Both the position numbers and the translations under genes were made by a program. From the IMG/VR virus record IMGVR_UViG_3300000756_000009, positions 17,465 through 81,464 of that record: a DNA stretch of 64,000 nt; one strand, 5' to 3'. Every line of letters begins with the position of its first letter. Position 1 is the stretch's first letter. This document shows, in pieces, positions 1-64,000 of the stretch. The notes under the pieces were generated by a model. That model had not been told where the DNA came from and ran no database searches. It saw only the letters and a program-made list of their open reading frames with translations. Origin of the DNA: a virus (lineage: Duplodnaviria; Caudoviricetes).

Positions 1-11
1 TGTTTGAACAA

Positions 12-2198
12 ATGAGTCAAGGACAAGAAGAAGTTTCTAATGAACCAGGAAGTCCTGATGATTTAAATAATAATCCTCAAGAAATTTCTAGAAATGAAAG
101 CTTGGAAGCTGCTGAGATGTCAGAAGAAGAAATGCAAGATCCTGGAATGGAAATGGGTAAATCAGGGATAGAAATTAAATCTGAGAATGAAGGCAAGTTT
201 ACTAGATGGGCTCAAGCACGTGGTATGTCTGTACAAGAAGCTGCAAGTAAAGTTATGTCTAATACAGATGAGTATCCACCAGCTGTAGTTAAGATGGCAA
301 ACTTTGCTAAGAATGCTGCTGGTTGGAAAAAACAAGATGGTGGTGGAACAGATCCTATTAATAGTCAAGTTAATTCTGGAATTAATAAAAGTAATAAATT
401 TGAAAGAGGTACAAGAATAATAGATCAGTATGCTCCTCAATTAAATATGAAACCTGATACATCATATATGTATCAATCTGATAATGGACCTCAATTTTAT
501 TCTAGTACTAAAAAAAATCCTGCTACAGATAAACCTTATTTTGAATATACTAATGGTAATAATACTAGTACAAACATGTCTAGTGATTCTACCAACATGT
601 ATATGAATAGAATAAAAGAGTTAGCTGGTTATCAAATGGGTGGTGTTCCTCAAGGTAAAGTAGCAGCAGTTAATAATGTATCTGCTGGTAATAAAGATAT
701 GAATTGGCAAAGTGCTCCATTGTATATGAACCCAATGGCATTTGAATCAAATGATAATTTTAGTTTAGGTAAAGCTGCTGCTGTTATTGGTGGTGGTTAT
801 AAAGAATTTTTAAGTGGTGCAGATGAAAATAAAGATGGTATCAAAGATGGTTTCTTTAGAGATGGTAAGAAAAAAGCAGGTATAAGAGATGCAACTAAAG
901 GTGATTATTATAATTATAAAGTTACTCAAGATGCTAATGATACAAATAAATATGTGTCAGATAATACAGATTTATTTAATGCTTCAAAAAATAAAGGTAA
1001 CTTAAGAACAGTTGATCAATATAATAAAGATGTATTAGATAACTCAAGATTTAATTATAATACGGCTACAAATAGTTATGATGGTATTCAAAGCAGTAGA
1101 CCAATAGATGAAAGAATTTATAATTCAGATAATAATAAAAATGCTTTAGCGGGTAAAGATTATAATTATTTAAAGAGTATGGATAAAGCTACCAAAGATA
1201 TGATTACTGGTACTAAAGATGATCCACAAGGAACTACACTTGGTATTGATGATAAAGGTCAAGCTTCATCTTATGCACCAGGTGCAGATAATCCATATGA
1301 ATATAATACTTATATGGGTATTAATAAACTGGGAGTTAATCAAAACTCAATCATACCTACTGGAAATAATGGTCAACCTACTGCCGGTATGTTTAATACA
1401 CAACCTACAAATACACCTCCAAGGATTCCGCAAAAATCATTTAATGAGTGGAAAACGTATGATGCTGTAAGAAATCAAAGTAAAAGTCCAAGTGATCTTT
1501 CATCTGAATATAGTAAATATCTCAATGAAGACTATCTTAAAGAAGAATATAGATATGGTGGAGATCTAATGCAAGTTGGTGGTGAACCAATGTCTAAAGA
1601 TGAATGGATGAATGCAAATGGAAGAGGTTTAATGGGACAAGAATCAATTGATGAAAATGATTATCAAAAATATGCAACTTCAATAAAACCACCAGTTGCA
1701 ACTCAAACACGTTTTACACCTTCAACAAGTTTACCATCATTTGCACCTTCCAGTTCATTTTTAGGAAAAACTCCAAGTACGCCAGCTGTACCAGCTGCAC
1801 CAACTTTTGAACCACCAAAAGTAGAGAGAACAAATAATATTGAAGGTGGTTTTAATAGATTTATGGATAGTCCGGGTATGCAAGGTTATACAAAATTGTC
1901 TAACTTTGCAGTGCAAGGTGCGGATCTAGTTAATGATTATTTTAGGGATAAAAGTATTAATCAAGCAAAAGAAGATAACTTTAATAAGTTAGGTGCTGAT
2001 TATCAATATGCTACTGCAGAAGATCCTTTCAATAAAAGAGGACTGTGGGATATTAATACAGGAACTGCAGGAAGTGAAGGAGATAGAACAACCGGTTTAT
2101 ATTTGAGTAAATACGGTGGTGAAAACAATACTGTAAATGTTGATTCAAATTTATTAGCAAAATTAATTGCAGCGGGAGCTGACATTGAAATATTATAA
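12..2198 (+). CDS. Putative virion cargo/internal protein (possibly 5'-partial)
   Basis: 728-aa ORF whose frame is open back to the window edge. It is low-complexity and N/Q/G/D-rich, carries the block KFTRWAQARGMSVQEAASKV..KMANFAKNA reminiscent of crAss-like cargo proteins, and has several (M/Y)xxGG motifs. First gene of a tightly coupled + strand block. Confidence 0.6.
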   Translation: MSQGQEEVSNEPGSPDDLNNNPQEISRNESLEAAEMSEEEMQDPGMEMGKSGIEIKSENEGKFTRWAQARGMSVQEAASKVMSNTDEYPPAVVKMANFAKNAAGWKKQDGGGTDPINSQVNSGINKSNKFERGTRIIDQYAPQLNMKPDTSYMYQSDNGPQFYSSTKKNPATDKPYFEYTNGNNTSTNMSSDSTNMYMNRIKELAGYQMGGVPQGKVAAVNNVSAGNKDMNWQSAPLYMNPMAFESNDNFSLGKAAAVIGGGYKEFLSGADENKDGIKDGFFRDGKKKAGIRDATKGDYYNYKVTQDANDTNKYVSDNTDLFNASKNKGNLRTVDQYNKDVLDNSRFNYNTATNSYDGIQSSRPIDERIYNSDNNKNALAGKDYNYLKSMDKATKDMITGTKDDPQGTTLGIDDKGQASSYAPGADNPYEYNTYMGINKLGVNQNSIIPTGNNGQPTAGMFNTQPTNTPPRIPQKSFNEWKTYDAVRNQSKSPSDLSSEYSKYLNEDYLKEEYRYGGDLMQVGGEPMSKDEWMNANGRGLMGQESIDENDYQKYATSIKPPVATQTRFTPSTSLPSFAPSSSFLGKTPSTPAVPAAPTFEPPKVERTNNIEGGFNRFMDSPGMQGYTKLSNFAVQGADLVNDYFRDKSINQAKEDNFNKLGADYQYATAEDPFNKRGLWDINTGTAGSEGDRTTGLYLSKYGGENNTVNVDSNLLAKLIAAGADIEIL

Positions 2199-2200
2199 CT

Positions 2201-4723
2201 ATGGCAAAAATTAAAATAAATAGTTTACCTGCAGGCTTTAAATTAGTTAATGGTAAAATAGAAGAAGATCAAATGATGAGAGAAGGTGGCTATGTAACTG
2301 GTGATCAAGCTGGTTATGGATTAGTTACTCTACCTCAAGAGTATTACAATAATGCTAATTTTAATACTACAAGAGATGAATCTGTTAGATACAGTTTATC
2401 TGGCGTACCCAGAGACAAAGCAAACATTGAAGCTGAAGGTGGTGAAACAGTATTAACTGATTTAAACAATGACAATCAATTTGGTCTGTACAATATTACA
2501 GGACCAAGACACTCTAAAGGTGGTGTGCCAATGTTTTTACCAGAACAATCTTTTATCTATTCTGATACAGATAAAATGAGATTTAATCAAGAAGAGCTTG
2601 CTGAGTATGGTATAGAAACTAAATTAAAAATGACTCCTGCTCAAGTATCTAAAAGATATGATCTTAATAAATATTATGGTACTATGCAAGATCAATTTGC
2701 TGATGAGATAACTGCACGTAGTTCTGAACTTATGTTAAAGAAAAACATGATGGGTTTATCTAAATTAGCATTTGGTCAAGAACTTAAAAAGAAATTTGAA
2801 GATGGGGTGCCTTTAGCAGCTCATCCATACTTAGTTTCTATTGGAGAAGACCCTATAGACTTTACTGCAAAAATGGAAAACATTACTAAGAAACAAGCTC
2901 AGATGAAAGCCTTTGCTGCTTTATCTCCTGATCAACAACAACAGTTATTACAGTTGCAGGAAATGATGGCTCAGATGGATGAACAACAACCTCAACAAGA
3001 ACAATCTTTTGAAGATCCTGGTATGCAACAACAACAATTAGCTATGGCTGATGAAGATGTTATGGCTATGGGTATGCCTGAAGATGGTATGGCAAGATAT
3101 GGTAGAGAAATAGCTAAGTACCAAGTTAAAGGTGAAACTCCTACTAATCCTTTTAAACCTGGTACTGAGAATTATGCAAAAGCACAAGAGATGATTGACT
3201 CTGGTAAATATGAAATGGTTAAAGGTGATGTTGTAAAGGGTCAACAGATGTATCAATTTAGAGAAATTAAAACTGAAGATCCAAAATTTAAAGCAGATAG
3301 AGAAGCTCAATTAAAAAAAGAAAAGATTTCTGGTCAAAATCAAAAAGGGCAGGGTTCTGTATCTATTTATGGTGAAGTTATTGCTGGTCAAGAAAAAGCA
3401 ATAAATGAAAGCCCTATTGGTATTTATAAGTCTGGTAGATTATCAGCAGGTAATAGACCCGCACTTCAAAATAAAACTGGTAAAGCATATGGTTCTGCAG
3501 ATATAAAAACTCCAGAATCAAAAGCAGATTTTATGGATAGATGGAGTGATGTTGCTGCAACAATACCCGGATTTGATTTTGATAAAGCACCCGATGATCC
3601 TCAATGGGCGCAGTTTCAAACAAAAGCTGAAGATGTTAGAAGAAAAGAACATATTGCAGCATTTGGTAATGATAAAGATTATGAACCATATTGGAAAAAA
3701 CCAGGTGATAAAGGTTATGTTAGGGGTCAAGGCTTTGATAGTAAACTAGGATTGCATACTTATAATGCTCCACGTTTTAGACTTAATCCTGTAAAATCTA
3801 ATGATGTTGAATTAGGTCTTGATATTCCAGAACCAGAACCAGATCCAAAAAAACCTTTAGAAACTTCTCAACTTCAAGAATATATACAACCTCAACCAGA
3901 ATGGTGGAGACAAGATGTAAATAATTTAAATGCATTAAATTTAATTGATGATAATTTATATTTACCATGGGCACCAGATGCTGCACCAGCTAAAATAGAT
4001 TATGTATTAGATGACTGGAGAAGTAATGCTAATGCAAATTTATCAGCTGCAAATACTATGGCTCAAGCATTAGGTGCTGCAGGTGGACCACAAGCTGTGG
4101 CTAATTCAAATATTCAAGGTACTGCAATGGATGGAATTGCTCAAGGTATTAATAGAGTTAATACTAATAACGTTGGTATAATGAATCAGGTAGCTCCAAT
4201 GCAAGCTCAATTAAATATGCAAGTTGATGCAATCAATCAAGGTAGAAACATGAAGGTTTATGATGATACCCAAAAGACTTTGCAAAATAGTGATAACTTT
4301 CAGAATTGGAAGATTGGCAAACAAGCTGAACTATTTAATACTGCACTTACTAATAGAGCTAACACATATAACTTAAATTCAACATTTGATCACTATGCTA
4401 TAGATCCAACATCAGGAGGTGGTATTAATTATACAAATTCAAGAGCTTATGAAAAAGTTGGACCACAACCAGATAGACAAAAGGCTTTTCTAGATGCATA
4501 TACTACATTAAGAAAAAACTTACCAAAAGATCAAACAGTTGATAAAGGTATAATGGAAATGTATATGGGTATGGCCCCTAATGAAAATCCTAATATAACC
4601 AATGCACAAGCAGAATTACAAAGAAGAGGTTTACCTCAAGTTGGTCCATTGTCTCAAAATAAAAGAGGAAAAGAAATAAAAAGAATGATAGTACCATTCT
4701 ACACAGGAAAGATGGGAGCATAA
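2201..4723 (+). CDS. Putative virion cargo/internal protein
   Basis: 840 aa starting 2 nt after the previous stop. Carries NIEAEGGE and GPRHSKGGV motifs recalled from Bacteroidota phage virion proteins, plus a Q-rich linker. Confidence 0.6.
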   Translation: MAKIKINSLPAGFKLVNGKIEEDQMMREGGYVTGDQAGYGLVTLPQEYYNNANFNTTRDESVRYSLSGVPRDKANIEAEGGETVLTDLNNDNQFGLYNITGPRHSKGGVPMFLPEQSFIYSDTDKMRFNQEELAEYGIETKLKMTPAQVSKRYDLNKYYGTMQDQFADEITARSSELMLKKNMMGLSKLAFGQELKKKFEDGVPLAAHPYLVSIGEDPIDFTAKMENITKKQAQMKAFAALSPDQQQQLLQLQEMMAQMDEQQPQQEQSFEDPGMQQQQLAMADEDVMAMGMPEDGMARYGREIAKYQVKGETPTNPFKPGTENYAKAQEMIDSGKYEMVKGDVVKGQQMYQFREIKTEDPKFKADREAQLKKEKISGQNQKGQGSVSIYGEVIAGQEKAINESPIGIYKSGRLSAGNRPALQNKTGKAYGSADIKTPESKADFMDRWSDVAATIPGFDFDKAPDDPQWAQFQTKAEDVRRKEHIAAFGNDKDYEPYWKKPGDKGYVRGQGFDSKLGLHTYNAPRFRLNPVKSNDVELGLDIPEPEPDPKKPLETSQLQEYIQPQPEWWRQDVNNLNALNLIDDNLYLPWAPDAAPAKIDYVLDDWRSNANANLSAANTMAQALGAAGGPQAVANSNIQGTAMDGIAQGINRVNTNNVGIMNQVAPMQAQLNMQVDAINQGRNMKVYDDTQKTLQNSDNFQNWKIGKQAELFNTALTNRANTYNLNSTFDHYAIDPTSGGGINYTNSRAYEKVGPQPDRQKAFLDAYTTLRKNLPKDQTVDKGIMEMYMGMAPNENPNITNAQAELQRRGLPQVGPLSQNKRGKEIKRMIVPFYTGKMGA

Positions 4724-4782
4724 ACTTTAAAAGTTTTATGATTTATCTTGTTAAACTTAATAAATTTTAGTAATTTACAATT

Positions 4783-7700
4783 ATGGCAACATACGTACCA
4801 GGAGTAGAAACATACTTACCAGACATCAAACCATTTACACCAGACTATAAATTTTTGTCTGCTGTACTTGATGTTAGAACAGATAAGTATAATACCAATT
4901 GGAAGGCAACTAATGACCTTTACAATAAAGTTGTTTATGCGGATTTGTCCAGAACAGATACCAAAGAACAAAGAGATCAATATATAAATCAAATAACTCC
5001 ATCTTTAGAGAAAATCTCAGGGATGGATTTATCAATGGTACAAAATGCTGACTCTGCTAAAGCAGTGTTTGCTCCATTCTTTGAAGATGATTTAATAGTC
5101 AGTGATATGATGCATACTTCTAACTTTAGAAAAGAAATGGATTATGCAAATAGACTTATGGGTTCTCCAGATGATGAGATGAGGGGTAGATATTCAGTTG
5201 ATGGAGTAAAGGGTTTACAATATCATATGGAAGATTTTGTAAACGCTTCTGCTGATAAAGCAATGAAAATGGGTTTACCTAAATTTATTGAAAATGCTAA
5301 CATAATGGAGATGTCTCAGAAAATTTTAGGTGAAATGAAACCACCTCTAAAAATGAGGGTTGATCATTTTGGTTTAAATCCTAATAAAACAGTTAATACT
5401 GAATGGGTTATTACAGAACAAAATGGTAATTTAGTTACAGGTGCAGCATTACAATATATTCAGAAAGCTTTATTAGATGATCCTAGAATACAAAGACACT
5501 ATCAGAATCAAGCTTTTGTAAGAGGTAGAGATTTTGCTGCAGAAGGTATAGCTAGAGGTGATTTTGCAACTAAAGAAGAAGGTCAAAATGCTTGGGCATC
5601 TGAAACTATTAAAAGAATAAATCAACAAAATGAATATTATTTAAAGAAAGACATTAAAGCTTTAGAAACTGCTGAAGATGTAAATGTTAGATGGGATAAC
5701 TATCAAAAAAGTAATGGTATTGTTCCAGGATCAGATGATGAAAAAGCAATGCTTGGTGAACGTTCATCTTATGAAGCAACTAAAGCTGCATTAGATGCAA
5801 AGGTAAATATTCAAAAAATAGCTAATGCTCCTGTAAAAGATTTTGAAGGCACATTAAATAAAGCTTATAGTCTTTTGATGCATAATAATATATCAAAAGA
5901 AATGCAAGCAGCTGCTCAAGAGTATGGTGCTAGAGATATGGAGTATACTATGAAAGTTAATGAGTATGCTAAACAACAAAAGCAGTTTCAATTTGATATG
6001 GGTAAAATTGCACAACAACATATAAATGCAAAAGAGTTGGCTGCTATTAAAAAGAAAGATGATTTAGATTTGGCAGCAGCAAAAGGTGAACTTGTATCTC
6101 AAAATCCTTTATTAAATATATTAACAGGTGGTGGAGCTGAAGCTGGTGGTGCTGCAAATGCTGACTTTCCAGTAGATAAATATGGAAAACCAGATCCAAA
6201 TGTAGATGTAGTTGATCATTTAACTGATCAATATGTTTTACCAAGAACTGCAGCTAGAGATTTAGAACTTGATGCTGCAACTAGTATATTAACATTTTTA
6301 AAACCTGTTGGAGATAAAGATCTTAGTGGTAATGCTACTCAAAAGTATACAATAAAAGTAGCGGGTACAAATTATACTGGATCAATTGATCAAATAAAAA
6401 AGAAACTTGGTACAAAAACTGAAAAAGGTGGATATTTATATTGGGAAGATATAGATGCTTTATATCAAGAACAATCTAAAATATTAAATGACCCAAAACA
6501 AATGGGAAGTAAGTACCCTGGTTTAGCAAATAGTAAAATGTATAATGATTTGTATGAAAAAATATATTCACCTAAAGGTATTAACACAACAATTGAAGTA
6601 CTTGATAGAACATATGAAACTGTAATTAATAAGTATAAAAATATACATGATCAATCTGTAGTATTGGTTCAAGGTGAAGATGCCAACGTTAAAGCTTCAA
6701 TGCAAGAGGGTGGCATGCCAGGAATATATAAAACATTACCTAGTGGTTTACATAGACAATTAACTAAACCTGAATACATTGCTAATGTAGTAGAACTTAT
6801 TAAACAAGGAAAAGTTAAAAATATAGATTTAATTGGATGGGATACTGGTACAAGTAGTAGTAATTATATGCACACTGTTAAAAAAGGTACAGGTCAATAT
6901 TATACCACTAGAGATGGTGAAGGAGGTAGTATAACAAAAGAAAGACAGACAACTGTAACTGAATTAGATATGGCTGCTATTGAAGCTGAAGCAGGACATG
7001 TATATGATAAAATTAAAATAAAAACTAATGCTGCTGCAACAGGCCGTCTTGGTGATAAGTATGATACGGGAACTTTTAAAGGTACGTTAGCTGGAAGATC
7101 GGGTGCAACTGATATGTTTATATCACCAGTTTATAAAGCACCTATAGATCCTTTAAGTAATACATCAGAAGGTCAAACTACTTTAGCTCAAATGATAACT
7201 CAAAAAAAGATGTTAGATGCACAAGGTGGTGGATATACAATGGTTCTTGGTAATTTATCAGATAAAAAAGACAAAGCATCTATAGCTACTGATGCATTGG
7301 CTACTAAAGCATATAATGCTTATATAGCTGATATGACAACATGGTTGGGTAATCCTAAGCGTAGTAATACAGCGGGTATTGCACCAAGAGCAAACATTAT
7401 ATATTCTGGTACATTAGGTGCTGCTGGTGAAGGTAATAAAACTACAGCTGGTTATACTATTGATGGATTTAATGAATGGTTATCAAGTAAAGTTAAAGGT
7501 TCAGCAACAGAAGCAACTGGTGCTGCAGGAGAATATGGTTTATTTAGTAAACCCGAAGTAGATGCATTGAGAAGTGGAATTAGTATGGTGTTTGATAAAA
7601 AACAAGATATAAATCCTAGAGCAGAACGCAATCAATATTATTCAAATGTATTATCAGCTGTTGAAGCTAGTCCTGATAAATTTGCAGAGTATACTTATCC

Positions 7701-7974
7701 TGGAATAGATGGTATGACACCAACTGCAACATATAGAATTGTAAAAACAGGAACAGATCAGTTTTATGCTACATATAAGTATAATACTTATCAACCTAAT
7801 GGTACATATCTTGAAAGTGATTGGAAACAAGTTCCAATACAAACTGGTAATTTTAATGTAGCTCAGGCAGTTGATGCACAAGTAGAAAAATTACAACTAG
7901 AATTTGAACAAATAAAAAAAGCGTCCACAGAAGATTATAATAGAAATTCTGCTGTTAAAGGTAGAAAAAACTAA
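4783..7974 (+). CDS. Putative virion ejection/cargo protein
   Basis: 1063 aa with a predicted helical N-terminal half (MATYVPG..PDIKPFTPD). Lies directly upstream of the virion RNAP gene, as in the crAss-like cargo gene order. Confidence 0.6.
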   Translation: MATYVPGVETYLPDIKPFTPDYKFLSAVLDVRTDKYNTNWKATNDLYNKVVYADLSRTDTKEQRDQYINQITPSLEKISGMDLSMVQNADSAKAVFAPFFEDDLIVSDMMHTSNFRKEMDYANRLMGSPDDEMRGRYSVDGVKGLQYHMEDFVNASADKAMKMGLPKFIENANIMEMSQKILGEMKPPLKMRVDHFGLNPNKTVNTEWVITEQNGNLVTGAALQYIQKALLDDPRIQRHYQNQAFVRGRDFAAEGIARGDFATKEEGQNAWASETIKRINQQNEYYLKKDIKALETAEDVNVRWDNYQKSNGIVPGSDDEKAMLGERSSYEATKAALDAKVNIQKIANAPVKDFEGTLNKAYSLLMHNNISKEMQAAAQEYGARDMEYTMKVNEYAKQQKQFQFDMGKIAQQHINAKELAAIKKKDDLDLAAAKGELVSQNPLLNILTGGGAEAGGAANADFPVDKYGKPDPNVDVVDHLTDQYVLPRTAARDLELDAATSILTFLKPVGDKDLSGNATQKYTIKVAGTNYTGSIDQIKKKLGTKTEKGGYLYWEDIDALYQEQSKILNDPKQMGSKYPGLANSKMYNDLYEKIYSPKGINTTIEVLDRTYETVINKYKNIHDQSVVLVQGEDANVKASMQEGGMPGIYKTLPSGLHRQLTKPEYIANVVELIKQGKVKNIDLIGWDTGTSSSNYMHTVKKGTGQYYTTRDGEGGSITKERQTTVTELDMAAIEAEAGHVYDKIKIKTNAAATGRLGDKYDTGTFKGTLAGRSGATDMFISPVYKAPIDPLSNTSEGQTTLAQMITQKKMLDAQGGGYTMVLGNLSDKKDKASIATDALATKAYNAYIADMTTWLGNPKRSNTAGIAPRANIIYSGTLGAAGEGNKTTAGYTIDGFNEWLSSKVKGSATEATGAAGEYGLFSKPEVDALRSGISMVFDKKQDINPRAERNQYYSNVLSAVEASPDKFAEYTYPGIDGMTPTATYRIVKTGTDQFYATYKYNTYQPNGTYLESDWKQVPIQTGNFNVAQAVDAQVEKLQLEFEQIKKASTEDYNRNSAVKGRKN

Positions 7975-8015
7975 AAAATCACTAGATTTACAAAAAATAA
8001 TTCAGGTACTAATAC

Positions 8016-11000
8016 ATGGAAAATCCAATTGAAAATAATAGTTTAAACCAAACAATTTTAAATAATCAAGTTACAGAAAGTGTTATCCCAAAAGATAATT
8101 CATTTCAACCTGTAATGGATATGTTTGATAGTGAAGAAAACAATGTTCTGATGAGCAGAATAGATTTAGCTCAATTGCAACAACTTGATGCATTAAAACC
8201 AATGATTGATAGTACCGGAATTAGATCTAATGGAAATGCTGCTGCAAGAAGACCCACACTATCTTCTAATACATTTGATCCTGTTCTTCAACAAAATCCA
8301 CCAAACTTAAAAGAACCCGGTGGAATTGAAAGATCTATAGAACAATCATTGAATGAAGCTTTTCAAGAAAGTCAAGGAAATATAAAGCCCGGAACTGGTG
8401 TAGCTGCACCCGCATTTGCTAGTATGGTTCAAAGTAATTTCAAACGTTATTATGAGCATCCTGAATTTCAAAAATTAGGATGGAAACCATATGCAGATAA
8501 TGAAGCATATTATAATGCTAACTCAACCATCTATGATGATATGAGTAGAATGTGGGGTCAGTTTGGAAGTTTAGTGGGAACAGGATTTGTTGGTGGATAT
8601 AGAGACATTGGTGACATGTTTAGTGGTGAATCAATGGTGGCAGATTTAAAATCTGCAAATGAGTTTGAAGATGCTATGGCAATTGGTAGTTCAACTAGAG
8701 GTGGTGCTTTGGGTTTTACAAATAATTTATTATTAAACTCAGCATATACAGTAGGAATTATTAGTTCTATTGCAGTAGAAGAATTGGCATTAGCTGCATT
8801 AGAAGTAGGAACATTTGGTGGAGCAACACCACTTGTAGCTGGAAGAAGCGTACTTAATGCAGCAAGATTAGCTGAATTAGCAAAAAATGTAGGTAAAGCA
8901 ACTTCTATTGGTAGAATGTATAGTTCAGGAAGAACTATGATGAATACTTTAAAAGGTATTGATGCAGCAAAAGATTTTTGGACAGCTAGTAAAATTGGAG
9001 GTAAAGCTTTTGCTGGTATTTTTGCTCCTGAAACTATAGCCGCTGTTAATAGATTGCACACTACAGAAGTAGTTGCTCAAAATTTAAACAATATGGCTAA
9101 AGCATCTGAGTATGCTGGAGCATTTTATAGAGATGCTAGAGCTTTAAATTTAGCATTATCAGAAAGCAGACTTGAAGGAGGTATGGTCTATAATCAATTG
9201 ATTAAAGACGGTATGGATATTAAATTTGCTGAAAACAATGGTAGTCCCGTAACAACAGAACAAGTTGCAGATATTCAAAACAATGCACATAAAGCTGCAT
9301 TTGCAACTACAATGACAAACATGCCTATAATATACATAACTAATAAATTAGTTTTAGGTAATTCATTGGGAGGTTTTAATAAATCATTAGGTAGAATATT
9401 TAATGAACAAGCAAAAGGTATTGGAAGTAGAATTATTAAAACTGCACAAACAGTTGGAAAAGATGGTGTAAAATCATTATCTCCATTTAAAGATGCTGGT
9501 ACAGGACTTAAAGGATTAGCTACAACACTTGGTAATGCCGGAGTTAAAGGTAACTTATCTAAGTTAGGTCAAGGTTCATTAAGGTATTTTGCAGCAAACT
9601 TAGGAGAGGGTATACAAGAACTTTCTCAAGAAGCTATTTCTGCAGGTACTAAAAACTATTACACTTCTGTATTAAAAGATCCAATGAATGGAGGATCTGA
9701 ATTATTTAATGCTTCTGTTAATGCTGGAATAGGTCAACAATTTTCATCTCAAGGATTTGAAACATTTATGTCAGGATTTTTAATGGGTGGTATAGTTTCT
9801 GGGCCACAAAAATTATTTTTCCAAGGTGTACCTGCTTTATATCAAAGGGTTTCTAATCCAGAAAAATATGCTCAGTATAAACAAAATAAAGAAGACTATG
9901 TTAAATCTGTAGTTGATACTTATAATGCTGTTTGGAATGAACAAGCACAAGATCCTAATTCAATTTTTGATCCTAAGAGATATAATTTTTTATTACAAAA
10001 AGCTGCAGCTCAAGGAAAGACATTAGCATCTATTGCTTATAATCAATTTGATTTTATTGATGAAACTGACTTTGCTAAGTTTCAACAGATCCATACTGTA
10101 TTAACTACAGGTGGTGCTGCATTATTTCAAGATCAGTTAACTGATTATATGAAAATGTCTGATGAAGATTTAGCTACGGCTTTTCCATCAAGTAAAGCAG
10201 ATGTTAAAAACGGAAAGATTAGAGAACGTCTTCAAAGTATGGTCAATCAAATTGATAAAACTGAAGAAGTATATAGTCAATCAAAAGATAGAAATCCAAA
10301 TCCATTTACACCTGAATCTTATGAAAAAGGTTCAAGACAATGGACAGAAGAAACACTTAAGAAAATTGCATTTGAACATGCAAGATATCTTTACATGTTT
10401 ACCCAAGATGGATTTACTAGAGCATTAGAAAGATCAAATAGCATATATCAAAATTTAGCAGCTGAACCATTGTTTGAAAAAATGGCAGCTAGTGATTTAA
10501 CAGTATTATTGGATCAAGATTCTATTGATAAAGAAATACAAATGTTAACTGAAGAGGCTATTATTTTATCAGGAGATAAAATCAATGAAACTAAAGTAAA
10601 AGAAAAAACAGAAAAAATAGAAAGATTATCTGCATTCAAAAACATATTGCTAGAGAATCAAAATAAAGATGGTTCTTTTAATAAAAAGAAAATAGGATTA
10701 CTTAGAAAAGAGTTTGAAAACTATGTTAAATACATGGCTCAAGCATCAGGTACTTTTGTAAATAAAGATAATATTGATGCTGCGTTAAAACAAATTATAG
10801 ATTATACAGCATTAAAAGGTAGAGCTAAAGTATATGATAAAGCAATTGAGTATTTGAATGATCCTCAAAAGTTTGATGTTATATTTCAAAGAACAGCTGA
10901 AGTATTACAAGAACAATACAAAAACAGAAAATCAATATTTGAACAACAAGTACGTGATTATACTGAGGTAATTGAAAGAACTGAATTAGCAAATCAAATT

Positions 11001-14000
11001 GCAAAAGCCGGTTTTATTCCTGCAGTTGATGAAATGAAAATGTTTTTAGAAACTGGAGATAGCAAATATTTAAAAACATTTTATAATCAAAAAGGAGAGC
11101 AACTATCTGCTTATGATAAGCAAGATCTAGAAGATATTCAAGCATTGCTAAATGACTATGAACAAACTAGACCTGATAAAAAAGTAGAAGAAGTTAAAGA
11201 TGAGGAAGAAGTAGCAGAAGAAGGTAGATCTAATGTAGATGATATATTAGGTAATATAAATATTGAAGTATCAGTTAAAGATTCAGTTGTATTAGATAAT
11301 ACAATGAAAAAAGCTTATGCTAAATATGCAGCTAAACAAACCGCAGCTGGTAAAAAACCAATTACTTTAGATAAATGGATCAATAGTGAAGATGGTAAAA
11401 ATCATAGAACAGCATTTATTGCTGTTAAGAAAATCTGGATTGACAATGATACATTGATAAATCCAAATAATCCACTTACTGAAGCAGAAATTCAAAGTGA
11501 ATCTAAATTAATACCATGGTTGCAAAGTCAAGAAGGTAAAACAAATGATTTAGTACAGAATGTTGTTAATGCATTAGGATTAACAATTGATGATGTTACA
11601 GGTCAAACAGAGTTATTGCCTAGTGAAGGTGAAGCTGTTGAAGGTAACAAGAATATAACAATAGTTAAAAAAGGTAATGCTGTTTCATTAATTGAATTAA
11701 AGACTGTTGACTCAGAAGGAAATATAAGCACTTCATACCAACTGGTTGATCAATATAAGCAACCATTAGATGAAGAAACATTAAATAGATTTGGTGTTCC
11801 TGCATTTGGTATTTTTATTGAGGGTGACAAAGTTAAAGCATTATCTATACAAAAAGCTATTGATGGTGCAGCACCGGATATTACTCCATTTATTTTTGAT
11901 GATGTACAGTTAAACTATGGTCAACTTGTATATGATCAAACAGGAAAAGAATTTATTGTAGTAAGTCAACCAAAACAAATTGGCACTGAACGCAAATTAT
12001 TATTAGTACCATCTGATGAAATTAGTCCTTCAATAGAAGAAACTAAAAAAGCTACAATACCCGTTAAACCTGGTGAATTTAAAGCATCATTTAGTATTCA
12101 AGATCTAGATCTTAAAGTACTACCACAAAGTGTTAGTAGATTGAATATAAATGAACCTATTCAACCTTATGCATACAGAAATAAAGATGCTGTTACTAAC
12201 CAATGGTTAGAAAGTCAGGAACAAGCAACTGCAAGATATAACTTAGTTATGTCAGTATTGTCTCCTGAAGATTTAAATGGATTAGAATTAGTTGTTACAT
12301 TAGATCCTGAAGGTGGATTAAACAATGGGTATTTAATTATTCCTGGTTTTAAAGAAGCAAATCCATATATTCAAACAATAACTGCAAAATACTCTGTAGG
12401 AATTAGAACTTCTAATCCTATTGTACAAGCTAAGATTGATGCTGCTATTGAAAAGAATGGTTTAAATAAAAGCAATGCATCAAATGGTGTTTTTGGTTTT
12501 ATGCAAAATACCAATTTTACAATTACTAATTCTCAAGGTACTGTTATTAATCCAGCTACCATGACTACAGATGAATATAAAAATATAATTTATACTCCTG
12601 CAGGAATGGAAGTAAGTCTTGAAGAAGATTTAAAACGTGCTCAAAATAACTTTGCTTTAAATAATTTATTGAGTTCTGTATTACCTGAGTTAGTAGCAAA
12701 TAATCCTGATGGAGTTATTGCACTTTCTAAATTGCCAAATGGTTTATCTTTTATTTCTAAACCAGGGGTAACAATGTATGATAAATCTCCAAAGCCATTA
12801 GCAGATTTACAATTTAGTGCTGCTGATGAAAATGGTAATTATTTAATCTATCAATTAGAAAATAACAAAGGGGGAGCAAGAACTAAAGTTGCTATATCTA
12901 ATCTTGAAGGTGAAGAAAGAAGACAATTAATAGATAGAGTTGAAGAGAGTTTAACCAAACAAGGATTGTTAGATGGTATTACAAGTTTAACTGATGCTTA
13001 TGTTGCTGTTGTATTATTACCTGATGGAACATATGCCTTAGCAAATTTAAAGGCTAAGTCTATTGATTTGAATGCTAAATTTCTTGAATTAATAAATAGA
13101 GCTGAAACAACTCTATCTGATAATCCTGAAGCTAATGCTGAAAAATTTGATAAAAGATTTAACGTTGACTATAATAAAGGACTAAGAAGTGAATTATTTA
13201 TTAGTGCTAAACCAGGATATAGACTTTCTTTACAAGTAAGTCCATGGGGTAAAATTGAATTAGAAATTTCTGACTCAAACAATAAGCAAATAGGTATAGT
13301 TAGATTAAATAAATCTGAGATTTCAAATAAAGATTTATCAGTTGATGATAAACTTAAATTACTATTAGATAAATTTAATGAATTACCTGGAGTAGTTGCT
13401 GCTGATGTAAATCTTACAGCTGCAAACTTTAGAGCTTCATACTCTAGAGAAGCGGGTGTTCAAGAGATACTTGATAAGACAACTACACAAGTTGCTCCAC
13501 AAGTAGTATCTAATAATGCAATTCAATTGTCTGCAGATTCTTCTGCTATTCAAGCTGCTAAAAATATTCCTGTAGTTCAACAAAGTGCGTTTGTTGCATC
13601 AGAAGAAGTTTTAGATGTAGTTACTGATGAAGTATATAATAATTTTATAGATAATAATATTGTACCAGATAATATTCTTAATAATATTGCAGATAAAGTA
13701 ATTAAACGTATAGATTTATCAGAAAAAGAAATAGCAATATTTAATGGAAAGACATCTGAAATAAATGATATAATTAAAGATATTGCATCCAATGAAGTAA
13801 CTCCAGAAGAAGTTGCAGATACATTTGATACAGATAGTATAAATCCTGAAGACATTAATATAGATGATACTAATTTATTAAGAAATTCTATTAGATTAAG
13901 TATTCTAGAAAGTATTAAACAAGAACTAGAAACGCTTAAAGCAGAACTTACTAAAGGATTAACTGGAGCAGCTAAAATTAAAGCTGTAAAAGAAAGTAAA

Positions 14001-17000
14001 AAGTATCAAGATCTTTTAGATAACAGAAAAAGATTAGAAAAAGAAGCTAATAAGATAGTTTCTATTGAAGATGCTATTGCTGATGCTGAAGACATTGATG
14101 TATTTACAGCATGGGCTTCAGGAAATCTTCCAGATTTTATTACAATAGATGATATTGAAAGACTAGGTAATAATCTTAAAGCTGGAGGAGTACGTGTTGG
14201 TGCATTTGTATTAAACCTTAATAATATTGGTGGAGGATTAACTGTTAATGGTACATTGTTTACTGGAGCTAAATCTCCGTTTAAATATCATGAAGCATTC
14301 CACGGTGTATTCAGAATGTTATTATCTGATACTGAAATTAAAAAATATTTAGCAATTGCTAGAAAAGAAGTAAGGGCAAAACTAAGAGCAGAAGGTAAAA
14401 GCTTTAAAGCCGAATTAGAAAGATTCAAAAATTCAGCTAATACTTATTCTGATATGAGTCCTGAAAGATTAGAACAAGAATACTATGAAGAATATTTAGC
14501 TGATGAATTTGAAAAATTTAAAGCAAACGCAAAGTCAACTCAGACAGATTCTACTGTCAAGTCTTTATTCACTAGAATTATGGAGTGGATTAAGTCTGTA
14601 TTCAAATCCTTTACTAAGAATGAATTACTTACTTTATTTGAAAACATTGATTCTGGCAAGTTTAAAAATGCGTCAATAAATTCAAATCAGTTTGTTACTA
14701 GTTTAATGACTGGTGTATCATTAGAAGCAAATGCTTTATTACCATATGATACAGAACAGAATGCCAACAATAAAGTTGGGTACTATTTCTTAGATAGTGC
14801 TATTGCTGAACCTTTAGTTTCAAGTATAGCTGCTATGTATATACAAGAAATTGCAAAAGTAAAAGATCCAAATGTTAAACGCGGGGACATACTTGAAAAC
14901 GTTATAGATGATTTTGCTGCTTTATATGATGAAGAAACTGAAGCAAATCAAAAACTTTCAGATGAACAGAAAAAATTCTTACCTCAAATAAGTGAAGTAT
15001 TTTATAATTTCTCTGATGAACTAAAGGCTGAAGTATACAAAGTATTAAACATTATAACTAAACAAACTCAAGAAGAAGAATATAACAATGAGTATTTTGA
15101 GGAGGAAGTTGGTTTAAGAAATGTAGAGCAATATAATATGGATGCTTCTATGATTGGTGGATTTGGTTCTTTATCTGAAGGATTAAGAAGTTACTTAGCT
15201 ACAACAACAATAGAGGAAACAGATTACTTTGGTAATAAAGAATTAAAGCCAGGAGTAAAACTAATTGTTCCAATTAACTTTGTATCTGCTTATAATGGGT
15301 TATTAAAAGCTGTTAAGAATATTGATGATCCTAAAAAGATGTTACAGAACATGTACTTCTTTGGACTAGATAATCCTCAGACTGGTGCCGTTGTAACAAG
15401 ATTACTACAAGACTTTGGTATATCTGAAGAAACATTATTAGAGTCAGGTCCATTACCTACTAAGATTAAAAATGCTGCTTTATTTCAATCTGTTGTAAAA
15501 GGATTTACAACATTTAGAGTAGACTACTTATTTGTACAAAGAGATAATGCCGGTGCAGTATTAATTTATTCTGCTGCACAAAGAGATGATATTAATTCAC
15601 AACTAGAATCATGGTCTCAAGCTTGGGGACAAGCTGAAAAGAAAATTAAATCTGATGTTAAAGTTAAAAATGAAACTATCAAAACATTAGAAGATTTTGC
15701 AAGTTATTTAAAACCTAGTGATACAAAACTTACTGATCCAAAATTATCTGAGTTATCTTCTAAGTATTCACAAGATATTTTTAGACTTACAGGTATTAAA
15801 TTAAGTAAACAGTTTATTGCATTTAGTATTGCATCATCAAGAAATAATCCTACAGTTGCACAAGCAGCATTATTAAATGCTAATTCTGAACAAACACCTA
15901 TAAGCTATGGTGATATTCTTGAAATAAATAAATTAATTCAACAGGGTAATGACATCTTTAGTGAAGGAAAAGATGGAGCTGATTCTAGACTTAGAACATT
16001 AGCAATTCAAAATGCACCCTTTGATGAAACAATTGGAGCATCTGTATTTAAAAACCCTGAAGGTAACTTAGTATATGCACATCAATTACCAACGTATCAT
16101 TTAAAAAGAATACAAGAGTTAAATGACATGTCTGAACTAGAACGCCTTATTGAATCTGATCCTTACTTAGCAAATAACTTCTTATTGAATAGTGAGGCAT
16201 TTAGACAAATGTCTGCAGAAAATAGACAAAAGGTATTAAGAATAGCAGGAAGTAGTGTTGGTAAAATTAATAATACAGAAGAAGAACTTAATGATAAAAT
16301 ATCAGGTGTATCTAATAAATCAACTTATGGTAATTATACACCACAAGAATTTGCACTAAGTATAATTAATACTTACACCGCTTTATTAAATACTAAAAGT
16401 AACAAGGTTGATTATGTAGAATATTATGATAATATACTTGAGAAAAATGTTAAGTCTGCATTAGCACCAGTATTGCTAAGAGTATTAGAAGCATCAAATA
16501 CAGGAGATTTAATGTATATGCCTGTAATTAAAGCAGTTAAGTTTAATAAACCGGGTGGTAAAGTTGTATTAACTGATGAAGTTATTGATGCATTTGTTAA
16601 CAGAATTGAAACTGAGTATGATAGAATTAGAAGAGAGTCAAATCCTGAAACTAAAACTGAAGAAACTCAACTTGGTTACAACACTGATAATGGTAGAGCA
16701 TTTCAATTAATAAATACTGGTTTATTACTTACTCCAGAACTAAAAAGTTCTTTAGAAGAAATTGCAAAACGTGAGGATGCACCTTCATTAAAAGATGCTT
16801 TAAAAGAATTAAATGTAACTAATAATGCTTTTAGAACTGTTGTTAATACACAGTTAGAAAGTCAATATGATGTATTCTCTAAAGGTTTGGTAGATTTAAA
16901 AATAGAAGAACAATTAGGTAAAAGTATAACAGAAGGTTTAGCTACTACAGAAAAAGCTGATCAAAACTTAATTGAGTCTGCAGAATTACTTAATCTTACT

Positions 17001-20000
17001 TATGATAAAGAATATAACTTAAAACAAATATTCTTTAATGACTGGATAAATACAGCATCTATAAATGATGTTCTTTTGGGTGACCAAGCTGTAACATTAA
17101 AAGATGGAGTTGATGCCGTTAAAAGAGCTAAGATGCAGAATGCTGCATACTATAGTGCGTATACTTCTATATCTGCAGAAGATTTAGGTGTAATGCATAC
17201 TGTTGATGATATTAGTTTGGTTTCTTTAGAAGAACCGGTGGGTATTTCTGCTTTAACAGGGAAGAATATTGATAGATCAGATGCTCAGATGTGGATGACT
17301 ACAAAAGCATTTAGATATATGTGGTTTGGATTTGGTAAACTTAATCCTGCTCAGGCAAAACTTATTGATAGGATTGAAGCTGGTGAAGATATATCTTCTG
17401 AAGAGTTATTTGGTCAAGATGGTTATGTTGATATGGGAAGCATGCTTAACTCTAAAAAGTTAGTATATGGTGATGGTAAAACATTTATCAAGATGTCTGC
17501 TTTTGTATTGACCCCACAACTTACATCTAATAAAGTAGTAGATGAAAATGGAAATGTAACTTTTGTAGCTAAAGAAAATAAAGTTGACTTACATAATTTA
17601 AGAGTTAAACTTGAAGCTATTGAGAAAACTAAAGATACAATTAGTATAGCCGCACCATTAAGTGCACTTAAAATGTTAAAGCAACGTGTAAATCCACTTA
17701 GTGATTTGGGTAATACTAACTCATTTACAAATGGACATACTACATTAAGTGCAAAATACATGGGTCTCCAAGTATTAACACCATCAAATAAGACAGAAGT
17801 TATTGATCCAACACAAGTAAAGAACATTGTTACTTCTGAACAAAAAGATAGTGTATATGTAGAAGCTTTAGGAATGACAGTAGGTCAAATCAGAACTGCA
17901 TACAATCTTGCTACTTCTGCTAAAGTTGAATTAAAATATAAAAACAAAAGAAACTTAATTTTTAGTTTTGAAAAAGGAATGCAAGAACTTGCAATCTCCA
18001 AACAAAACAACAAAATAACTCCAAACTTAATGGCATTCTTAAGATATGCTACTGAGGGTCTTAAAGCATCTCAAGCAAGTAGTAACTTGTTAGAGTTCTT
18101 TTCAATTCAAGATGGAGAACAAAAATATGATTTAAATAATCCTATTACATTAAATAAATTTGAACAGTTGTTCTTAAGTTATTTAAGTAAAGGAGTACTT
18201 GCAGAAAAAGCACCAGGTCATGCTGTAGCTTTAGTATCTGATTTTGGTACCAAAGTTTATAGAAGAGTATTTAGTGTAGACGAAAATGGTGTGCCAGATA
18301 GATCTGAGATCATTAGAGAAAATGTTTGGAATAATATGGCCAACAAACCTACATTAGGTGAGTATGATACATTATCAGTTACACTTAAAGATAACAAAGA
18401 AGGTGTAGTTATCCTTGACCGTTTAAGAGCTGGTGTAAAAGAATATGATAAAGACGGTAAGTTCACAGGTGAAAGATATACTGAGATGCTTATGCCGGCT
18501 CACTTTAAATCTATAATGGATTTAGTTGAGAATACTGATTCAGCTTTCCCTGATATATTATCAAAAATGTTTGCTGTACGTATTCCATCTCAAGATAATC
18601 ACTCAACAATAAATGTTAAACATGTTGACTTTTTACCTGCATTCTATGGTTCATCTGCAATGTTTGCTCAAGAACTTATTGAGATATCAGGAGCGGATTT
18701 TGATATTGATAAAGTTTACATGCAAATTAAAGAGTTCTATGAAGACAAGGGTAAATTCTATGAGTATGGTAAACAAACTACAGATGAAGGTAAATATACA
18801 GATTACTTAAAGTATGTATCTGAAAAAGTTAAAGTGCCGGGAACAACTTATGCTGAAGCATTAGAAATGTATAAAAATGATTTCCAAGCTGCAAGTATAG
18901 AAAATTCTGTAACAGATATAGAAGAAGAAATAGCTTCAGATGCGGGATTATCAGAAGATGGTATCAAAGCTTTACAAATTTTAGGATTACCTATTACAAA
19001 AGAGCAGTACTTAGAATATAAAAAGAAATTCCGTGAGCCATATGAAGCTCCAATGAATAATGCAATACTAGATTACAAATATGCCTTAATGGGTAATACA
19101 GGTGTAACAGAAACAACAAATGCAAATGAAACACCAATTTCATATACAGCTGCTAGTTTACAGATATTACAAGATTCATTAAAAGAATTAGAAGAAGTAT
19201 TACCGGGATTACTTGAACGTTCAAGAGAAGATAATATTGATATCAATAATATTATTGGTAAAATTAAAGCATTCACAAATAACAAAGGTGCTGCTATTGG
19301 TGCAATTGTATTACCTAACTTATACTTAAGTTTATTAACTGAGTATGGTATCACAATAAATGATAAGGGGCCAAAGATTAGTGTTAATGGTATAACTTAT
19401 GATGACTTTGGAGTAACTAGAGAACAACTAGCAAATGGTTTACAAGGATTACGTAAACAAGATATTATTTCATCATTGATTACAATGGCTACAGATAATG
19501 CTAAAGAACGTCTTGTTGCTAAACTTGGTTTAAATAGACATGCTCTTGGTGTAGTAGCTAATTTAACTGCCCTGGGTGTACCTATTAAAACATCTTTATT
19601 GTTGATCAACAATCCAATGATACAAGATATATATTCTGAAGCACTAAACAAAAAAGATAAATTAGATCCTGGTGTTACTCAATTAACTAAAAATAAAATA
19701 TTAAATTTATTAGTAGAACAAAAAGTTATTGTAGAAGATCAACTTAAACAAGAATTAGATGAATTAGGAATTGATTATAAATCATATGGATCTATTACTG
19801 ATAACTTTTTAATAGATGCTTTTAACAATCCACAAGAAGTTACAAGCAAAGAAAAGATTGCAATGTTAACTTTATTTTTAGATGCTGTAAAAGTTAAAGA
19901 TTTTACAAGTAACATGTCAGCTATTGCAGGTTTAACAAATGGTTTGGGTAAAGATATTTCAGCAGTAAATGAAAAAGTTTTACAGATTGATAAACTATTT

Positions 20001-21614
20001 GATGAAAAAGCAATGATGAATCTTAAGCCAATATATAAAAGCAAAACTTGGCAATCAAAATATCTTGAAATATTTAATCAAATCAAAAATGAATTGTTAC
20101 CGGTTACATTTTTAACAGCAAGTAAAAACTTTCAATCAATTTTAAATGAAGTGTATGAAAATATAAATACTACTTCAAATGATTTTAATGAGGAAGTAAG
20201 ATCTAAGATATCAAAAGATTTATTATCATATTTAACAATTAAAGCATATCAGGAAAACAAATTAAAAAATGATTCACAATCTGTGGCTACTTTAAGTAAT
20301 GAATTGATCTATCCTGGAGGAGATTATTTATCAATTAATGATATTATTGATAGATTACGTACTACAGAAGCAGGTCAAAATAATTTCTTTTTAGATAACT
20401 TTGCAATAAGTCAAAAAGCAAGTGACTCTGATAATCAAAGTGGTTTGAATTTAGTTAATGCTAATACATTCAGAAGTTTAAATGCTGGACAGAAAGTAGA
20501 TTTACAAAATTCATTTGCTAAACTATATGGTTCTTTAGAAACTAAGAATGATGCTTTATCTATAATTAACTACATAATGGTTAAAGATGGATTACAATTG
20601 GGATACCAGTCTTTATTAGAAGCTGTTAGTCCTTTTGTAATGGATGGATATCTAAGTCAAATTGAAACAGCAAATGCTGCATTAAGAAGTGATGATGAGG
20701 CAAAGGTTAAAGAAGTCTTTGGTTTAAACACTGAAGAATTAAAATCTGACTTTGTTAATAATTATTTGTTATCAAATATAAGTGGTCCTTTATTATATAC
20801 ATTCAATGAGAAAGCTATAAATAAAGCAATTACTATTAAAAGAGAAAACAATATTCCAAATGAAGTTAAAATTGATTGGAATAAAATTAATGGTGGTGTT
20901 CCTAAACGTTTTATCAGATTAAAAGGTAAAGATACATATGGTAATTTATTTTATAAAACTTTTATATCTATATCAGAACCTAAGTTAACAACTCAAATTT
21001 ATAATGTAATAGAAACAAAAGGTTCTAATCAACAAAATCCAATTGGATTTATGTTTGGTGAAAGACCTACATATAAAGCTGTAAGACAGTCAATTAAAAC
21101 TAAAAACGCAACTACAACTCAAGATGCATATGTGGACAGTATAAACTTTGAAGGAGAAGAAAACTATGCTCTATCAAAAGATGAAATGATTCAGCTGGGT
21201 GCTTTGAAAGATGAGAATGCTGACATTGAAGCAAATGAGTTTGGTGTTAACATTAATGGTAACAACATTGCTAACATAAGTGCAATGGAGGCATTGCTTA
21301 CTGCTGAACCAAAAGAAAAAGCAGAGACGGTTGAGTCAGACATTACTGAAATTGGTGAAGCAATAACACTTGGTGATTCAATAAGTGATCTTGAAAGAGA
21401 ATTGTATGATGAATTTGAAGCTGAAATGAAAAATGATTATTCTACAATTGAGAATTTCTGGGATGCTAACATTCAAAAAAACTCAGAAGCTAAAGAAAAC
21501 CTAAGACTAAATAATAATGTATTATCTTTGGAAGATCTTATAGATATGTATAATAATGGTATCTATAAAAATCAAGAAGAATTTATTGAACAAATAAAAC
21601 AATGTAATTTATAA
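8016..21614 (+). CDS. Giant virion-packaged DNA-dependent RNA polymerase polyprotein (crAss-like, phi14:2 gp66 family) with a zincin-like domain
   Basis: 4532-aa ORF. GADFDIDK catalytic-type motif at 18696-18710 (aa 3561-3565), preceded by RIPSQDNHS. HEAFH...EEYLADEF zincin motif at 14289-14510. Confidence 0.85.
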   Translation: MENPIENNSLNQTILNNQVTESVIPKDNSFQPVMDMFDSEENNVLMSRIDLAQLQQLDALKPMIDSTGIRSNGNAAARRPTLSSNTFDPVLQQNPPNLKEPGGIERSIEQSLNEAFQESQGNIKPGTGVAAPAFASMVQSNFKRYYEHPEFQKLGWKPYADNEAYYNANSTIYDDMSRMWGQFGSLVGTGFVGGYRDIGDMFSGESMVADLKSANEFEDAMAIGSSTRGGALGFTNNLLLNSAYTVGIISSIAVEELALAALEVGTFGGATPLVAGRSVLNAARLAELAKNVGKATSIGRMYSSGRTMMNTLKGIDAAKDFWTASKIGGKAFAGIFAPETIAAVNRLHTTEVVAQNLNNMAKASEYAGAFYRDARALNLALSESRLEGGMVYNQLIKDGMDIKFAENNGSPVTTEQVADIQNNAHKAAFATTMTNMPIIYITNKLVLGNSLGGFNKSLGRIFNEQAKGIGSRIIKTAQTVGKDGVKSLSPFKDAGTGLKGLATTLGNAGVKGNLSKLGQGSLRYFAANLGEGIQELSQEAISAGTKNYYTSVLKDPMNGGSELFNASVNAGIGQQFSSQGFETFMSGFLMGGIVSGPQKLFFQGVPALYQRVSNPEKYAQYKQNKEDYVKSVVDTYNAVWNEQAQDPNSIFDPKRYNFLLQKAAAQGKTLASIAYNQFDFIDETDFAKFQQIHTVLTTGGAALFQDQLTDYMKMSDEDLATAFPSSKADVKNGKIRERLQSMVNQIDKTEEVYSQSKDRNPNPFTPESYEKGSRQWTEETLKKIAFEHARYLYMFTQDGFTRALERSNSIYQNLAAEPLFEKMAASDLTVLLDQDSIDKEIQMLTEEAIILSGDKINETKVKEKTEKIERLSAFKNILLENQNKDGSFNKKKIGLLRKEFENYVKYMAQASGTFVNKDNIDAALKQIIDYTALKGRAKVYDKAIEYLNDPQKFDVIFQRTAEVLQEQYKNRKSIFEQQVRDYTEVIERTELANQIAKAGFIPAVDEMKMFLETGDSKYLKTFYNQKGEQLSAYDKQDLEDIQALLNDYEQTRPDKKVEEVKDEEEVAEEGRSNVDDILGNINIEVSVKDSVVLDNTMKKAYAKYAAKQTAAGKKPITLDKWINSEDGKNHRTAFIAVKKIWIDNDTLINPNNPLTEAEIQSESKLIPWLQSQEGKTNDLVQNVVNALGLTIDDVTGQTELLPSEGEAVEGNKNITIVKKGNAVSLIELKTVDSEGNISTSYQLVDQYKQPLDEETLNRFGVPAFGIFIEGDKVKALSIQKAIDGAAPDITPFIFDDVQLNYGQLVYDQTGKEFIVVSQPKQIGTERKLLLVPSDEISPSIEETKKATIPVKPGEFKASFSIQDLDLKVLPQSVSRLNINEPIQPYAYRNKDAVTNQWLESQEQATARYNLVMSVLSPEDLNGLELVVTLDPEGGLNNGYLIIPGFKEANPYIQTITAKYSVGIRTSNPIVQAKIDAAIEKNGLNKSNASNGVFGFMQNTNFTITNSQGTVINPATMTTDEYKNIIYTPAGMEVSLEEDLKRAQNNFALNNLLSSVLPELVANNPDGVIALSKLPNGLSFISKPGVTMYDKSPKPLADLQFSAADENGNYLIYQLENNKGGARTKVAISNLEGEERRQLIDRVEESLTKQGLLDGITSLTDAYVAVVLLPDGTYALANLKAKSIDLNAKFLELINRAETTLSDNPEANAEKFDKRFNVDYNKGLRSELFISAKPGYRLSLQVSPWGKIELEISDSNNKQIGIVRLNKSEISNKDLSVDDKLKLLLDKFNELPGVVAADVNLTAANFRASYSREAGVQEILDKTTTQVAPQVVSNNAIQLSADSSAIQAAKNIPVVQQSAFVASEEVLDVVTDEVYNNFIDNNIVPDNILNNIADKVIKRIDLSEKEIAIFNGKTSEINDIIKDIASNEVTPEEVADTFDTDSINPEDINIDDTNLLRNSIRLSILESIKQELETLKAELTKGLTGAAKIKAVKESKKYQDLLDNRKRLEKEANKIVSIEDAIADAEDIDVFTAWASGNLPDFITIDDIERLGNNLKAGGVRVGAFVLNLNNIGGGLTVNGTLFTGAKSPFKYHEAFHGVFRMLLSDTEIKKYLAIARKEVRAKLRAEGKSFKAELERFKNSANTYSDMSPERLEQEYYEEYLADEFEKFKANAKSTQTDSTVKSLFTRIMEWIKSVFKSFTKNELLTLFENIDSGKFKNASINSNQFVTSLMTGVSLEANALLPYDTEQNANNKVGYYFLDSAIAEPLVSSIAAMYIQEIAKVKDPNVKRGDILENVIDDFAALYDEETEANQKLSDEQKKFLPQISEVFYNFSDELKAEVYKVLNIITKQTQEEEYNNEYFEEEVGLRNVEQYNMDASMIGGFGSLSEGLRSYLATTTIEETDYFGNKELKPGVKLIVPINFVSAYNGLLKAVKNIDDPKKMLQNMYFFGLDNPQTGAVVTRLLQDFGISEETLLESGPLPTKIKNAALFQSVVKGFTTFRVDYLFVQRDNAGAVLIYSAAQRDDINSQLESWSQAWGQAEKKIKSDVKVKNETIKTLEDFASYLKPSDTKLTDPKLSELSSKYSQDIFRLTGIKLSKQFIAFSIASSRNNPTVAQAALLNANSEQTPISYGDILEINKLIQQGNDIFSEGKDGADSRLRTLAIQNAPFDETIGASVFKNPEGNLVYAHQLPTYHLKRIQELNDMSELERLIESDPYLANNFLLNSEAFRQMSAENRQKVLRIAGSSVGKINNTEEELNDKISGVSNKSTYGNYTPQEFALSIINTYTALLNTKSNKVDYVEYYDNILEKNVKSALAPVLLRVLEASNTGDLMYMPVIKAVKFNKPGGKVVLTDEVIDAFVNRIETEYDRIRRESNPETKTEETQLGYNTDNGRAFQLINTGLLLTPELKSSLEEIAKREDAPSLKDALKELNVTNNAFRTVVNTQLESQYDVFSKGLVDLKIEEQLGKSITEGLATTEKADQNLIESAELLNLTYDKEYNLKQIFFNDWINTASINDVLLGDQAVTLKDGVDAVKRAKMQNAAYYSAYTSISAEDLGVMHTVDDISLVSLEEPVGISALTGKNIDRSDAQMWMTTKAFRYMWFGFGKLNPAQAKLIDRIEAGEDISSEELFGQDGYVDMGSMLNSKKLVYGDGKTFIKMSAFVLTPQLTSNKVVDENGNVTFVAKENKVDLHNLRVKLEAIEKTKDTISIAAPLSALKMLKQRVNPLSDLGNTNSFTNGHTTLSAKYMGLQVLTPSNKTEVIDPTQVKNIVTSEQKDSVYVEALGMTVGQIRTAYNLATSAKVELKYKNKRNLIFSFEKGMQELAISKQNNKITPNLMAFLRYATEGLKASQASSNLLEFFSIQDGEQKYDLNNPITLNKFEQLFLSYLSKGVLAEKAPGHAVALVSDFGTKVYRRVFSVDENGVPDRSEIIRENVWNNMANKPTLGEYDTLSVTLKDNKEGVVILDRLRAGVKEYDKDGKFTGERYTEMLMPAHFKSIMDLVENTDSAFPDILSKMFAVRIPSQDNHSTINVKHVDFLPAFYGSSAMFAQELIEISGADFDIDKVYMQIKEFYEDKGKFYEYGKQTTDEGKYTDYLKYVSEKVKVPGTTYAEALEMYKNDFQAASIENSVTDIEEEIASDAGLSEDGIKALQILGLPITKEQYLEYKKKFREPYEAPMNNAILDYKYALMGNTGVTETTNANETPISYTAASLQILQDSLKELEEVLPGLLERSREDNIDINNIIGKIKAFTNNKGAAIGAIVLPNLYLSLLTEYGITINDKGPKISVNGITYDDFGVTREQLANGLQGLRKQDIISSLITMATDNAKERLVAKLGLNRHALGVVANLTALGVPIKTSLLLINNPMIQDIYSEALNKKDKLDPGVTQLTKNKILNLLVEQKVIVEDQLKQELDELGIDYKSYGSITDNFLIDAFNNPQEVTSKEKIAMLTLFLDAVKVKDFTSNMSAIAGLTNGLGKDISAVNEKVLQIDKLFDEKAMMNLKPIYKSKTWQSKYLEIFNQIKNELLPVTFLTASKNFQSILNEVYENINTTSNDFNEEVRSKISKDLLSYLTIKAYQENKLKNDSQSVATLSNELIYPGGDYLSINDIIDRLRTTEAGQNNFFLDNFAISQKASDSDNQSGLNLVNANTFRSLNAGQKVDLQNSFAKLYGSLETKNDALSIINYIMVKDGLQLGYQSLLEAVSPFVMDGYLSQIETANAALRSDDEAKVKEVFGLNTEELKSDFVNNYLLSNISGPLLYTFNEKAINKAITIKRENNIPNEVKIDWNKINGGVPKRFIRLKGKDTYGNLFYKTFISISEPKLTTQIYNVIETKGSNQQNPIGFMFGERPTYKAVRQSIKTKNATTTQDAYVDSINFEGEENYALSKDEMIQLGALKDENADIEANEFGVNINGNNIANISAMEALLTAEPKEKAETVESDITEIGEAITLGDSISDLERELYDEFEAEMKNDYSTIENFWDANIQKNSEAKENLRLNNNVLSLEDLIDMYNNGIYKNQEEFIEQIKQCNL

Positions 21615-21620
21615 TAAGCT

Positions 21621-24600
21621 ATGGCAAAATGTCCTAACAAAAATACACCGGAATATAAAGCTTTACAAAAAGTTTATAAAAGTGAAATTGCAACAAATAA
21701 TATTATTAATAGTTGGCAAGATGCAAACAGCACAGATGTTTTTCCTACTGTGGTTGAAGCACAACAATTTGCTAAATATAATAAAGTAGCTTTTGCACTA
21801 AAACAAAAAAGCTTTGCTGAGAGTTTATTAAATAATTTAAGAGATAAAAAACTTATTCATACTGAATTTGGGTTAAGCTTAATTAATGTTACTAATCCTG
21901 ATCTTTTTTATATTGATAGAGTTTATGATAAAGCAGTTGTAGAAAGTAACCGTAATAAAATTATTGAATACTTAAAGGCAAATAATATTCCTTTGGATTC
22001 TGTTTCAATTATAGCAACTGATAAAACATATAAAATAGAAGTAAACCAAAACATGTTTACTGCAAAAGATATGTTGGAATCATCTAGATCTTGGGATACA
22101 CCAAGAGCCAAAGCTGTTGTTATGCATTTAAAAAGAATGTTTCCTCAAATACAAGTTAAAATGCTTAGTGTTGCTGATGCAGAAACTCTTTATAATTCAA
22201 TACCTCAGTGGCAAAAAAGTAAAGTTAAATTTAGAGAAATAAATTCTTTTTTTGTAGATGGTATTGCTTACTTAGTTAAAGGGAGAGTTACAAATGAAAC
22301 TGCAATTGAGGAAATGTTGCATCCATTTATTGATGCAATTAAAGTAGATAACCCAGAATTGTTTAATACTTTATTAGCAGAAGCTAAGTTAAACTTCCCA
22401 GAAATGGTTCAGTCTATTACTGAAGCTTATAATAATAATAGAAACTTTAGCCAACTAGAAAGAGATCTTGAGATAGTAACTCAAGCATTGTCTAGACATT
22501 TTAATAATGAGTATGAAAAAACTCCAACCAAAAAATTCTTAGATAAAATAAAAGAAGCACTGGACTGGTTTTTAAATGTTATTAATAATTTAAATGAATA
22601 CATGACAGGTAAACCATTATCTGTAAAAGACATTAATAACAAAACTAACTTTACTGATATTGCTAAACTTTTAAATACAGAAGGTATACGCTTTAAACTT
22701 GAGAGTAGAGCAAATGCTAAAGTAAGATATTCACTATCTCCTGAGAAACAAAAGATAGTAGACAAAGCTTTAGATAAATCTAATAGTATACAGCAAGAGA
22801 TAATTAAAAAATTATTTCATGTTGCTGTAAGTTCAAAAGAAGAGATAGATTCATTGTCTGCAAACTTAAGTGACACTGCTTCTGCAAATACAATTGTGGT
22901 TCTTAATAAAGAAGATCATACATATGTAGATATTACTAACCGTGAAATCTATAAATCTGTTACTACAGCAATTAAAGGCCAACTTGCTAATGAAGAAGAT
23001 GTACAACTTAACTTAGCAATTGGTAATGATGTAGATGCTTTATTAGATGCAATTATATCAGAGCAATCATTTGAGGAAGCATTTCCTAAAATGAAAGTTT
23101 TGAATGAAGAACTAGCTGGAAGAATGTTTGACATGTTAGAAGAACAGATTACTCAGTTAATTCCTCAAGGTGCCGTTGGTATTTCACAAGTAGTTGTATT
23201 TGATGAAGCAACAAGGCTTGCTGGTACAGCTGACTTAGTTGTTATTGATAAGAACGGTAAGATTAGAATTGTTGATTTAAAGACAAGTAAAAATTCTATT
23301 TATGATAGAACTTTTGTTGATGCTGTTAAAAACAAAATACCGGGTAGAACTCAGGGTACTAAATATGAGTTAAAAGAATATGAGTTAAAAGAGGACATGC
23401 CTGCTTTAGATGCAAAAGGAAATCCTATTTTAAATGCTGATGGCTCACCAAAAATATATCTTGGTAGTGATCTTAAAAAAATTCATGGTGTTAATAAGCT
23501 ATCAACTATAGCTCAACACAATCTTCAAGTAAACCTTTACAGACGCATGTTTGAAAACATGGGTTACACTGTGTATGAAGGTGATGGCGGTGCAATTACA
23601 TTTCACATACAAGCAGATATAACTGGTGTAGGAAAACAACAAGTATTTAATAATAACTTTAGATTAGATGGTAGAGTTGAACATCCTATATCTGAAAACT
23701 TATTGTACATCAATATGCTTGTCCCATCTGTAATGAATAATACAGAAAAGGAAAGTCTTGATAGAGCAATTGGTAATGCAGAAGATGCTATCTACCGTGG
23801 TGATAAAGATGTTGATGCAATGGAAAAAATTGCTGATACAATAGAAGCTCAACAGTATCCGGAGTATAATACTATTTTTGATGCGTTGCAAAACTATAGT
23901 GTTGCTTTAGTAGAGCAAGATAAAGCATTGGATAAACTTAAGAATAATGTTTATAGAGACAAAACTAAAGCACAAACACGTGATGATATTGCAAGTACGT
24001 TAGCATACATTGCTAGTAATATAAATACCGGGCCAATAGCAAGATCTCAAACTTATACTAATTTGTTAAGAGCTTCTTTAAATCAAATGCAAAAATTTAC
24101 TGCATATGTTGAAGATCCAGCTAATGTAAACAAACCTGAGTATATTACATATGCATTAAACTTTAATAGATTCCTAAGTACATTTGAAGCTTTGTATTCA
24201 ATTAAAGATTCAAAAGAACTTAATGCTACGCAAAGAACATTGGTTCTTCAAATGCAACTTGAACAAAATAAACTTTTAGGTGTAAATGGTAAAGAAGGTT
24301 TAATTAATGATGCTATCATAAATTATGTAAAAGAAATTATTAGAACTAGATCAAACAAAGATTTTGGTGGTAAGGGTAGTGGTTTTACAGAAGAAATGCT
24401 AGACGATCTTTTAGTTATAGCTCCAGATATTGCAATGGACGCATTAAATGTCCAAGATATGGCTACTCAAAAAGATACCATACTTGCTGTAATGGACAAA
24501 ATATATAAAAGTCAAAAACAAAAACTTTTAGATAAAATAGAAGAAAGAGAAAATGTAATTAGAAATGCAGGTGAGCAATTATTAAAACTTTCAGGAAATA

Positions 24601-27401
24601 AAGATCTTCAAAGTCTTTATGATTTTATGTTAGAATATGATAAGGATGGACAATTTACAGGGTTTTATACTCAAAAAATTGGTCAACAATATTACAACAT
24701 GCAACAGTCATTAAGAAGTGAGCTTTATGATGACAATGGTAATCCATATGAATACAGAGATGTAAGTAATCTAGATAAAGCAAAACCAGAAGATATTAAA
24801 TACAATATTGAGTTAGCTAAAAAGAAAGCTGCATTTAGTAAATTCTTTCAAGCTGAATCAACAGATGCTGATGGTAACTTTATTGATGGTGAATATCACA
24901 GATATACTGATGAGTTTATAAACGCAAGAAATAGGTATGAATTTTGGGTACCATCTAAGAATAAACAATATGGAACTTGGTATAGAAAGCCAAGAATCTC
25001 AGATAGAGATTATGCAGTGTATGAAGCTAAGTATTATAACTTTGGTACATATACTAAAGCTTTAAGAACTAATGGTGAGCCAACAGGAGCAATTGCAAAA
25101 GAACAAGTATTACGTTCTCCAAAAGTTCAATTTAGAGTAGCTAGAGAAATTTCAGGATCTGGTGAAAACATGACCAGTAAAAAGTATCAAGCAATAATGG
25201 ATCCTACTAAAACAGATGCATTAAGTATTGCTCAAAGAAACTTTTATAACATGTTCATAAAGTATTATGAAACTGAATTATTAAATAAATTACCACAAGG
25301 CATTAAAGATCAGATGTCAGGCCGTGTTCCTATTGTTAAAAATAATGTTTTAGATACATTAAAGAATCAACCAAACATTGTTTCTAAAATGTATGCTAGT
25401 ACAGTTAGATCTATTAAAAACTTTACTCAAGAAACAGCAACTCAAAAAAATGTTTTACTTGATGAGCAGGGTAATTTTGTTAATTCACTTCCTATATTCT
25501 ATACCGGTAAAGTAAGAGTTGATGAAGATCTTGCAAATGTTGAAACAGAAATAACAGCATTACAAGATAAAAAGAAAAAAGGAACAATTGGTCCTGAACA
25601 ATATAAACAAGAATTAGCATTACTTAATGGTAAAGCAGCACAACTTAGAAGTCAACCTTCATTAGGAGAACTTAATAAAGATATGACTTCTGGTTTACTC
25701 AAATTTAGTGCAATGGCTGAACATTATGAGGTAATGGGTGAAATTGAAGATACTCTTACTGCCATGGTTAAAGTTATTGAAAATAGAACTTATACACCAG
25801 CAGATCCAGCAATAATTACAGGAACAAGAATTGATAGTAAATTTAAAAAAGTAGGAACAATAAAAGGTTCTGATTCTAATGCTTTAAGAAGAGCAAAGAA
25901 ATACATGTCAATGATTTACTATGACAATGAACTTGCAACAAAAGGTATGATTGATAAAATTGCTGATGAACTTATTGGTCTATCTTCATTATCTTATGTA
26001 GCGTTTAACCCATTTGGTAACCTAAATAACTATGTTATGGGTAGAATTAACAATGGTATTGAAATGTTAGGTAGCAGATACTTTAGTAAACAAGACTATG
26101 CTAGAGCATCTAAAGAATATAATGTTCAAGGTATCCCTGGATTATTATCTAGAACAAGCACCGCCTTAACTGATCTTGCTGATATTGCAACATTGGGAAA
26201 AACAGGATTAAAAAAATCTACTTATGATGCAGATAAAGCTAATAGTAAATATGAAGCATTTGTAGACATGTTTAGAATGATGGATAAAGCTACAGATATC
26301 CGTGAAAATAATTCTGAATTAGATAGCAAATCTATTTGGTCTAGATTTAAAGAATGGGGTTATGTAATACAAGATGCTGCGGAATATAATGTACAAACTA
26401 AAGTTGGAATGGCTATACTTATGGGTGTTACAGTTAAAAATAGTACAACAGGTGAAACACTATCTCTTTATGATGCATTTCAATACAATTCAGAAACACA
26501 TAAAAATGAATTAATGTCTGGTTATGATACTATTGTAAATAAAAATGGTAGTGAACAACCATATACTGATCAGTTTAGATATGATTTAAGAAATGAAATT
26601 AGAGAAGTGAATAAACAAATTCATGGTAACTATGCTAAAGAAGATAGAATGGTTATTCAAGGTCATACTATTGGTAACTTAGCAACACAATTTCACAAGT
26701 GGATTGCACCCGCAATTAGATCTAGATTTAGAAGAGAATACTTTGATGAAAATTTAGGATGGATTGAAGGTAGATATAGATCCTTTTTTAAATTCTTAAA
26801 TCATGCTAAAGGTGAAATGGTTAGGGGTAATTTTAACATAAATCCTGCCAAGTACAATGAAAGTTTTAAAGAGGCATACGGCTTTACAGGTGATGGTGGT
26901 AATATAGATCAAAGAGCTGAAGATAAACTTAGAGGTTTTTATAGAACAACGGGTGAGCTAGGTATTATGTTAAGTGTTGTTGTATTAAATTCATTATTAT
27001 CCGGTGTGCTTTCTAATGATGATGATGATGATGAATTAACTAAAAGACTTAAAAATCTTGTAAGACTTCAGGGAGATAGAACATATAAAGAAATGGTATT
27101 GTTTACAATTGCACTTCCAGAGAGTCAACAACAACTATATTCAATGATGAAATCTCCAATTGCAACTACAAGAACTTTAGGTGAATTAGGTGAAGCTTTA
27201 GAATTAACTTATATGACACCATTAGCTTATATATATGAAAGTAAAGATGAATTTTATGCTGACAAAGATTTTGTATATCAAAACAAACCCAACAAGGGTC
27301 AATTAAAATTGTACAAAAACTGGGCAGATGTTATTCCTATTTTGTACTCAATACAGAAGTGGGATAATATGATTAAAGCACAAGACTTCTATATCAAGTA
27401 A
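21621..27401 (+). CDS. Giant virion cargo protein with a degenerate zincin motif and a PD-(D/E)xK nuclease domain
   Basis: 1926 aa. EEMLHPF at ~22308 and GTADLVVIDKNGKIRIVDLKTSK at ~23223-23290. Long helical C-terminal half. Follows the vRNAP gene. Confidence 0.7.
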   Translation: MAKCPNKNTPEYKALQKVYKSEIATNNIINSWQDANSTDVFPTVVEAQQFAKYNKVAFALKQKSFAESLLNNLRDKKLIHTEFGLSLINVTNPDLFYIDRVYDKAVVESNRNKIIEYLKANNIPLDSVSIIATDKTYKIEVNQNMFTAKDMLESSRSWDTPRAKAVVMHLKRMFPQIQVKMLSVADAETLYNSIPQWQKSKVKFREINSFFVDGIAYLVKGRVTNETAIEEMLHPFIDAIKVDNPELFNTLLAEAKLNFPEMVQSITEAYNNNRNFSQLERDLEIVTQALSRHFNNEYEKTPTKKFLDKIKEALDWFLNVINNLNEYMTGKPLSVKDINNKTNFTDIAKLLNTEGIRFKLESRANAKVRYSLSPEKQKIVDKALDKSNSIQQEIIKKLFHVAVSSKEEIDSLSANLSDTASANTIVVLNKEDHTYVDITNREIYKSVTTAIKGQLANEEDVQLNLAIGNDVDALLDAIISEQSFEEAFPKMKVLNEELAGRMFDMLEEQITQLIPQGAVGISQVVVFDEATRLAGTADLVVIDKNGKIRIVDLKTSKNSIYDRTFVDAVKNKIPGRTQGTKYELKEYELKEDMPALDAKGNPILNADGSPKIYLGSDLKKIHGVNKLSTIAQHNLQVNLYRRMFENMGYTVYEGDGGAITFHIQADITGVGKQQVFNNNFRLDGRVEHPISENLLYINMLVPSVMNNTEKESLDRAIGNAEDAIYRGDKDVDAMEKIADTIEAQQYPEYNTIFDALQNYSVALVEQDKALDKLKNNVYRDKTKAQTRDDIASTLAYIASNINTGPIARSQTYTNLLRASLNQMQKFTAYVEDPANVNKPEYITYALNFNRFLSTFEALYSIKDSKELNATQRTLVLQMQLEQNKLLGVNGKEGLINDAIINYVKEIIRTRSNKDFGGKGSGFTEEMLDDLLVIAPDIAMDALNVQDMATQKDTILAVMDKIYKSQKQKLLDKIEERENVIRNAGEQLLKLSGNKDLQSLYDFMLEYDKDGQFTGFYTQKIGQQYYNMQQSLRSELYDDNGNPYEYRDVSNLDKAKPEDIKYNIELAKKKAAFSKFFQAESTDADGNFIDGEYHRYTDEFINARNRYEFWVPSKNKQYGTWYRKPRISDRDYAVYEAKYYNFGTYTKALRTNGEPTGAIAKEQVLRSPKVQFRVAREISGSGENMTSKKYQAIMDPTKTDALSIAQRNFYNMFIKYYETELLNKLPQGIKDQMSGRVPIVKNNVLDTLKNQPNIVSKMYASTVRSIKNFTQETATQKNVLLDEQGNFVNSLPIFYTGKVRVDEDLANVETEITALQDKKKKGTIGPEQYKQELALLNGKAAQLRSQPSLGELNKDMTSGLLKFSAMAEHYEVMGEIEDTLTAMVKVIENRTYTPADPAIITGTRIDSKFKKVGTIKGSDSNALRRAKKYMSMIYYDNELATKGMIDKIADELIGLSSLSYVAFNPFGNLNNYVMGRINNGIEMLGSRYFSKQDYARASKEYNVQGIPGLLSRTSTALTDLADIATLGKTGLKKSTYDADKANSKYEAFVDMFRMMDKATDIRENNSELDSKSIWSRFKEWGYVIQDAAEYNVQTKVGMAILMGVTVKNSTTGETLSLYDAFQYNSETHKNELMSGYDTIVNKNGSEQPYTDQFRYDLRNEIREVNKQIHGNYAKEDRMVIQGHTIGNLATQFHKWIAPAIRSRFRREYFDENLGWIEGRYRSFFKFLNHAKGEMVRGNFNINPAKYNESFKEAYGFTGDGGNIDQRAEDKLRGFYRTTGELGIMLSVVVLNSLLSGVLSNDDDDDELTKRLKNLVRLQGDRTYKEMVLFTIALPESQQQLYSMMKSPIATTRTLGELGEALELTYMTPLAYIYESKDEFYADKDFVYQNKPNKGQLKLYKNWADVIPILYSIQKWDNMIKAQDFYIK

Positions 27402-27403
27402 TT

Positions 27404-27508
27404 ATATGCAATTGCATATTGCAATACGCAATAAGGCTAATGTATATGCAAAAACATATAATGTGTAATAAAACCATCATTAAACCCTAAAATGGGACTT
27501 AATGATGG
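27404..27508. terminator. Palindrome plus long hairpin between convergent transcription units
   Basis: Perfect 16-bp palindrome ATATGCAATTGCATAT (27404-27419). Inverted repeat CCATCATTAA (27474-27483) / TTAATGATGG (27499-27508) with an inner CCC/GGG stem. Confidence 0.55.
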
Positions 27509-27543
27509 CTTTATCATACATTAAATAAACCTATAGGTTGATT

Positions 27544-29169
27544 TTATCCTTCACAACTTGCACAATCCAAAATGTTTCTAGCAAATTCTTGAGCTGAACT
27601 TTGACTAAATTGATAGTACAAAGTTTTAACTCCTTGTTCATGCGCATACAGATACAGTTGATTAATATCTTTAGCTGGAACAGACGGATGAATCATTAAG
27701 TTAAGTGACTGTGACTGATCAATAAACTTTTGTCTTTGAGCCGCCTGCAAGATTAACTCTTTAGGGGTGATCTCAATGAATGACTTGAATACTGTTTTTG
27801 TAGGAAAATCTAAGTGTTGAACTGAGCCATCCTTTTTCAAGATGCTTTTCCATACTTCCGGGGTATTCATACCATACTTATCCAACTCACACTCTAGGAA
27901 AGGATTCTTATAGATAGTCTTAGACTTGGCCAGATCTTTAATAAAGTAATTAGATTTGATTGGTTCAATCCCCATACTCACTTGTCCTAAGATGAATGAG
28001 CTTGATTTAGTAGGAGCAATTGCAATCAATGTTGAATTGGCATAACCTTTTCTAATTGACTCAACACCCTTAGAATCATGCAACCATTTAGAGGCCGCCT
28101 CACTTTTATCTTTAAGTGTTTTAAAGATCTGAGAGTTTAACATTTTAGCTTCCAATGAATCAAAATCAATCAATTTAGATTGAAACAGTGAATGGTATCC
28201 TAAAACACCCAAACCAATTGCTCTGTGTTGACTTGCAAATCTATATGCTCTTTTCATACCGGGCATTACAGCAGCCTTCTTAATAAACTCATCCATTACA
28301 GCATTTAAGAATAATGTGTAAGTTTCAATAGCGTCTGTGTTTTTCATCTCTTCCCAGTGCAACAGGTTGATAGATCCTAAGCAACAAACAAATGAGTTGA
28401 ATGAATCCGTTGGTAACTGAATCTCAGAACATAAATTGCTAGCAGTAATTTCAAGGCCCAATTCTTTATAAGGAGTATTGTTATTTGAATTGTCCTTGAA
28501 CATAATGTATGGAAAACCAAACTCATTACGTCTTTGAATTACCTTGGCCCATATTTTACGTTTGTCCCCATCACCAGCTTTCATTTCTTCTAGCCACTTG
28601 TCAGTTACTGTAACACCATATTGTAGATTTTGTATTGGGTTTCCCTCAGTACCAATATCTAAGAACTCTAAGGCATCTAAATGCTCTAATGGTAACCATA
28701 CAGCACATGCTCCTCTTCTTGCTTCAGATTGCTTGCATACGTCTACAGTGGTATCATAAAGTTTAGCATAGTGTATTGGTCCATCTGCATGGCCCCCGGT
28801 TGAAATAACAGCACCTCTTGGTCTGATATTACCTAAGTAAACACTTGTCCCTCCGCCATACTTTGACATCAAACCAATCTCACGGCCACCATTTAGGATA
28901 CTATCTAATGAATCATCTACATTAGAACCATAACAACTAATAGGTAAACCTTTTTGTTTACCAAAGTTAATCCACACAGGGGTAGATAAACTATAAAACC
29001 CTTTGGCCATGTACTCCTCAAACTTTTGAGCAAAACCATCAATCTTTAAATACTTTTCAGCAATTGTTGAAATGTCTTTAATTCTCTGTTCAGGTGTTTC
29101 TGTTATATAACCTCTTGATAAAAAGGTGCGGCTATCTTCATTAAGCCAATAATATTTTTTATACTCCAT
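27544..29169 (-). CDS. nrdA: Ribonucleotide reductase class Ia alpha subunit (short, no ATP cone)
   Basis: ISCYG, ASNLCSEI, CCLGS, LYY and C-terminal CASCEG motifs. Probable start MEYKKYYW at 29169 rather than the 29193 given in the track. Confidence 0.95.
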   Translation of the reverse strand: MEYKKYYWLNEDSRTFLSRGYITETPEQRIKDISTIAEKYLKIDGFAQKFEEYMAKGFYSLSTPVWINFGKQKGLPISCYGSNVDDSLDSILNGGREIGLMSKYGGGTSVYLGNIRPRGAVISTGGHADGPIHYAKLYDTTVDVCKQSEARRGACAVWLPLEHLDALEFLDIGTEGNPIQNLQYGVTVTDKWLEEMKAGDGDKRKIWAKVIQRRNEFGFPYIMFKDNSNNNTPYKELGLEITASNLCSEIQLPTDSFNSFVCCLGSINLLHWEEMKNTDAIETYTLFLNAVMDEFIKKAAVMPGMKRAYRFASQHRAIGLGVLGYHSLFQSKLIDFDSLEAKMLNSQIFKTLKDKSEAASKWLHDSKGVESIRKGYANSTLIAIAPTKSSSFILGQVSMGIEPIKSNYFIKDLAKSKTIYKNPFLECELDKYGMNTPEVWKSILKKDGSVQHLDFPTKTVFKSFIEITPKELILQAAQRQKFIDQSQSLNLMIHPSVPAKDINQLYLYAHEQGVKTLYYQFSQSSAQEFARNILDCASCEG

Positions 29170-29179
29170 GTGTTTGTTA

Positions 29180-30160
29180 TTAAAATAAATCATCTTCTGT
29201 TATACTCTTTCCTTTTTTGTTGTAATCAATTGATTTTTTATAGAAGAAATCACCCTCTTTTGTTGAAAGAATTTCAATGTTAAACCACTGAGTTTTTTCA
29301 AGTAGTTCATTATCAACATCAAACAAGGCTTTCATACCTATGTTTTGTAGTGAATTATTGAATCTGTCTTTGATAAAGTGTTGAATTGTTTCTTTAGATA
29401 GAAAAGATAACTCTCCTTTTTCAAAGATCCAGTCTAGTATTTTGCACTCAGCTTCATAAGCTTTCTGACATGCAGAATCTATAAGTTCCTCAAACTCAGC
29501 GTCAAACCATTCAGGATTTTCTTTTTTAATGATGTTTATCAGTTCAGCTCCAAAGTTTCCGTGGATTTCTTCTTCTTTACTTGTTGCCTCAACCACATTT
29601 GAAATACCTTTAAATAGGTTTTTCTCTTTGTTAAAAGACATCATGATTAAGAATTGGCTAAACAAACTGACATGCTCAATAAACAATGAAAATAAAAGTA
29701 CTGATTTAGTGTACATTTTATTGTCTTTGCTTCTGGTACCATCTAGGTATTTGGTAAGATATGCTATCCTGTCTTTAATAGCCGGGATTTCTACTACATG
29801 TTGGAACTCTTTTTCAAGGCCCAAGATTCTAAGTAGTTGTGCATAAGCATCTTTGTGTCTTACTTCTGATTCAGCAAACGTCATACCTACATCACCAATT
29901 TCAGTGATTGGCATTCTTTTGTAAAGGTCTGCCCAAAAGGTTTTGACATTAACCTCAATTTGAGCAATTGCTAGCATAGATCTTTTGATTACTTCTCTTT
30001 CTTTAGAGTCAATTGTGATCTTAAAGTCTTGGATATCTTCAGTAAAATTAAACTCAGTGTGTATCCAATATGAGTGTCTAATTGCATCTTTATATGCTAA
30101 TAACTGGGGGTATTCATACGGCAATATGTTTACCCGTGGTAAAAAAATGTTTTTGTTCAT
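29180..30160 (-). CDS. nrdB: Ribonucleotide reductase class Ia beta subunit
   Basis: Ferritin-like di-metal motifs ESEVRH and EEEIH, C-terminal DFF...Y tail, adjacent to nrdA. Confidence 0.95.
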   Translation of the reverse strand: MNKNIFLPRVNILPYEYPQLLAYKDAIRHSYWIHTEFNFTEDIQDFKITIDSKEREVIKRSMLAIAQIEVNVKTFWADLYKRMPITEIGDVGMTFAESEVRHKDAYAQLLRILGLEKEFQHVVEIPAIKDRIAYLTKYLDGTRSKDNKMYTKSVLLFSLFIEHVSLFSQFLIMMSFNKEKNLFKGISNVVEATSKEEEIHGNFGAELINIIKKENPEWFDAEFEELIDSACQKAYEAECKILDWIFEKGELSFLSKETIQHFIKDRFNNSLQNIGMKALFDVDNELLEKTQWFNIEILSTKEGDFFYKKSIDYNKKGKSITEDDLF

Positions 30161-30237
30161 AAAATTGTATTTTTGAGTTTTAAAGTTCTAAAAAAGAACT
30201 TGGTGGTATATATAATTTACTAAAAATAAAAGACTTT

Positions 30238-30432
30238 TTAGTTACTGGGATGCATGTTTGCATAACTAATTGTAAAAAAAATGAAGCCCACTTCTATTCC
30301 TGTGACTTGACGGTATCTTTCATCCTCACACAATACCTCACAGTTAATAAGTTTGAGTCCAAGTATTGGCTCTGTTGGTAGAAACTCTACGTTAAATCTG
30401 TTTTTAAAGATTAATGGGTTGACTTTATTCAT
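30238..30432 (-). CDS. Hypothetical protein
   Basis: 64-aa ORF filling the gap upstream of nrdB, with an A-rich start context. Confidence 0.55.
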   Translation of the reverse strand: MNKVNPLIFKNRFNVEFLPTEPILGLKLINCEVLCEDERYRQVTGIEVGFIFFTISYANMHPSN

Positions 30433-30472
30433 AATGATTTTTTGGTTTAAAAAGTTAATTTGTAAAATTATT

Positions 30473-30484
30473 TTTGTATATTAT
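30473..30484 (+). promoter_or_regulatory. Candidate phage late promoter motif TTTGTATATTAT
   Basis: Exact 12-mer repeated at 31259-31270. Both copies are intergenic and upstream of + strand genes. Confidence 0.5.
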
Positions 30485-30536
30485 AAGGGTATAGCCAATG
30501 AAATAACCTGGCAAATATAAGATATATATATTTATA

Positions 30537-30923
30537 ATGAAAAGTAGGATACTTAATATTTTCAGTTATTATGATACTGAACCAATGGAAATACTTATTG
30601 GTATAATTTGGCTTATCATACTACCAATTATATGGTGCTTTGAGTTCTCTTGTAACTTATTTATCATAATCCCAAGTATCTTATTGGGTTTATCTATGAT
30701 TAAAGCAACTTGTTCTCATCCAGTCAAAGTAAGAAAAACTTTAGCTTATGGATCATTCATCTTTTCAATCTTTGTAATCTTAGCATTTGTATTTAAAGGA
30801 GCAATGTTTAATCCTACACATTGGTTGTGGTTTTTACCATCAGTTATATCTTTTTTAAATTTAGTAGCAATGACATCAAAATATTATAGAACACAAAAAC
30901 AATGCAGCAATGACATCATATGA
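30537..30923 (+). CDS. Multi-pass membrane protein (holin/antiholin-like)
   Basis: 128 aa with about four hydrophobic segments. Confidence 0.55.
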   Translation: MKSRILNIFSYYDTEPMEILIGIIWLIILPIIWCFEFSCNLFIIIPSILLGLSMIKATCSHPVKVRKTLAYGSFIFSIFVILAFVFKGAMFNPTHWLWFLPSVISFLNLVAMTSKYYRTQKQCSNDII

Positions 30924-31224
30924 TAATGTAACAACCGTATTAGTCACAATGATGACTGTTCTATTCTCCGCAGGAGCATGGAAATTTTATGAAAGAAGAA
31001 TAAAGTTAAAAACTGACTTAGAACGAGAAGATAGAACTGATCACAATATGTATAGAGATGATTTAAGAGATAGAGTCAAAAGACTTGAGCAATTATTAAC
31101 AGATAGTGCTATTGAAAAAGATTTGATGAGAGATCAGATCCTTTCACTTACAAAAGAAGTAAGTACGCTACACGTTAAAGTTGAGTATTTAGAAAAAGAA
31201 AATCAAAGACTTAAGAATATATAG
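30910..31224 (+). CDS. Membrane-anchored coiled-coil protein (holin-like)
   Basis: One N-terminal TM segment followed by a heptad-rich charged region. Overlaps the previous gene. Confidence 0.55.
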   Translation: MTSYDNVTTVLVTMMTVLFSAGAWKFYERRIKLKTDLEREDRTDHNMYRDDLRDRVKRLEQLLTDSAIEKDLMRDQILSLTKEVSTLHVKVEYLEKENQRLKNI

Positions 31225-31258
31225 ACTAATATCATTTATTTGCTTATATAGATAAGAA

Positions 31259-31270
31259 TTTGTATATTAT
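31259..31270 (+). promoter_or_regulatory. Candidate phage late promoter motif TTTGTATATTAT
   Basis: Second exact copy of the 12-mer, 31 nt upstream of the ATG at 31302. Confidence 0.5.
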
Positions 31271-31301
31271 GTATAGGTAATGTTAACTAAAATAATAAAT
31301 T

Positions 31302-31538
31302 ATGTTTAAAGAAGTATTATATGCAATATGGACTTTTTCACTAGAAAAAGGATATAATTGGGTTTTATCTAAGACAACAATTGATGAAAAAGCAATTGAG
31401 GCAATTGATGAAATTAAAGTAAGAAGTGTGTTGGTTAAAAAAGAACTTAAAGATGTTGTTGATGCAGTTAAAGGTGTACCAACCAAACCAAAAAAAAAAT
31501 ATTACAGACCCAAAACCAAAACAGAAACCAAAAAATAA
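31302..31538 (+). CDS. Small protein with a basic C-terminal tail
   Basis: 78 aa ending KPKKKYYRPKTKTETKK. Confidence 0.65.
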   Translation: MFKEVLYAIWTFSLEKGYNWVLSKTTIDEKAIEAIDEIKVRSVLVKKELKDVVDAVKGVPTKPKKKYYRPKTKTETKK

Positions 31539-31540
31539 TT

Positions 31541-31870
31541 ATGGTTAATTTATATAAACTATATAGATTTTTTAGACAACAGTGGCTGGGTGGTATATTA
31601 ATTATAGTTTGGTTTATTTCTGTATTTATATATCAAATTAAAAAAAAAGAGTTAGTTGAAAAAGCATATGTTTTAGAGGCTAAAGTTAAAGAATTAGAAA
31701 AAAAAGCAAATGCTGAATTAAAAAGTGTAGATAGTTTTAAAACTATTGATACACTTATAGTAACTAGAATTAAAATAATCAAACAAAAAGAATATGAAAA
31801 AATACGCATTATTGATTCCCTTCCTGTTAGTGGGCTTCAAAGCTATTTCACAGAACGTTACCCAAAGTAA
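31541..31870 (+). CDS. Putative i-spanin-like inner-membrane protein
   Basis: N-terminal TM helix followed by a coiled coil. The 3' end overlaps the next gene by 77 nt. Confidence 0.5.
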   Translation: MVNLYKLYRFFRQQWLGGILIIVWFISVFIYQIKKKELVEKAYVLEAKVKELEKKANAELKSVDSFKTIDTLIVTRIKIIKQKEYEKIRIIDSLPVSGLQSYFTERYPK

Positions 31871-32270
31871 AGACTCTGTTGTTATTCTTTCTGAAAGACA
31901 AGCTAGAGCAGTTGCTACTGATTTAGTAAAATATGATTTTTTAAGAAATATTTCAAATGAACAAGAAAAAAGAATCTTTAACTTTGAAAATACAGTTGTA
32001 GCATTAGAAAATACAATAAAAATAAAAGATAGTATTATTTTTATTCAAAGGGATTACATTAGTGCACAGAATAAAGTTTTAAGTATAAGACCTAAACCAC
32101 AATTCCATGGTTATCTTGGAGTTCAAAGTTCAGGATTTACAATTAATACACCTTTATTTTCTGGAAGAATACTTTTAGAATGTAAAAAAGTTAATTTTGG
32201 TATTCAATATATAGGAATGCCAACCATTAATAATCAATATGGATTACTTGTAGAATATAAATTATTTTAA
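31794..32270 (+). CDS. Secreted protein, putative spanin partner (no lipobox)
   Basis: Type I signal peptide ending AIS-Q, a coiled coil, and C-terminal alternating beta-strands ending EYKLF. Confidence 0.5.
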   Translation: MKKYALLIPFLLVGFKAISQNVTQSKDSVVILSERQARAVATDLVKYDFLRNISNEQEKRIFNFENTVVALENTIKIKDSIIFIQRDYISAQNKVLSIRPKPQFHGYLGVQSSGFTINTPLFSGRILLECKKVNFGIQYIGMPTINNQYGLLVEYKLF

Positions 32271-32274
32271 AACA

Positions 32275-32418
32275 ATGGCAGCTAAAACAAAAACACAAAC
32301 CACAACATTTAAACCTACTGCAAAAGTAAGTAGACCCGGTGTACATGCTAAGACTAAAACGTCTAAGATTAAGACATCAAAGTTATATAAGAAAAAATAT
32401 AAAGGACAAGGTAAATAA
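32275..32418 (+). CDS. Very basic 47-aa peptide (not in ORF track)
   Basis: Translated by hand: MAAKTKTQTTTFKPTAKVSRPGVHAKTKTSKIKTSKLYKKKYKGQGK. Fills the gap between neighbours exactly. Confidence 0.75.
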   Translation: MAAKTKTQTTTFKPTAKVSRPGVHAKTKTSKIKTSKLYKKKYKGQGK

Positions 32419-32419
32419 T

Positions 32420-32566
32420 ATGGAAGACTGGACATTAAAAATTGAATTTCACTGGCCACATGATAGATTTGCATTGGGCTGGGAATACATTGCTGCTGAT
32501 AGAACATATCAGTATAGGACTATAAAAATTTATTTCTTATTTACTACATTTACATTAGATTATTAA
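32420..32566 (+). CDS. Hypothetical 48-aa protein
   Basis: Probable true start MEDWTLKIEF at 32420. The track start at 32339 overlaps the basic peptide. Confidence 0.6.
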   Translation: MEDWTLKIEFHWPHDRFALGWEYIAADRTYQYRTIKIYFLFTTFTLDY

Positions 32567-32570
32567 AATT

Positions 32571-32843
32571 ATGAAAGCTCAAGGTTTACAACAAGGTAAG
32601 ATATCTAAACAAAGCGTAAAGCTATTGTGTAGAACAGGGGGAGAATTAGATGATGCTATGCAAGGATCTATGGTTGAAAAAATGAGAAAAGGTGGTGATG
32701 CTATGAGATATGCATCTAATGCTGATGGTTCAAGAAAGAAACAAGCATATAAAATGGGTGGTTATATTCAATCAGAAACAAAAAAATATAGAGGTGGTGG
32801 TGTACCAACAGCATTTATTTATTCTGGGTCATCTAAAAAATAA
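32571..32843 (+). CDS. Small basic protein with four xxxGG motifs
   Basis: 90 aa containing CRTGG, MRKGG, YKMGG and YRGGG. Confidence 0.7.
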   Translation: MKAQGLQQGKISKQSVKLLCRTGGELDDAMQGSMVEKMRKGGDAMRYASNADGSRKKQAYKMGGYIQSETKKYRGGGVPTAFIYSGSSKK

Positions 32844-32848
32844 AAAAT

Positions 32849-33445
32849 ATGAATATTTTAACTGACATATTAAGTTTAATTAAAAGGGGTGTATTTGTTA
32901 AGACTGCATCACCTGAAGATGTTATTGTACTTGGTGTAAATGAACAACCAGATATGACTGGCGTAGCTTCACCTATACCATACAAATCTGTTAAGCTTAT
33001 TAAAGTTAAAGATCTTAAGATTGCTCCGGCATTTTGTGATAATGTAAATGCTCCAACTACACCGGCAGCAGGAACAGGTCAAGTATTTCAAAAACAAATT
33101 ATTGATCCTATAACCAATGTATGTACAAATTACTTTAGATCTCTAAAGTCACTAAGTACTAACTTAACCATTAATGAATCAGTAGATGATAATTATGTTG
33201 AGCTTACCACTACAGGTGAACCTAATTTAGCAAGTAATCTTGGTACAGGTACTGGTTTATATGCTAGTAAAACTGGTGAGACACTTAATTTTAAATCATT
33301 AAAAGGTACAGGTGTATCAATAAGTCAATCAGGAACAGAAGTTACACTCAATCATGCAACTAAAATCATATTAACTGCGCCTAATAATACTTTATGGGAA
33401 GTGACTATAAGTAATAGTGGTGGTATTATAACTACACAAGTATAA
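32849..33445 (+). CDS. Structural/tail-fibre-associated protein
   Basis: 198 aa, T/G/N-rich. Contains ASNLGTGTGLYASKTGETLNFKSLKG and a C-terminal LTAPNNTLWEVTISNSG fibre-type segment. Confidence 0.5.
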   Translation: MNILTDILSLIKRGVFVKTASPEDVIVLGVNEQPDMTGVASPIPYKSVKLIKVKDLKIAPAFCDNVNAPTTPAAGTGQVFQKQIIDPITNVCTNYFRSLKSLSTNLTINESVDDNYVELTTTGEPNLASNLGTGTGLYASKTGETLNFKSLKGTGVSISQSGTEVTLNHATKIILTAPNNTLWEVTISNSGGIITTQV

Positions 33446-33447
33446 AA

Positions 33448-33678
33448 ATGGAAACTAAAAGATCAAAATATAGAGATTTAATGATGCTAATTACTGGTGT
33501 AATTGGCCTTGGTTCTTTTGTATTTACAATCTATGCTGTTGTATATATACCTACTGTAAAAGATAATGATTTATTTGTGCAATTAATGGGTATGATACAA
33601 GGTGTAGTTATAAGTAATATATTTGCATATTATTACGGAACTAGTGCTGAACATTCTGATAAAAATAATAACCAATAA
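33448..33678 (+). CDS. Holin-like two-TM protein
   Basis: 76 aa with two hydrophobic helices and a YYYGTS motif resembling the YFGSS motif of small phage holins. Confidence 0.5.
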   Translation: METKRSKYRDLMMLITGVIGLGSFVFTIYAVVYIPTVKDNDLFVQLMGMIQGVVISNIFAYYYGTSAEHSDKNNNQ

Positions 33679-33680
33679 AT

Positions 33681-33917
33681 ATGAAAATCATGATAAATAA
33701 AGAAGGTAAAGCAGAAGAACGCAAATGGCAAATTCAATCTGCACTAAGTACTCTACAAAGAGCAGAAGAAATTAAGAATGATACATCTTTAATGAGAGAT
33801 GTTAAAAAGGCTGCGGGTCTTGAAGCTAAAAGATTACAAACATTAGCTAATGGTGGTAGTATTATGTCAGCACCAAAAAAAATGGCAGTTAAAAAAGTAA
33901 TAACTAAAAAGAAATAA
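33681..33917 (+). CDS. Small basic hypothetical protein
   Basis: 78 aa with a K-rich C-terminus and LANGG. Confidence 0.7.
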   Translation: MKIMINKEGKAEERKWQIQSALSTLQRAEEIKNDTSLMRDVKKAAGLEAKRLQTLANGGSIMSAPKKMAVKKVITKKK

Positions 33918-33919
33918 TA

Positions 33920-34168
33920 ATGAAAAGTCCAAAAACAGGTATCTCTTTTCCTATGCAAGGATTAGAATACCAAAGAGAAACAACAAATGGATATTATGAT
34001 CCAACTTCTATACCTGCAGCTATTCAACGAAAAAAGAATCAAGCTCAAGTATTGAGAAGTATCAAGAAAGCAAAAGATGGAATTAACATTCCTAGGTCAA
34101 GTACAAGAGCAAATGAACCTGTTCAATCAGCTGCTTTTAAAAGTGGTTATAGAACTAATAAAAAATAA
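33920..34168 (+). CDS. Small basic hypothetical protein
   Basis: 82 aa, coupled to its neighbours. Confidence 0.7.
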   Translation: MKSPKTGISFPMQGLEYQRETTNGYYDPTSIPAAIQRKKNQAQVLRSIKKAKDGINIPRSSTRANEPVQSAAFKSGYRTNKK

Positions 34169-34173
34169 ATAAC

Positions 34174-34518
34174 ATGGCAACTATAGTAGCACAAAAAATT
34201 TTACAGTCAGGGTTAATCCCTACTTACTCTGCAGCAGCAGCTGGTGGAGATAAACTTGCCAATACTGGAGTACAATATTTTCATGTAAAAAATGCTAGTG
34301 GTGTTACTATAACTGCAAATGTAGTGCCTGTAGTAACTGTATACATAGATCCTGTATTAGGAAAACTAGTTAAGGAAACTGCAAGTTTAGTATTACCAGC
34401 CGGGCAATCAGGATTTTTAGGACCATTTGAAACGGGTGCCTTTAATGATACACAAGGATTTATTACAATAACTTGTACAGCTATTACTTCAGTGACTTTA
34501 GCTGCACTTTATATTTAA
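34174..34518 (+). CDS. Small beta-rich structural protein (decoration/fibre-associated)
   Basis: 114 aa, A/T/V/G-rich with a beta-strand pattern, directly before the fibre gene. Confidence 0.5.
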   Translation: MATIVAQKILQSGLIPTYSAAAAGGDKLANTGVQYFHVKNASGVTITANVVPVVTVYIDPVLGKLVKETASLVLPAGQSGFLGPFETGAFNDTQGFITITCTAITSVTLAALYI

Positions 34519-34522
34519 AATT

Positions 34523-36895
34523 ATGAGCACTTTCATACAAGAGGCATTAGGATTATTAAATAGGAACCAAAAAAAAACAACTTTAGATAAAACTAAAGAT
34601 TGGTTTGAGTTTGGTAAACTATATCAAACAAGTAGTTTAAATAATAAGTCAGGATATACTCCTAAAATGGACCCTTTTGTAATTAAATGGGGTGATTTTA
34701 TTTGTCAAGCTACAGAAGATATGACAAGAACTTTGCCTGGGCAAGGTAATCTTGGTTATATTCCTGTATATACTGATCCGTCAGGTAGTTGTAATTGGGA
34801 TACTTTAAAAGATTCCATCATTACACAAAATTCACTTAATACTATTATTAATGTTTCTGGTTCATTACAAGTACTTGCAGATGTTCAAATCTCAGGTGGA
34901 GATTTAACTGCAACTACAGCAACGTTTAATCTTTTAAATACTGCCCCGGTATCTATTATTAATTTTGGAAGTACCACTACTAATATAGAAGTGGGTGGTG
35001 CAGCTACAGTTGTTAATATTAATGGAACTGCAGAAAGTACAAATTGTACTACAGGAGCATTAGTAGTTGACGGTGGTGTTGGTATTGCTAAAAACTTAAA
35101 TGTTTGTGGTGAATTATCAGTTACTGGTGCAGCATTTTTAAATGGAAATGTTTCATTAGGTAATAATATTTCTGATATTGTTAGATTATATGGAACACTT
35201 TATGATAATGCCGGCAATGGACCTTTGGTTAATCAAGTTTTAGTTGGTCAAGGTGGTGGCCAAGCTTTTTGGCAGAATGATGATGTTACTGAAGCATTAA
35301 CATATGGTTCTATTTGGAGAGGTAACTCTTCAAATCTAAAAGAACAATTATCAATTGGTGCTTCAGGTACTGTATTAATTTCTGATGGAACAACTTTAAA
35401 CTGGACTCCCGCACCTTGGATTACATCTTTTAATGTTGCTGGTAATATTGGAACTGGCTTACTTAGTATAACTGAAGGAAATACACTTTCTATTTTAGGT
35501 GGAACTGGTATAAGCACATCAACAACTGCTACAGATACTGTTACTATTAATCATTTAGATTACGGTACTGCAGGTACGTATACATATCCTTCTTCAATTA
35601 CAACAAATGCCCAAGGTCACATAACAGCAATTACATCTGGTACTGCCGGTGGTAGTGTAACTGCAAATAACGGTCTTACTATGAGTACTGCAACTAACGT
35701 TCAGTTAGGTGGTACTTTAGCACAAGGAACTACAATTCAAACTCAAACTTTTGATATTAATTTACAAGGTACAAGCGCATTTCCAATATTGAATGTTAAT
35801 CAATTAGGTACAAGCTCAGGAAGTGCTGCTATCAAAGGAACTTCAGCTGGTGGTTATGCTGGATATTTTGAAGGATTTGGTGATTCACTTGCAGCTGTAT
35901 ATGCTAATATTAGTAATATTACATATCCAACTATTAAAATTATTCATTCTGCTGGTGGTATTCCGGGAAGATTTGAACGTTTAGGTGCTAATAATACAGG
36001 TATAGGTACTGTATTAGGTTTATACAATGCATGTAATACTGGTCCCGGTGCTGTTGGTTTAGGGGCCGGTATTAACTTTAATATTGAAGATGGCAGTTCA
36101 TTCTCTGTTTCTGCTGGTTCTATTGCTTATGATTGGACTTCATTCTCTGGAGGTAATACATCAAGATTTAGTATAACAACTAATCTTGCGGGTACAATAG
36201 CAAACAAACTTGAAGTAGCTGGTTCTGGTCAATTAAAGTTAAATAACTATGGTGTAAATACTTTTACAGGAACACCTACATATTTGTTAGCTACAACATC
36301 TACCGGAAATATTATTGAAACTGCTATTCCTAGTGGTTTAATGAGTAGTTTTAATGTTAGTGGTGATACTGGTTCTCCAGATACAATAACTAATGGTGAA
36401 ACTCTTTCAATTGCCGGAGGCACTGGCTTATCATCAGTTGCAACTTCAGGATCTGGTGTTACTTTAAATTTAGATAATACTGCTGTTGTAGCAGGTACAT
36501 ATAATAATGCAACTCTTACTGTTGATGCGCAAGGTAGAATTACTAATGCAATTGAAAATGGTGCTGAACCTAAAAAACTTGTATTTTTAGTTAGTCAAAG
36601 TGGGGTAGCGGGTGCAGATCCAACACCAGTATCTATACAATCTACTTTAGGTTTTAGTGTTGTATTAGATTATGTTAGTGTTGGTGTATATACAATAACT
36701 TGTCTTCAACCTGTTTTTACACTTAATAAAACTGCAGTATTTATTACACCCAATGTAAATCTTGAAACACCTTATTGTGCTGCTATTCAAAGAACAAATA
36801 GTACAACATTAACTTTTGCTTCTTATAATATGGCAGGTACATATCAAAATGGTTTATTTGATTTGGCTACTATAAGAGTTGAAGTATACATTTAA
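34523..36895 (+). CDS. Tail fibre/spike protein
   Basis: 790 aa, G/T/S-rich. Two copies of the fibre repeat SFNV.G..G...I..G.TLSI.GGTG.....AGTY....T..AQG.IT. Confidence 0.75.
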   Translation: MSTFIQEALGLLNRNQKKTTLDKTKDWFEFGKLYQTSSLNNKSGYTPKMDPFVIKWGDFICQATEDMTRTLPGQGNLGYIPVYTDPSGSCNWDTLKDSIITQNSLNTIINVSGSLQVLADVQISGGDLTATTATFNLLNTAPVSIINFGSTTTNIEVGGAATVVNINGTAESTNCTTGALVVDGGVGIAKNLNVCGELSVTGAAFLNGNVSLGNNISDIVRLYGTLYDNAGNGPLVNQVLVGQGGGQAFWQNDDVTEALTYGSIWRGNSSNLKEQLSIGASGTVLISDGTTLNWTPAPWITSFNVAGNIGTGLLSITEGNTLSILGGTGISTSTTATDTVTINHLDYGTAGTYTYPSSITTNAQGHITAITSGTAGGSVTANNGLTMSTATNVQLGGTLAQGTTIQTQTFDINLQGTSAFPILNVNQLGTSSGSAAIKGTSAGGYAGYFEGFGDSLAAVYANISNITYPTIKIIHSAGGIPGRFERLGANNTGIGTVLGLYNACNTGPGAVGLGAGINFNIEDGSSFSVSAGSIAYDWTSFSGGNTSRFSITTNLAGTIANKLEVAGSGQLKLNNYGVNTFTGTPTYLLATTSTGNIIETAIPSGLMSSFNVSGDTGSPDTITNGETLSIAGGTGLSSVATSGSGVTLNLDNTAVVAGTYNNATLTVDAQGRITNAIENGAEPKKLVFLVSQSGVAGADPTPVSIQSTLGFSVVLDYVSVGVYTITCLQPVFTLNKTAVFITPNVNLETPYCAAIQRTNSTTLTFASYNMAGTYQNGLFDLATIRVEVYI

Positions 36896-36913
36896 TAAAT
36901 AAAAATAAACAAT

Positions 36914-37078
36914 ATGAAAAAATATCAAATAGGTGGAAGCATGCAATCACGCACAAGTGATGAATTAAATCCTAACAAAATGAAAAGTAAAGTTGCACCT
37001 AACCCCGGTTTTGTGCCATCTGGTTCAATGAGTCAGATGAAAAAAGGTGGTCAAGTTAAAAAATCAAAAAAATACTAA
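36914..37078 (+). CDS. Small basic 54-aa peptide with YQIGG and MKKGG (not in ORF track)
   Basis: Translated by hand: MKKYQIGGSMQSRTSDELNPNKMKSKVAPNPGFVPSGSMSQMKKGGQVKKSKKY. Confidence 0.7.
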   Translation: MKKYQIGGSMQSRTSDELNPNKMKSKVAPNPGFVPSGSMSQMKKGGQVKKSKKY

Positions 37079-37080
37079 AC

Positions 37081-37509
37081 ATGGAAAAACTAACTTTTAA
37101 TGAAATGCTTCAAGCTGCTGTAGAAGCAGTAAAGCAAGAATCAAAAACAGCTGAATTATATCAAGCATTCACAGGTGAAAAAATGAATGCAATGCAAGTT
37201 ATATTCAAAGGTGATTTAAAATATCCTTCTTATGTAGTCCTTGTTGATTCATTGGGTGATACAACTGTAAAAGGTATGCCTTCACCTTATATGGAAGATT
37301 TAGTTATTAGACTTCCTTTAGAGATGACTCAAGAAGAATCTGAAGCAGCTTTAGTTGCAGCGGGTTATGATCAAAGATGGAATAGTATAACGCTTAGAGC
37401 TCCATTATATAAAATAGTATATCCCCCATTGTACATCTATGAAGTTGAACATGTTGGATTTATTGCTGTAGACTCTACAGATTCTACTAATGTTTTCCCT
37501 TTATCTTAA
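37081..37509 (+). CDS. Hypothetical protein
   Basis: 142-aa acidic ORF starting 2 nt after the previous stop. Confidence 0.75.
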   Translation: MEKLTFNEMLQAAVEAVKQESKTAELYQAFTGEKMNAMQVIFKGDLKYPSYVVLVDSLGDTTVKGMPSPYMEDLVIRLPLEMTQEESEAALVAAGYDQRWNSITLRAPLYKIVYPPLYIYEVEHVGFIAVDSTDSTNVFPLS

Positions 37510-37525
37510 ATTTTAAAAATCAATT

Positions 37526-38179
37526 ATGAAAAAACTATTATTATTTGCAGTAACAATCACAATGTTAATTGGCTGCGTAAAGCAACAAGATGATCTTGAT
37601 GAAAGAGAATCAGGTGTACTAAGAATCCACAAAGGTAAATTTGCTTTTTGTGGTGCTTCTGGTGCAGTGCCAACAGGTAAAAAGATTGTTATTCAAGGTG
37701 TAACCTATGATGAAGGTTGTGCTATTTGTCCTGTATTAGATGGTCCTTCAATTTCTAACCTAGCTATGTATGGTAGTGGTGGAACCTGGGGTGACTTTAA
37801 TGTAAGAAACAGTTTCAAAACTCCTGATGGAACAGATAGTACTGTTTGGTCTTTGTTTTGGTATTTTGATGCTGCTGATAGTGTTCCTCAATTTAATCCA
37901 GAAACTAAAGAATGGGAATTGTTGCCACCAAATAATAGAGCATTTGTAGTAAATACTGATTCACCTGAAACAAGTGAAAGTAATATGTTTTGCATGCCAG
38001 CAGTAGTGTTTGATACAACCTCAACGGGTATTGTATTAGCTAGATGCTATGGGCCCTTAAATGAAGCAGCTGTACCATTACGTAAAGCAGTTCCTGTAAA
38101 GTCAGGAATGAAATCAATTACAGCAGCTAAAGTTGGTGCTCCCTATCCTGTAGGTACACCTATTCCTGTAAAAGAGTAA
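37526..38179 (+). CDS. Cysteine-rich lipoprotein
   Basis: MKKLLLFAVTITMLIGC is a type II signal peptide with a lipobox Cys. Five more Cys occur in the mature part. Confidence 0.7.
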   Translation: MKKLLLFAVTITMLIGCVKQQDDLDERESGVLRIHKGKFAFCGASGAVPTGKKIVIQGVTYDEGCAICPVLDGPSISNLAMYGSGGTWGDFNVRNSFKTPDGTDSTVWSLFWYFDAADSVPQFNPETKEWELLPPNNRAFVVNTDSPETSESNMFCMPAVVFDTTSTGIVLARCYGPLNEAAVPLRKAVPVKSGMKSITAAKVGAPYPVGTPIPVKE

Positions 38180-38472
38180 TGACCGTTATAAAAAGTAATA
38201 ATGACCGTTATAATGCACAAATAACTTAATTTTGTGCATTATAAGACACATTATCTTGAATTAGTTTAAAATTATGTTAGTATTTGTACTTATAGTGCAA
38301 TATACAGCACAATAATAAACTTATAACCCGCCAAATGTACCTATTTTTGTATAGTTTTGGCGAGTTATAACACATTTGGTATAATACTAATTGGTATAAT
38401 TATTTTGGGCATAATGACTAATATAATGGTTATTATGCCCATTTTTTATATAATCTAACCAATATATTGGTT
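38177..38472. repeat. Non-coding array of direct and inverted repeats
   Basis: 15-bp direct repeat TAATGACCGTTATAA (38177, 38199). Perfect 14-bp IR 38208-38244. 14/15 IR 38321-38370. TTGGTATAAT twice (38376, 38391). IR 38406-38441 followed by a T run. 16-bp palindrome 38457-38472. Confidence 0.8.
38406..38447 (+). terminator. Intrinsic terminator candidate for the + strand module
   Basis: TGGGCATAATGAC / GTTATTATGCCCA stem followed by TTTTTT. Confidence 0.5.
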
Positions 38473-38593
38473 TTTTTATCTTTTGGTTTACATCTATCAC
38501 AATACAAGTCTTTTGTCAAACCTGTACTTATAATAACCGTACAATTATGACAAAGTGTAGCACCAAGGCCGCCATTAAGTTTATGTATTGGTT

Positions 38594-39070
38594 TCATAAT
38601 CTTTTTTTAATTACATAACTATGATTCCAAGTTGATTTTTTGGTTTCCATATCTATCCATGGCCATGTTTTTTTAGCTTTACGTATATCCTTATCAGCAT
38701 AATGTTTCCACCATAATATCATTTCCCAATATTTATCATCTTTATTATCTGGTGAACGCCAATGTATTGCAAACTGCCAATTAAAAAAGAATATCATAAA
38801 TGATGGAGCCCATTCAAATCTAGGAGAATCAAATTTATCTTTCCATCCTAAATCATTAGAATGAAAAGCAATTGGCCAACCATATGATATTTCATAACCA
38901 AATAGTTTAAAAGCTTTACATCTTAAAAATCTAGGTTTTTCTTTTCTTATTGTTAAAATAGTAGAATTAAAATACCATGGTTGAAAATATGGTGTACCAT
39001 AAACTATTTTGCCTAAATAATACTTCTTTACTGGAGGTACAAAAACCCCTTTAAAATCATTTATTTTCAT
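38594..39070 (-). CDS. Hypothetical protein (aromatic-rich)
   Basis: 158-aa W/F/Y-rich ORF. Confidence 0.75.
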   Translation of the reverse strand: MKINDFKGVFVPPVKKYYLGKIVYGTPYFQPWYFNSTILTIRKEKPRFLRCKAFKLFGYEISYGWPIAFHSNDLGWKDKFDSPRFEWAPSFMIFFFNWQFAIHWRSPDNKDDKYWEMILWWKHYADKDIRKAKKTWPWIDMETKKSTWNHSYVIKKRL

Positions 39071-39245
39071 CTTTTATTTCTTTTTCAGTTAATATATAAA
39101 AAGCAGTCAAAATTTCATTCCAGTGTTCAGCCAGCTTAAAATCTAAATCTACTAGATATAAACATTGTAATATATGTTTTTCTGCGTCAGCTTTACCCAA
39201 CTTAATAAAAATTTGTTTTGCTTTTTCTTCAGTTGTTATACTCAT
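39057..39245 (-). CDS. Hypothetical protein
   Basis: 62-aa ORF overlapping the start of the next gene. Confidence 0.65.
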   Translation of the reverse strand: MSITTEEKAKQIFIKLGKADAEKHILQCLYLVDLDFKLAEHWNEILTAFYILTEKEIKDENK

Positions 39246-39250
39246 TTTTT

Positions 39251-39292
39251 AAAAGGTAAAGGGGATGGTTTTATCCACCCCCTGTTGGTTTA
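39251..39292 (-). terminator. Intrinsic terminator candidate
   Basis: On the - strand, GGGGGTGGA-TAAAA-CCATCCCC followed by TTTACCTTTT. Confidence 0.6.
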
Positions 39293-39301
39293 CCTACATA
39301 A

Positions 39302-39373
39302 TTATTTTGGATCATTTGTTATGCACAAATAAAAGCATATAAAAGCAAATATAGCTGCTAACAAAGTCCACAT
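39302..39373 (-). CDS. 23-aa hydrophobic micropeptide (not in ORF track)
   Basis: MWTLLAAIFAFICFYLCITNDPK, starting 2 nt after the upstream stop. Confidence 0.5.
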   Translation of the reverse strand: MWTLLAAIFAFICFYLCITNDPK

Positions 39374-39375
39374 AA

Positions 39376-40284
39376 TTAATCTTTGACTAGATATATATCT
39401 TGTACTAATCTAGAGTGTGTTACATCTTCATCTATTTGAATGGCATTTTCATTCCATTCTTGCATAGTAATGTTTAAACTTGCATCTTGAGTTGTATCAA
39501 ATTCAGATAAATCTAAGTCATCATTCATTGTAATGTTCATCTTTGATAATACTCTGGCTGTCATGAAATCATGAAAGTTTTGACTATCAGATAACCAATC
39601 TCTTGGATGGGCCTTTTTCAATGCATGTGTAACGTGGTTATAGAATGTCCAAGCATTTTCTTGATCACATTGGTAATCATATGATGGTTTCTCTAACTCA
39701 GCTTTAACACAAGACATTTGTGCAGCATCAAGGATATCTTCATTGATATAAAGCCTTCCAGCAATCTCAGCCTGCTCTTGTAATGATAAATTAGTATTTC
39801 TCATTGCATCTCTATCATTAAGGATACGTTTGTAATACTTTTCACCATTCTTGATCTGATTAGAAATTTGCATTCTAATATCATGATCAGCAGAACCAGT
39901 ATGCTTTCTTCTAAAGTTCATCATGTCACCGGCCACCATACCATTATGGCAAACCATAACATATGCACCTATTGCACATTGAAAACGTGTGCTCTTATCA
40001 TAAGAGTTTGTCCAGGCAAACATCATCCCCAACTCTTTTTCCTCCATAATGGTGGGATCAACAGTGTTGATTGGTAAGATATGATATATGCCTTGTGCTA
40101 CATTGGCATCCATATTTGCTCTATATAATTCCTTTTGAATAATAAAACCGCTATCTGCTAGCAGTTGTTTTGTGTTATCTATCACTTGTTTATGTGATAT
40201 AACTGTATAACTTTTACCATGATTTGGTAAGGGTGCGTTTTCTAGGTAATTCCTAGTTGTTTCTTTTGGTTTATTATAACCCAT
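39376..40284 (-). CDS. DUF932/DUF945-like phage/plasmid protein
   Basis: NSYDKS..FQCAIGAYVMVCHNGMV, RRKHTG and NAWTFYNHVT patterns typical of this family. Confidence 0.7.
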   Translation of the reverse strand: MGYNKPKETTRNYLENAPLPNHGKSYTVISHKQVIDNTKQLLADSGFIIQKELYRANMDANVAQGIYHILPINTVDPTIMEEKELGMMFAWTNSYDKSTRFQCAIGAYVMVCHNGMVAGDMMNFRRKHTGSADHDIRMQISNQIKNGEKYYKRILNDRDAMRNTNLSLQEQAEIAGRLYINEDILDAAQMSCVKAELEKPSYDYQCDQENAWTFYNHVTHALKKAHPRDWLSDSQNFHDFMTARVLSKMNITMNDDLDLSEFDTTQDASLNITMQEWNENAIQIDEDVTHSRLVQDIYLVKD

Positions 40285-40344
40285 AGTATTAAACTTTTAA
40301 AGTGTAAATGTACAAAAAATGTTTAGATAAACAAAATATAAATA

Positions 40345-40512
40345 TTAATTATTTACATTTAGTGCATTTGTGAGTGTATAGGCATTAGAAGTACCACTTC
40401 CTAAAAAGGTATTTGTACCATTTGTAGTACGAGTACCAAGTAATGAATTTCCAAAGATAACTCCGGTGTTGCCAGTAGTAATACTAGCATTGGAAAACAC
40501 AGGAGTACTTAA
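40345..40512 (-). other. Hidden -1 frame coding extension (55 codons) reached through slippery site A AAT TTT
   Basis: The -1 frame relative to 40509..40709 is open to TAA at 40345-40347, has no ATG, and shows A/T-ending codons. Confidence 0.6.
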
Positions 40513-40709
40513 AAATTTCTGATTACAATTTGTACATTGTCAGGATTTGTGGCATATTCTTCAGGAATTTCTCTTGTGATTTTAAATACAAGGTCTTTTT
40601 CTGATTTAGCTAATACTGTGGTTGGTTCAATGATGATTTTTGAATCTACATAAACACCATCTTTGTCATTTTCATGCAGAATTACTGCATATTGGAATAA
40701 ATTTTTCAT
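40509..40709 (-). CDS. Hypothetical 66-aa protein ending in a -1 slippery heptamer
   Basis: Ends AGA AAT TTT TAA. Confidence 0.8.
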   Translation of the reverse strand: MKNLFQYAVILHENDKDGVYVDSKIIIEPTTVLAKSEKDLVFKITREIPEEYATNPDNVQIVIRNF

Positions 40710-40720
40710 TGTTATTTGGT

Positions 40721-41023
40721 TTAATTGTTTTTTACAAATTGTCCATTAACCATTTTACCGGTTCTCTTACTAATTACTTTGTATGCTGACTCAAGGCATT
40801 CCTCCAAGGTTAATCCTTGCATTTTACATTGAATAATTAATGTAACTACAATGTCCCCAATAGCATCAATGATCTCAGGACGATTGTCCTCTCTAATAGC
40901 AGTGTATAATTCATTAACTTCTTCCTGTGTTTTATCACATTGTCTAAGTGTTGTGGCATTAGCTAAAATACCTTTTTCTTCTGCCCACGCTTCTACTGCG
41001 CATTCTAATTCAAAATAATCCAT
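40721..41023 (-). CDS. MazG-like nucleotide pyrophosphohydrolase
   Basis: KTQEEVNEL...IIDAIGDIVVTLI...LEECLESAYKVISKR pattern. Confidence 0.8.
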   Translation of the reverse strand: MDYFELECAVEAWAEEKGILANATTLRQCDKTQEEVNELYTAIREDNRPEIIDAIGDIVVTLIIQCKMQGLTLEECLESAYKVISKRTGKMVNGQFVKNN

Positions 41024-41042
41024 GTTTTTTTCTTTTTTTTAA

Positions 41043-41456
41043 TTAATCAGGTACAATAATATTATTAATACCTCTGTATTCCAACTCTTTTGCAATAATT
41101 TGTTCCATCCAAGATGCCATTCTACCTGACATATTTTTAATGATGTTTACAAGATGATCATTAGACATTTCTGCTACTGATTTATATGATAAAGGTGATT
41201 TACCATCTTTACCTCTGTTGCCCCAATAAGAAAAATCCCGGTTAACAAGATGATCTTCTGATAAATATACAGTAAAACTTGTATCAACTAAATCAAGGTT
41301 TACACCTCCATAACGTTGATAATTGTTACCTCCATCTACCATTGTTTTATTAGGACAACTGCATGTTTTATAATCATGCCCATAATAAGAAGTTAATATC
41401 TCCTTACATTCTTTACACTGAACTCTGTTTAGGATTATTTGTTCTAGTCCATTCAT
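41043..41456 (-). CDS. Zn-ribbon-containing hypothetical protein
   Basis: NRVQCKEC...HDYKTCSC..TMVDGG. Confidence 0.7.
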   Translation of the reverse strand: MNGLEQIILNRVQCKECKEILTSYYGHDYKTCSCPNKTMVDGGNNYQRYGGVNLDLVDTSFTVYLSEDHLVNRDFSYWGNRGKDGKSPLSYKSVAEMSNDHLVNIIKNMSGRMASWMEQIIAKELEYRGINNIIVPD

Positions 41457-41458
41457 AA

Positions 41459-41617
41459 TTAGTTTAGTTTAATTCTATAACCCCATTTAGATGCGGCCAT
41501 ATACTCTTCAAAATAACAATCCTGCCAGTAATAAATCATTTGACCAGCTTTGCGGTCATAAAAACCTACTCTTGTGGTTTTGACCATTGTAAATCTACTT
41601 ATTAAATTTTTTATCAT
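41459..41617 (-). CDS. Hypothetical 52-aa protein (not in ORF track)
   Basis: MIKNLISRFTMVKTTRVGFYDRKAGQMIYYWQDCYFEEYMAASKWGYRIKLN fills the gap. Confidence 0.65.
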   Translation of the reverse strand: MIKNLISRFTMVKTTRVGFYDRKAGQMIYYWQDCYFEEYMAASKWGYRIKLN

Positions 41618-41622
41618 AATAT

Positions 41623-42045
41623 TTATCTATCACATTCAACAAAGGATTCCGGATACATTTTCAATGCCTCAAGGTATCTTTCTACAAAAGGAATAAAGTG
41701 AACATATAAACCCCATCCATTTGGTGAATCAAAGGTTCTGTAGTGTTCTGGTCTTGCTAGCATATCTTGTAAACCTTTTTCAATAATAAGAATTATTTCA
41801 TATGCTTTTACAGGATTTTCTTCTTCAAACTTATACTCAGCATCATAATCATCTTCAGAAATATTATATCCTTCTTTTAATTGATAAGGTCTCCAAAGAG
41901 CTTTATATATTCCGGCTGCTGCAGCCATTGTTCCCAAGTTATGGGTTATGTTAGATGAATACAAAGATTCTCTTTTTGGTTCTAAAGTTTTACCTCCGTC
42001 ATAACTGACGTGATAATTTCTGTACAAAGTTACGTCTAAACTCAT
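41623..42045 (-). CDS. Hypothetical protein
   Basis: 140 aa with NITHNL and SPNGWG motifs common in phage hypothetical proteins. Confidence 0.75.
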   Translation of the reverse strand: MSLDVTLYRNYHVSYDGGKTLEPKRESLYSSNITHNLGTMAAAAGIYKALWRPYQLKEGYNISEDDYDAEYKFEEENPVKAYEIILIIEKGLQDMLARPEHYRTFDSPNGWGLYVHFIPFVERYLEALKMYPESFVECDR

Positions 42046-42701
42046 ATTAATTTTTCTTCAATTAAAACTTCTCTAACTTTTTTTACAAGTTCTTCCATGG
42101 TGCCATCATTGATGATTTCATAGTCAAATACAGCTTTATCAAGAGCTGTTTCTGATGAATGTAATTTTGCAGTATTTTTACTTTTTTCAACAGGTCTTGT
42201 TACTCTAATGGTTATACCGTGTCTTTTTTCTACAGCATCTAGTTCATTAGGAAATCTTATGTCTGTAATAATCCAGTTGGGATATTCTTTTACATACTCT
42301 TCATCTTCTACTTTACGTCTAGATTCTTTGTAATCAACAAACAAAGCATTAACCCATACATTTTTATGTAAACCTTCACGCATTGCTTCTGTACCAAGTT
42401 TTTGAAGAAATTCTCTTACACTCATCATAACATTAAACTGCATGTCAGCAAATGGTGGTATTGCATTAAGGGGTACATCTTGTACTGTTCCCCATTCAAC
42501 ATCTAAAAGATTTGTTTTAAATTCTTGGTCTTCAAATTTCTTTACAGGAATGCCTGTAAGCATTGAAGCAATTTGTTTCAGTTTGCCTCCAAACTTTTTA
42601 ATTTCAAAAAATTGATTTTTGTTTGTTAAAAGCAATTTTTGAATTATTGTACCAACTGTATCTTTGCCGGCACCTATTTTTCCATTTATTCCTATTATCA
42701 T
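42042..42701 (-). CDS. Deoxynucleoside monophosphate kinase
   Basis: MIIGINGKIGAGKDT P-loop, RELLQ-like REFLQKLGTE, ITDIRFPNE and HSSE motifs. Confidence 0.88.
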   Translation of the reverse strand: MIIGINGKIGAGKDTVGTIIQKLLLTNKNQFFEIKKFGGKLKQIASMLTGIPVKKFEDQEFKTNLLDVEWGTVQDVPLNAIPPFADMQFNVMMSVREFLQKLGTEAMREGLHKNVWVNALFVDYKESRRKVEDEEYVKEYPNWIITDIRFPNELDAVEKRHGITIRVTRPVEKSKNTAKLHSSETALDKAVFDYEIINDGTMEELVKKVREVLIEEKLI

Positions 42702-42991
42702 TGTGGTGGTTTTTTAAATTTTGGACTACAACCTAATAATATACCTCTTGATGTAGCTTCTTTACGCCACTTGGGTATTTTTAGGTCTTTCAAATGTCTC
42801 ATGACAATCTCTTCATATACGTCTGGATCAATTAAATAATCATTGTATGGAATAATCTTTTGACCCCGCTCATTTAATTCTGCAGATTCAAGTAAATAAT
42901 TCCAACTCACAGATGGTTCTGACACAGCATACAGTTCTGTATATATGCTGGTCACAACATCTTCTATTTTTTTATCTATTGCTTTAGTCAT
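42698..42991 (-). CDS. Hypothetical protein
   Basis: 97 aa, coupled to its neighbours. Confidence 0.7.
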   Translation of the reverse strand: MTKAIDKKIEDVVTSIYTELYAVSEPSVSWNYLLESAELNERGQKIIPYNDYLIDPDVYEEIVMRHLKDLKIPKWRKEATSRGILLGCSPKFKKPPQ

Positions 42992-42995
42992 AACT

Positions 42996-44987
42996 TTAAA
43001 ATAATCTCAATTGATTTGATGATACAGTTAAAATATTGTTTATTTCATTTTCAACAGCCTGAATATAATAACCTTTATCAATGTTGTATGAATCCCATTT
43101 AGGTTCCATTTTCATTTTATTAAAGATTGTTTGTATCCATTTACCTGCTTCTAACTGTATTTCTCTTTTGTCAACTTGGTTAACTTTTATAATTTTAACT
43201 CCTCCTTTAGATACATAATATCTATTAATTTTTTGAAGTTTATCTTCTACAAAATCACCTTCTTTAATAGATCTGGCCACACATTTCCAATCACCATTAG
43301 ATTTACTTCCAATACAATAATCAAGTATGTTTTTGTTTTGCTCTAAATATTCTTCAGGAAGAACATTGTGCACAAAATACTGATAAATTGCTTTTGGTAT
43401 AACCAACTTAGATTTGTTTTTGTGTAGCTGTAAATTATGAAAATCAAATCTACCCTTCAACTTTACAGATGCATAACTAAACTTATCATTTTCCACTTTA
43501 AATAAATAATGCGGGTCTGATTGTTTGATTTCTCTCCATTTAGTAATGTTAACTTCTTTATAGTTATTAATACCAATGTAATTATTTACATCTCCTAGTA
43601 CCAATTTTTGGTATTGATCATGTTCCAAAGACAAATTAGTGGTTTCCTCCCATTCTTTGCAGATAAGCATATAGTCATCATAATGCTTTCTAGGTATCAA
43701 TGTTTCAACACCATCTGTATTATGTAATAATGCAACTGCACCGGGGATTCTTTCCATAATTTGCTCATAAAGCATCATCAAACTCAATTGACCATTAATT
43801 GTGATTCTCATACACAACTCAGGATCATAAAAGAAGCTGTTTTCATCATTGCTAAGACCAAAAGTAGAGTTAAGTATAATCTTGTATACATAATTCATTG
43901 GATTGCTCTTAGGGATCTTCTTACGCTCTTCAAAGAACCATTCATATTGATCACAGAACGCATCACTAGGAAAGTGTCCTGGAGACCATCTATTTCTGAT
44001 TGCAAGATTAGGGTAAAAACTGGTAACATCTGAAGAAACTATAATCATATCTTCAGTGCTTTCATAAACACCTTTATTTCTTGCACCATGCACACCACCT
44101 AAACCAAAATCTGTTTTCACATTTTTATAGTTAACGCTGTACTTGAAACTACCTTTAAGATTCTTCCCATTTATTTCTAATGCATTAAATCTTTGTAGTA
44201 AAGTACTAAATTCATTAGAGCTAAACTTGATGTAAGGTAATATGATGTCTTTGATTTTAATAATATCTCTGGGTGTTCTTAGATCCCTCAATTCTTTTTT
44301 AGGAATATTTAGTTTTTTAGATAAATAGTATCCAAAAATTTCTTTACTAATTCTTGGTTCTGATGCACTAAATAGATTGATATCATATGTTTTGGTTAAC
44401 TCTTTTCTTAAACCTACCTGTGATTTAGATCTGTTATATATTTCTTTAGTTGACCTTACATCATTAATACAGTATTCTAGTATTGTATCAATCTCCTCTT
44501 TTGTAGTTATTGCTGACTCATGGTGAATAGGCATTTCAAGAATGTTATCCCAATCCATGCTATATTGGATCCATTTCAAACTAGAACGCTTTGCTGGGTT
44601 GTCCCAGTGATGCATTTTAAAGATATCTATTTGACCAATTGACATTTTCCATGGAGAATAATCAGCAAATTCCTTTTTGTGGCTTTTTTCTATAGCTCTT
44701 TGTGCACATCTATAAATAATATTTGCAATTTCACAACCTGTAAAATCACGCCAATCATTATAATTGTCCAATATAAAATGTGTTATTTGAGCATCAAAAG
44801 CTAACCCATTGTAAGATATATGCCACTCTTTGTTGGCTATATTTGTATTTAAAAAACTTACAAACTCATCCAGATCATTTTGCAGGTCATGAATAACAAA
44901 GACTTTTGTTTCCATAGTCTTATAATCTTCAAATACACCTGTAAAACAATTAGATAATGTTTCATAATCCATCACCCAATGCTTCAT
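42996..44987 (-). CDS. polB: Family B DNA polymerase with 3'-5' exonuclease
   Basis: ExoI DYET, YNGLAFD, motif A SDVTSFYPN, motif B KIILNSTFG and motif C NTDG. Confidence 0.92.
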   Translation of the reverse strand: MKHWVMDYETLSNCFTGVFEDYKTMETKVFVIHDLQNDLDEFVSFLNTNIANKEWHISYNGLAFDAQITHFILDNYNDWRDFTGCEIANIIYRCAQRAIEKSHKKEFADYSPWKMSIGQIDIFKMHHWDNPAKRSSLKWIQYSMDWDNILEMPIHHESAITTKEEIDTILEYCINDVRSTKEIYNRSKSQVGLRKELTKTYDINLFSASEPRISKEIFGYYLSKKLNIPKKELRDLRTPRDIIKIKDIILPYIKFSSNEFSTLLQRFNALEINGKNLKGSFKYSVNYKNVKTDFGLGGVHGARNKGVYESTEDMIIVSSDVTSFYPNLAIRNRWSPGHFPSDAFCDQYEWFFEERKKIPKSNPMNYVYKIILNSTFGLSNDENSFFYDPELCMRITINGQLSLMMLYEQIMERIPGAVALLHNTDGVETLIPRKHYDDYMLICKEWEETTNLSLEHDQYQKLVLGDVNNYIGINNYKEVNITKWREIKQSDPHYLFKVENDKFSYASVKLKGRFDFHNLQLHKNKSKLVIPKAIYQYFVHNVLPEEYLEQNKNILDYCIGSKSNGDWKCVARSIKEGDFVEDKLQKINRYYVSKGGVKIIKVNQVDKREIQLEAGKWIQTIFNKMKMEPKWDSYNIDKGYYIQAVENEINNILTVSSNQLRLF

Positions 44988-45004
44988 ATTTTATTTATTA
45001 GAGC

Positions 45005-45033
45005 AAAAAAAAAGACATACGCTAATACATCTT
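45005..45033 (-). terminator. Intrinsic terminator candidate upstream of polB
   Basis: On the - strand, AAGATGTA-TTAGCG-TATGTCTT followed by a T run. Confidence 0.5.
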
Positions 45034-45058
45034 CTTTTTTAATTAATGATTTATTAGA

Positions 45059-45475
45059 TTAAGCTGACAATATGATGCTAGATTTTTTTGTTTTTTTGGT
45101 ATCAACAAAAAATGCTTTATAATCAAATGTAGATGCATTAATAGCAAACAAATGAATGAACTGCTCAATATCTAAAGCATCAGCTAAATAAAACTCAGAA
45201 AAAGTATCCACTAATCTTCTTTCTTCTTTAACTGTTTTACCAGTCTGTGGATTTGGATTTTTTAGTCTAATAGGTTGACCATCCTCATCTAGTTTTGCAA
45301 CCATGTGATAGGATTGTTTCATTACCTTGCTAATTACAGCTAAAATGCCTGACGCAGGGTCATACATAGCTTCAACATATGGTGAGTCATTACTCACAGG
45401 AATCATGGTAAAAGATTTGGCATTTCTGAAACTAGATGTTACCAGCATCATGTTCTGCCCAATTGTTTGTGACAT
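45059..45475 (-). CDS. Hypothetical protein
   Basis: 138-aa ORF with a promoter-like element upstream. Confidence 0.75.
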   Translation of the reverse strand: MSQTIGQNMMLVTSSFRNAKSFTMIPVSNDSPYVEAMYDPASGILAVISKVMKQSYHMVAKLDEDGQPIRLKNPNPQTGKTVKEERRLVDTFSEFYLADALDIEQFIHLFAINASTFDYKAFFVDTKKTKKSSIILSA

Positions 45476-45485
45476 ATTATTGGTT

Positions 45486-46067
45486 TTAATTTTTCAAAGA
45501 TATAGAACTATTTTTGATTTTCTCACAAAATAGTTCACTTTTTTTAAAGTAAAGAGTCTCTTTATCTAAATCTGGGATACTGCAAACTTCAAAAACCTCT
45601 TCAATTTGTTTTAAAGGAACATCTAAGGCTTCTGCATAAAGTTTATGTGCTGAATTAGGAGATAAAAACAAATTAATGTATTCTGAAATATTACCTTTAT
45701 TACCAAAAAAATCTAAGATTATGATTTTTGTATCTAAAGTAAACTTAGAATACTGTCCATCAAGAAATCTTTTAAAATCTGATTTATATTGGGTAAAATC
45801 AAAGATGAATACGTGTCTATTTTCATCAATCTGTACGTATTCATAAAACAATGGGTGCTTTTTGAGATATGAATTGCAGAACAATTCAAACTTTTCAGTT
45901 GTACCTACATTGTACTCACACAAAAACTTATTTTCATTAACAGTAATCACGTGCTCCCAGCAGACATAAGTCTGCACGGGAACAAATGATAAACCTGATC
46001 TAAACCTTAATAAAGGATAAAGAAATACTTTGCTTTTTTGAAAATAATCAGTGTATACACCCTTCAT
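45486..46067 (-). CDS. Hypothetical protein
   Basis: 193 aa (YFQKSKVFLYPLL), coupled to the exonuclease gene. Confidence 0.8.
   Translation of the reverse strand: MKGVYTDYFQKSKVFLYPLLRFRSGLSFVPVQTYVCWEHVITVNENKFLCEYNVGTTEKFELFCNSYLKKHPLFYEYVQIDENRHVFIFDFTQYKSDFKRFLDGQYSKFTLDTKIIILDFFGNKGNISEYINLFLSPNSAHKLYAEALDVPLKQIEEVFEVCSIPDLDKETLYFKKSELFCEKIKNSSISLKN
45495..45502 (-). promoter_or_regulatory. Bacteroidota-type -7 element TATCTTTG
   Basis: Matches TAnnTTTG about 20 nt upstream of the ATG at 45475. A TTTG lies 23 nt further upstream. Confidence 0.5.
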
Positions 46068-46069
46068 AC

Positions 46070-47074
46070 TTATAATTTAATGTTTCCTAGAAGGAAATCA
46101 TATGGTAAAGAATAATTTTTTTTTGTATAATGATAACTAGCTCTTTCAATCACATCTTCTAAAGCAACAGCCCAACCGTTTAATGTTTCATCTGTTACAT
46201 CAAAAACATATACTTGATTGTACTTATCTACAACAACAAATTTAAACAAAATATTGTATTCTTGTTCAGTTTCAGCCAAATTTGCAAAAACTAATTTGCA
46301 ATATATAGCTGCTTGTAACCAATAATTATAAAAATCAATGGTTTCTTTGAAGTCTGAAATAGTTTTACTTGTTGTCTTGAGGTCACAGATTGTGACCGTC
46401 TTTGTAGAGTGATTAATTTTATAATAATCCAAGTAACCATGAAGGCCAAAAGGCTTATCTAATAAATCAGATGTTAAGTACTTTTCTGCATGTGTTTCAA
46501 TAGGGTCTAACTCAAAATCAGTTTGAACATCTTCAAACAAAGCCATTACGTCTTTGTTACTTTTAATGTTTTCAGCCTGATCTTTACATTTTGCTAGCGT
46601 ATCTCCATCAATTGCATCTTTACTGCTATTTTTTAGATATTCCCAGTAAGACTCATTATCTGCAGTTTGAATTTTTTCTAACCTTGCATCATCTAACTTA
46701 AGTGTTTGATATAAGTTCTGGTCAATCAATACCTGTAATATTTCTTGTTGAAATGTAGGGTCTTGACTTAATAAACTTGAGTCACGGTTAGTTGTAGTAT
46801 TATACAATGCAGTTAATACTTTGATATTACTATCTGCAGGAAGCTTACCAGGTAAGATGTTAAACTTATCATTAAGTTTATCCTCTTCAAATAGGAGACA
46901 ATGAATCAATTTACCTTCAACTAAGTGTTTGTCAGTTCTGATCTCACGGTCTTCTAAAATATAATCCTTATAAAATAAGGAAGGTGAAAACAATAGTTTA
47001 TTCAGTGATGAATAACTAAATTTAAAGTTTTCATTTGCATAAAACTTTTCTTCTTTTGTTAAATCTGTATACAT
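46070..47074 (-). CDS. PD-(D/E)xK (RecB/Cas4-like) exonuclease
   Basis: FSYSSL N-terminus, E..L, GYLDY..ICDLKTT and YWLQAAIY motifs. Confidence 0.85.
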   Translation of the reverse strand: MYTDLTKEEKFYANENFKFSYSSLNKLLFSPSLFYKDYILEDREIRTDKHLVEGKLIHCLLFEEDKLNDKFNILPGKLPADSNIKVLTALYNTTTNRDSSLLSQDPTFQQEILQVLIDQNLYQTLKLDDARLEKIQTADNESYWEYLKNSSKDAIDGDTLAKCKDQAENIKSNKDVMALFEDVQTDFELDPIETHAEKYLTSDLLDKPFGLHGYLDYYKINHSTKTVTICDLKTTSKTISDFKETIDFYNYWLQAAIYCKLVFANLAETEQEYNILFKFVVVDKYNQVYVFDVTDETLNGWAVALEDVIERASYHYTKKNYSLPYDFLLGNIKL

Positions 47075-48225
47075 TCTTTTTTTTCTATTATTGAGTTTTT
47101 ATATTTGTCTACTAAGTAAATAGATTCTAGATCTATTGAGAATACATTATTTTTACAACCAAAAGTATTTCTAATTACTGAATCATACATTTTTTTGATT
47201 GTTTTTTTTACAATAAAATCTGTCATTTTATTTTCAACTTCTAATAATGTAATATACTGATCATAAGCCCACTGACGGTTATTGTCTTTACTACCGGAAA
47301 ACTTCTCAAGTCTTTTACGTAATGTTTTTACATTGATGTTATTCCAGTTGTTAGTGTCTTTGAACCAATCATAATACCAAAAGAATAAATAGCTGACAAT
47401 ATCAAAAGACTCTTCAACATTGCAATTAGCTAGCATTTCTACGGCTAAAGTTCTGTTGTCTCTGTCTTCACTTGTAATCATTTTTAATACCTGATCAAAT
47501 TGATCCTCACTTATTACAGCTAAATCTTCTGATATGATTTTATTGATTTCAACATCTCTTACAATTAATGCTGTTGCACTACGTAAATTATCATAAATAG
47601 CAACATTATCACCTTTAATAATCATATCTTTATTACCTTGACGGTCATAAGTAGATAATTTACTAGTAATATCATCTCCTACGGGTGATTTATATGTATA
47701 TTGTTTAACAATATTGATTCTAATGTAAGAATCTTTTTCTATTACAGATAAAATATCCTTACATTTATCTAATCCAGACTCAGTTAACTGATCGTTTTGT
47801 TTTAAAGCAGTAAATACTTCAAACATTTGAGCATATGTAATTGAATTTCCCCAATCAAGTGTAAGTAAATTAGCAATTAATTTATCTGACACAATATGTA
47901 TATCTGCACTATCAGCATCTCTAATGATTTTTACATTAAATTTTGTTTTAAGCAGATCTACCTTTTGTCTTGGTAATTCTAAATTTGGATATCTATATAT
48001 TTTTTTATCTTGTAGATCAATTGTTTTATTTAAACTGGTTATATTCAGTAGATCAAGTTCTTTATCATTGGGATACCAATTTTCTGATCTACCAAAATAA
48101 TAACCATCTTCTTCTAAATTAAAACATTGAACACCCAGTCTTTCTTTTCCGTTAGACCAGGTTGAATGCTCAGTTGAAACTGTTATTTGTAGTTTATAAT
48201 GTTTTTTTTGATTTTTATTTTGCAT
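47059..48225 (-). CDS. AAA+/VWA-associated protein, paralog B
   Basis: 388 aa sharing two aligned blocks with 48215..49237. Confidence 0.75.
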   Translation of the reverse strand: MQNKNQKKHYKLQITVSTEHSTWSNGKERLGVQCFNLEEDGYYFGRSENWYPNDKELDLLNITSLNKTIDLQDKKIYRYPNLELPRQKVDLLKTKFNVKIIRDADSADIHIVSDKLIANLLTLDWGNSITYAQMFEVFTALKQNDQLTESGLDKCKDILSVIEKDSYIRINIVKQYTYKSPVGDDITSKLSTYDRQGNKDMIIKGDNVAIYDNLRSATALIVRDVEINKIISEDLAVISEDQFDQVLKMITSEDRDNRTLAVEMLANCNVEESFDIVSYLFFWYYDWFKDTNNWNNINVKTLRKRLEKFSGSKDNNRQWAYDQYITLLEVENKMTDFIVKKTIKKMYDSVIRNTFGCKNNVFSIDLESIYLVDKYKNSIIEKKECIQI

Positions 48226-49237
48226 ATTTTAAATATTCTGGTTTTACTTGTACTTTAAATACATACAAGTCTCTGTTACTAATGTGAATTTCTTTTCTAA
48301 CAATTGGTTCTAAATATTTAAAACTTGTTGAATTAAGCTTTTCATTTACTTCTAACCAAAGAATCATATCATGTGCACTCTTTCTAGAGAATCTATTAAA
48401 TTCAGATTGTTCTAACCAATACTGGACATCTTTATCTCTTCTAAAGTGATACATATAACGTTCTGCTTTTTGTGCAAACTCCCATAGTAAATGATAGTTT
48501 TGTAAGTAATCAATTGTTGGAATAACTTTTGCAGCTATAGCTCTATCTTCATCACTGTAGGATTGTAAATACTTTTGTATATCTTCCAATAGTGTTTCAT
48601 CTAAAACTTGTTTGTTAGCTGATTCATAAATTACTGTATCCACATTAATTGTTCCTATCAAACCTAATTCAATTTTATGAGCAAGATTTAAAGCCATGCC
48701 GGTAATCATCCATTCATCATATAATGAATCACCAGTATTGCAATGATGAAATCTTACTTTGCTAGCTAAATTACCATCATAAATTACATCTTTAGGATAA
48801 TTATCTACAATTAAGACTGCACCATTTGTTTCTTGAAGTGTATTATAGTTCCATAACTTGGCCATTAATACAGTTGACTTAATGTTTTCCCCACTTTCAA
48901 ATCTTTCATAGATATCTTCATGGGTAATAATTAAATCAGCTAATTCATAATCATTTGTTACAGTTATACCATGTTCTTTTAAGGCAGATTTGATTCTATC
49001 TAATGAAACATAACACTTGGGTAATACAAAAGCTTTCTTTTTGGTTTTAAAAGTTGTACTATCTTCAGTACTAGTTGTCAATATATTTTGTATTTTTTTG
49101 AATGTTGTTTCATCTTGAGTAACTAATACTTCTTCAATCACATTGGATGATAGCACCCCATAATATGGGGCACTATCTAATCCAAAGTAATTTAAAGCAC
49201 CAGTACCATATGATTGATAAACTGATTTACTTGCCAT
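48215..49237 (-). CDS. AAA+/VWA-associated protein, paralog A
   Basis: 340 aa sharing two aligned blocks with 47059..48225. Confidence 0.75.
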   Translation of the reverse strand: MASKSVYQSYGTGALNYFGLDSAPYYGVLSSNVIEEVLVTQDETTFKKIQNILTTSTEDSTTFKTKKKAFVLPKCYVSLDRIKSALKEHGITVTNDYELADLIITHEDIYERFESGENIKSTVLMAKLWNYNTLQETNGAVLIVDNYPKDVIYDGNLASKVRFHHCNTGDSLYDEWMITGMALNLAHKIELGLIGTINVDTVIYESANKQVLDETLLEDIQKYLQSYSDEDRAIAAKVIPTIDYLQNYHLLWEFAQKAERYMYHFRRDKDVQYWLEQSEFNRFSRKSAHDMILWLEVNEKLNSTSFKYLEPIVRKEIHISNRDLYVFKVQVKPEYLKYAK

Positions 49238-49238
49238 C

Positions 49239-50510
49239 TTATTTCATTGTCATTTTGATGATATCTGGATTCATCATCATTTTGTTAAACTTCTGTTTGT
49301 TACCATTAAAAATTGTACGTACAATTAGATACTTAAGATCATTTGTAAAATAGTCTTTAGTACAAAGAGAGATCAATCTATCAGTCACTTTTTGATTTAC
49401 AGTATTGTCTTTACTGTAAACAACTGAATAGTTAGCCAATCTTGTTGCTAATGTAGCAGCAATATCTGCGCGGTATGAATCATCTTTACCAATACAACTC
49501 CTTAACTCACCAAGAATATATGATTCATTATCATGAGTCAACAAATCTTTAGGTGTTACCAGTTTATCAAGTTTGTTATTAATAAATGTAGTAAACATAG
49601 AAGCAAATGTATCTCCAACAGAACCTTCACCAATCATTTGAATTAATGATAGGTTTGATTCAAAGTTATCAAAGCTAGATATAGCATTGAAAAACGTTGT
49701 AATAGATCTTGCATTTGTTTCTAAAGTAACTAACTCCGGGTGTAACAACAAAAAGTTGATACATCTTGAATCAATACCCGCTTCTTCTGCCCATTGGGCC
49801 CATACATTAACATCAAACTTAAGGTTTGCTGTAACATATCTGGTCTTTTGTGCAGCATCTACTGAGTTTACCATATACTCACCATTGTCTGGGTTTGCTG
49901 TTAATATGATATGCCAATCTTTTGGTAATGTCCAAGAGATATAGGTTTGTCTATCTATTAACTCCATAACTGCTTGAATAAATCTTGTGTCAGCTCTATT
50001 CCAGTCATCTAGTAATAAGATACCACCTTCTTTTTTATCAGCAATCCACTCTGGTGGGCAATAAGACATCCTGTTCTTACCTGTCATTTTATATCCTGTT
50101 TTAAGATATTCTTGAACTGCAAGTTCATCAACCCATAATCCAACTTTTTTAGTTACTCCTGTTTGGATGTTGGCAATGTCTGATGATGCAGCTGTTCTTT
50201 GTGCTGCAGTATAGGATAGGTCATCTATTTTTGGTTCTGAAACTCTTGTTTCTTTATACATTTGAAATTGACGTACTGGGAATCCAACTAAGTCACCCAA
50301 CTCTTCTATCTGTGCAAGGTTAACCTTTACAAAGTTTAAGTTGTTTTCTTTAGCTAGCTCAACAATGGTAGATGTTTTACCAATTCCTGATTCTCCTAAT
50401 ACTTCAATTGATACAGATTGTTTACCTTGTGCTTGTAAAAATCTGTTGTTTGTAATAATGTGATTTACAAATCCTTTTAATTCTGTAACGTTTAAGTTTA
50501 CTTGTGCCAT
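49239..50510 (-). CDS. MoxR-like AAA+ ATPase
   Basis: Walker A GESGIGKT, PPEW, Walker B LLLDDWNRA, LTANP. Confidence 0.85.
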   Translation of the reverse strand: MAQVNLNVTELKGFVNHIITNNRFLQAQGKQSVSIEVLGESGIGKTSTIVELAKENNLNFVKVNLAQIEELGDLVGFPVRQFQMYKETRVSEPKIDDLSYTAAQRTAASSDIANIQTGVTKKVGLWVDELAVQEYLKTGYKMTGKNRMSYCPPEWIADKKEGGILLLDDWNRADTRFIQAVMELIDRQTYISWTLPKDWHIILTANPDNGEYMVNSVDAAQKTRYVTANLKFDVNVWAQWAEEAGIDSRCINFLLLHPELVTLETNARSITTFFNAISSFDNFESNLSLIQMIGEGSVGDTFASMFTTFINNKLDKLVTPKDLLTHDNESYILGELRSCIGKDDSYRADIAATLATRLANYSVVYSKDNTVNQKVTDRLISLCTKDYFTNDLKYLIVRTIFNGNKQKFNKMMMNPDIIKMTMK

Positions 50511-50532
50511 GTTTTTTTTCTATTAATTTAAT

Positions 50533-50919
50533 TTATAATTCTGCATCAAATGTGCAAGATCCTGTTTCTTTTATGCAATCTAATATTTTTCTCCCTAGTA
50601 CATAATCATAGTATTCTGAAAGTTGATTATCTGTTAATTCAGGTAAACTGCCTTCTTGAATGTATGAATCAAAAGATAACGGAGCATCATCTTGTGTTTT
50701 ATATAGATCAAAATATGTTTTTAATGCTGTTTTATGTTCACCAAAAGCATCTTCAATATTTTTTAATTCTTCTTGTAATTTTTCTAAATCATCTTCATTA
50801 TAATAATACTCTATAAAATTTGGTGTTTGACCTATTACACCAAATCTATCTGCAGCATTACTACTTTGAACACCAAAAGCAAATTTACCCTCTATATCTC
50901 CTGTATAATATCTTCCCAT
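50533..50919 (-). CDS. Hypothetical protein
   Basis: 128 aa, MGRYYTGDIEGKFAFGVQSS, acidic. Confidence 0.8.
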   Translation of the reverse strand: MGRYYTGDIEGKFAFGVQSSNAADRFGVIGQTPNFIEYYYNEDDLEKLQEELKNIEDAFGEHKTALKTYFDLYKTQDDAPLSFDSYIQEGSLPELTDNQLSEYYDYVLGRKILDCIKETGSCTFDAEL

Positions 50920-50921
50920 AA

Positions 50922-52082
50922 TTAATTTAGTTTAATAACTTTACCTGGAAGTTCATCATTCATTGTGGAAATACTACTCAATACCCATAAGGCATTTTTT
51001 GGACAACCTGATGGAGCATATGCTTCACCATCTGTTAGATATATTAGTGCTGTATAACACTTCTTTTCATTATAATGGTCAATTACAGGTTGGAAACTTG
51101 TTCCACCTCTACCATGTATAGCCCAATCTTTTTTTGGATTAAACTCTTCTACAGAATTAAGTTTTGTATCACACTGAGCTACTGTAATCTTGTGGCCCGT
51201 TTTGTTCATGTGATATAATTCATTGTAAAATTCTTTAAGCTCTGATGTATTTACAGATCCAGATGTGTCAATACCAACAAGAATATGATTTTTAAATTTA
51301 ATCTTTAGTCCTGGGTTTTCAGCATATCTTTTATTGTATTTACGTCTCAGCTTTTTAGTATATACTACAGATGAATTTCCAACAAATCTTCTTAAGTAAG
51401 CTTTCCAATCAAATTTAGCTGGCTCAACATGAAATAACTTTGCAATTAATTCACTCAACTCACCCGGAACAGTTCCCTGTTTCTTTTGAGTTTGTTCAGC
51501 AGCTTCTTTCAACTGATGGTCTATTTGTTTTTGAACAAGTTTTTTATCAGCTTCAGATAATTCATCAAATTCTTTCCATGTACTATGGCAATACTCTGAT
51601 TCACCATCCATTTGATCCATTAATGAATCTAATGAAGGAGATGTTCCATCTTTTTTGGCCTGTTCTAATAAATCATAATAGACTTTTGTTCCTGCTTTGA
51701 TAGGAAGATTTAATTCAGGAAAACTACTTAATAATAATCCACCGTCTGGTAGCATGTTTGAACTAATGTATTGATTGATCTCTAGATCTGCAGCTATATT
51801 AAATAACTTGTGATCAGAATACAAATCTCTCAATAACAAATGCCCAAATGCTATATGCAACAATTCATGCTTAATCAATCCAACTCTATGTAATTCACTT
51901 AACTCAGTGAAAAAATTAGGGTTAATTGTTAACTGCATACCAATTCCGTGTTTGCTTACACCTGCTGTAGGTATACGGTCACTGAATTGTTTGTTAATAC
52001 CAATTAAAAAAAGCCCATAAAAGGGCTCATCTAAAATTAAAGTTTTGGTGGTTCTTGCAACACCATCTTGTATATTTATCAT
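50922..52082 (-). CDS. Metallopeptidase-VWA protein (DUF2201-like)
   Basis: HELLH zincin motif, FNIAADLEIN, and a C-terminal VWA domain with DTSGS (MIDAS), GRGGT and LTDG. Confidence 0.85.
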   Translation of the reverse strand: MINIQDGVARTTKTLILDEPFYGLFLIGINKQFSDRIPTAGVSKHGIGMQLTINPNFFTELSELHRVGLIKHELLHIAFGHLLLRDLYSDHKLFNIAADLEINQYISSNMLPDGGLLLSSFPELNLPIKAGTKVYYDLLEQAKKDGTSPSLDSLMDQMDGESEYCHSTWKEFDELSEADKKLVQKQIDHQLKEAAEQTQKKQGTVPGELSELIAKLFHVEPAKFDWKAYLRRFVGNSSVVYTKKLRRKYNKRYAENPGLKIKFKNHILVGIDTSGSVNTSELKEFYNELYHMNKTGHKITVAQCDTKLNSVEEFNPKKDWAIHGRGGTSFQPVIDHYNEKKCYTALIYLTDGEAYAPSGCPKNALWVLSSISTMNDELPGKVIKLN

Positions 52083-52381
52083 TTTTGTGGGTATAATATT
52101 TTTAATAATATTTTTTTGTAAATAACATAGTCTCCAACTTCTTTTACTGCTGAGTTAATGTTTTTACTTAGTAACTCTTCAGATATATAACTTTTACCAA
52201 TAGCTTTAATAAAACGCAATCTTTTATCAAACAACAGTGATTTAGTAAATAATAAATTTAAAATACCTCTGTCATCAAAATCTAAGTTTTTGTAATTTTC
52301 TAAAGCTAATTGAAAGTCTTCCTCTAGACCCATAAACATTTCACGTAATGAAAAGAACTCTTTAATTGTTATTCTTGCCAT
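52079..52381 (-). CDS. Small protein sharing a helical motif with the AAA-associated paralogs
   Basis: 100 aa containing ITIKEFFSLREMFMGLEEDFQLALENYKN. Confidence 0.7.
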   Translation of the reverse strand: MARITIKEFFSLREMFMGLEEDFQLALENYKNLDFDDRGILNLLFTKSLLFDKRLRFIKAIGKSYISEELLSKNINSAVKEVGDYVIYKKILLKILYPQK

Positions 52382-52745
52382 CTGGTAAAATTTCTATAAT
52401 TACTCCAGGATTAACTTTGTCATATTTGTATTCTACAAATACAGGTAAGATACAATCAGCATTATCATCTTCAATCCAACCAAATGTAACCATATCATCT
52501 TGCACTGTCTGTGCGGGATTAATATAATCAAACTTGTGTTTGCTTCCTCTGATAAATGTAAATTGGATACTTACGGGTTGTTGATGTTTGGCCAACTCAG
52601 CTTTAAACTCTTCTGCATACTGTGCATAATAATCTTTAGCTGTTTTTCTATAATTTACAACAGTTTTACTTGCTATAAAATACTTACCAGTCCATCTTCT
52701 ACCATTTTTACTACTTGGGACTGAGCCCGGTATGAACCATTTCAT
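52362..52745 (-). CDS. RusA-like Holliday junction resolvase
   Basis: GSVPSSKN, FDYIN..Q...DDM...GWIEDDNAD. Confidence 0.75.
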   Translation of the reverse strand: MKWFIPGSVPSSKNGRRWTGKYFIASKTVVNYRKTAKDYYAQYAEEFKAELAKHQQPVSIQFTFIRGSKHKFDYINPAQTVQDDMVTFGWIEDDNADCILPVFVEYKYDKVNPGVIIEILPDGKNNN

Positions 52746-52749
52746 TTTT

Positions 52750-53724
52750 TTATTTGTTTAAAATTTCTTTAAGTAAAGGTTTTAGTGTTTGATGTACAAT
52801 ATCAAAACCATGTTCACGCATAGAATCACTGATATCTTTAGATAAAGGCAATGCAAAACCATCTAGATTATATAAGGTTTTATACTTATTAATTGCTAGA
52901 CTGCCTGCAGTATCATTATCAAAGAATGTAATCACTTTTTTATATTTCTTTTTTAGGTGCTCTACAACATGAGGTTTAATTATTGTATTCTCACTGTCTG
53001 GTGCTAATACTTCAATGTTATAACCAATACTTTTAAGACATAAGGCATCTTTTAATGATGAACAAATTACTAAATAAGGTTCAGTATAAGTTAATTGATC
53101 AAATCCTTGAAGATATGGTTTTACTTTATGAAATTTATGTTTACTTAATGGTTGATATATTTTATACAACTCATCATTTTTATCAAAATATCCATAAATA
53201 GAATGACCTTCAATCTTTAATTTTTTTACTTCACCTTCTTCTTCTTTTATTAAGTTGTAATACTCAATTGGTTTTACATTATATTCTTTTAATAGATTAG
53301 AACCTATTCTAAAGTTTAACCAATATTTACCATCATTTTCTGTCCATTGTCTTGTATTAACAAAATCAATTTGCCATTTTGCCTGAACTTTAAAAGACAC
53401 CTGTTCAAAATCATTTGTTTTAACATAACTATTATAATCCTCTACTATTTTTCTAACGGCATCTGCATATTGCAAATCAAACATAAGTTTAACTAAGTCA
53501 ATTTTATTACCATTTTTACCAGTTGAAAAGTCCTTAAATTTATATACGTTCATAGATTTATCTACATATACGCAAAAACTAGGAGTTTTATCATTAGGGT
53601 TAAAGATTGATTTAATCTTCACATCTTGACCTGTTAAGGGTTCTGATAAGTTTAAATAATATTGGAATACCCAATAGCTTGGAACGTCTGTTTCTTCTAA
53701 TACTAAATTTTTTGTGTTAAACAT
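52750..53724 (-). CDS. DNA primase (DnaG/TOPRIM type, crAss-like)
   Basis: N-terminal SIFNPNDKTPSF..FKDFSTG, and TOPRIM VICSSLKDALCL...FFDND.AG. Confidence 0.75.
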   Translation of the reverse strand: MFNTKNLVLEETDVPSYWVFQYYLNLSEPLTGQDVKIKSIFNPNDKTPSFCVYVDKSMNVYKFKDFSTGKNGNKIDLVKLMFDLQYADAVRKIVEDYNSYVKTNDFEQVSFKVQAKWQIDFVNTRQWTENDGKYWLNFRIGSNLLKEYNVKPIEYYNLIKEEEGEVKKLKIEGHSIYGYFDKNDELYKIYQPLSKHKFHKVKPYLQGFDQLTYTEPYLVICSSLKDALCLKSIGYNIEVLAPDSENTIIKPHVVEHLKKKYKKVITFFDNDTAGSLAINKYKTLYNLDGFALPLSKDISDSMREHGFDIVHQTLKPLLKEILNK

Positions 53725-53735
53725 ATTAAGAATGT

Positions 53736-53772
53736 AAATAAAAATGGGACTGACCTGTTACAGTCAGCCCCA
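53736..53772 (-). terminator. Intrinsic terminator
   Basis: On the - strand, GGGCTGAC-TGTAACAG-GTCAGTCCC followed by ATTTTTATTT. Confidence 0.75.
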
Positions 53773-53787
53773 CAGTTACGTTAGTTA

Positions 53788-54465
53788 TTATAAATCAAAA
53801 TCATCACCAGAAGAAGTTGAACTAGGTTCAAATTTATCTGTTGCTGGAGAATTTTTCTTCTCTATTTTTCTAAGATGATTAGGATTATTGCTATCAAAAA
53901 CCAATAATTTTGATTTTTCAACATTCAATGCTTCCACAGGTACACCTTCTTTACTAAGTTTAGGTAAATACAAATCATTGTTTACATAACCTTCAGTGTT
54001 TTCCCACTCACGTGCACCAAGACATACGTTTACATATGTTGGACCTGATAATAATTTATCACATTTCAACATCCAATCTTCAATTGTGCTAGCTTGAATA
54101 GCATCTAATCCAGCTCTTTTATCTAAAGCTTCTGCTAAAAATATCATTGCTTTCATAACTTCAGTATCTCTACTGATTTCTTTTCCACTTGGTAATGTAG
54201 TGTCTTTGTATGGATAAGGAGAATATCTAACTCTTCCCACCTGGCCTTCATAACGAGCACCATCTGGTTTGTTCATATCCTTCAAAAATCCTTGAAAATC
54301 ACCCGTTATAGGTTCTGTTTCTACATGCAGCATAATGTTGTATGCATTTGCATCATAAGGAGTTTTATCAAAACTGATTGAATTGATTTTTACTTTGTGA
54401 TTTCCTGTTCCAATTACTGGTTTTTCTTTGCCTGAAGAGGCTGACATGTCTTTAGTACTTAACAT
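53788..54465 (-). CDS. Putative single-stranded DNA-binding protein
   Basis: Beta-rich 225 aa with an acidic/aromatic C-terminal tail (SSGDDFDL), located between the Sak4-like ATPase and primase. Confidence 0.6.
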   Translation of the reverse strand: MLSTKDMSASSGKEKPVIGTGNHKVKINSISFDKTPYDANAYNIMLHVETEPITGDFQGFLKDMNKPDGARYEGQVGRVRYSPYPYKDTTLPSGKEISRDTEVMKAMIFLAEALDKRAGLDAIQASTIEDWMLKCDKLLSGPTYVNVCLGAREWENTEGYVNNDLYLPKLSKEGVPVEALNVEKSKLLVFDSNNPNHLRKIEKKNSPATDKFEPSSTSSGDDFDL

Positions 54466-54500
54466 AATTGCTTTTTTTTTAATTAATTGATTTTTGTTTA

Positions 54501-55184
54501 TTATTCTTCATATTTTTTGATGCAATCTTTTACAAATTGCAGGTTGTTTGGGATGAAGTTTTCCTCAAACATTCCTTGGGGTGATTTACATGTGTTCTCT
54601 CCGTTGTTTTGTGTTTCAAAACCATAGATAAGTTCACCATCATCATTTTTGCTAACTTTGCCAAATAAAACAATAGAAAACAGGCCTTCCAAAGTTAATG
54701 CATTATCAATCATTTTACCAATTGTTTTTGCCTTAATTTTTCTATTCCCGTTAATATCAGTTGCATCTTCTGAGTGAGTCAAAAAGAATACAGTTAGATC
54801 ATCTCTCAAATCTTTAGGTAGTTTAGCTACTTGAGCTAAGTTTGCTGCAATCTGAGTAAATTTCTCATAACCTTTTTCATTTGCTCTATCAAAATATTCA
54901 AAAGAACTCATATACTGCCAATCATCTACAACTAGTGTTTTGATGTGTGGCATTTTTTCATTAACATGTAAGATAGCTTTAATTACTCCTGCTGCAGAAG
55001 ATGATGATGCTAAATTACCTTTTGGATTTTCTTTTGAAATTGATGCATACATTCCTTTCCATCCTTTAAATGGTAGTGGTTTGTTTGCAATGTTAATTAC
55101 AAAAGTTTCATCAGGATTTAGATGTCTGATTGATGTTGATTTGCCTGTACCTGAGTCAGCAATGATTAATACACTTTGTGCCAT
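54501..55184 (-). CDS. AAA_24/Sak4-like recombination ATPase
   Basis: IIADSGTGKST, LVVDDWQY, FLTH, EGLFSIVL and TCKSP. Confidence 0.8.
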   Translation of the reverse strand: MAQSVLIIADSGTGKSTSIRHLNPDETFVINIANKPLPFKGWKGMYASISKENPKGNLASSSSAAGVIKAILHVNEKMPHIKTLVVDDWQYMSSFEYFDRANEKGYEKFTQIAANLAQVAKLPKDLRDDLTVFFLTHSEDATDINGNRKIKAKTIGKMIDNALTLEGLFSIVLFGKVSKNDDGELIYGFETQNNGENTCKSPQGMFEENFIPNNLQFVKDCIKKYEE

Positions 55185-55186
55185 AT

Positions 55187-55696
55187 TTATTTTTTATTAA
55201 GAATACTATTTAATGTTAATTGAATTGACTTAAGTGATTTATTGATTTCAACTAAGGCTTCAACTAAACCTGGTGCTTCTTTCTTATCTGGATCTGGTAG
55301 ATCTGGATTAGCAAAGTCATGGATTAATTTACCTCTACTTGTTACATCATTTAGAATCTTCAATTCATTAACTGGAATTATGTGTCTAACAAATCCAGTG
55401 CTTGATTCAACTAATTCATACTCTTCTTTCCAATGAGGATTGTGTTTATGAAGGTACAAAGTTCTTTTTGGATCCTCTGTATCATAATTTATACTTACAA
55501 ATTCAGTATAAATATCTTCATTCTTTTCAAATTCACTTGGAAAGAAACTAACATATAGTTCATCTTTTCCAGTTGGCCTGTATGCCATCTTAGGGATATA
55601 TAATGCATTAATTATTCCATTGGTTTGGAAGTAATCTTCATGCTCTTCTCTTAAAGCATTTACCTTGGTTTTACGTTCATCCGGTGTTATTGCCAT
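55187..55696 (-). CDS. Hypothetical protein
   Basis: Probable start MAITPDER at 55696 (track start 55732). Confidence 0.7.
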   Translation of the reverse strand: MAITPDERKTKVNALREEHEDYFQTNGIINALYIPKMAYRPTGKDELYVSFFPSEFEKNEDIYTEFVSINYDTEDPKRTLYLHKHNPHWKEEYELVESSTGFVRHIIPVNELKILNDVTSRGKLIHDFANPDLPDPDKKEAPGLVEALVEINKSLKSIQLTLNSILNKK

Positions 55697-55750
55697 TTCT
55701 TTTGTTTTGTTTAAGTTTTTAGTACTTATCATTATTTTAAAATCTAACTG

Positions 55751-56707
55751 TTATCTTCTTTCTTGAACTGCCGGTGTAGGCATTTCTTCAATTTGCATTG
55801 ATGCAAACTTAGCTTTGAAAAAACTCATTCTAGTATCACCATTCCTTGCTTTAAGAAAGTGTAGTACTATAGTTTTGTCATCTTCAATGATATATCTATC
55901 TGGGCCATAAAATCTAATCTTTTGTTTTGCTGGTCTGTTGATACCAATTAAAGTATCAGCATGCTGTAGCATTGCATCTGAACCAAATATGTCTGACTCA
56001 AGAATGTAGTTACCATACTTACCGTCTATTGCTCTTTCAGGATTATCAATATTCCTATTAAGTTGTGATAAAGCAATAAATAAACAAGGATAGTCACGTT
56101 TACATTGTGTAAAGAACTCACCCAATTCAAATAACATATCTAATGTATTGTTTTGGTAAGGTGCTCTTTTTACCAACATGGTGTGATCCAAAGTAATTAT
56201 TGTTTTTGTTCCCTTGTGTTGATTCATGTACATATCAATTTGCTCACGCATTTGATTTACAGTCATAGGAGTACTAACAATATCTACAGGATGTTTCACT
56301 CTTTCTTTAGCATATTGATGACAAGTATTAAGTGTTTCAGCAGTAATTAAACTTCCTGCACTACATAACTCTTTATAAGTTTTGCCGGTGACTGATGAAA
56401 ATTCTCTAATTGCTGAGGTTCTACCAACCATCTCATACTGAAACTCTAATACTCTAAATGAATCATTAGGATTCAATGCAAAAGACTCTCTAACAATTTG
56501 ATCTTTGATTAATGTTTTACCTGAACCGGGTCTTCCACCAATAACCGTTAATGTATTCCACTCTAAACCATCAGTTGTAGCATCATTGAATTTTGGCCAT
56601 GGTGTATATATAGACTTCTCCTCACCGGTTTGTCTCTTGTACATATATTTTAATGCTTCATTAAAGGCAGCATATTGACCTATCCATGATTCTGTTGGTT
56701 TACTCAT
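55751..56707 (-). CDS. DnaB-like replicative helicase (C-terminal RecA domain only)
   Basis: GGRPGSGKT, EM, LDH, LSQLNR, SD...QHAD and KARNG motifs. Confidence 0.9.
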   Translation of the reverse strand: MSKPTESWIGQYAAFNEALKYMYKRQTGEEKSIYTPWPKFNDATTDGLEWNTLTVIGGRPGSGKTLIKDQIVRESFALNPNDSFRVLEFQYEMVGRTSAIREFSSVTGKTYKELCSAGSLITAETLNTCHQYAKERVKHPVDIVSTPMTVNQMREQIDMYMNQHKGTKTIITLDHTMLVKRAPYQNNTLDMLFELGEFFTQCKRDYPCLFIALSQLNRNIDNPERAIDGKYGNYILESDIFGSDAMLQHADTLIGINRPAKQKIRFYGPDRYIIEDDKTIVLHFLKARNGDTRMSFFKAKFASMQIEEMPTPAVQERR

Positions 56708-56709
56708 AG

Positions 56710-56892
56710 TTATTTTTTAGTATTAATTAAATAGTTAATATCATTCCAACATAAATCAATTTCATTTTGTTCAGATGCACCTTCTTGAATTTCATCAAGA
56801 CATAGTTCTAATAATTCTTCAACTTTATCTGAATGATTTGGATGTTGTTTAATTACTTCATTTGCAAAAGCTTCTAATTCTTGATATGTCAT
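56710..56892 (-). CDS. Small acidic hypothetical protein
   Basis: 60 aa, coupled to its neighbours. Confidence 0.65.
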   Translation of the reverse strand: MTYQELEAFANEVIKQHPNHSDKVEELLELCLDEIQEGASEQNEIDLCWNDINYLINTKK

Positions 56893-57194
56893 TGGTTACC
56901 TCCTTCTACCATTTTGTTGGGTTCAACAATATGCTCTTGTACCATTCCGCTAATGTGGTTTTTGATGTACCAGTCTATCATTTCCAATGCCCGTTTATAA
57001 CCTTCTGAATAACCATCAGCATAACTCATTTCCTTTCCCGCAATTTCCATTTCTTTGGCTTGTACTTTCAATTCCATATAATCAGATGTATCAATGTTTA
57101 ATTGAATGTTTCTAATTGATGGAGTTTCTCGCAAATCTCCCTTGTATTCAAGTTCTTCAATGAACCACTCCATTGCCGATTTATTGTTTGTCAT
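56889..57194 (-). CDS. Hypothetical protein with a canonical Shine-Dalgarno site
   Basis: 101 aa. GGAGGAG lies 7 nt upstream of the ATG, and the codons look GC-richer than in neighbouring genes. Confidence 0.7.
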   Translation of the reverse strand: MTNNKSAMEWFIEELEYKGDLRETPSIRNIQLNIDTSDYMELKVQAKEMEIAGKEMSYADGYSEGYKRALEMIDWYIKNHISGMVQEHIVEPNKMVEGGNQ

Positions 57195-57226
57195 TGTTCA
57201 TCTCCTCCGTAGGTTTTTATTGATTG

Positions 57227-57817
57227 TCATATTACATTTTCTTTAAAGTGTTTAGACTCTGTTTCTACACCATCTCTAATCATATCACAATAATCTGCTA
57301 GTGTAGAGGATTTTACTTTGTGCTTATCTTGTTTGCATATAAAATACTGACTGGTTTGCATATACATGTATTGTGCATCACGGTATTCATTTACATACAT
57401 CTTAGTAGCTTTTATAATTTGTTCCCAAGTATAATTATATGTTTCAAATAACCATCTGAATGATTCAGACAACATTTTTACATTAACTCTGGCTGGTCTG
57501 CCACTGGGGAGTTTTATATTAGGGAACACTTCTCTATAAGTATTTATCTTATCAACAAAGTCTTGGCCCATTAACTGAGCGTCTGTTTTTTTCTTTGCTT
57601 TGGTAAAATAATTATCTAAATGTACTATCAAGCTTTTGGCTTCAGCACTCATTGTATATTTACCATTATCCAAGATTAAAAAGCCTAATTTTTCTAAGGC
57701 TAATTTATCATCATTTGTAATTTGCGGCAAAGATACTCCTTGCTTTATTCCAAATAATAATAGTACTTGGTTTGGTGTTAAATTGTTTTTCAGCATCATC
57801 TGAAATAGTTCCCACAT
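57227..57817 (-). CDS. Putative replication initiator/helicase loader (wHTH-like N-terminus)
   Basis: 196 aa upstream of DnaB, with an N-terminal helical HTH-like pattern. The call is mainly from context. Confidence 0.4.
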   Translation of the reverse strand: MWELFQMMLKNNLTPNQVLLLFGIKQGVSLPQITNDDKLALEKLGFLILDNGKYTMSAEAKSLIVHLDNYFTKAKKKTDAQLMGQDFVDKINTYREVFPNIKLPSGRPARVNVKMLSESFRWLFETYNYTWEQIIKATKMYVNEYRDAQYMYMQTSQYFICKQDKHKVKSSTLADYCDMIRDGVETESKHFKENVI

Positions 57818-57894
57818 ATTCTTTTGTTTTTTATTATAAGTGATTGATAATCAGATACGTGATTTAAAAGTTGGACAACAAAAATAAACAAAAT

Positions 57895-58569
57895 TTACCA
57901 ATTAATCAAAGGTTTATCTTGTTTTTTTAGTTCTAAATTCACTTTATTGAACACATCATTATGGTCCCATTCACCACCTTTGTATGCAGCTGATGCTGGG
58001 TGTGAACATTTAAGTATTTTACAATCAGGTATTAAGGTTTCCCATTCCTCAGCTTTTTTTCCCATTAACACAAACACTGTGTTTTTCTTGTGTTTGTTAA
58101 TATTACTAAATATGTAATTTGTAAATGGTTTCCATAATGTATAGTGTGAACCAATCTTATTAACTTCAACAGTAAATGCTGTATTAATAAGTAATACTCC
58201 CTGATTAGCCCAATATCTAAGATCTGTATGATCTGTACCTATGGCTTTGTTTATATATTGTAAAGACTTTTCTGCTGTTCCTTTTTTAGAACAACTAAAG
58301 GCTAAACCATCTGCTGATCCTAACTGTGGATATGGATCTTGTCCCACTATAACAACTTTAACGTTATCATATGTGCACTCTTTAAATGCATTAAATACAT
58401 CTTTGAATGGCGGGGTAAATCTTAGACCATTGCTAACAGCTGTTTCTAGAAAATTAAATACATCTTCAAATGACTTGCTGTCTACAAAAGGATTAAGTAT
58501 TGCATCCCATCCTGATGTTTCTGAATCAGTTTTTATTTGATTTTTAAATTTATTTATATTTGATTCCAT
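57895..58569 (-). CDS. ung: Uracil-DNA glycosylase (family 1)
   Basis: VVIVGQDPYP, GLAFS, QGVLLIN, FTVE...H, and HPAS motifs. Probable start MESNINKF at 58569. Confidence 0.92.
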   Translation of the reverse strand: MESNINKFKNQIKTDSETSGWDAILNPFVDSKSFEDVFNFLETAVSNGLRFTPPFKDVFNAFKECTYDNVKVVIVGQDPYPQLGSADGLAFSCSKKGTAEKSLQYINKAIGTDHTDLRYWANQGVLLINTAFTVEVNKIGSHYTLWKPFTNYIFSNINKHKKNTVFVLMGKKAEEWETLIPDCKILKCSHPASAAYKGGEWDHNDVFNKVNLELKKQDKPLINW

Positions 58570-58583
58570 TTTATTTGGTTTAA

Positions 58584-58595
58584 TTTGTATATTTG
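58584..58595 (+). promoter_or_regulatory. Bacteroidota-type -7 element (TTTG)TATATTTG
   Basis: Lies in the 44-bp divergent gap, 18 nt before the ATG at 58614. Confidence 0.55.
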
Positions 58596-58613
58596 TCAAT
58601 AAATACATTTAAT

Positions 58614-59036
58614 ATGAGTGAAGAAAATAAACTACAAACATTTGATACATATGACTTTAAAGATACCATTAAAGATATATCAGTATCAACGGCCTATATT
58701 CCAGGTCTTCAAAGAATCATAACAGATATGTTTCTTAATTATTCAGAAGGTACTGAAAAATTACCTGATTTGTTTAAAAAGTTTGAACAAAATCTTGGTA
58801 AAAATCAAGAAGATAAAACTGCTTTAGATCTTACTAAAGAACAAGCTGATATCTATACTTTATTTTCACTTCTTCAGTTGTTTAAGTATAATGCAAATCA
58901 ACAAGGTTTAGCTAAAAAGACTGAAACTACAGCTACTGTTGAAGAGTTAAAAGAACTTGCAACAATGATGTCTAAACAACAAGATGTAACTGAAAAGTTA
59001 AAAGAGTTGCAATCTAAAATGAAAATTGTAAATTAA
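58614..59036 (+). CDS. Lone + strand helical hypothetical protein
   Basis: Probable start MSEENKL at 58614. Its stop abuts the stop of the convergent gene at 59037. Confidence 0.8.
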   Translation: MSEENKLQTFDTYDFKDTIKDISVSTAYIPGLQRIITDMFLNYSEGTEKLPDLFKKFEQNLGKNQEDKTALDLTKEQADIYTLFSLLQLFKYNANQQGLAKKTETTATVEELKELATMMSKQQDVTEKLKELQSKMKIVN

Positions 59037-59420
59037 TTATCTTAGTTGCATTCCACTAAAGTCTCCAATTTCTATACATGCTTGTATAGCTAAGTTTAGT
59101 TCATCTTTATCACACTGACCAAAAGACTTGCAGTACTCTTCTTTATTTTTTGTAAAGCAGAGTCCTGCTTTTCTTTTTACTACCAGTTTAGCTTCTTCAA
59201 ATGTATATCCTATTTCTTGAGCTATTTCTCTAATCATTGCATGCAGTCTGGCCAACTGAGGATTACTTCCTTTGTCACCACTTACTCCAATAAATATTTC
59301 TAATTTAGCTCCATCAGGTAAATCATTCAAAAACTTTTGATACTTGTTACCAATAGCTTTCATTGGAAACTCTAATGCACCATTTTTAATAGTACATTGA
59401 ACAAATAAACTGTCCTTCAT
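59037..59420 (-). CDS. NinB/YbcN-like protein
   Basis: SNPQLARLHAMIREIA...G...SF..CDKDEL...IQ pattern. Confidence 0.6.
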   Translation of the reverse strand: MKDSLFVQCTIKNGALEFPMKAIGNKYQKFLNDLPDGAKLEIFIGVSGDKGSNPQLARLHAMIREIAQEIGYTFEEAKLVVKRKAGLCFTKNKEEYCKSFGQCDKDELNLAIQACIEIGDFSGMQLR

Positions 59421-59494
59421 TTTAATACCATTGTTAATGAATAACCACCCTGTTCATCACCGGGATCTGATATTATAATAATTGTTTCTTCCAT
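59417..59494 (-). CDS. 25-aa micropeptide (not in ORF track)
   Basis: MEETIIIISDPGDEQGGYSLTMVLK, with a TAATG overlap upstream and an ATGA overlap downstream. Confidence 0.65.
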   Translation of the reverse strand: MEETIIIISDPGDEQGGYSLTMVLK

Positions 59495-59727
59495 TACTTA
59501 AATCTTAAAGCTGAACCAACATAAATAAATTCTTGTGAACATGCTTCACAAATAGCTTCTGTTTCATTTCTATGAAGTGTATTATTAAGACAATTAGGAC
59601 AAGGTGTATCTTTTAAATAAGTAAATTTCTCACAACTTTGTCTGGCCATATCTTCTAAATATGCATCATGATCACCTTTGTATTGATGTTCAATTATTTC
59701 CATAAAAACTTCTTTCATTTTTCCCAT
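59494..59727 (-). CDS. Zn-ribbon protein
   Basis: CPNC...CEAC. Confidence 0.75.
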   Translation of the reverse strand: MGKMKEVFMEIIEHQYKGDHDAYLEDMARQSCEKFTYLKDTPCPNCLNNTLHRNETEAICEACSQEFIYVGSALRFK

Positions 59728-59742
59728 ATCTTTTTTTTTATT

Positions 59743-60840
59743 TTATTTACTTAAAGGGTTGTAATATTTAACTTTCTTTGAATCAAAATCTTTTAAAGCT
59801 GTTTTTACCCATAATTCATCTTGAGTATCTTTATAACATAAAATATGGCATGTTGCTTTTTCAGTTGGATTTAACCTTAATAGTCTTCCAATTCTTTGAG
59901 CACTTTTTCTTTCATTGCCATACGCATGCATAATAATACCTTGTTTTAAATTAGGAATAGTAACACCTTCACTTAACTGTAATACACATGATAATTTATC
60001 AATTCTACCATCTGAGAATAGTTCTAGGTTTTCTTCATTTTTAGAGTTCCCAGAATGGTAGCTGTGTTTTGATAGTTTATCCGCTTGATTTTGAGTATTA
60101 GCAAAAATAATACATTTACTTCCTAAGTTAGGTAGCAATGATTTTACATAATCCTCTTTGGTTGTGTATTCCATTAAAGCTCTCATTCTCATGATTGCTG
60201 CAAGTTGTTTAGCTTTTATTGATTGAGCTTCACCACAACGTGCAGTAACATATTCATAATCTTTTCTTTCTGAAGTCCACCAAAAACCTCCTTGTTTTTT
60301 GGTTTTTTTTAATGTCAATAATTTTGACAGTTCTAATTCATGTACTACTATCTGATAATCATTTAGTATTTTTGAGTCAGTTGCTTCATCAATGGTAAAA
60401 GTGTATTTAATTGGACAGTACTTACTTACCATTTTTCCTTTTTCAGAATCATAGTATTTGGGTGGCGTACCAGTTAAACCTAATATCTTACCTTTAAAGT
60501 TAGATAAAAATTCAGAATGAGTTTCTAATAAATTGTGACATTCATCTAAATATACTACATCATACTCATTAGGATTTTGTTTTCCTATTGAAAGATATGT
60601 AGTGAAGGTTAAATGATCTGCTAAATCTTCTATACTAAGTTTCTGTAGTTCTGATAACCAAGATTCTTTAATAGATAATTTTGGTATAACTACCAATGCT
60701 TTTATAAAAGGGTTGTAACTTCTTTGGAAATGCTGAATTGCAATTCTTGTTTTACCTACACCCATACTTATTGCTAATCCACATCTTTTGTGGTTTAATG
60801 CAATCTTTAATGCATCTTCCTGTACTGATTGTCTACTCAT
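59743..60840 (-). CDS. Superfamily 2 (DExD/H) helicase
   Basis: MGVGKT, DECH, GLTGTP, LSEGVTIP and QRIGR motifs. Confidence 0.9.
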   Translation of the reverse strand: MSRQSVQEDALKIALNHKRCGLAISMGVGKTRIAIQHFQRSYNPFIKALVVIPKLSIKESWLSELQKLSIEDLADHLTFTTYLSIGKQNPNEYDVVYLDECHNLLETHSEFLSNFKGKILGLTGTPPKYYDSEKGKMVSKYCPIKYTFTIDEATDSKILNDYQIVVHELELSKLLTLKKTKKQGGFWWTSERKDYEYVTARCGEAQSIKAKQLAAIMRMRALMEYTTKEDYVKSLLPNLGSKCIIFANTQNQADKLSKHSYHSGNSKNEENLELFSDGRIDKLSCVLQLSEGVTIPNLKQGIIMHAYGNERKSAQRIGRLLRLNPTEKATCHILCYKDTQDELWVKTALKDFDSKKVKYYNPLSK

Positions 60841-61264
60841 TTGGTTTTTTTACATTTAATAGTATTTCATCCAATGAATGTTTAACATTACTTAATATTT
60901 CATCTTCAATTTCTTTAAAGGAATTATAAAGTTTATTGTCAAATTTCATTTTAAGGTTATAAAATTGTTTTCCGGTAAGAAAAATATCATATCCATAAAC
61001 ATGATTAACAATTTGTATTCTATGTGAATCAATGACTATAAAATAATCTCTGTATTTGATATACCTTTTTCCTGTAATGGGGCATAATGATAGAGTACAG
61101 TTCTCATTTTTAAGAACATTTAATGCTATAGATAATGCTTTTTTTTCATTAGGAGACAAATACATGTCTTTCATGTCAGGATTAGCTAAATTTTTTTTAT
61201 ACCAGATGTAACTTTTTAAATACAAACGTTTAAGTGTGTGTTTAATTGATTTTGGTAATTTCAT
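60833..61264 (-). CDS. Hypothetical protein
   Basis: 143-aa ORF overlapping the helicase start. Confidence 0.75.
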   Translation of the reverse strand: MKLPKSIKHTLKRLYLKSYIWYKKNLANPDMKDMYLSPNEKKALSIALNVLKNENCTLSLCPITGKRYIKYRDYFIVIDSHRIQIVNHVYGYDIFLTGKQFYNLKMKFDNKLYNSFKEIEDEILSNVKHSLDEILLNVKKPNE

Positions 61265-61286
61265 GGTTTTACTTTTTGTTGTTTGT

Positions 61287-61535
61287 TTATAATTTTTTTA
61301 TAAGTTCAATTAATTTTTGAATAATAATGCCTCTGTCAATTTCATCCTCTATAATAGGAATACATTTTTGTTCTTCACCAAACATATTAGCATCTTTATC
61401 ATAGATATAAGCTTCTAATACCAGTTTAAGAATTTCAATTTTAGATACAGTTATTTCATTATCAAGTCTTTTGTTTTCTTTTTCTAATGCTTCTTTTTCA
61501 ATAGAAGCTTTAGTTTTTTCAGCATGTTTTTCCAT
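61287..61535 (-). CDS. Hypothetical coiled-coil protein
   Basis: 82 aa, with a TATATTTA element about 22 nt upstream. Confidence 0.7.
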   Translation of the reverse strand: MEKHAEKTKASIEKEALEKENKRLDNEITVSKIEILKLVLEAYIYDKDANMFGEEQKCIPIIEDEIDRGIIIQKLIELIKKL

Positions 61536-61626
61536 ATTTAAGGTGTTTATCTACATGTAAATATACGTGAATCAAACCATTTTTCCCAAAAAAGTATCAT
61601 TTGCACCCATTTTTCATGGGATGCAC

Positions 61627-61773
61627 CTATTTTTCTTGAATTTCTTCAGTTTCTTCAATTACAAGGTATTTTGTACCATTTTCCAGTTTTTTAACTTGAC
61701 CTGTTTCCATAAGTATTTTTACAGTTTCAGGATCTAATATGTCAAATGTCTGTTTCATATATATGGTTTTCAT
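61627..61773 (-). CDS. Hypothetical 48-aa protein (not in ORF track)
   Basis: MKTIYMKQTFDILDPETVKILMETGQVKKLENGTKYLVIEETEEIQEK. Confidence 0.6.
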   Translation of the reverse strand: MKTIYMKQTFDILDPETVKILMETGQVKKLENGTKYLVIEETEEIQEK

Positions 61774-61777
61774 AAAT

Positions 61778-62164
61778 TTACATACCTTTTATAAGTTTAA
61801 ATATAGAATAACTTTCTTCTTCTGCCCAGGTAATAATCTCTTCTTCTTTGTTTATATCATAATTATGTATAAAAAAAGAGTGATGCATCATCTCATGCAT
61901 TATTAAACCCATTGTTTCAACATCATTACCACGTCTACTAAGATTGATAAAAACAAATCTTTGGTCATTTTCATCATATTCTCCAGATTCTTTTGGAACA
62001 AAATTTGCCCATCCCGCTATATAAGCACTGTCAAAATTATTATTATAACTTTGACATTTTGTAATAGATAAACCATGCATTTCTTTAACGTTGTAATAAG
62101 TAAATATATCACAAGGATTGTAACTTAATAAAAGTATATAACCTGCTCTAATTATTGTAACCAT
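61778..62164 (-). CDS. Small zincin-like metallopeptidase
   Basis: LIMHEMMH...EEEIITWAEE. Confidence 0.55.
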   Translation of the reverse strand: MVTIIRAGYILLLSYNPCDIFTYYNVKEMHGLSITKCQSYNNNFDSAYIAGWANFVPKESGEYDENDQRFVFINLSRRGNDVETMGLIMHEMMHHSFFIHNYDINKEEEIITWAEEESYSIFKLIKGM

Positions 62165-62238
62165 TTTTATTTGTTTTTAAAAGTTTCATATATGATAGTT
62201 TTCTGCATGAAGTTTTAGTAAAATTTCATGCACTTTTG

Positions 62239-62324
62239 TAGCTGGAGAGGGATTTGAACCCACACGGATATTTCTATCCAAAGGATTTTAAGTCCTTCAT
62301 GTCTACCTATTTCATCACCCAGCC
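62239..62324 (-). tRNA. trnL: tRNA-Leu(UAA)
   Basis: Folded by hand: acceptor GGCTGGG/TCCAGCT, anticodon arm AAGGA-CT TAA AA-TCCTT, long variable arm, and a GGTTCAAATCC T-loop. No encoded CCA. Confidence 0.92.
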
Positions 62325-62329
62325 AGATG

Positions 62330-62403
62330 TGATTCAATCAGGATTTGAACCTGAAACCTACGCCTTAGAAGGGCGTTGCTCTATCCAGTTGAGCTATTGA
62401 ACC
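62330..62403 (-). tRNA. trnR: tRNA-Arg(UCU)
   Basis: Acceptor GGTTCAA/TTGAATC, D-arm GCTC/GAGC, anticodon arm ACGCC-CT TCT AA-GGCGT, and T-arm TCAGG-TTCAAAT-CCTGA. No encoded CCA. Confidence 0.95.
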
Positions 62404-62409
62404 ATAATA

Positions 62410-62417
62410 CAAATATA
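62410..62417 (-). promoter_or_regulatory. Bacteroidota-type -7 element TATATTTG upstream of the tRNA pair
   Basis: Exact TAnnTTTG match 6 nt upstream of the tRNA-Arg 5' end. Confidence 0.6.
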
Positions 62418-62465
62418 AAGTTTAATTACATTGTACTGATGGTTTTAAGTTTAAATTCTTTTGGT

Positions 62466-62735
62466 TTAATATCTGCTATCTGAAAAACCTAATTCAACAG
62501 CATCAGTAGGATTAGTTTCTATCCAAGTATGACAATTTCTGCATACAGGTAGCCAAGTGGTTGTATCTAAGTGATACTTTCCTCTTCCTTTTTTGTGATG
62601 AACATCAGTTGCATGCAAAGAACACTTATGGATCTTTGCATGACAAACTGGATGTTTTGTTAAATAAACTTTGCGTATTTTAGAATACTCAGAGTTAGCC
62701 TTGGATAACTTGGCTGATACTTTTTTGATTGTCAT
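62466..62735 (-). CDS. HNH endonuclease-like protein
   Basis: C..KIHKC...ATDVHH.KGRG....TW..VCRNCH. Confidence 0.7.
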   Translation of the reverse strand: MTIKKVSAKLSKANSEYSKIRKVYLTKHPVCHAKIHKCSLHATDVHHKKGRGKYHLDTTTWLPVCRNCHTWIETNPTDAVELGFSDSRY

Positions 62736-63249
62736 TTGCTTTTAGTGTAAAGAAATTCTTTGGCAATAAACCTTTAGACATAAATCTTAAGATTACATCT
62801 TCATAACTAATACCTAAATCTTTTAATGACAGCGTGTTGTTGTAGTCCTCCAATATTTCATCTTCTGGTACAGAGATTATATACTCTGCTGTTGGTCCAT
62901 GAAATGTTGCGCGGAAGAAGTCATTAACTTTTTTGTTACAAATAATTTGTTTCCAGGCATTTATCTCTCTTTGAGATCTTCTCCATACTTTGGATATTCT
63001 TCTTTTTTTATCCCAGTGTAGAGTTTCAATTTCTTCTTTGCTATATACATTGAGGCCGTGTAATACTCTTTTAAACAAGAAGTGTTGATAGGAATTTAAC
63101 TTATTGTAACATAAGTTGTTAATGATTGACGGTGGATGCAATTGGTATTCTTCCAATAGTCCATAATACTGATACCGTGATTCACGGAGACTTATGATTC
63201 TTACTGATTCATTTGTCTGAAGCTGGTTTAATTGTTCTTGAGATAGCAT
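62695..63249 (-). CDS. Hypothetical protein
   Basis: 184-aa ORF. Confidence 0.75.
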   Translation of the reverse strand: MLSQEQLNQLQTNESVRIISLRESRYQYYGLLEEYQLHPPSIINNLCYNKLNSYQHFLFKRVLHGLNVYSKEEIETLHWDKKRRISKVWRRSQREINAWKQIICNKKVNDFFRATFHGPTAEYIISVPEDEILEDYNNTLSLKDLGISYEDVILRFMSKGLLPKNFFTLKANDNQKSISQVIQG

Positions 63250-63288
63250 ACATGTTTTGTTTGGTTTGAGGTTATAAATTTTTGTTAT

Positions 63289-63570
63289 TTAAATCTTTTT
63301 ATTTGATGTTTGTATTGTAACAGAACGTACAGATATTACTGAGGGAATGCTGATAAACTTTAAGGAGTCTACTAAGTGTGGTTGAGTTTTATCACCAAAT
63401 GCGCCTTTGGTCCACATTTTATAAATTATGCTGCCTATTTCATTGTCCAAAAAATACACATGCTTACCATCTGTTGTTTTTTTGGCTATAGGTGAAACTT
63501 GAATACAAATGTTGGTGGTTGAACAGCCAAACATTGTTACTAATGCTAATGCCATTATTATTTTTTTCAT
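63289..63570 (-). CDS. Small lipoprotein-like protein
   Basis: MKKIIMALALVTMFGC lipobox-like signal. Confidence 0.6.
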   Translation of the reverse strand: MKKIIMALALVTMFGCSTTNICIQVSPIAKKTTDGKHVYFLDNEIGSIIYKMWTKGAFGDKTQPHLVDSLKFISIPSVISVRSVTIQTSNKKI

Positions 63571-63682
63571 ACTGTAAAATTTTGATTGTGTAACGTTAGA
63601 TATATAAATAAAAAAGGCTAAAACAATTTTAGCTTTATTTAATTTCCTCTGAAGGAAAACCTTTTATATTTATACAGGAAAA

Positions 63683-64000
63683 TTAAAGTTCAAAAGTCTC
63701 TTCTTCTACAAGATCTAACTCTTCAACTTGATTGGTAGATTGAATATCATCCAATGATGCTACTTCTTCTTTTACATTAATACCAAATGCTTCTGCTGAT
63801 GTTGCTTTATCAACTTTAACTGATGTTTTTCTCAACATTGAGCCACCACCATTAGCATCCTTGATATCTTGACCATTGGTATGAGCAACTAACACATCTT
63901 CTGCAGTGTTATCACTTACATAAAATGTTTTCCTATAAATAGGTTGACCATCTTGACAACAGATAATACCTGTATCACCTGCATATTTGTAGTCTCTATC
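63683..64000 (-). CDS. Hypothetical protein, 5'-partial
   Basis: The frame is open from the window end (DRDYKYAGDTGIICCQDGQPIYRKTFY...EDVLVAHTN). Acidic C-terminal tail. Confidence 0.7.
   Translation of the reverse strand, partial: DRDYKYAGDTGIICCQDGQPIYRKTFYVSDNTAEDVLVAHTNGQDIKDANGGGSMLRKTSVKVDKATSAEAFGINVKEEVASLDDIQSTNQVEELDLVEEETFEL

Follow-up and report, generated by a model that had tools for sequence, protein, structure and literature searches.

A programmed −1 ribosomal frameshift very probably operates at the end of a small gene in the 64,000-nt stretch of phage DNA analyzed here (the window). The window belongs to an 81,464-bp IMG/VR virus record with an estimated completeness of 71%; GC content is ∼30%. 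The initial annotation had proposed −1 frameshifting at this gene, and the proposal is supported by a heptamer, a flush stop codon and an open −1 frame that are conserved in homologs. Three elements not mentioned in that annotation were also found, namely the covariation of a downstream stem-loop, a conserved motif near the C-terminus of the tail and homologs with naturally fused frames. The features of a canonical −1 signal are present, namely an in-phase heptamer, a 5-nt spacer (about 5-9 nt being usual), a predicted downstream structure and a conserved −1 ORF that lacks a start codon of its own.

Predicted frameshift site in the window

The gene is encoded on the minus strand and its 3′ end reads AGA AAT TTT TAA. 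The following features were located:

40509..40709, minus strand: zero-frame gene from the ORF listing, encoding the 66-aa short isoform and ending ...VIRNF
40512..40518, minus strand: slippery heptamer A AAT TTT (X XXY YYZ), in zero-frame phase, with the Asn and Phe codons following an Arg codon that ends in A
40509..40511, minus strand: zero-frame stop TAA, directly 3′ of the heptamer, terminating the short isoform
40460..40506, minus strand: predicted stem-loop and candidate stimulator, starting 5 nt 3′ of the heptamer, from folding and covariation
40348..40512, minus strand: −1 frame extension of 55 codons (L-S-T-P-V-F...), with base 40512 common to the last zero-frame codon
40363..40386, minus strand: C-terminal motif N-A-Y-T-L-T-N-A, the pattern of which is conserved across homologous extensions
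40345..40347, minus strand: −1 frame stop TAA, read from the ORF as the end of the putative ∼121-aa trans-frame product

The window was re-read at each of these positions. The coordinates that had been given for the 66-aa gene, for the heptamer (40518-40512) and for the flush stop were all correct, and the 55-codon open −1 frame, its stop at 40345-40347 and the TGA at 40542-40540 were each confirmed. Starting at the third T of the Phe codon TTT, the −1 frame reads LSTPVFSNASITTGNTGVIFGNSLLGTRTTNGTNTFLGSGTSNAYTLTNALNVNN (55 codons, LSTPVFSN...NALNVNN), and the upstream TGA closes this frame 9 codons before the slip point. The extension contains no ATG, as had been claimed, and the GTG at 40500 (extension codon 5) is its sole start-like codon.

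An XXXYYYZ heptamer lies flush against the stop of 4/78 ATG-initiated ORFs of at least 60 aa in this AT-rich window, and a survey of the window showed that long −1 continuations past the ends of ORFs are usually the next gene. The evidence from the window by itself is weak and merely suggestive, whereas comparison with relatives places the arrangement far beyond what would be expected by chance.

Two other heptamers in the window were recorded. A 109-aa ORF on the plus strand ends in the efficient heptamer C CCA AAG flush with its stop (31861-31870), with a −1 continuation of only 19 codons, and a 1063-aa ORF that ends at 7971 has A AAA AAC flush with its stop and stays open in the −1 frame for 4 codons.

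Conservation of the heptamer and flush stop

Homologs were collected from viral contigs, metagenome contigs, protein collections (with DNA fetched for the distant members) and GenBank phages, and 71 unique homologous loci were retained after removal of duplicates. N-domain identity to the window was at most 95%, apart from some metagenome copies at 100%, and about 33% at the lowest. It had been suggested in the initial annotation that homologs be inspected for the heptamer, the adjoining stop and an open −1 frame of similar composition, and the outcome over the 71 loci was strongly positive.

The stop codon was flush with the terminal Phe codon in 71/71 loci and a perfect X XXY YYZ heptamer was present in 68/71 (AAATTTT in 45, CCCTTTT in 15, CCCTTTC in 7 and AAATTTC in 1). 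The three imperfect heptamers were T CCT TTT (twice) and A CCT TTT (once), each differing from C CCT TTT only in its first base. Heptamer type tracks the penultimate residue of the short protein, so that proteins ending RNF have A AAT TTY and those ending RPF have C CCT TTY. The base before AAT was A in 46/46 loci (AGA, CGA or AAA, a silent choice at the Arg or Lys wobble position), and the base before CCT was C in 18/21 loci (CGC), with CGC also present in four CCT loci found later. Covariation of this wobble base with the heptamer type is as predicted by selection for tandem re-pairing.

Flush stops were scored in 67 loci, with TAA in 32, TAG in 30 and TGA in 5. TAG occupied the flush stop in 30/66 relatives, compared with 13/123 neighboring long ORFs, an excess that could stem either from the kinetics of termination or from the amino acid specified at extension position 2. 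The flush stop is probably part of the recoding signal. A protein collection yielded 108 relatives, most of exactly 66 aa. A further search matched 218 cluster representatives (50% identity), and nearly all of those inspected end R-[NP]-F.

Evidence for coding in the −1 frame

In the main set, each of the 62 untruncated loci had a −1 frame of 45-108 open codons (median 62.5), compared with a median of 8 codons for the +1 frame; three further distant members had −1 frames of 55-66 codons. The initial annotation had described an uncharged, low-complexity tail rich in S/T/N/G. This description was borne out in that the extensions are S/T/N/G-rich and nearly uncharged (47.7% S/T/N/G and 10% charged residues, against 15% and 31.5%, respectively, in the N-domain).

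The extension diverges much faster than the N-domain, and extension identity is only 65% for pairs of loci that are >90% identical over the N-domain. Extension identity between loci falls to about 20-30%, so the loci are not copies of one contaminating sequence. The reading frame of the extension survives many indels. A motif, [NST]-x-Y-[ST]-L-[TS]-x-A, was found in 61/62 complete extensions with its Tyr 7-15 residues before the end, and the most distant members carry the variant S-Y-x-A-A-S. The pattern occurs once only in the six-frame translation of the window. Codons switch inside the motif between AGY and TCN for Ser, TTR and CTN for Leu and TAT and TAC for Tyr; these synonymous switches point to selection on the amino acids and are hard to explain otherwise. 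Substitutions in ungapped extension pairs ranked by codon position as 3 > 1 > 2 (141/118/87), a modest signal drawn from pairs that are not independent.

The extension is probably a fast-evolving S/T/N/G-rich linker and is predicted to be disordered. A tblastn search of the extension against phage records gave no match. Matches to the extension at L017 and L018 were rejected as low-complexity resemblance inside an unrelated GC-rich ORF.

The longest continuation was seen in a 735-kb uncultured phage (LR756501.1, L103), where locus 601-1360 holds a 33%-identity homolog with the junction CGC CCT TTT TAA. The −1 extension is 188 codons in this phage and carries a long collagen-like G-X-Y run (GTSGTSGTSGSSGTSGTDG...), and the extension of L091 has seven G-X-Y repeats. 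The linker might be fibrous or extended, and not simply flexible.

Natural fused homologs

Homologs in which the domain, linker and motif form one ORF were recovered by profile search (P0119, P0117, P0125, P0128, P0131, P0198 and P0225). Neither the heptamer nor a stop is present at the junction of these proteins. The fused junction of P0119 is ...KKF-LSN...SNSYTLTS... and the fused sequence of P0117 is ...TGTYTLTSAITN. Junctions of fused homologs were confirmed in the DNA (AAG TTC TTA AGC, CGG TCT TTT AAT and ATG TTT CCT). The DNA examined included a single contig for P0119 and two for P0117. Assembly errors are unlikely because P0119 and P0117 are each listed on two contigs from different samples.

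The fused homologs argue that the long form is a real architecture of the family, and some lineages encode the long form alone. Genes downstream of the extension vary between loci (DUF932, an HNH-like gene and others), which indicates that the extension belongs to the 66-aa gene and travels with it.

Predicted downstream stem-loop

Folding of the RNA downstream of the heptamer, which had been put forward as a check in the initial annotation, predicted a stem-loop 5 nt after the heptamer. A 79-nt segment of the window beginning with the heptamer gave an MFE of −22.4 kcal/mol with z = −4.75, and 0/200 dinucleotide shuffles were as stable. The stem-loop (40506-40460) has an outer stem of ACUCC/GGAGU and GUGU/ACAC around an 8-bp inner hairpin. 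In the MFE fold of 40446-40517 (minus strand), the stem-loop is enclosed by an outer helix in which the heptamer and stop (AAUUUUUAAG) pair with CUUUGGAAAUU farther downstream.

At 43/65 loci the 65 nt after the heptamer ranked among the top 10% for stability when compared with native windows of that locus, against an expectation of ∼6.5 loci (mean z −1.6). RNAalifold, applied to 14 diverse sequences, produced a 7-bp consensus stem with compensatory changes at 7/7 pairs. A covariance-model alignment of 44 hits had 87.9% of cells paired, compared with 62% for shuffles and 40-54% for a slid partner, and a covariation score of 0.66 vs 0.23. This alignment was fitted to the model and favors structure, so the covariation is supportive rather than conclusive. 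The CC at +9/+10, which forms part of a Pro codon (extension residue 4) and lies in the 5′ arm, is 83-90% conserved in frameshifting members; Pro at this residue is not kept in the fused homologs from the profile search, which suggests a constraint at the RNA level. A stable downstream structure was predicted less consistently in the C CCT TTY clade.

Protein fold and gene neighborhood

The 66-aa N-domain was confidently predicted by AlphaFold2 to be globular, with a beta-beta-alpha-beta arrangement (mean pLDDT 92.1), and has a net negative charge. In the model of a fused homolog the block-mean pLDDT was 94-97 for the domain and mostly below 50 for the tail. Pfam and PHROGs returned no family for the 66-aa protein, the fused homologs or 25 distant members, and hence no match to a chaperone family. 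Sequence and profile searches of the PDB gave no match, and Foldseek against the PDB and BFVD gave nothing at E <= 0.001. The best VIA-align Z of 6.1 (PurS and the N-domain of a large-subunit ribosomal protein) was inside the stated noise of the tool, and matches to YkzG, phi29 p6, AcrIF9 and p56 were weak and of generic alpha/beta fold. Only viral 'hypothetical protein' clusters were matched in the ESM Atlas.

In the window the neighboring genes lie on the same strand: a MazG-like pyrophosphatase is encoded directly upstream, a dNMP kinase and DUF7695 are found on that side as well, and DUF932 is on the downstream side. Genes for RecA, MazG, dNMP kinase, RuvC, SMC-like ATPases and RNR lie near the gene in relatives. 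The nucleotide and replication neighborhood proposed in the initial annotation is thus supported by context, through MazG and dNMP kinase and, in relatives, RecA. The proximity of MazG, dNMP kinase, RecA and similar genes suggests an early or DNA-metabolism role, and from the gene context we infer that the gene is non-structural. The tail motif might dock onto a partner, with the linker as its flexible spacer.

No tRNA or Rfam family was found in the gap 3′ of the 66-aa gene. Phage tRNAs were considered as a conserved part of the system and rejected, since two relatives (87% and 100% complete) are without tRNA genes. The window encodes tRNA-Leu(TAA) and tRNA-Arg(TCT) at 62238-62403 (minus strand), of which the former matches the codon at which the −1 frame begins (TTA) and the latter the one preceding the heptamer (AGA). 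The cassette is present in the two tRNA-less relatives, and the tRNAs of the window are therefore probably ordinary AT-rich codon supplementation.

A Cys-rich HNH-like neighbor of 132-143 aa was rejected as a partner; it can lie upstream or downstream of the frameshift gene and is probably mobile, of the homing type. This HNH-like gene, with the core HHILPK...EEENIILLT..EH, adjoins the frameshift gene in six relatives (L003:3346-3744, L006:4009-4404, L007:3385-3801, L012:3380-3808, L095:2606-3004 and L097:2568-2999) and is absent beside it in the window.

Proposed mechanism

Most ribosomes would decode ...AGA AAU UUU, reach the flush UAA and release the 66-aa globular protein, and some would slip one base back on A AAU UUU. 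Two routes can be envisaged. By tandem slippage, tRNA-Asn in the P site (tRNA-Pro in CCT members) and tRNA-Phe in the A site would re-pair to AAA UUU, a route supported by the heptamer covariation. By a single P-site slip, tRNA-Phe would move on U UUU with the stop in the A site; such a slip of tRNA-Phe alone on U UUY would account for the three imperfect heptamers. Both routes would lead to an identical product. After the slip, UUA (Leu) would be read and the 55 codons of the extension translated to give a ∼121-aa protein with the junction ...IVIRNF-LSTPVF... (junction peptide ...IVIRNFLSTPVF...). Slippage would be promoted by the stem-loop 5 nt downstream and probably also by slow termination at the adjacent stop. 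The phage would in this way make a set ratio of bare domain to tailed domain, and the tail motif would dock onto a partner, as in other two-isoform systems.

A more elaborate version of this mechanism combines an active role for the flush stop in the signal, a ratio set by competition, coupling to the state of the host and a tail that acts as a docking peptide. Taken jointly these elements are rather unlikely to hold, and they are offered tentatively. With the ribosome held up at the stem-loop, the release factor (at zero-frame UAA, UAG or UGA) would compete with Leu-tRNA (at −1 frame UUA, UUG or CUA), and this competition would set the long:short ratio. If so, the amount of the tailed isoform would be coupled to the termination or translation state of the host during infection, and Y-S/T-L-T-x-A, carried on a spacer of variable length with a collagen-like character in some members, would dock a host or phage DNA-metabolism factor.

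Alternative explanations

The 3′ ORF could instead be translated separately as a ∼50-aa peptide, either from an internal start at GTG 40500 or by termination-reinitiation at the flush stop. The window does have a GTG at extension codon 5, and in a few TGA-stop loci the overlapping −1 codon is TTG. The initial annotation had itself named GTG 40500 as a possible independent start, but it is not conserved as a start among the 62 complete −1 ORFs: 33/62 have no ATG, 9/62 have no ATG, GTG or TTG, and an ATG falls within the first quarter in only 5/62. Separate translation would also leave the in-phase heptamer and the Arg-wobble covariation unexplained, and the fused homologs place the tail in the same polypeptide as the domain. 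It is considered very improbable. A similarly slight chance is given to slippage of RNA polymerase on the T-run, by which mRNAs one base shorter or two bases longer would encode an in-frame fusion. The sequence A AAT TTT T(AA/AG/GA) contains a five-T run; runs on which RNA polymerase is prone to slip are longer, at roughly 7-9 identical bases (for a review, see PMC5009743). Members with C CCT TTC TAG, in which no run is longer than three, retain the whole arrangement and so make transcriptional slippage unlikely, and the in-phase three-plus-three pattern with a structure 5 nt downstream is a hallmark of ribosomal slippage.

The least probable explanation, to which almost no weight is given, is that the arrangement has no function. 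A fused ORF would have been broken by a 1-nt insertion, or would appear broken through a homopolymer assembly error, and the −1 frame would be open by chance. A fused ancestor is made conceivable by the in-frame fused homologs, and a heptamer beside a stop is not rare in the window, as the four of 78 ORFs show. Against this, 71 unique loci, drawn from samples and assemblies independent of one another, share one break point, heptamer phase and flush stop at N-domain identities as low as ∼33%. The −1 frame remains open through indels and its motif is under selection at the amino-acid level, whereas a pseudogene would gather stops as the +1 frame does. Judged on sequence comparison, decay or error is effectively refuted.

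Comparison with known frameshift systems

To our knowledge, conserved programmed frameshifts in tailed phages have been documented mainly for tail assembly chaperones, with a few in capsid and transposase-like genes. The initial annotation had known of no earlier description of this case, and a literature search, which was not exhaustive, likewise found none of the 66-aa family or of its frameshift site. On the present sequence data the site is a previously undescribed example of predicted programmed frameshifting in phages, and it is unusual in its invariably flush stop, its two interchangeable heptamers and its predicted disordered tail with a short conserved motif.

In T7 gene 10A/10B the shift occurs shortly before the zero-frame ORF ends, and the main short form is accompanied by a minor isoform that is longer by ∼50 aa at its C-terminus. 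The −1 slip takes place on G GUU UUC, in which X_XX is G_GU, and its stimulators include a distant element (PMC5009743). The site described here resembles that of T7 in having tRNA-Phe in the A site, a slip near the end of the ORF and an extension of ∼50 aa. T7 gene 10 specifies a capsid protein whose fold is known, and its imperfect heptamer does not abut the stop, whereas the present family has a 66-aa domain in a DNA-metabolism neighborhood, an always-flush stop and a local predicted stem-loop. The two are not related in sequence, fold or context.

The tail assembly chaperone frameshift, covering lambda G/GT and its conserved counterparts, was reportedly described by Xu, Hendrix and Duda in 2004. 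In lambda, a short protein (G) and a C-terminally extended one (GT) are made in fixed proportion, and the added part binds a second partner (PMC5009743). The present site shares with G/GT a conserved −1 shift near the 3′ end of a small gene and a site that is kept across very divergent sequences. It differs in its flanking genes, which are MazG, dNMP kinase and DUF932 rather than a major tail protein or tape measure, and in the part added, which is a predicted disordered linker with a short motif and not a folded T domain.

Bacterial dnaX (tau/gamma) likewise combines a heptamer with a downstream stem-loop, is associated with replication and yields isoforms with a common N-terminal part (for a review, see PMC5009743). 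Frameshifting in dnaX yields the shorter isoform, with a contribution from a Shine-Dalgarno-like element upstream. At the present site it would yield the longer isoform, and the window sequence shows no evident SD-like element upstream. There is no relation in sequence or fold between dnaX and the 66-aa family.

The site adds a widespread family to these systems, with 218 cluster representatives in phages that range from 100 kb to the 735-kb phage. Gene callers annotate the 66-aa part alone and leave a 'gap' behind it, so that annotation pipelines would miss half of the protein. The family also provides a natural experiment for recoding, with two heptamers in covarying context, a flush stop, a covarying stem-loop and sister lineages in which the frames are fused, and the tail motif offers a handle for finding the binding partner of the protein. 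The 100-kb phages have Flavobacteriia-phage affinities, and the MazG region resembles that of Riemerella phages.
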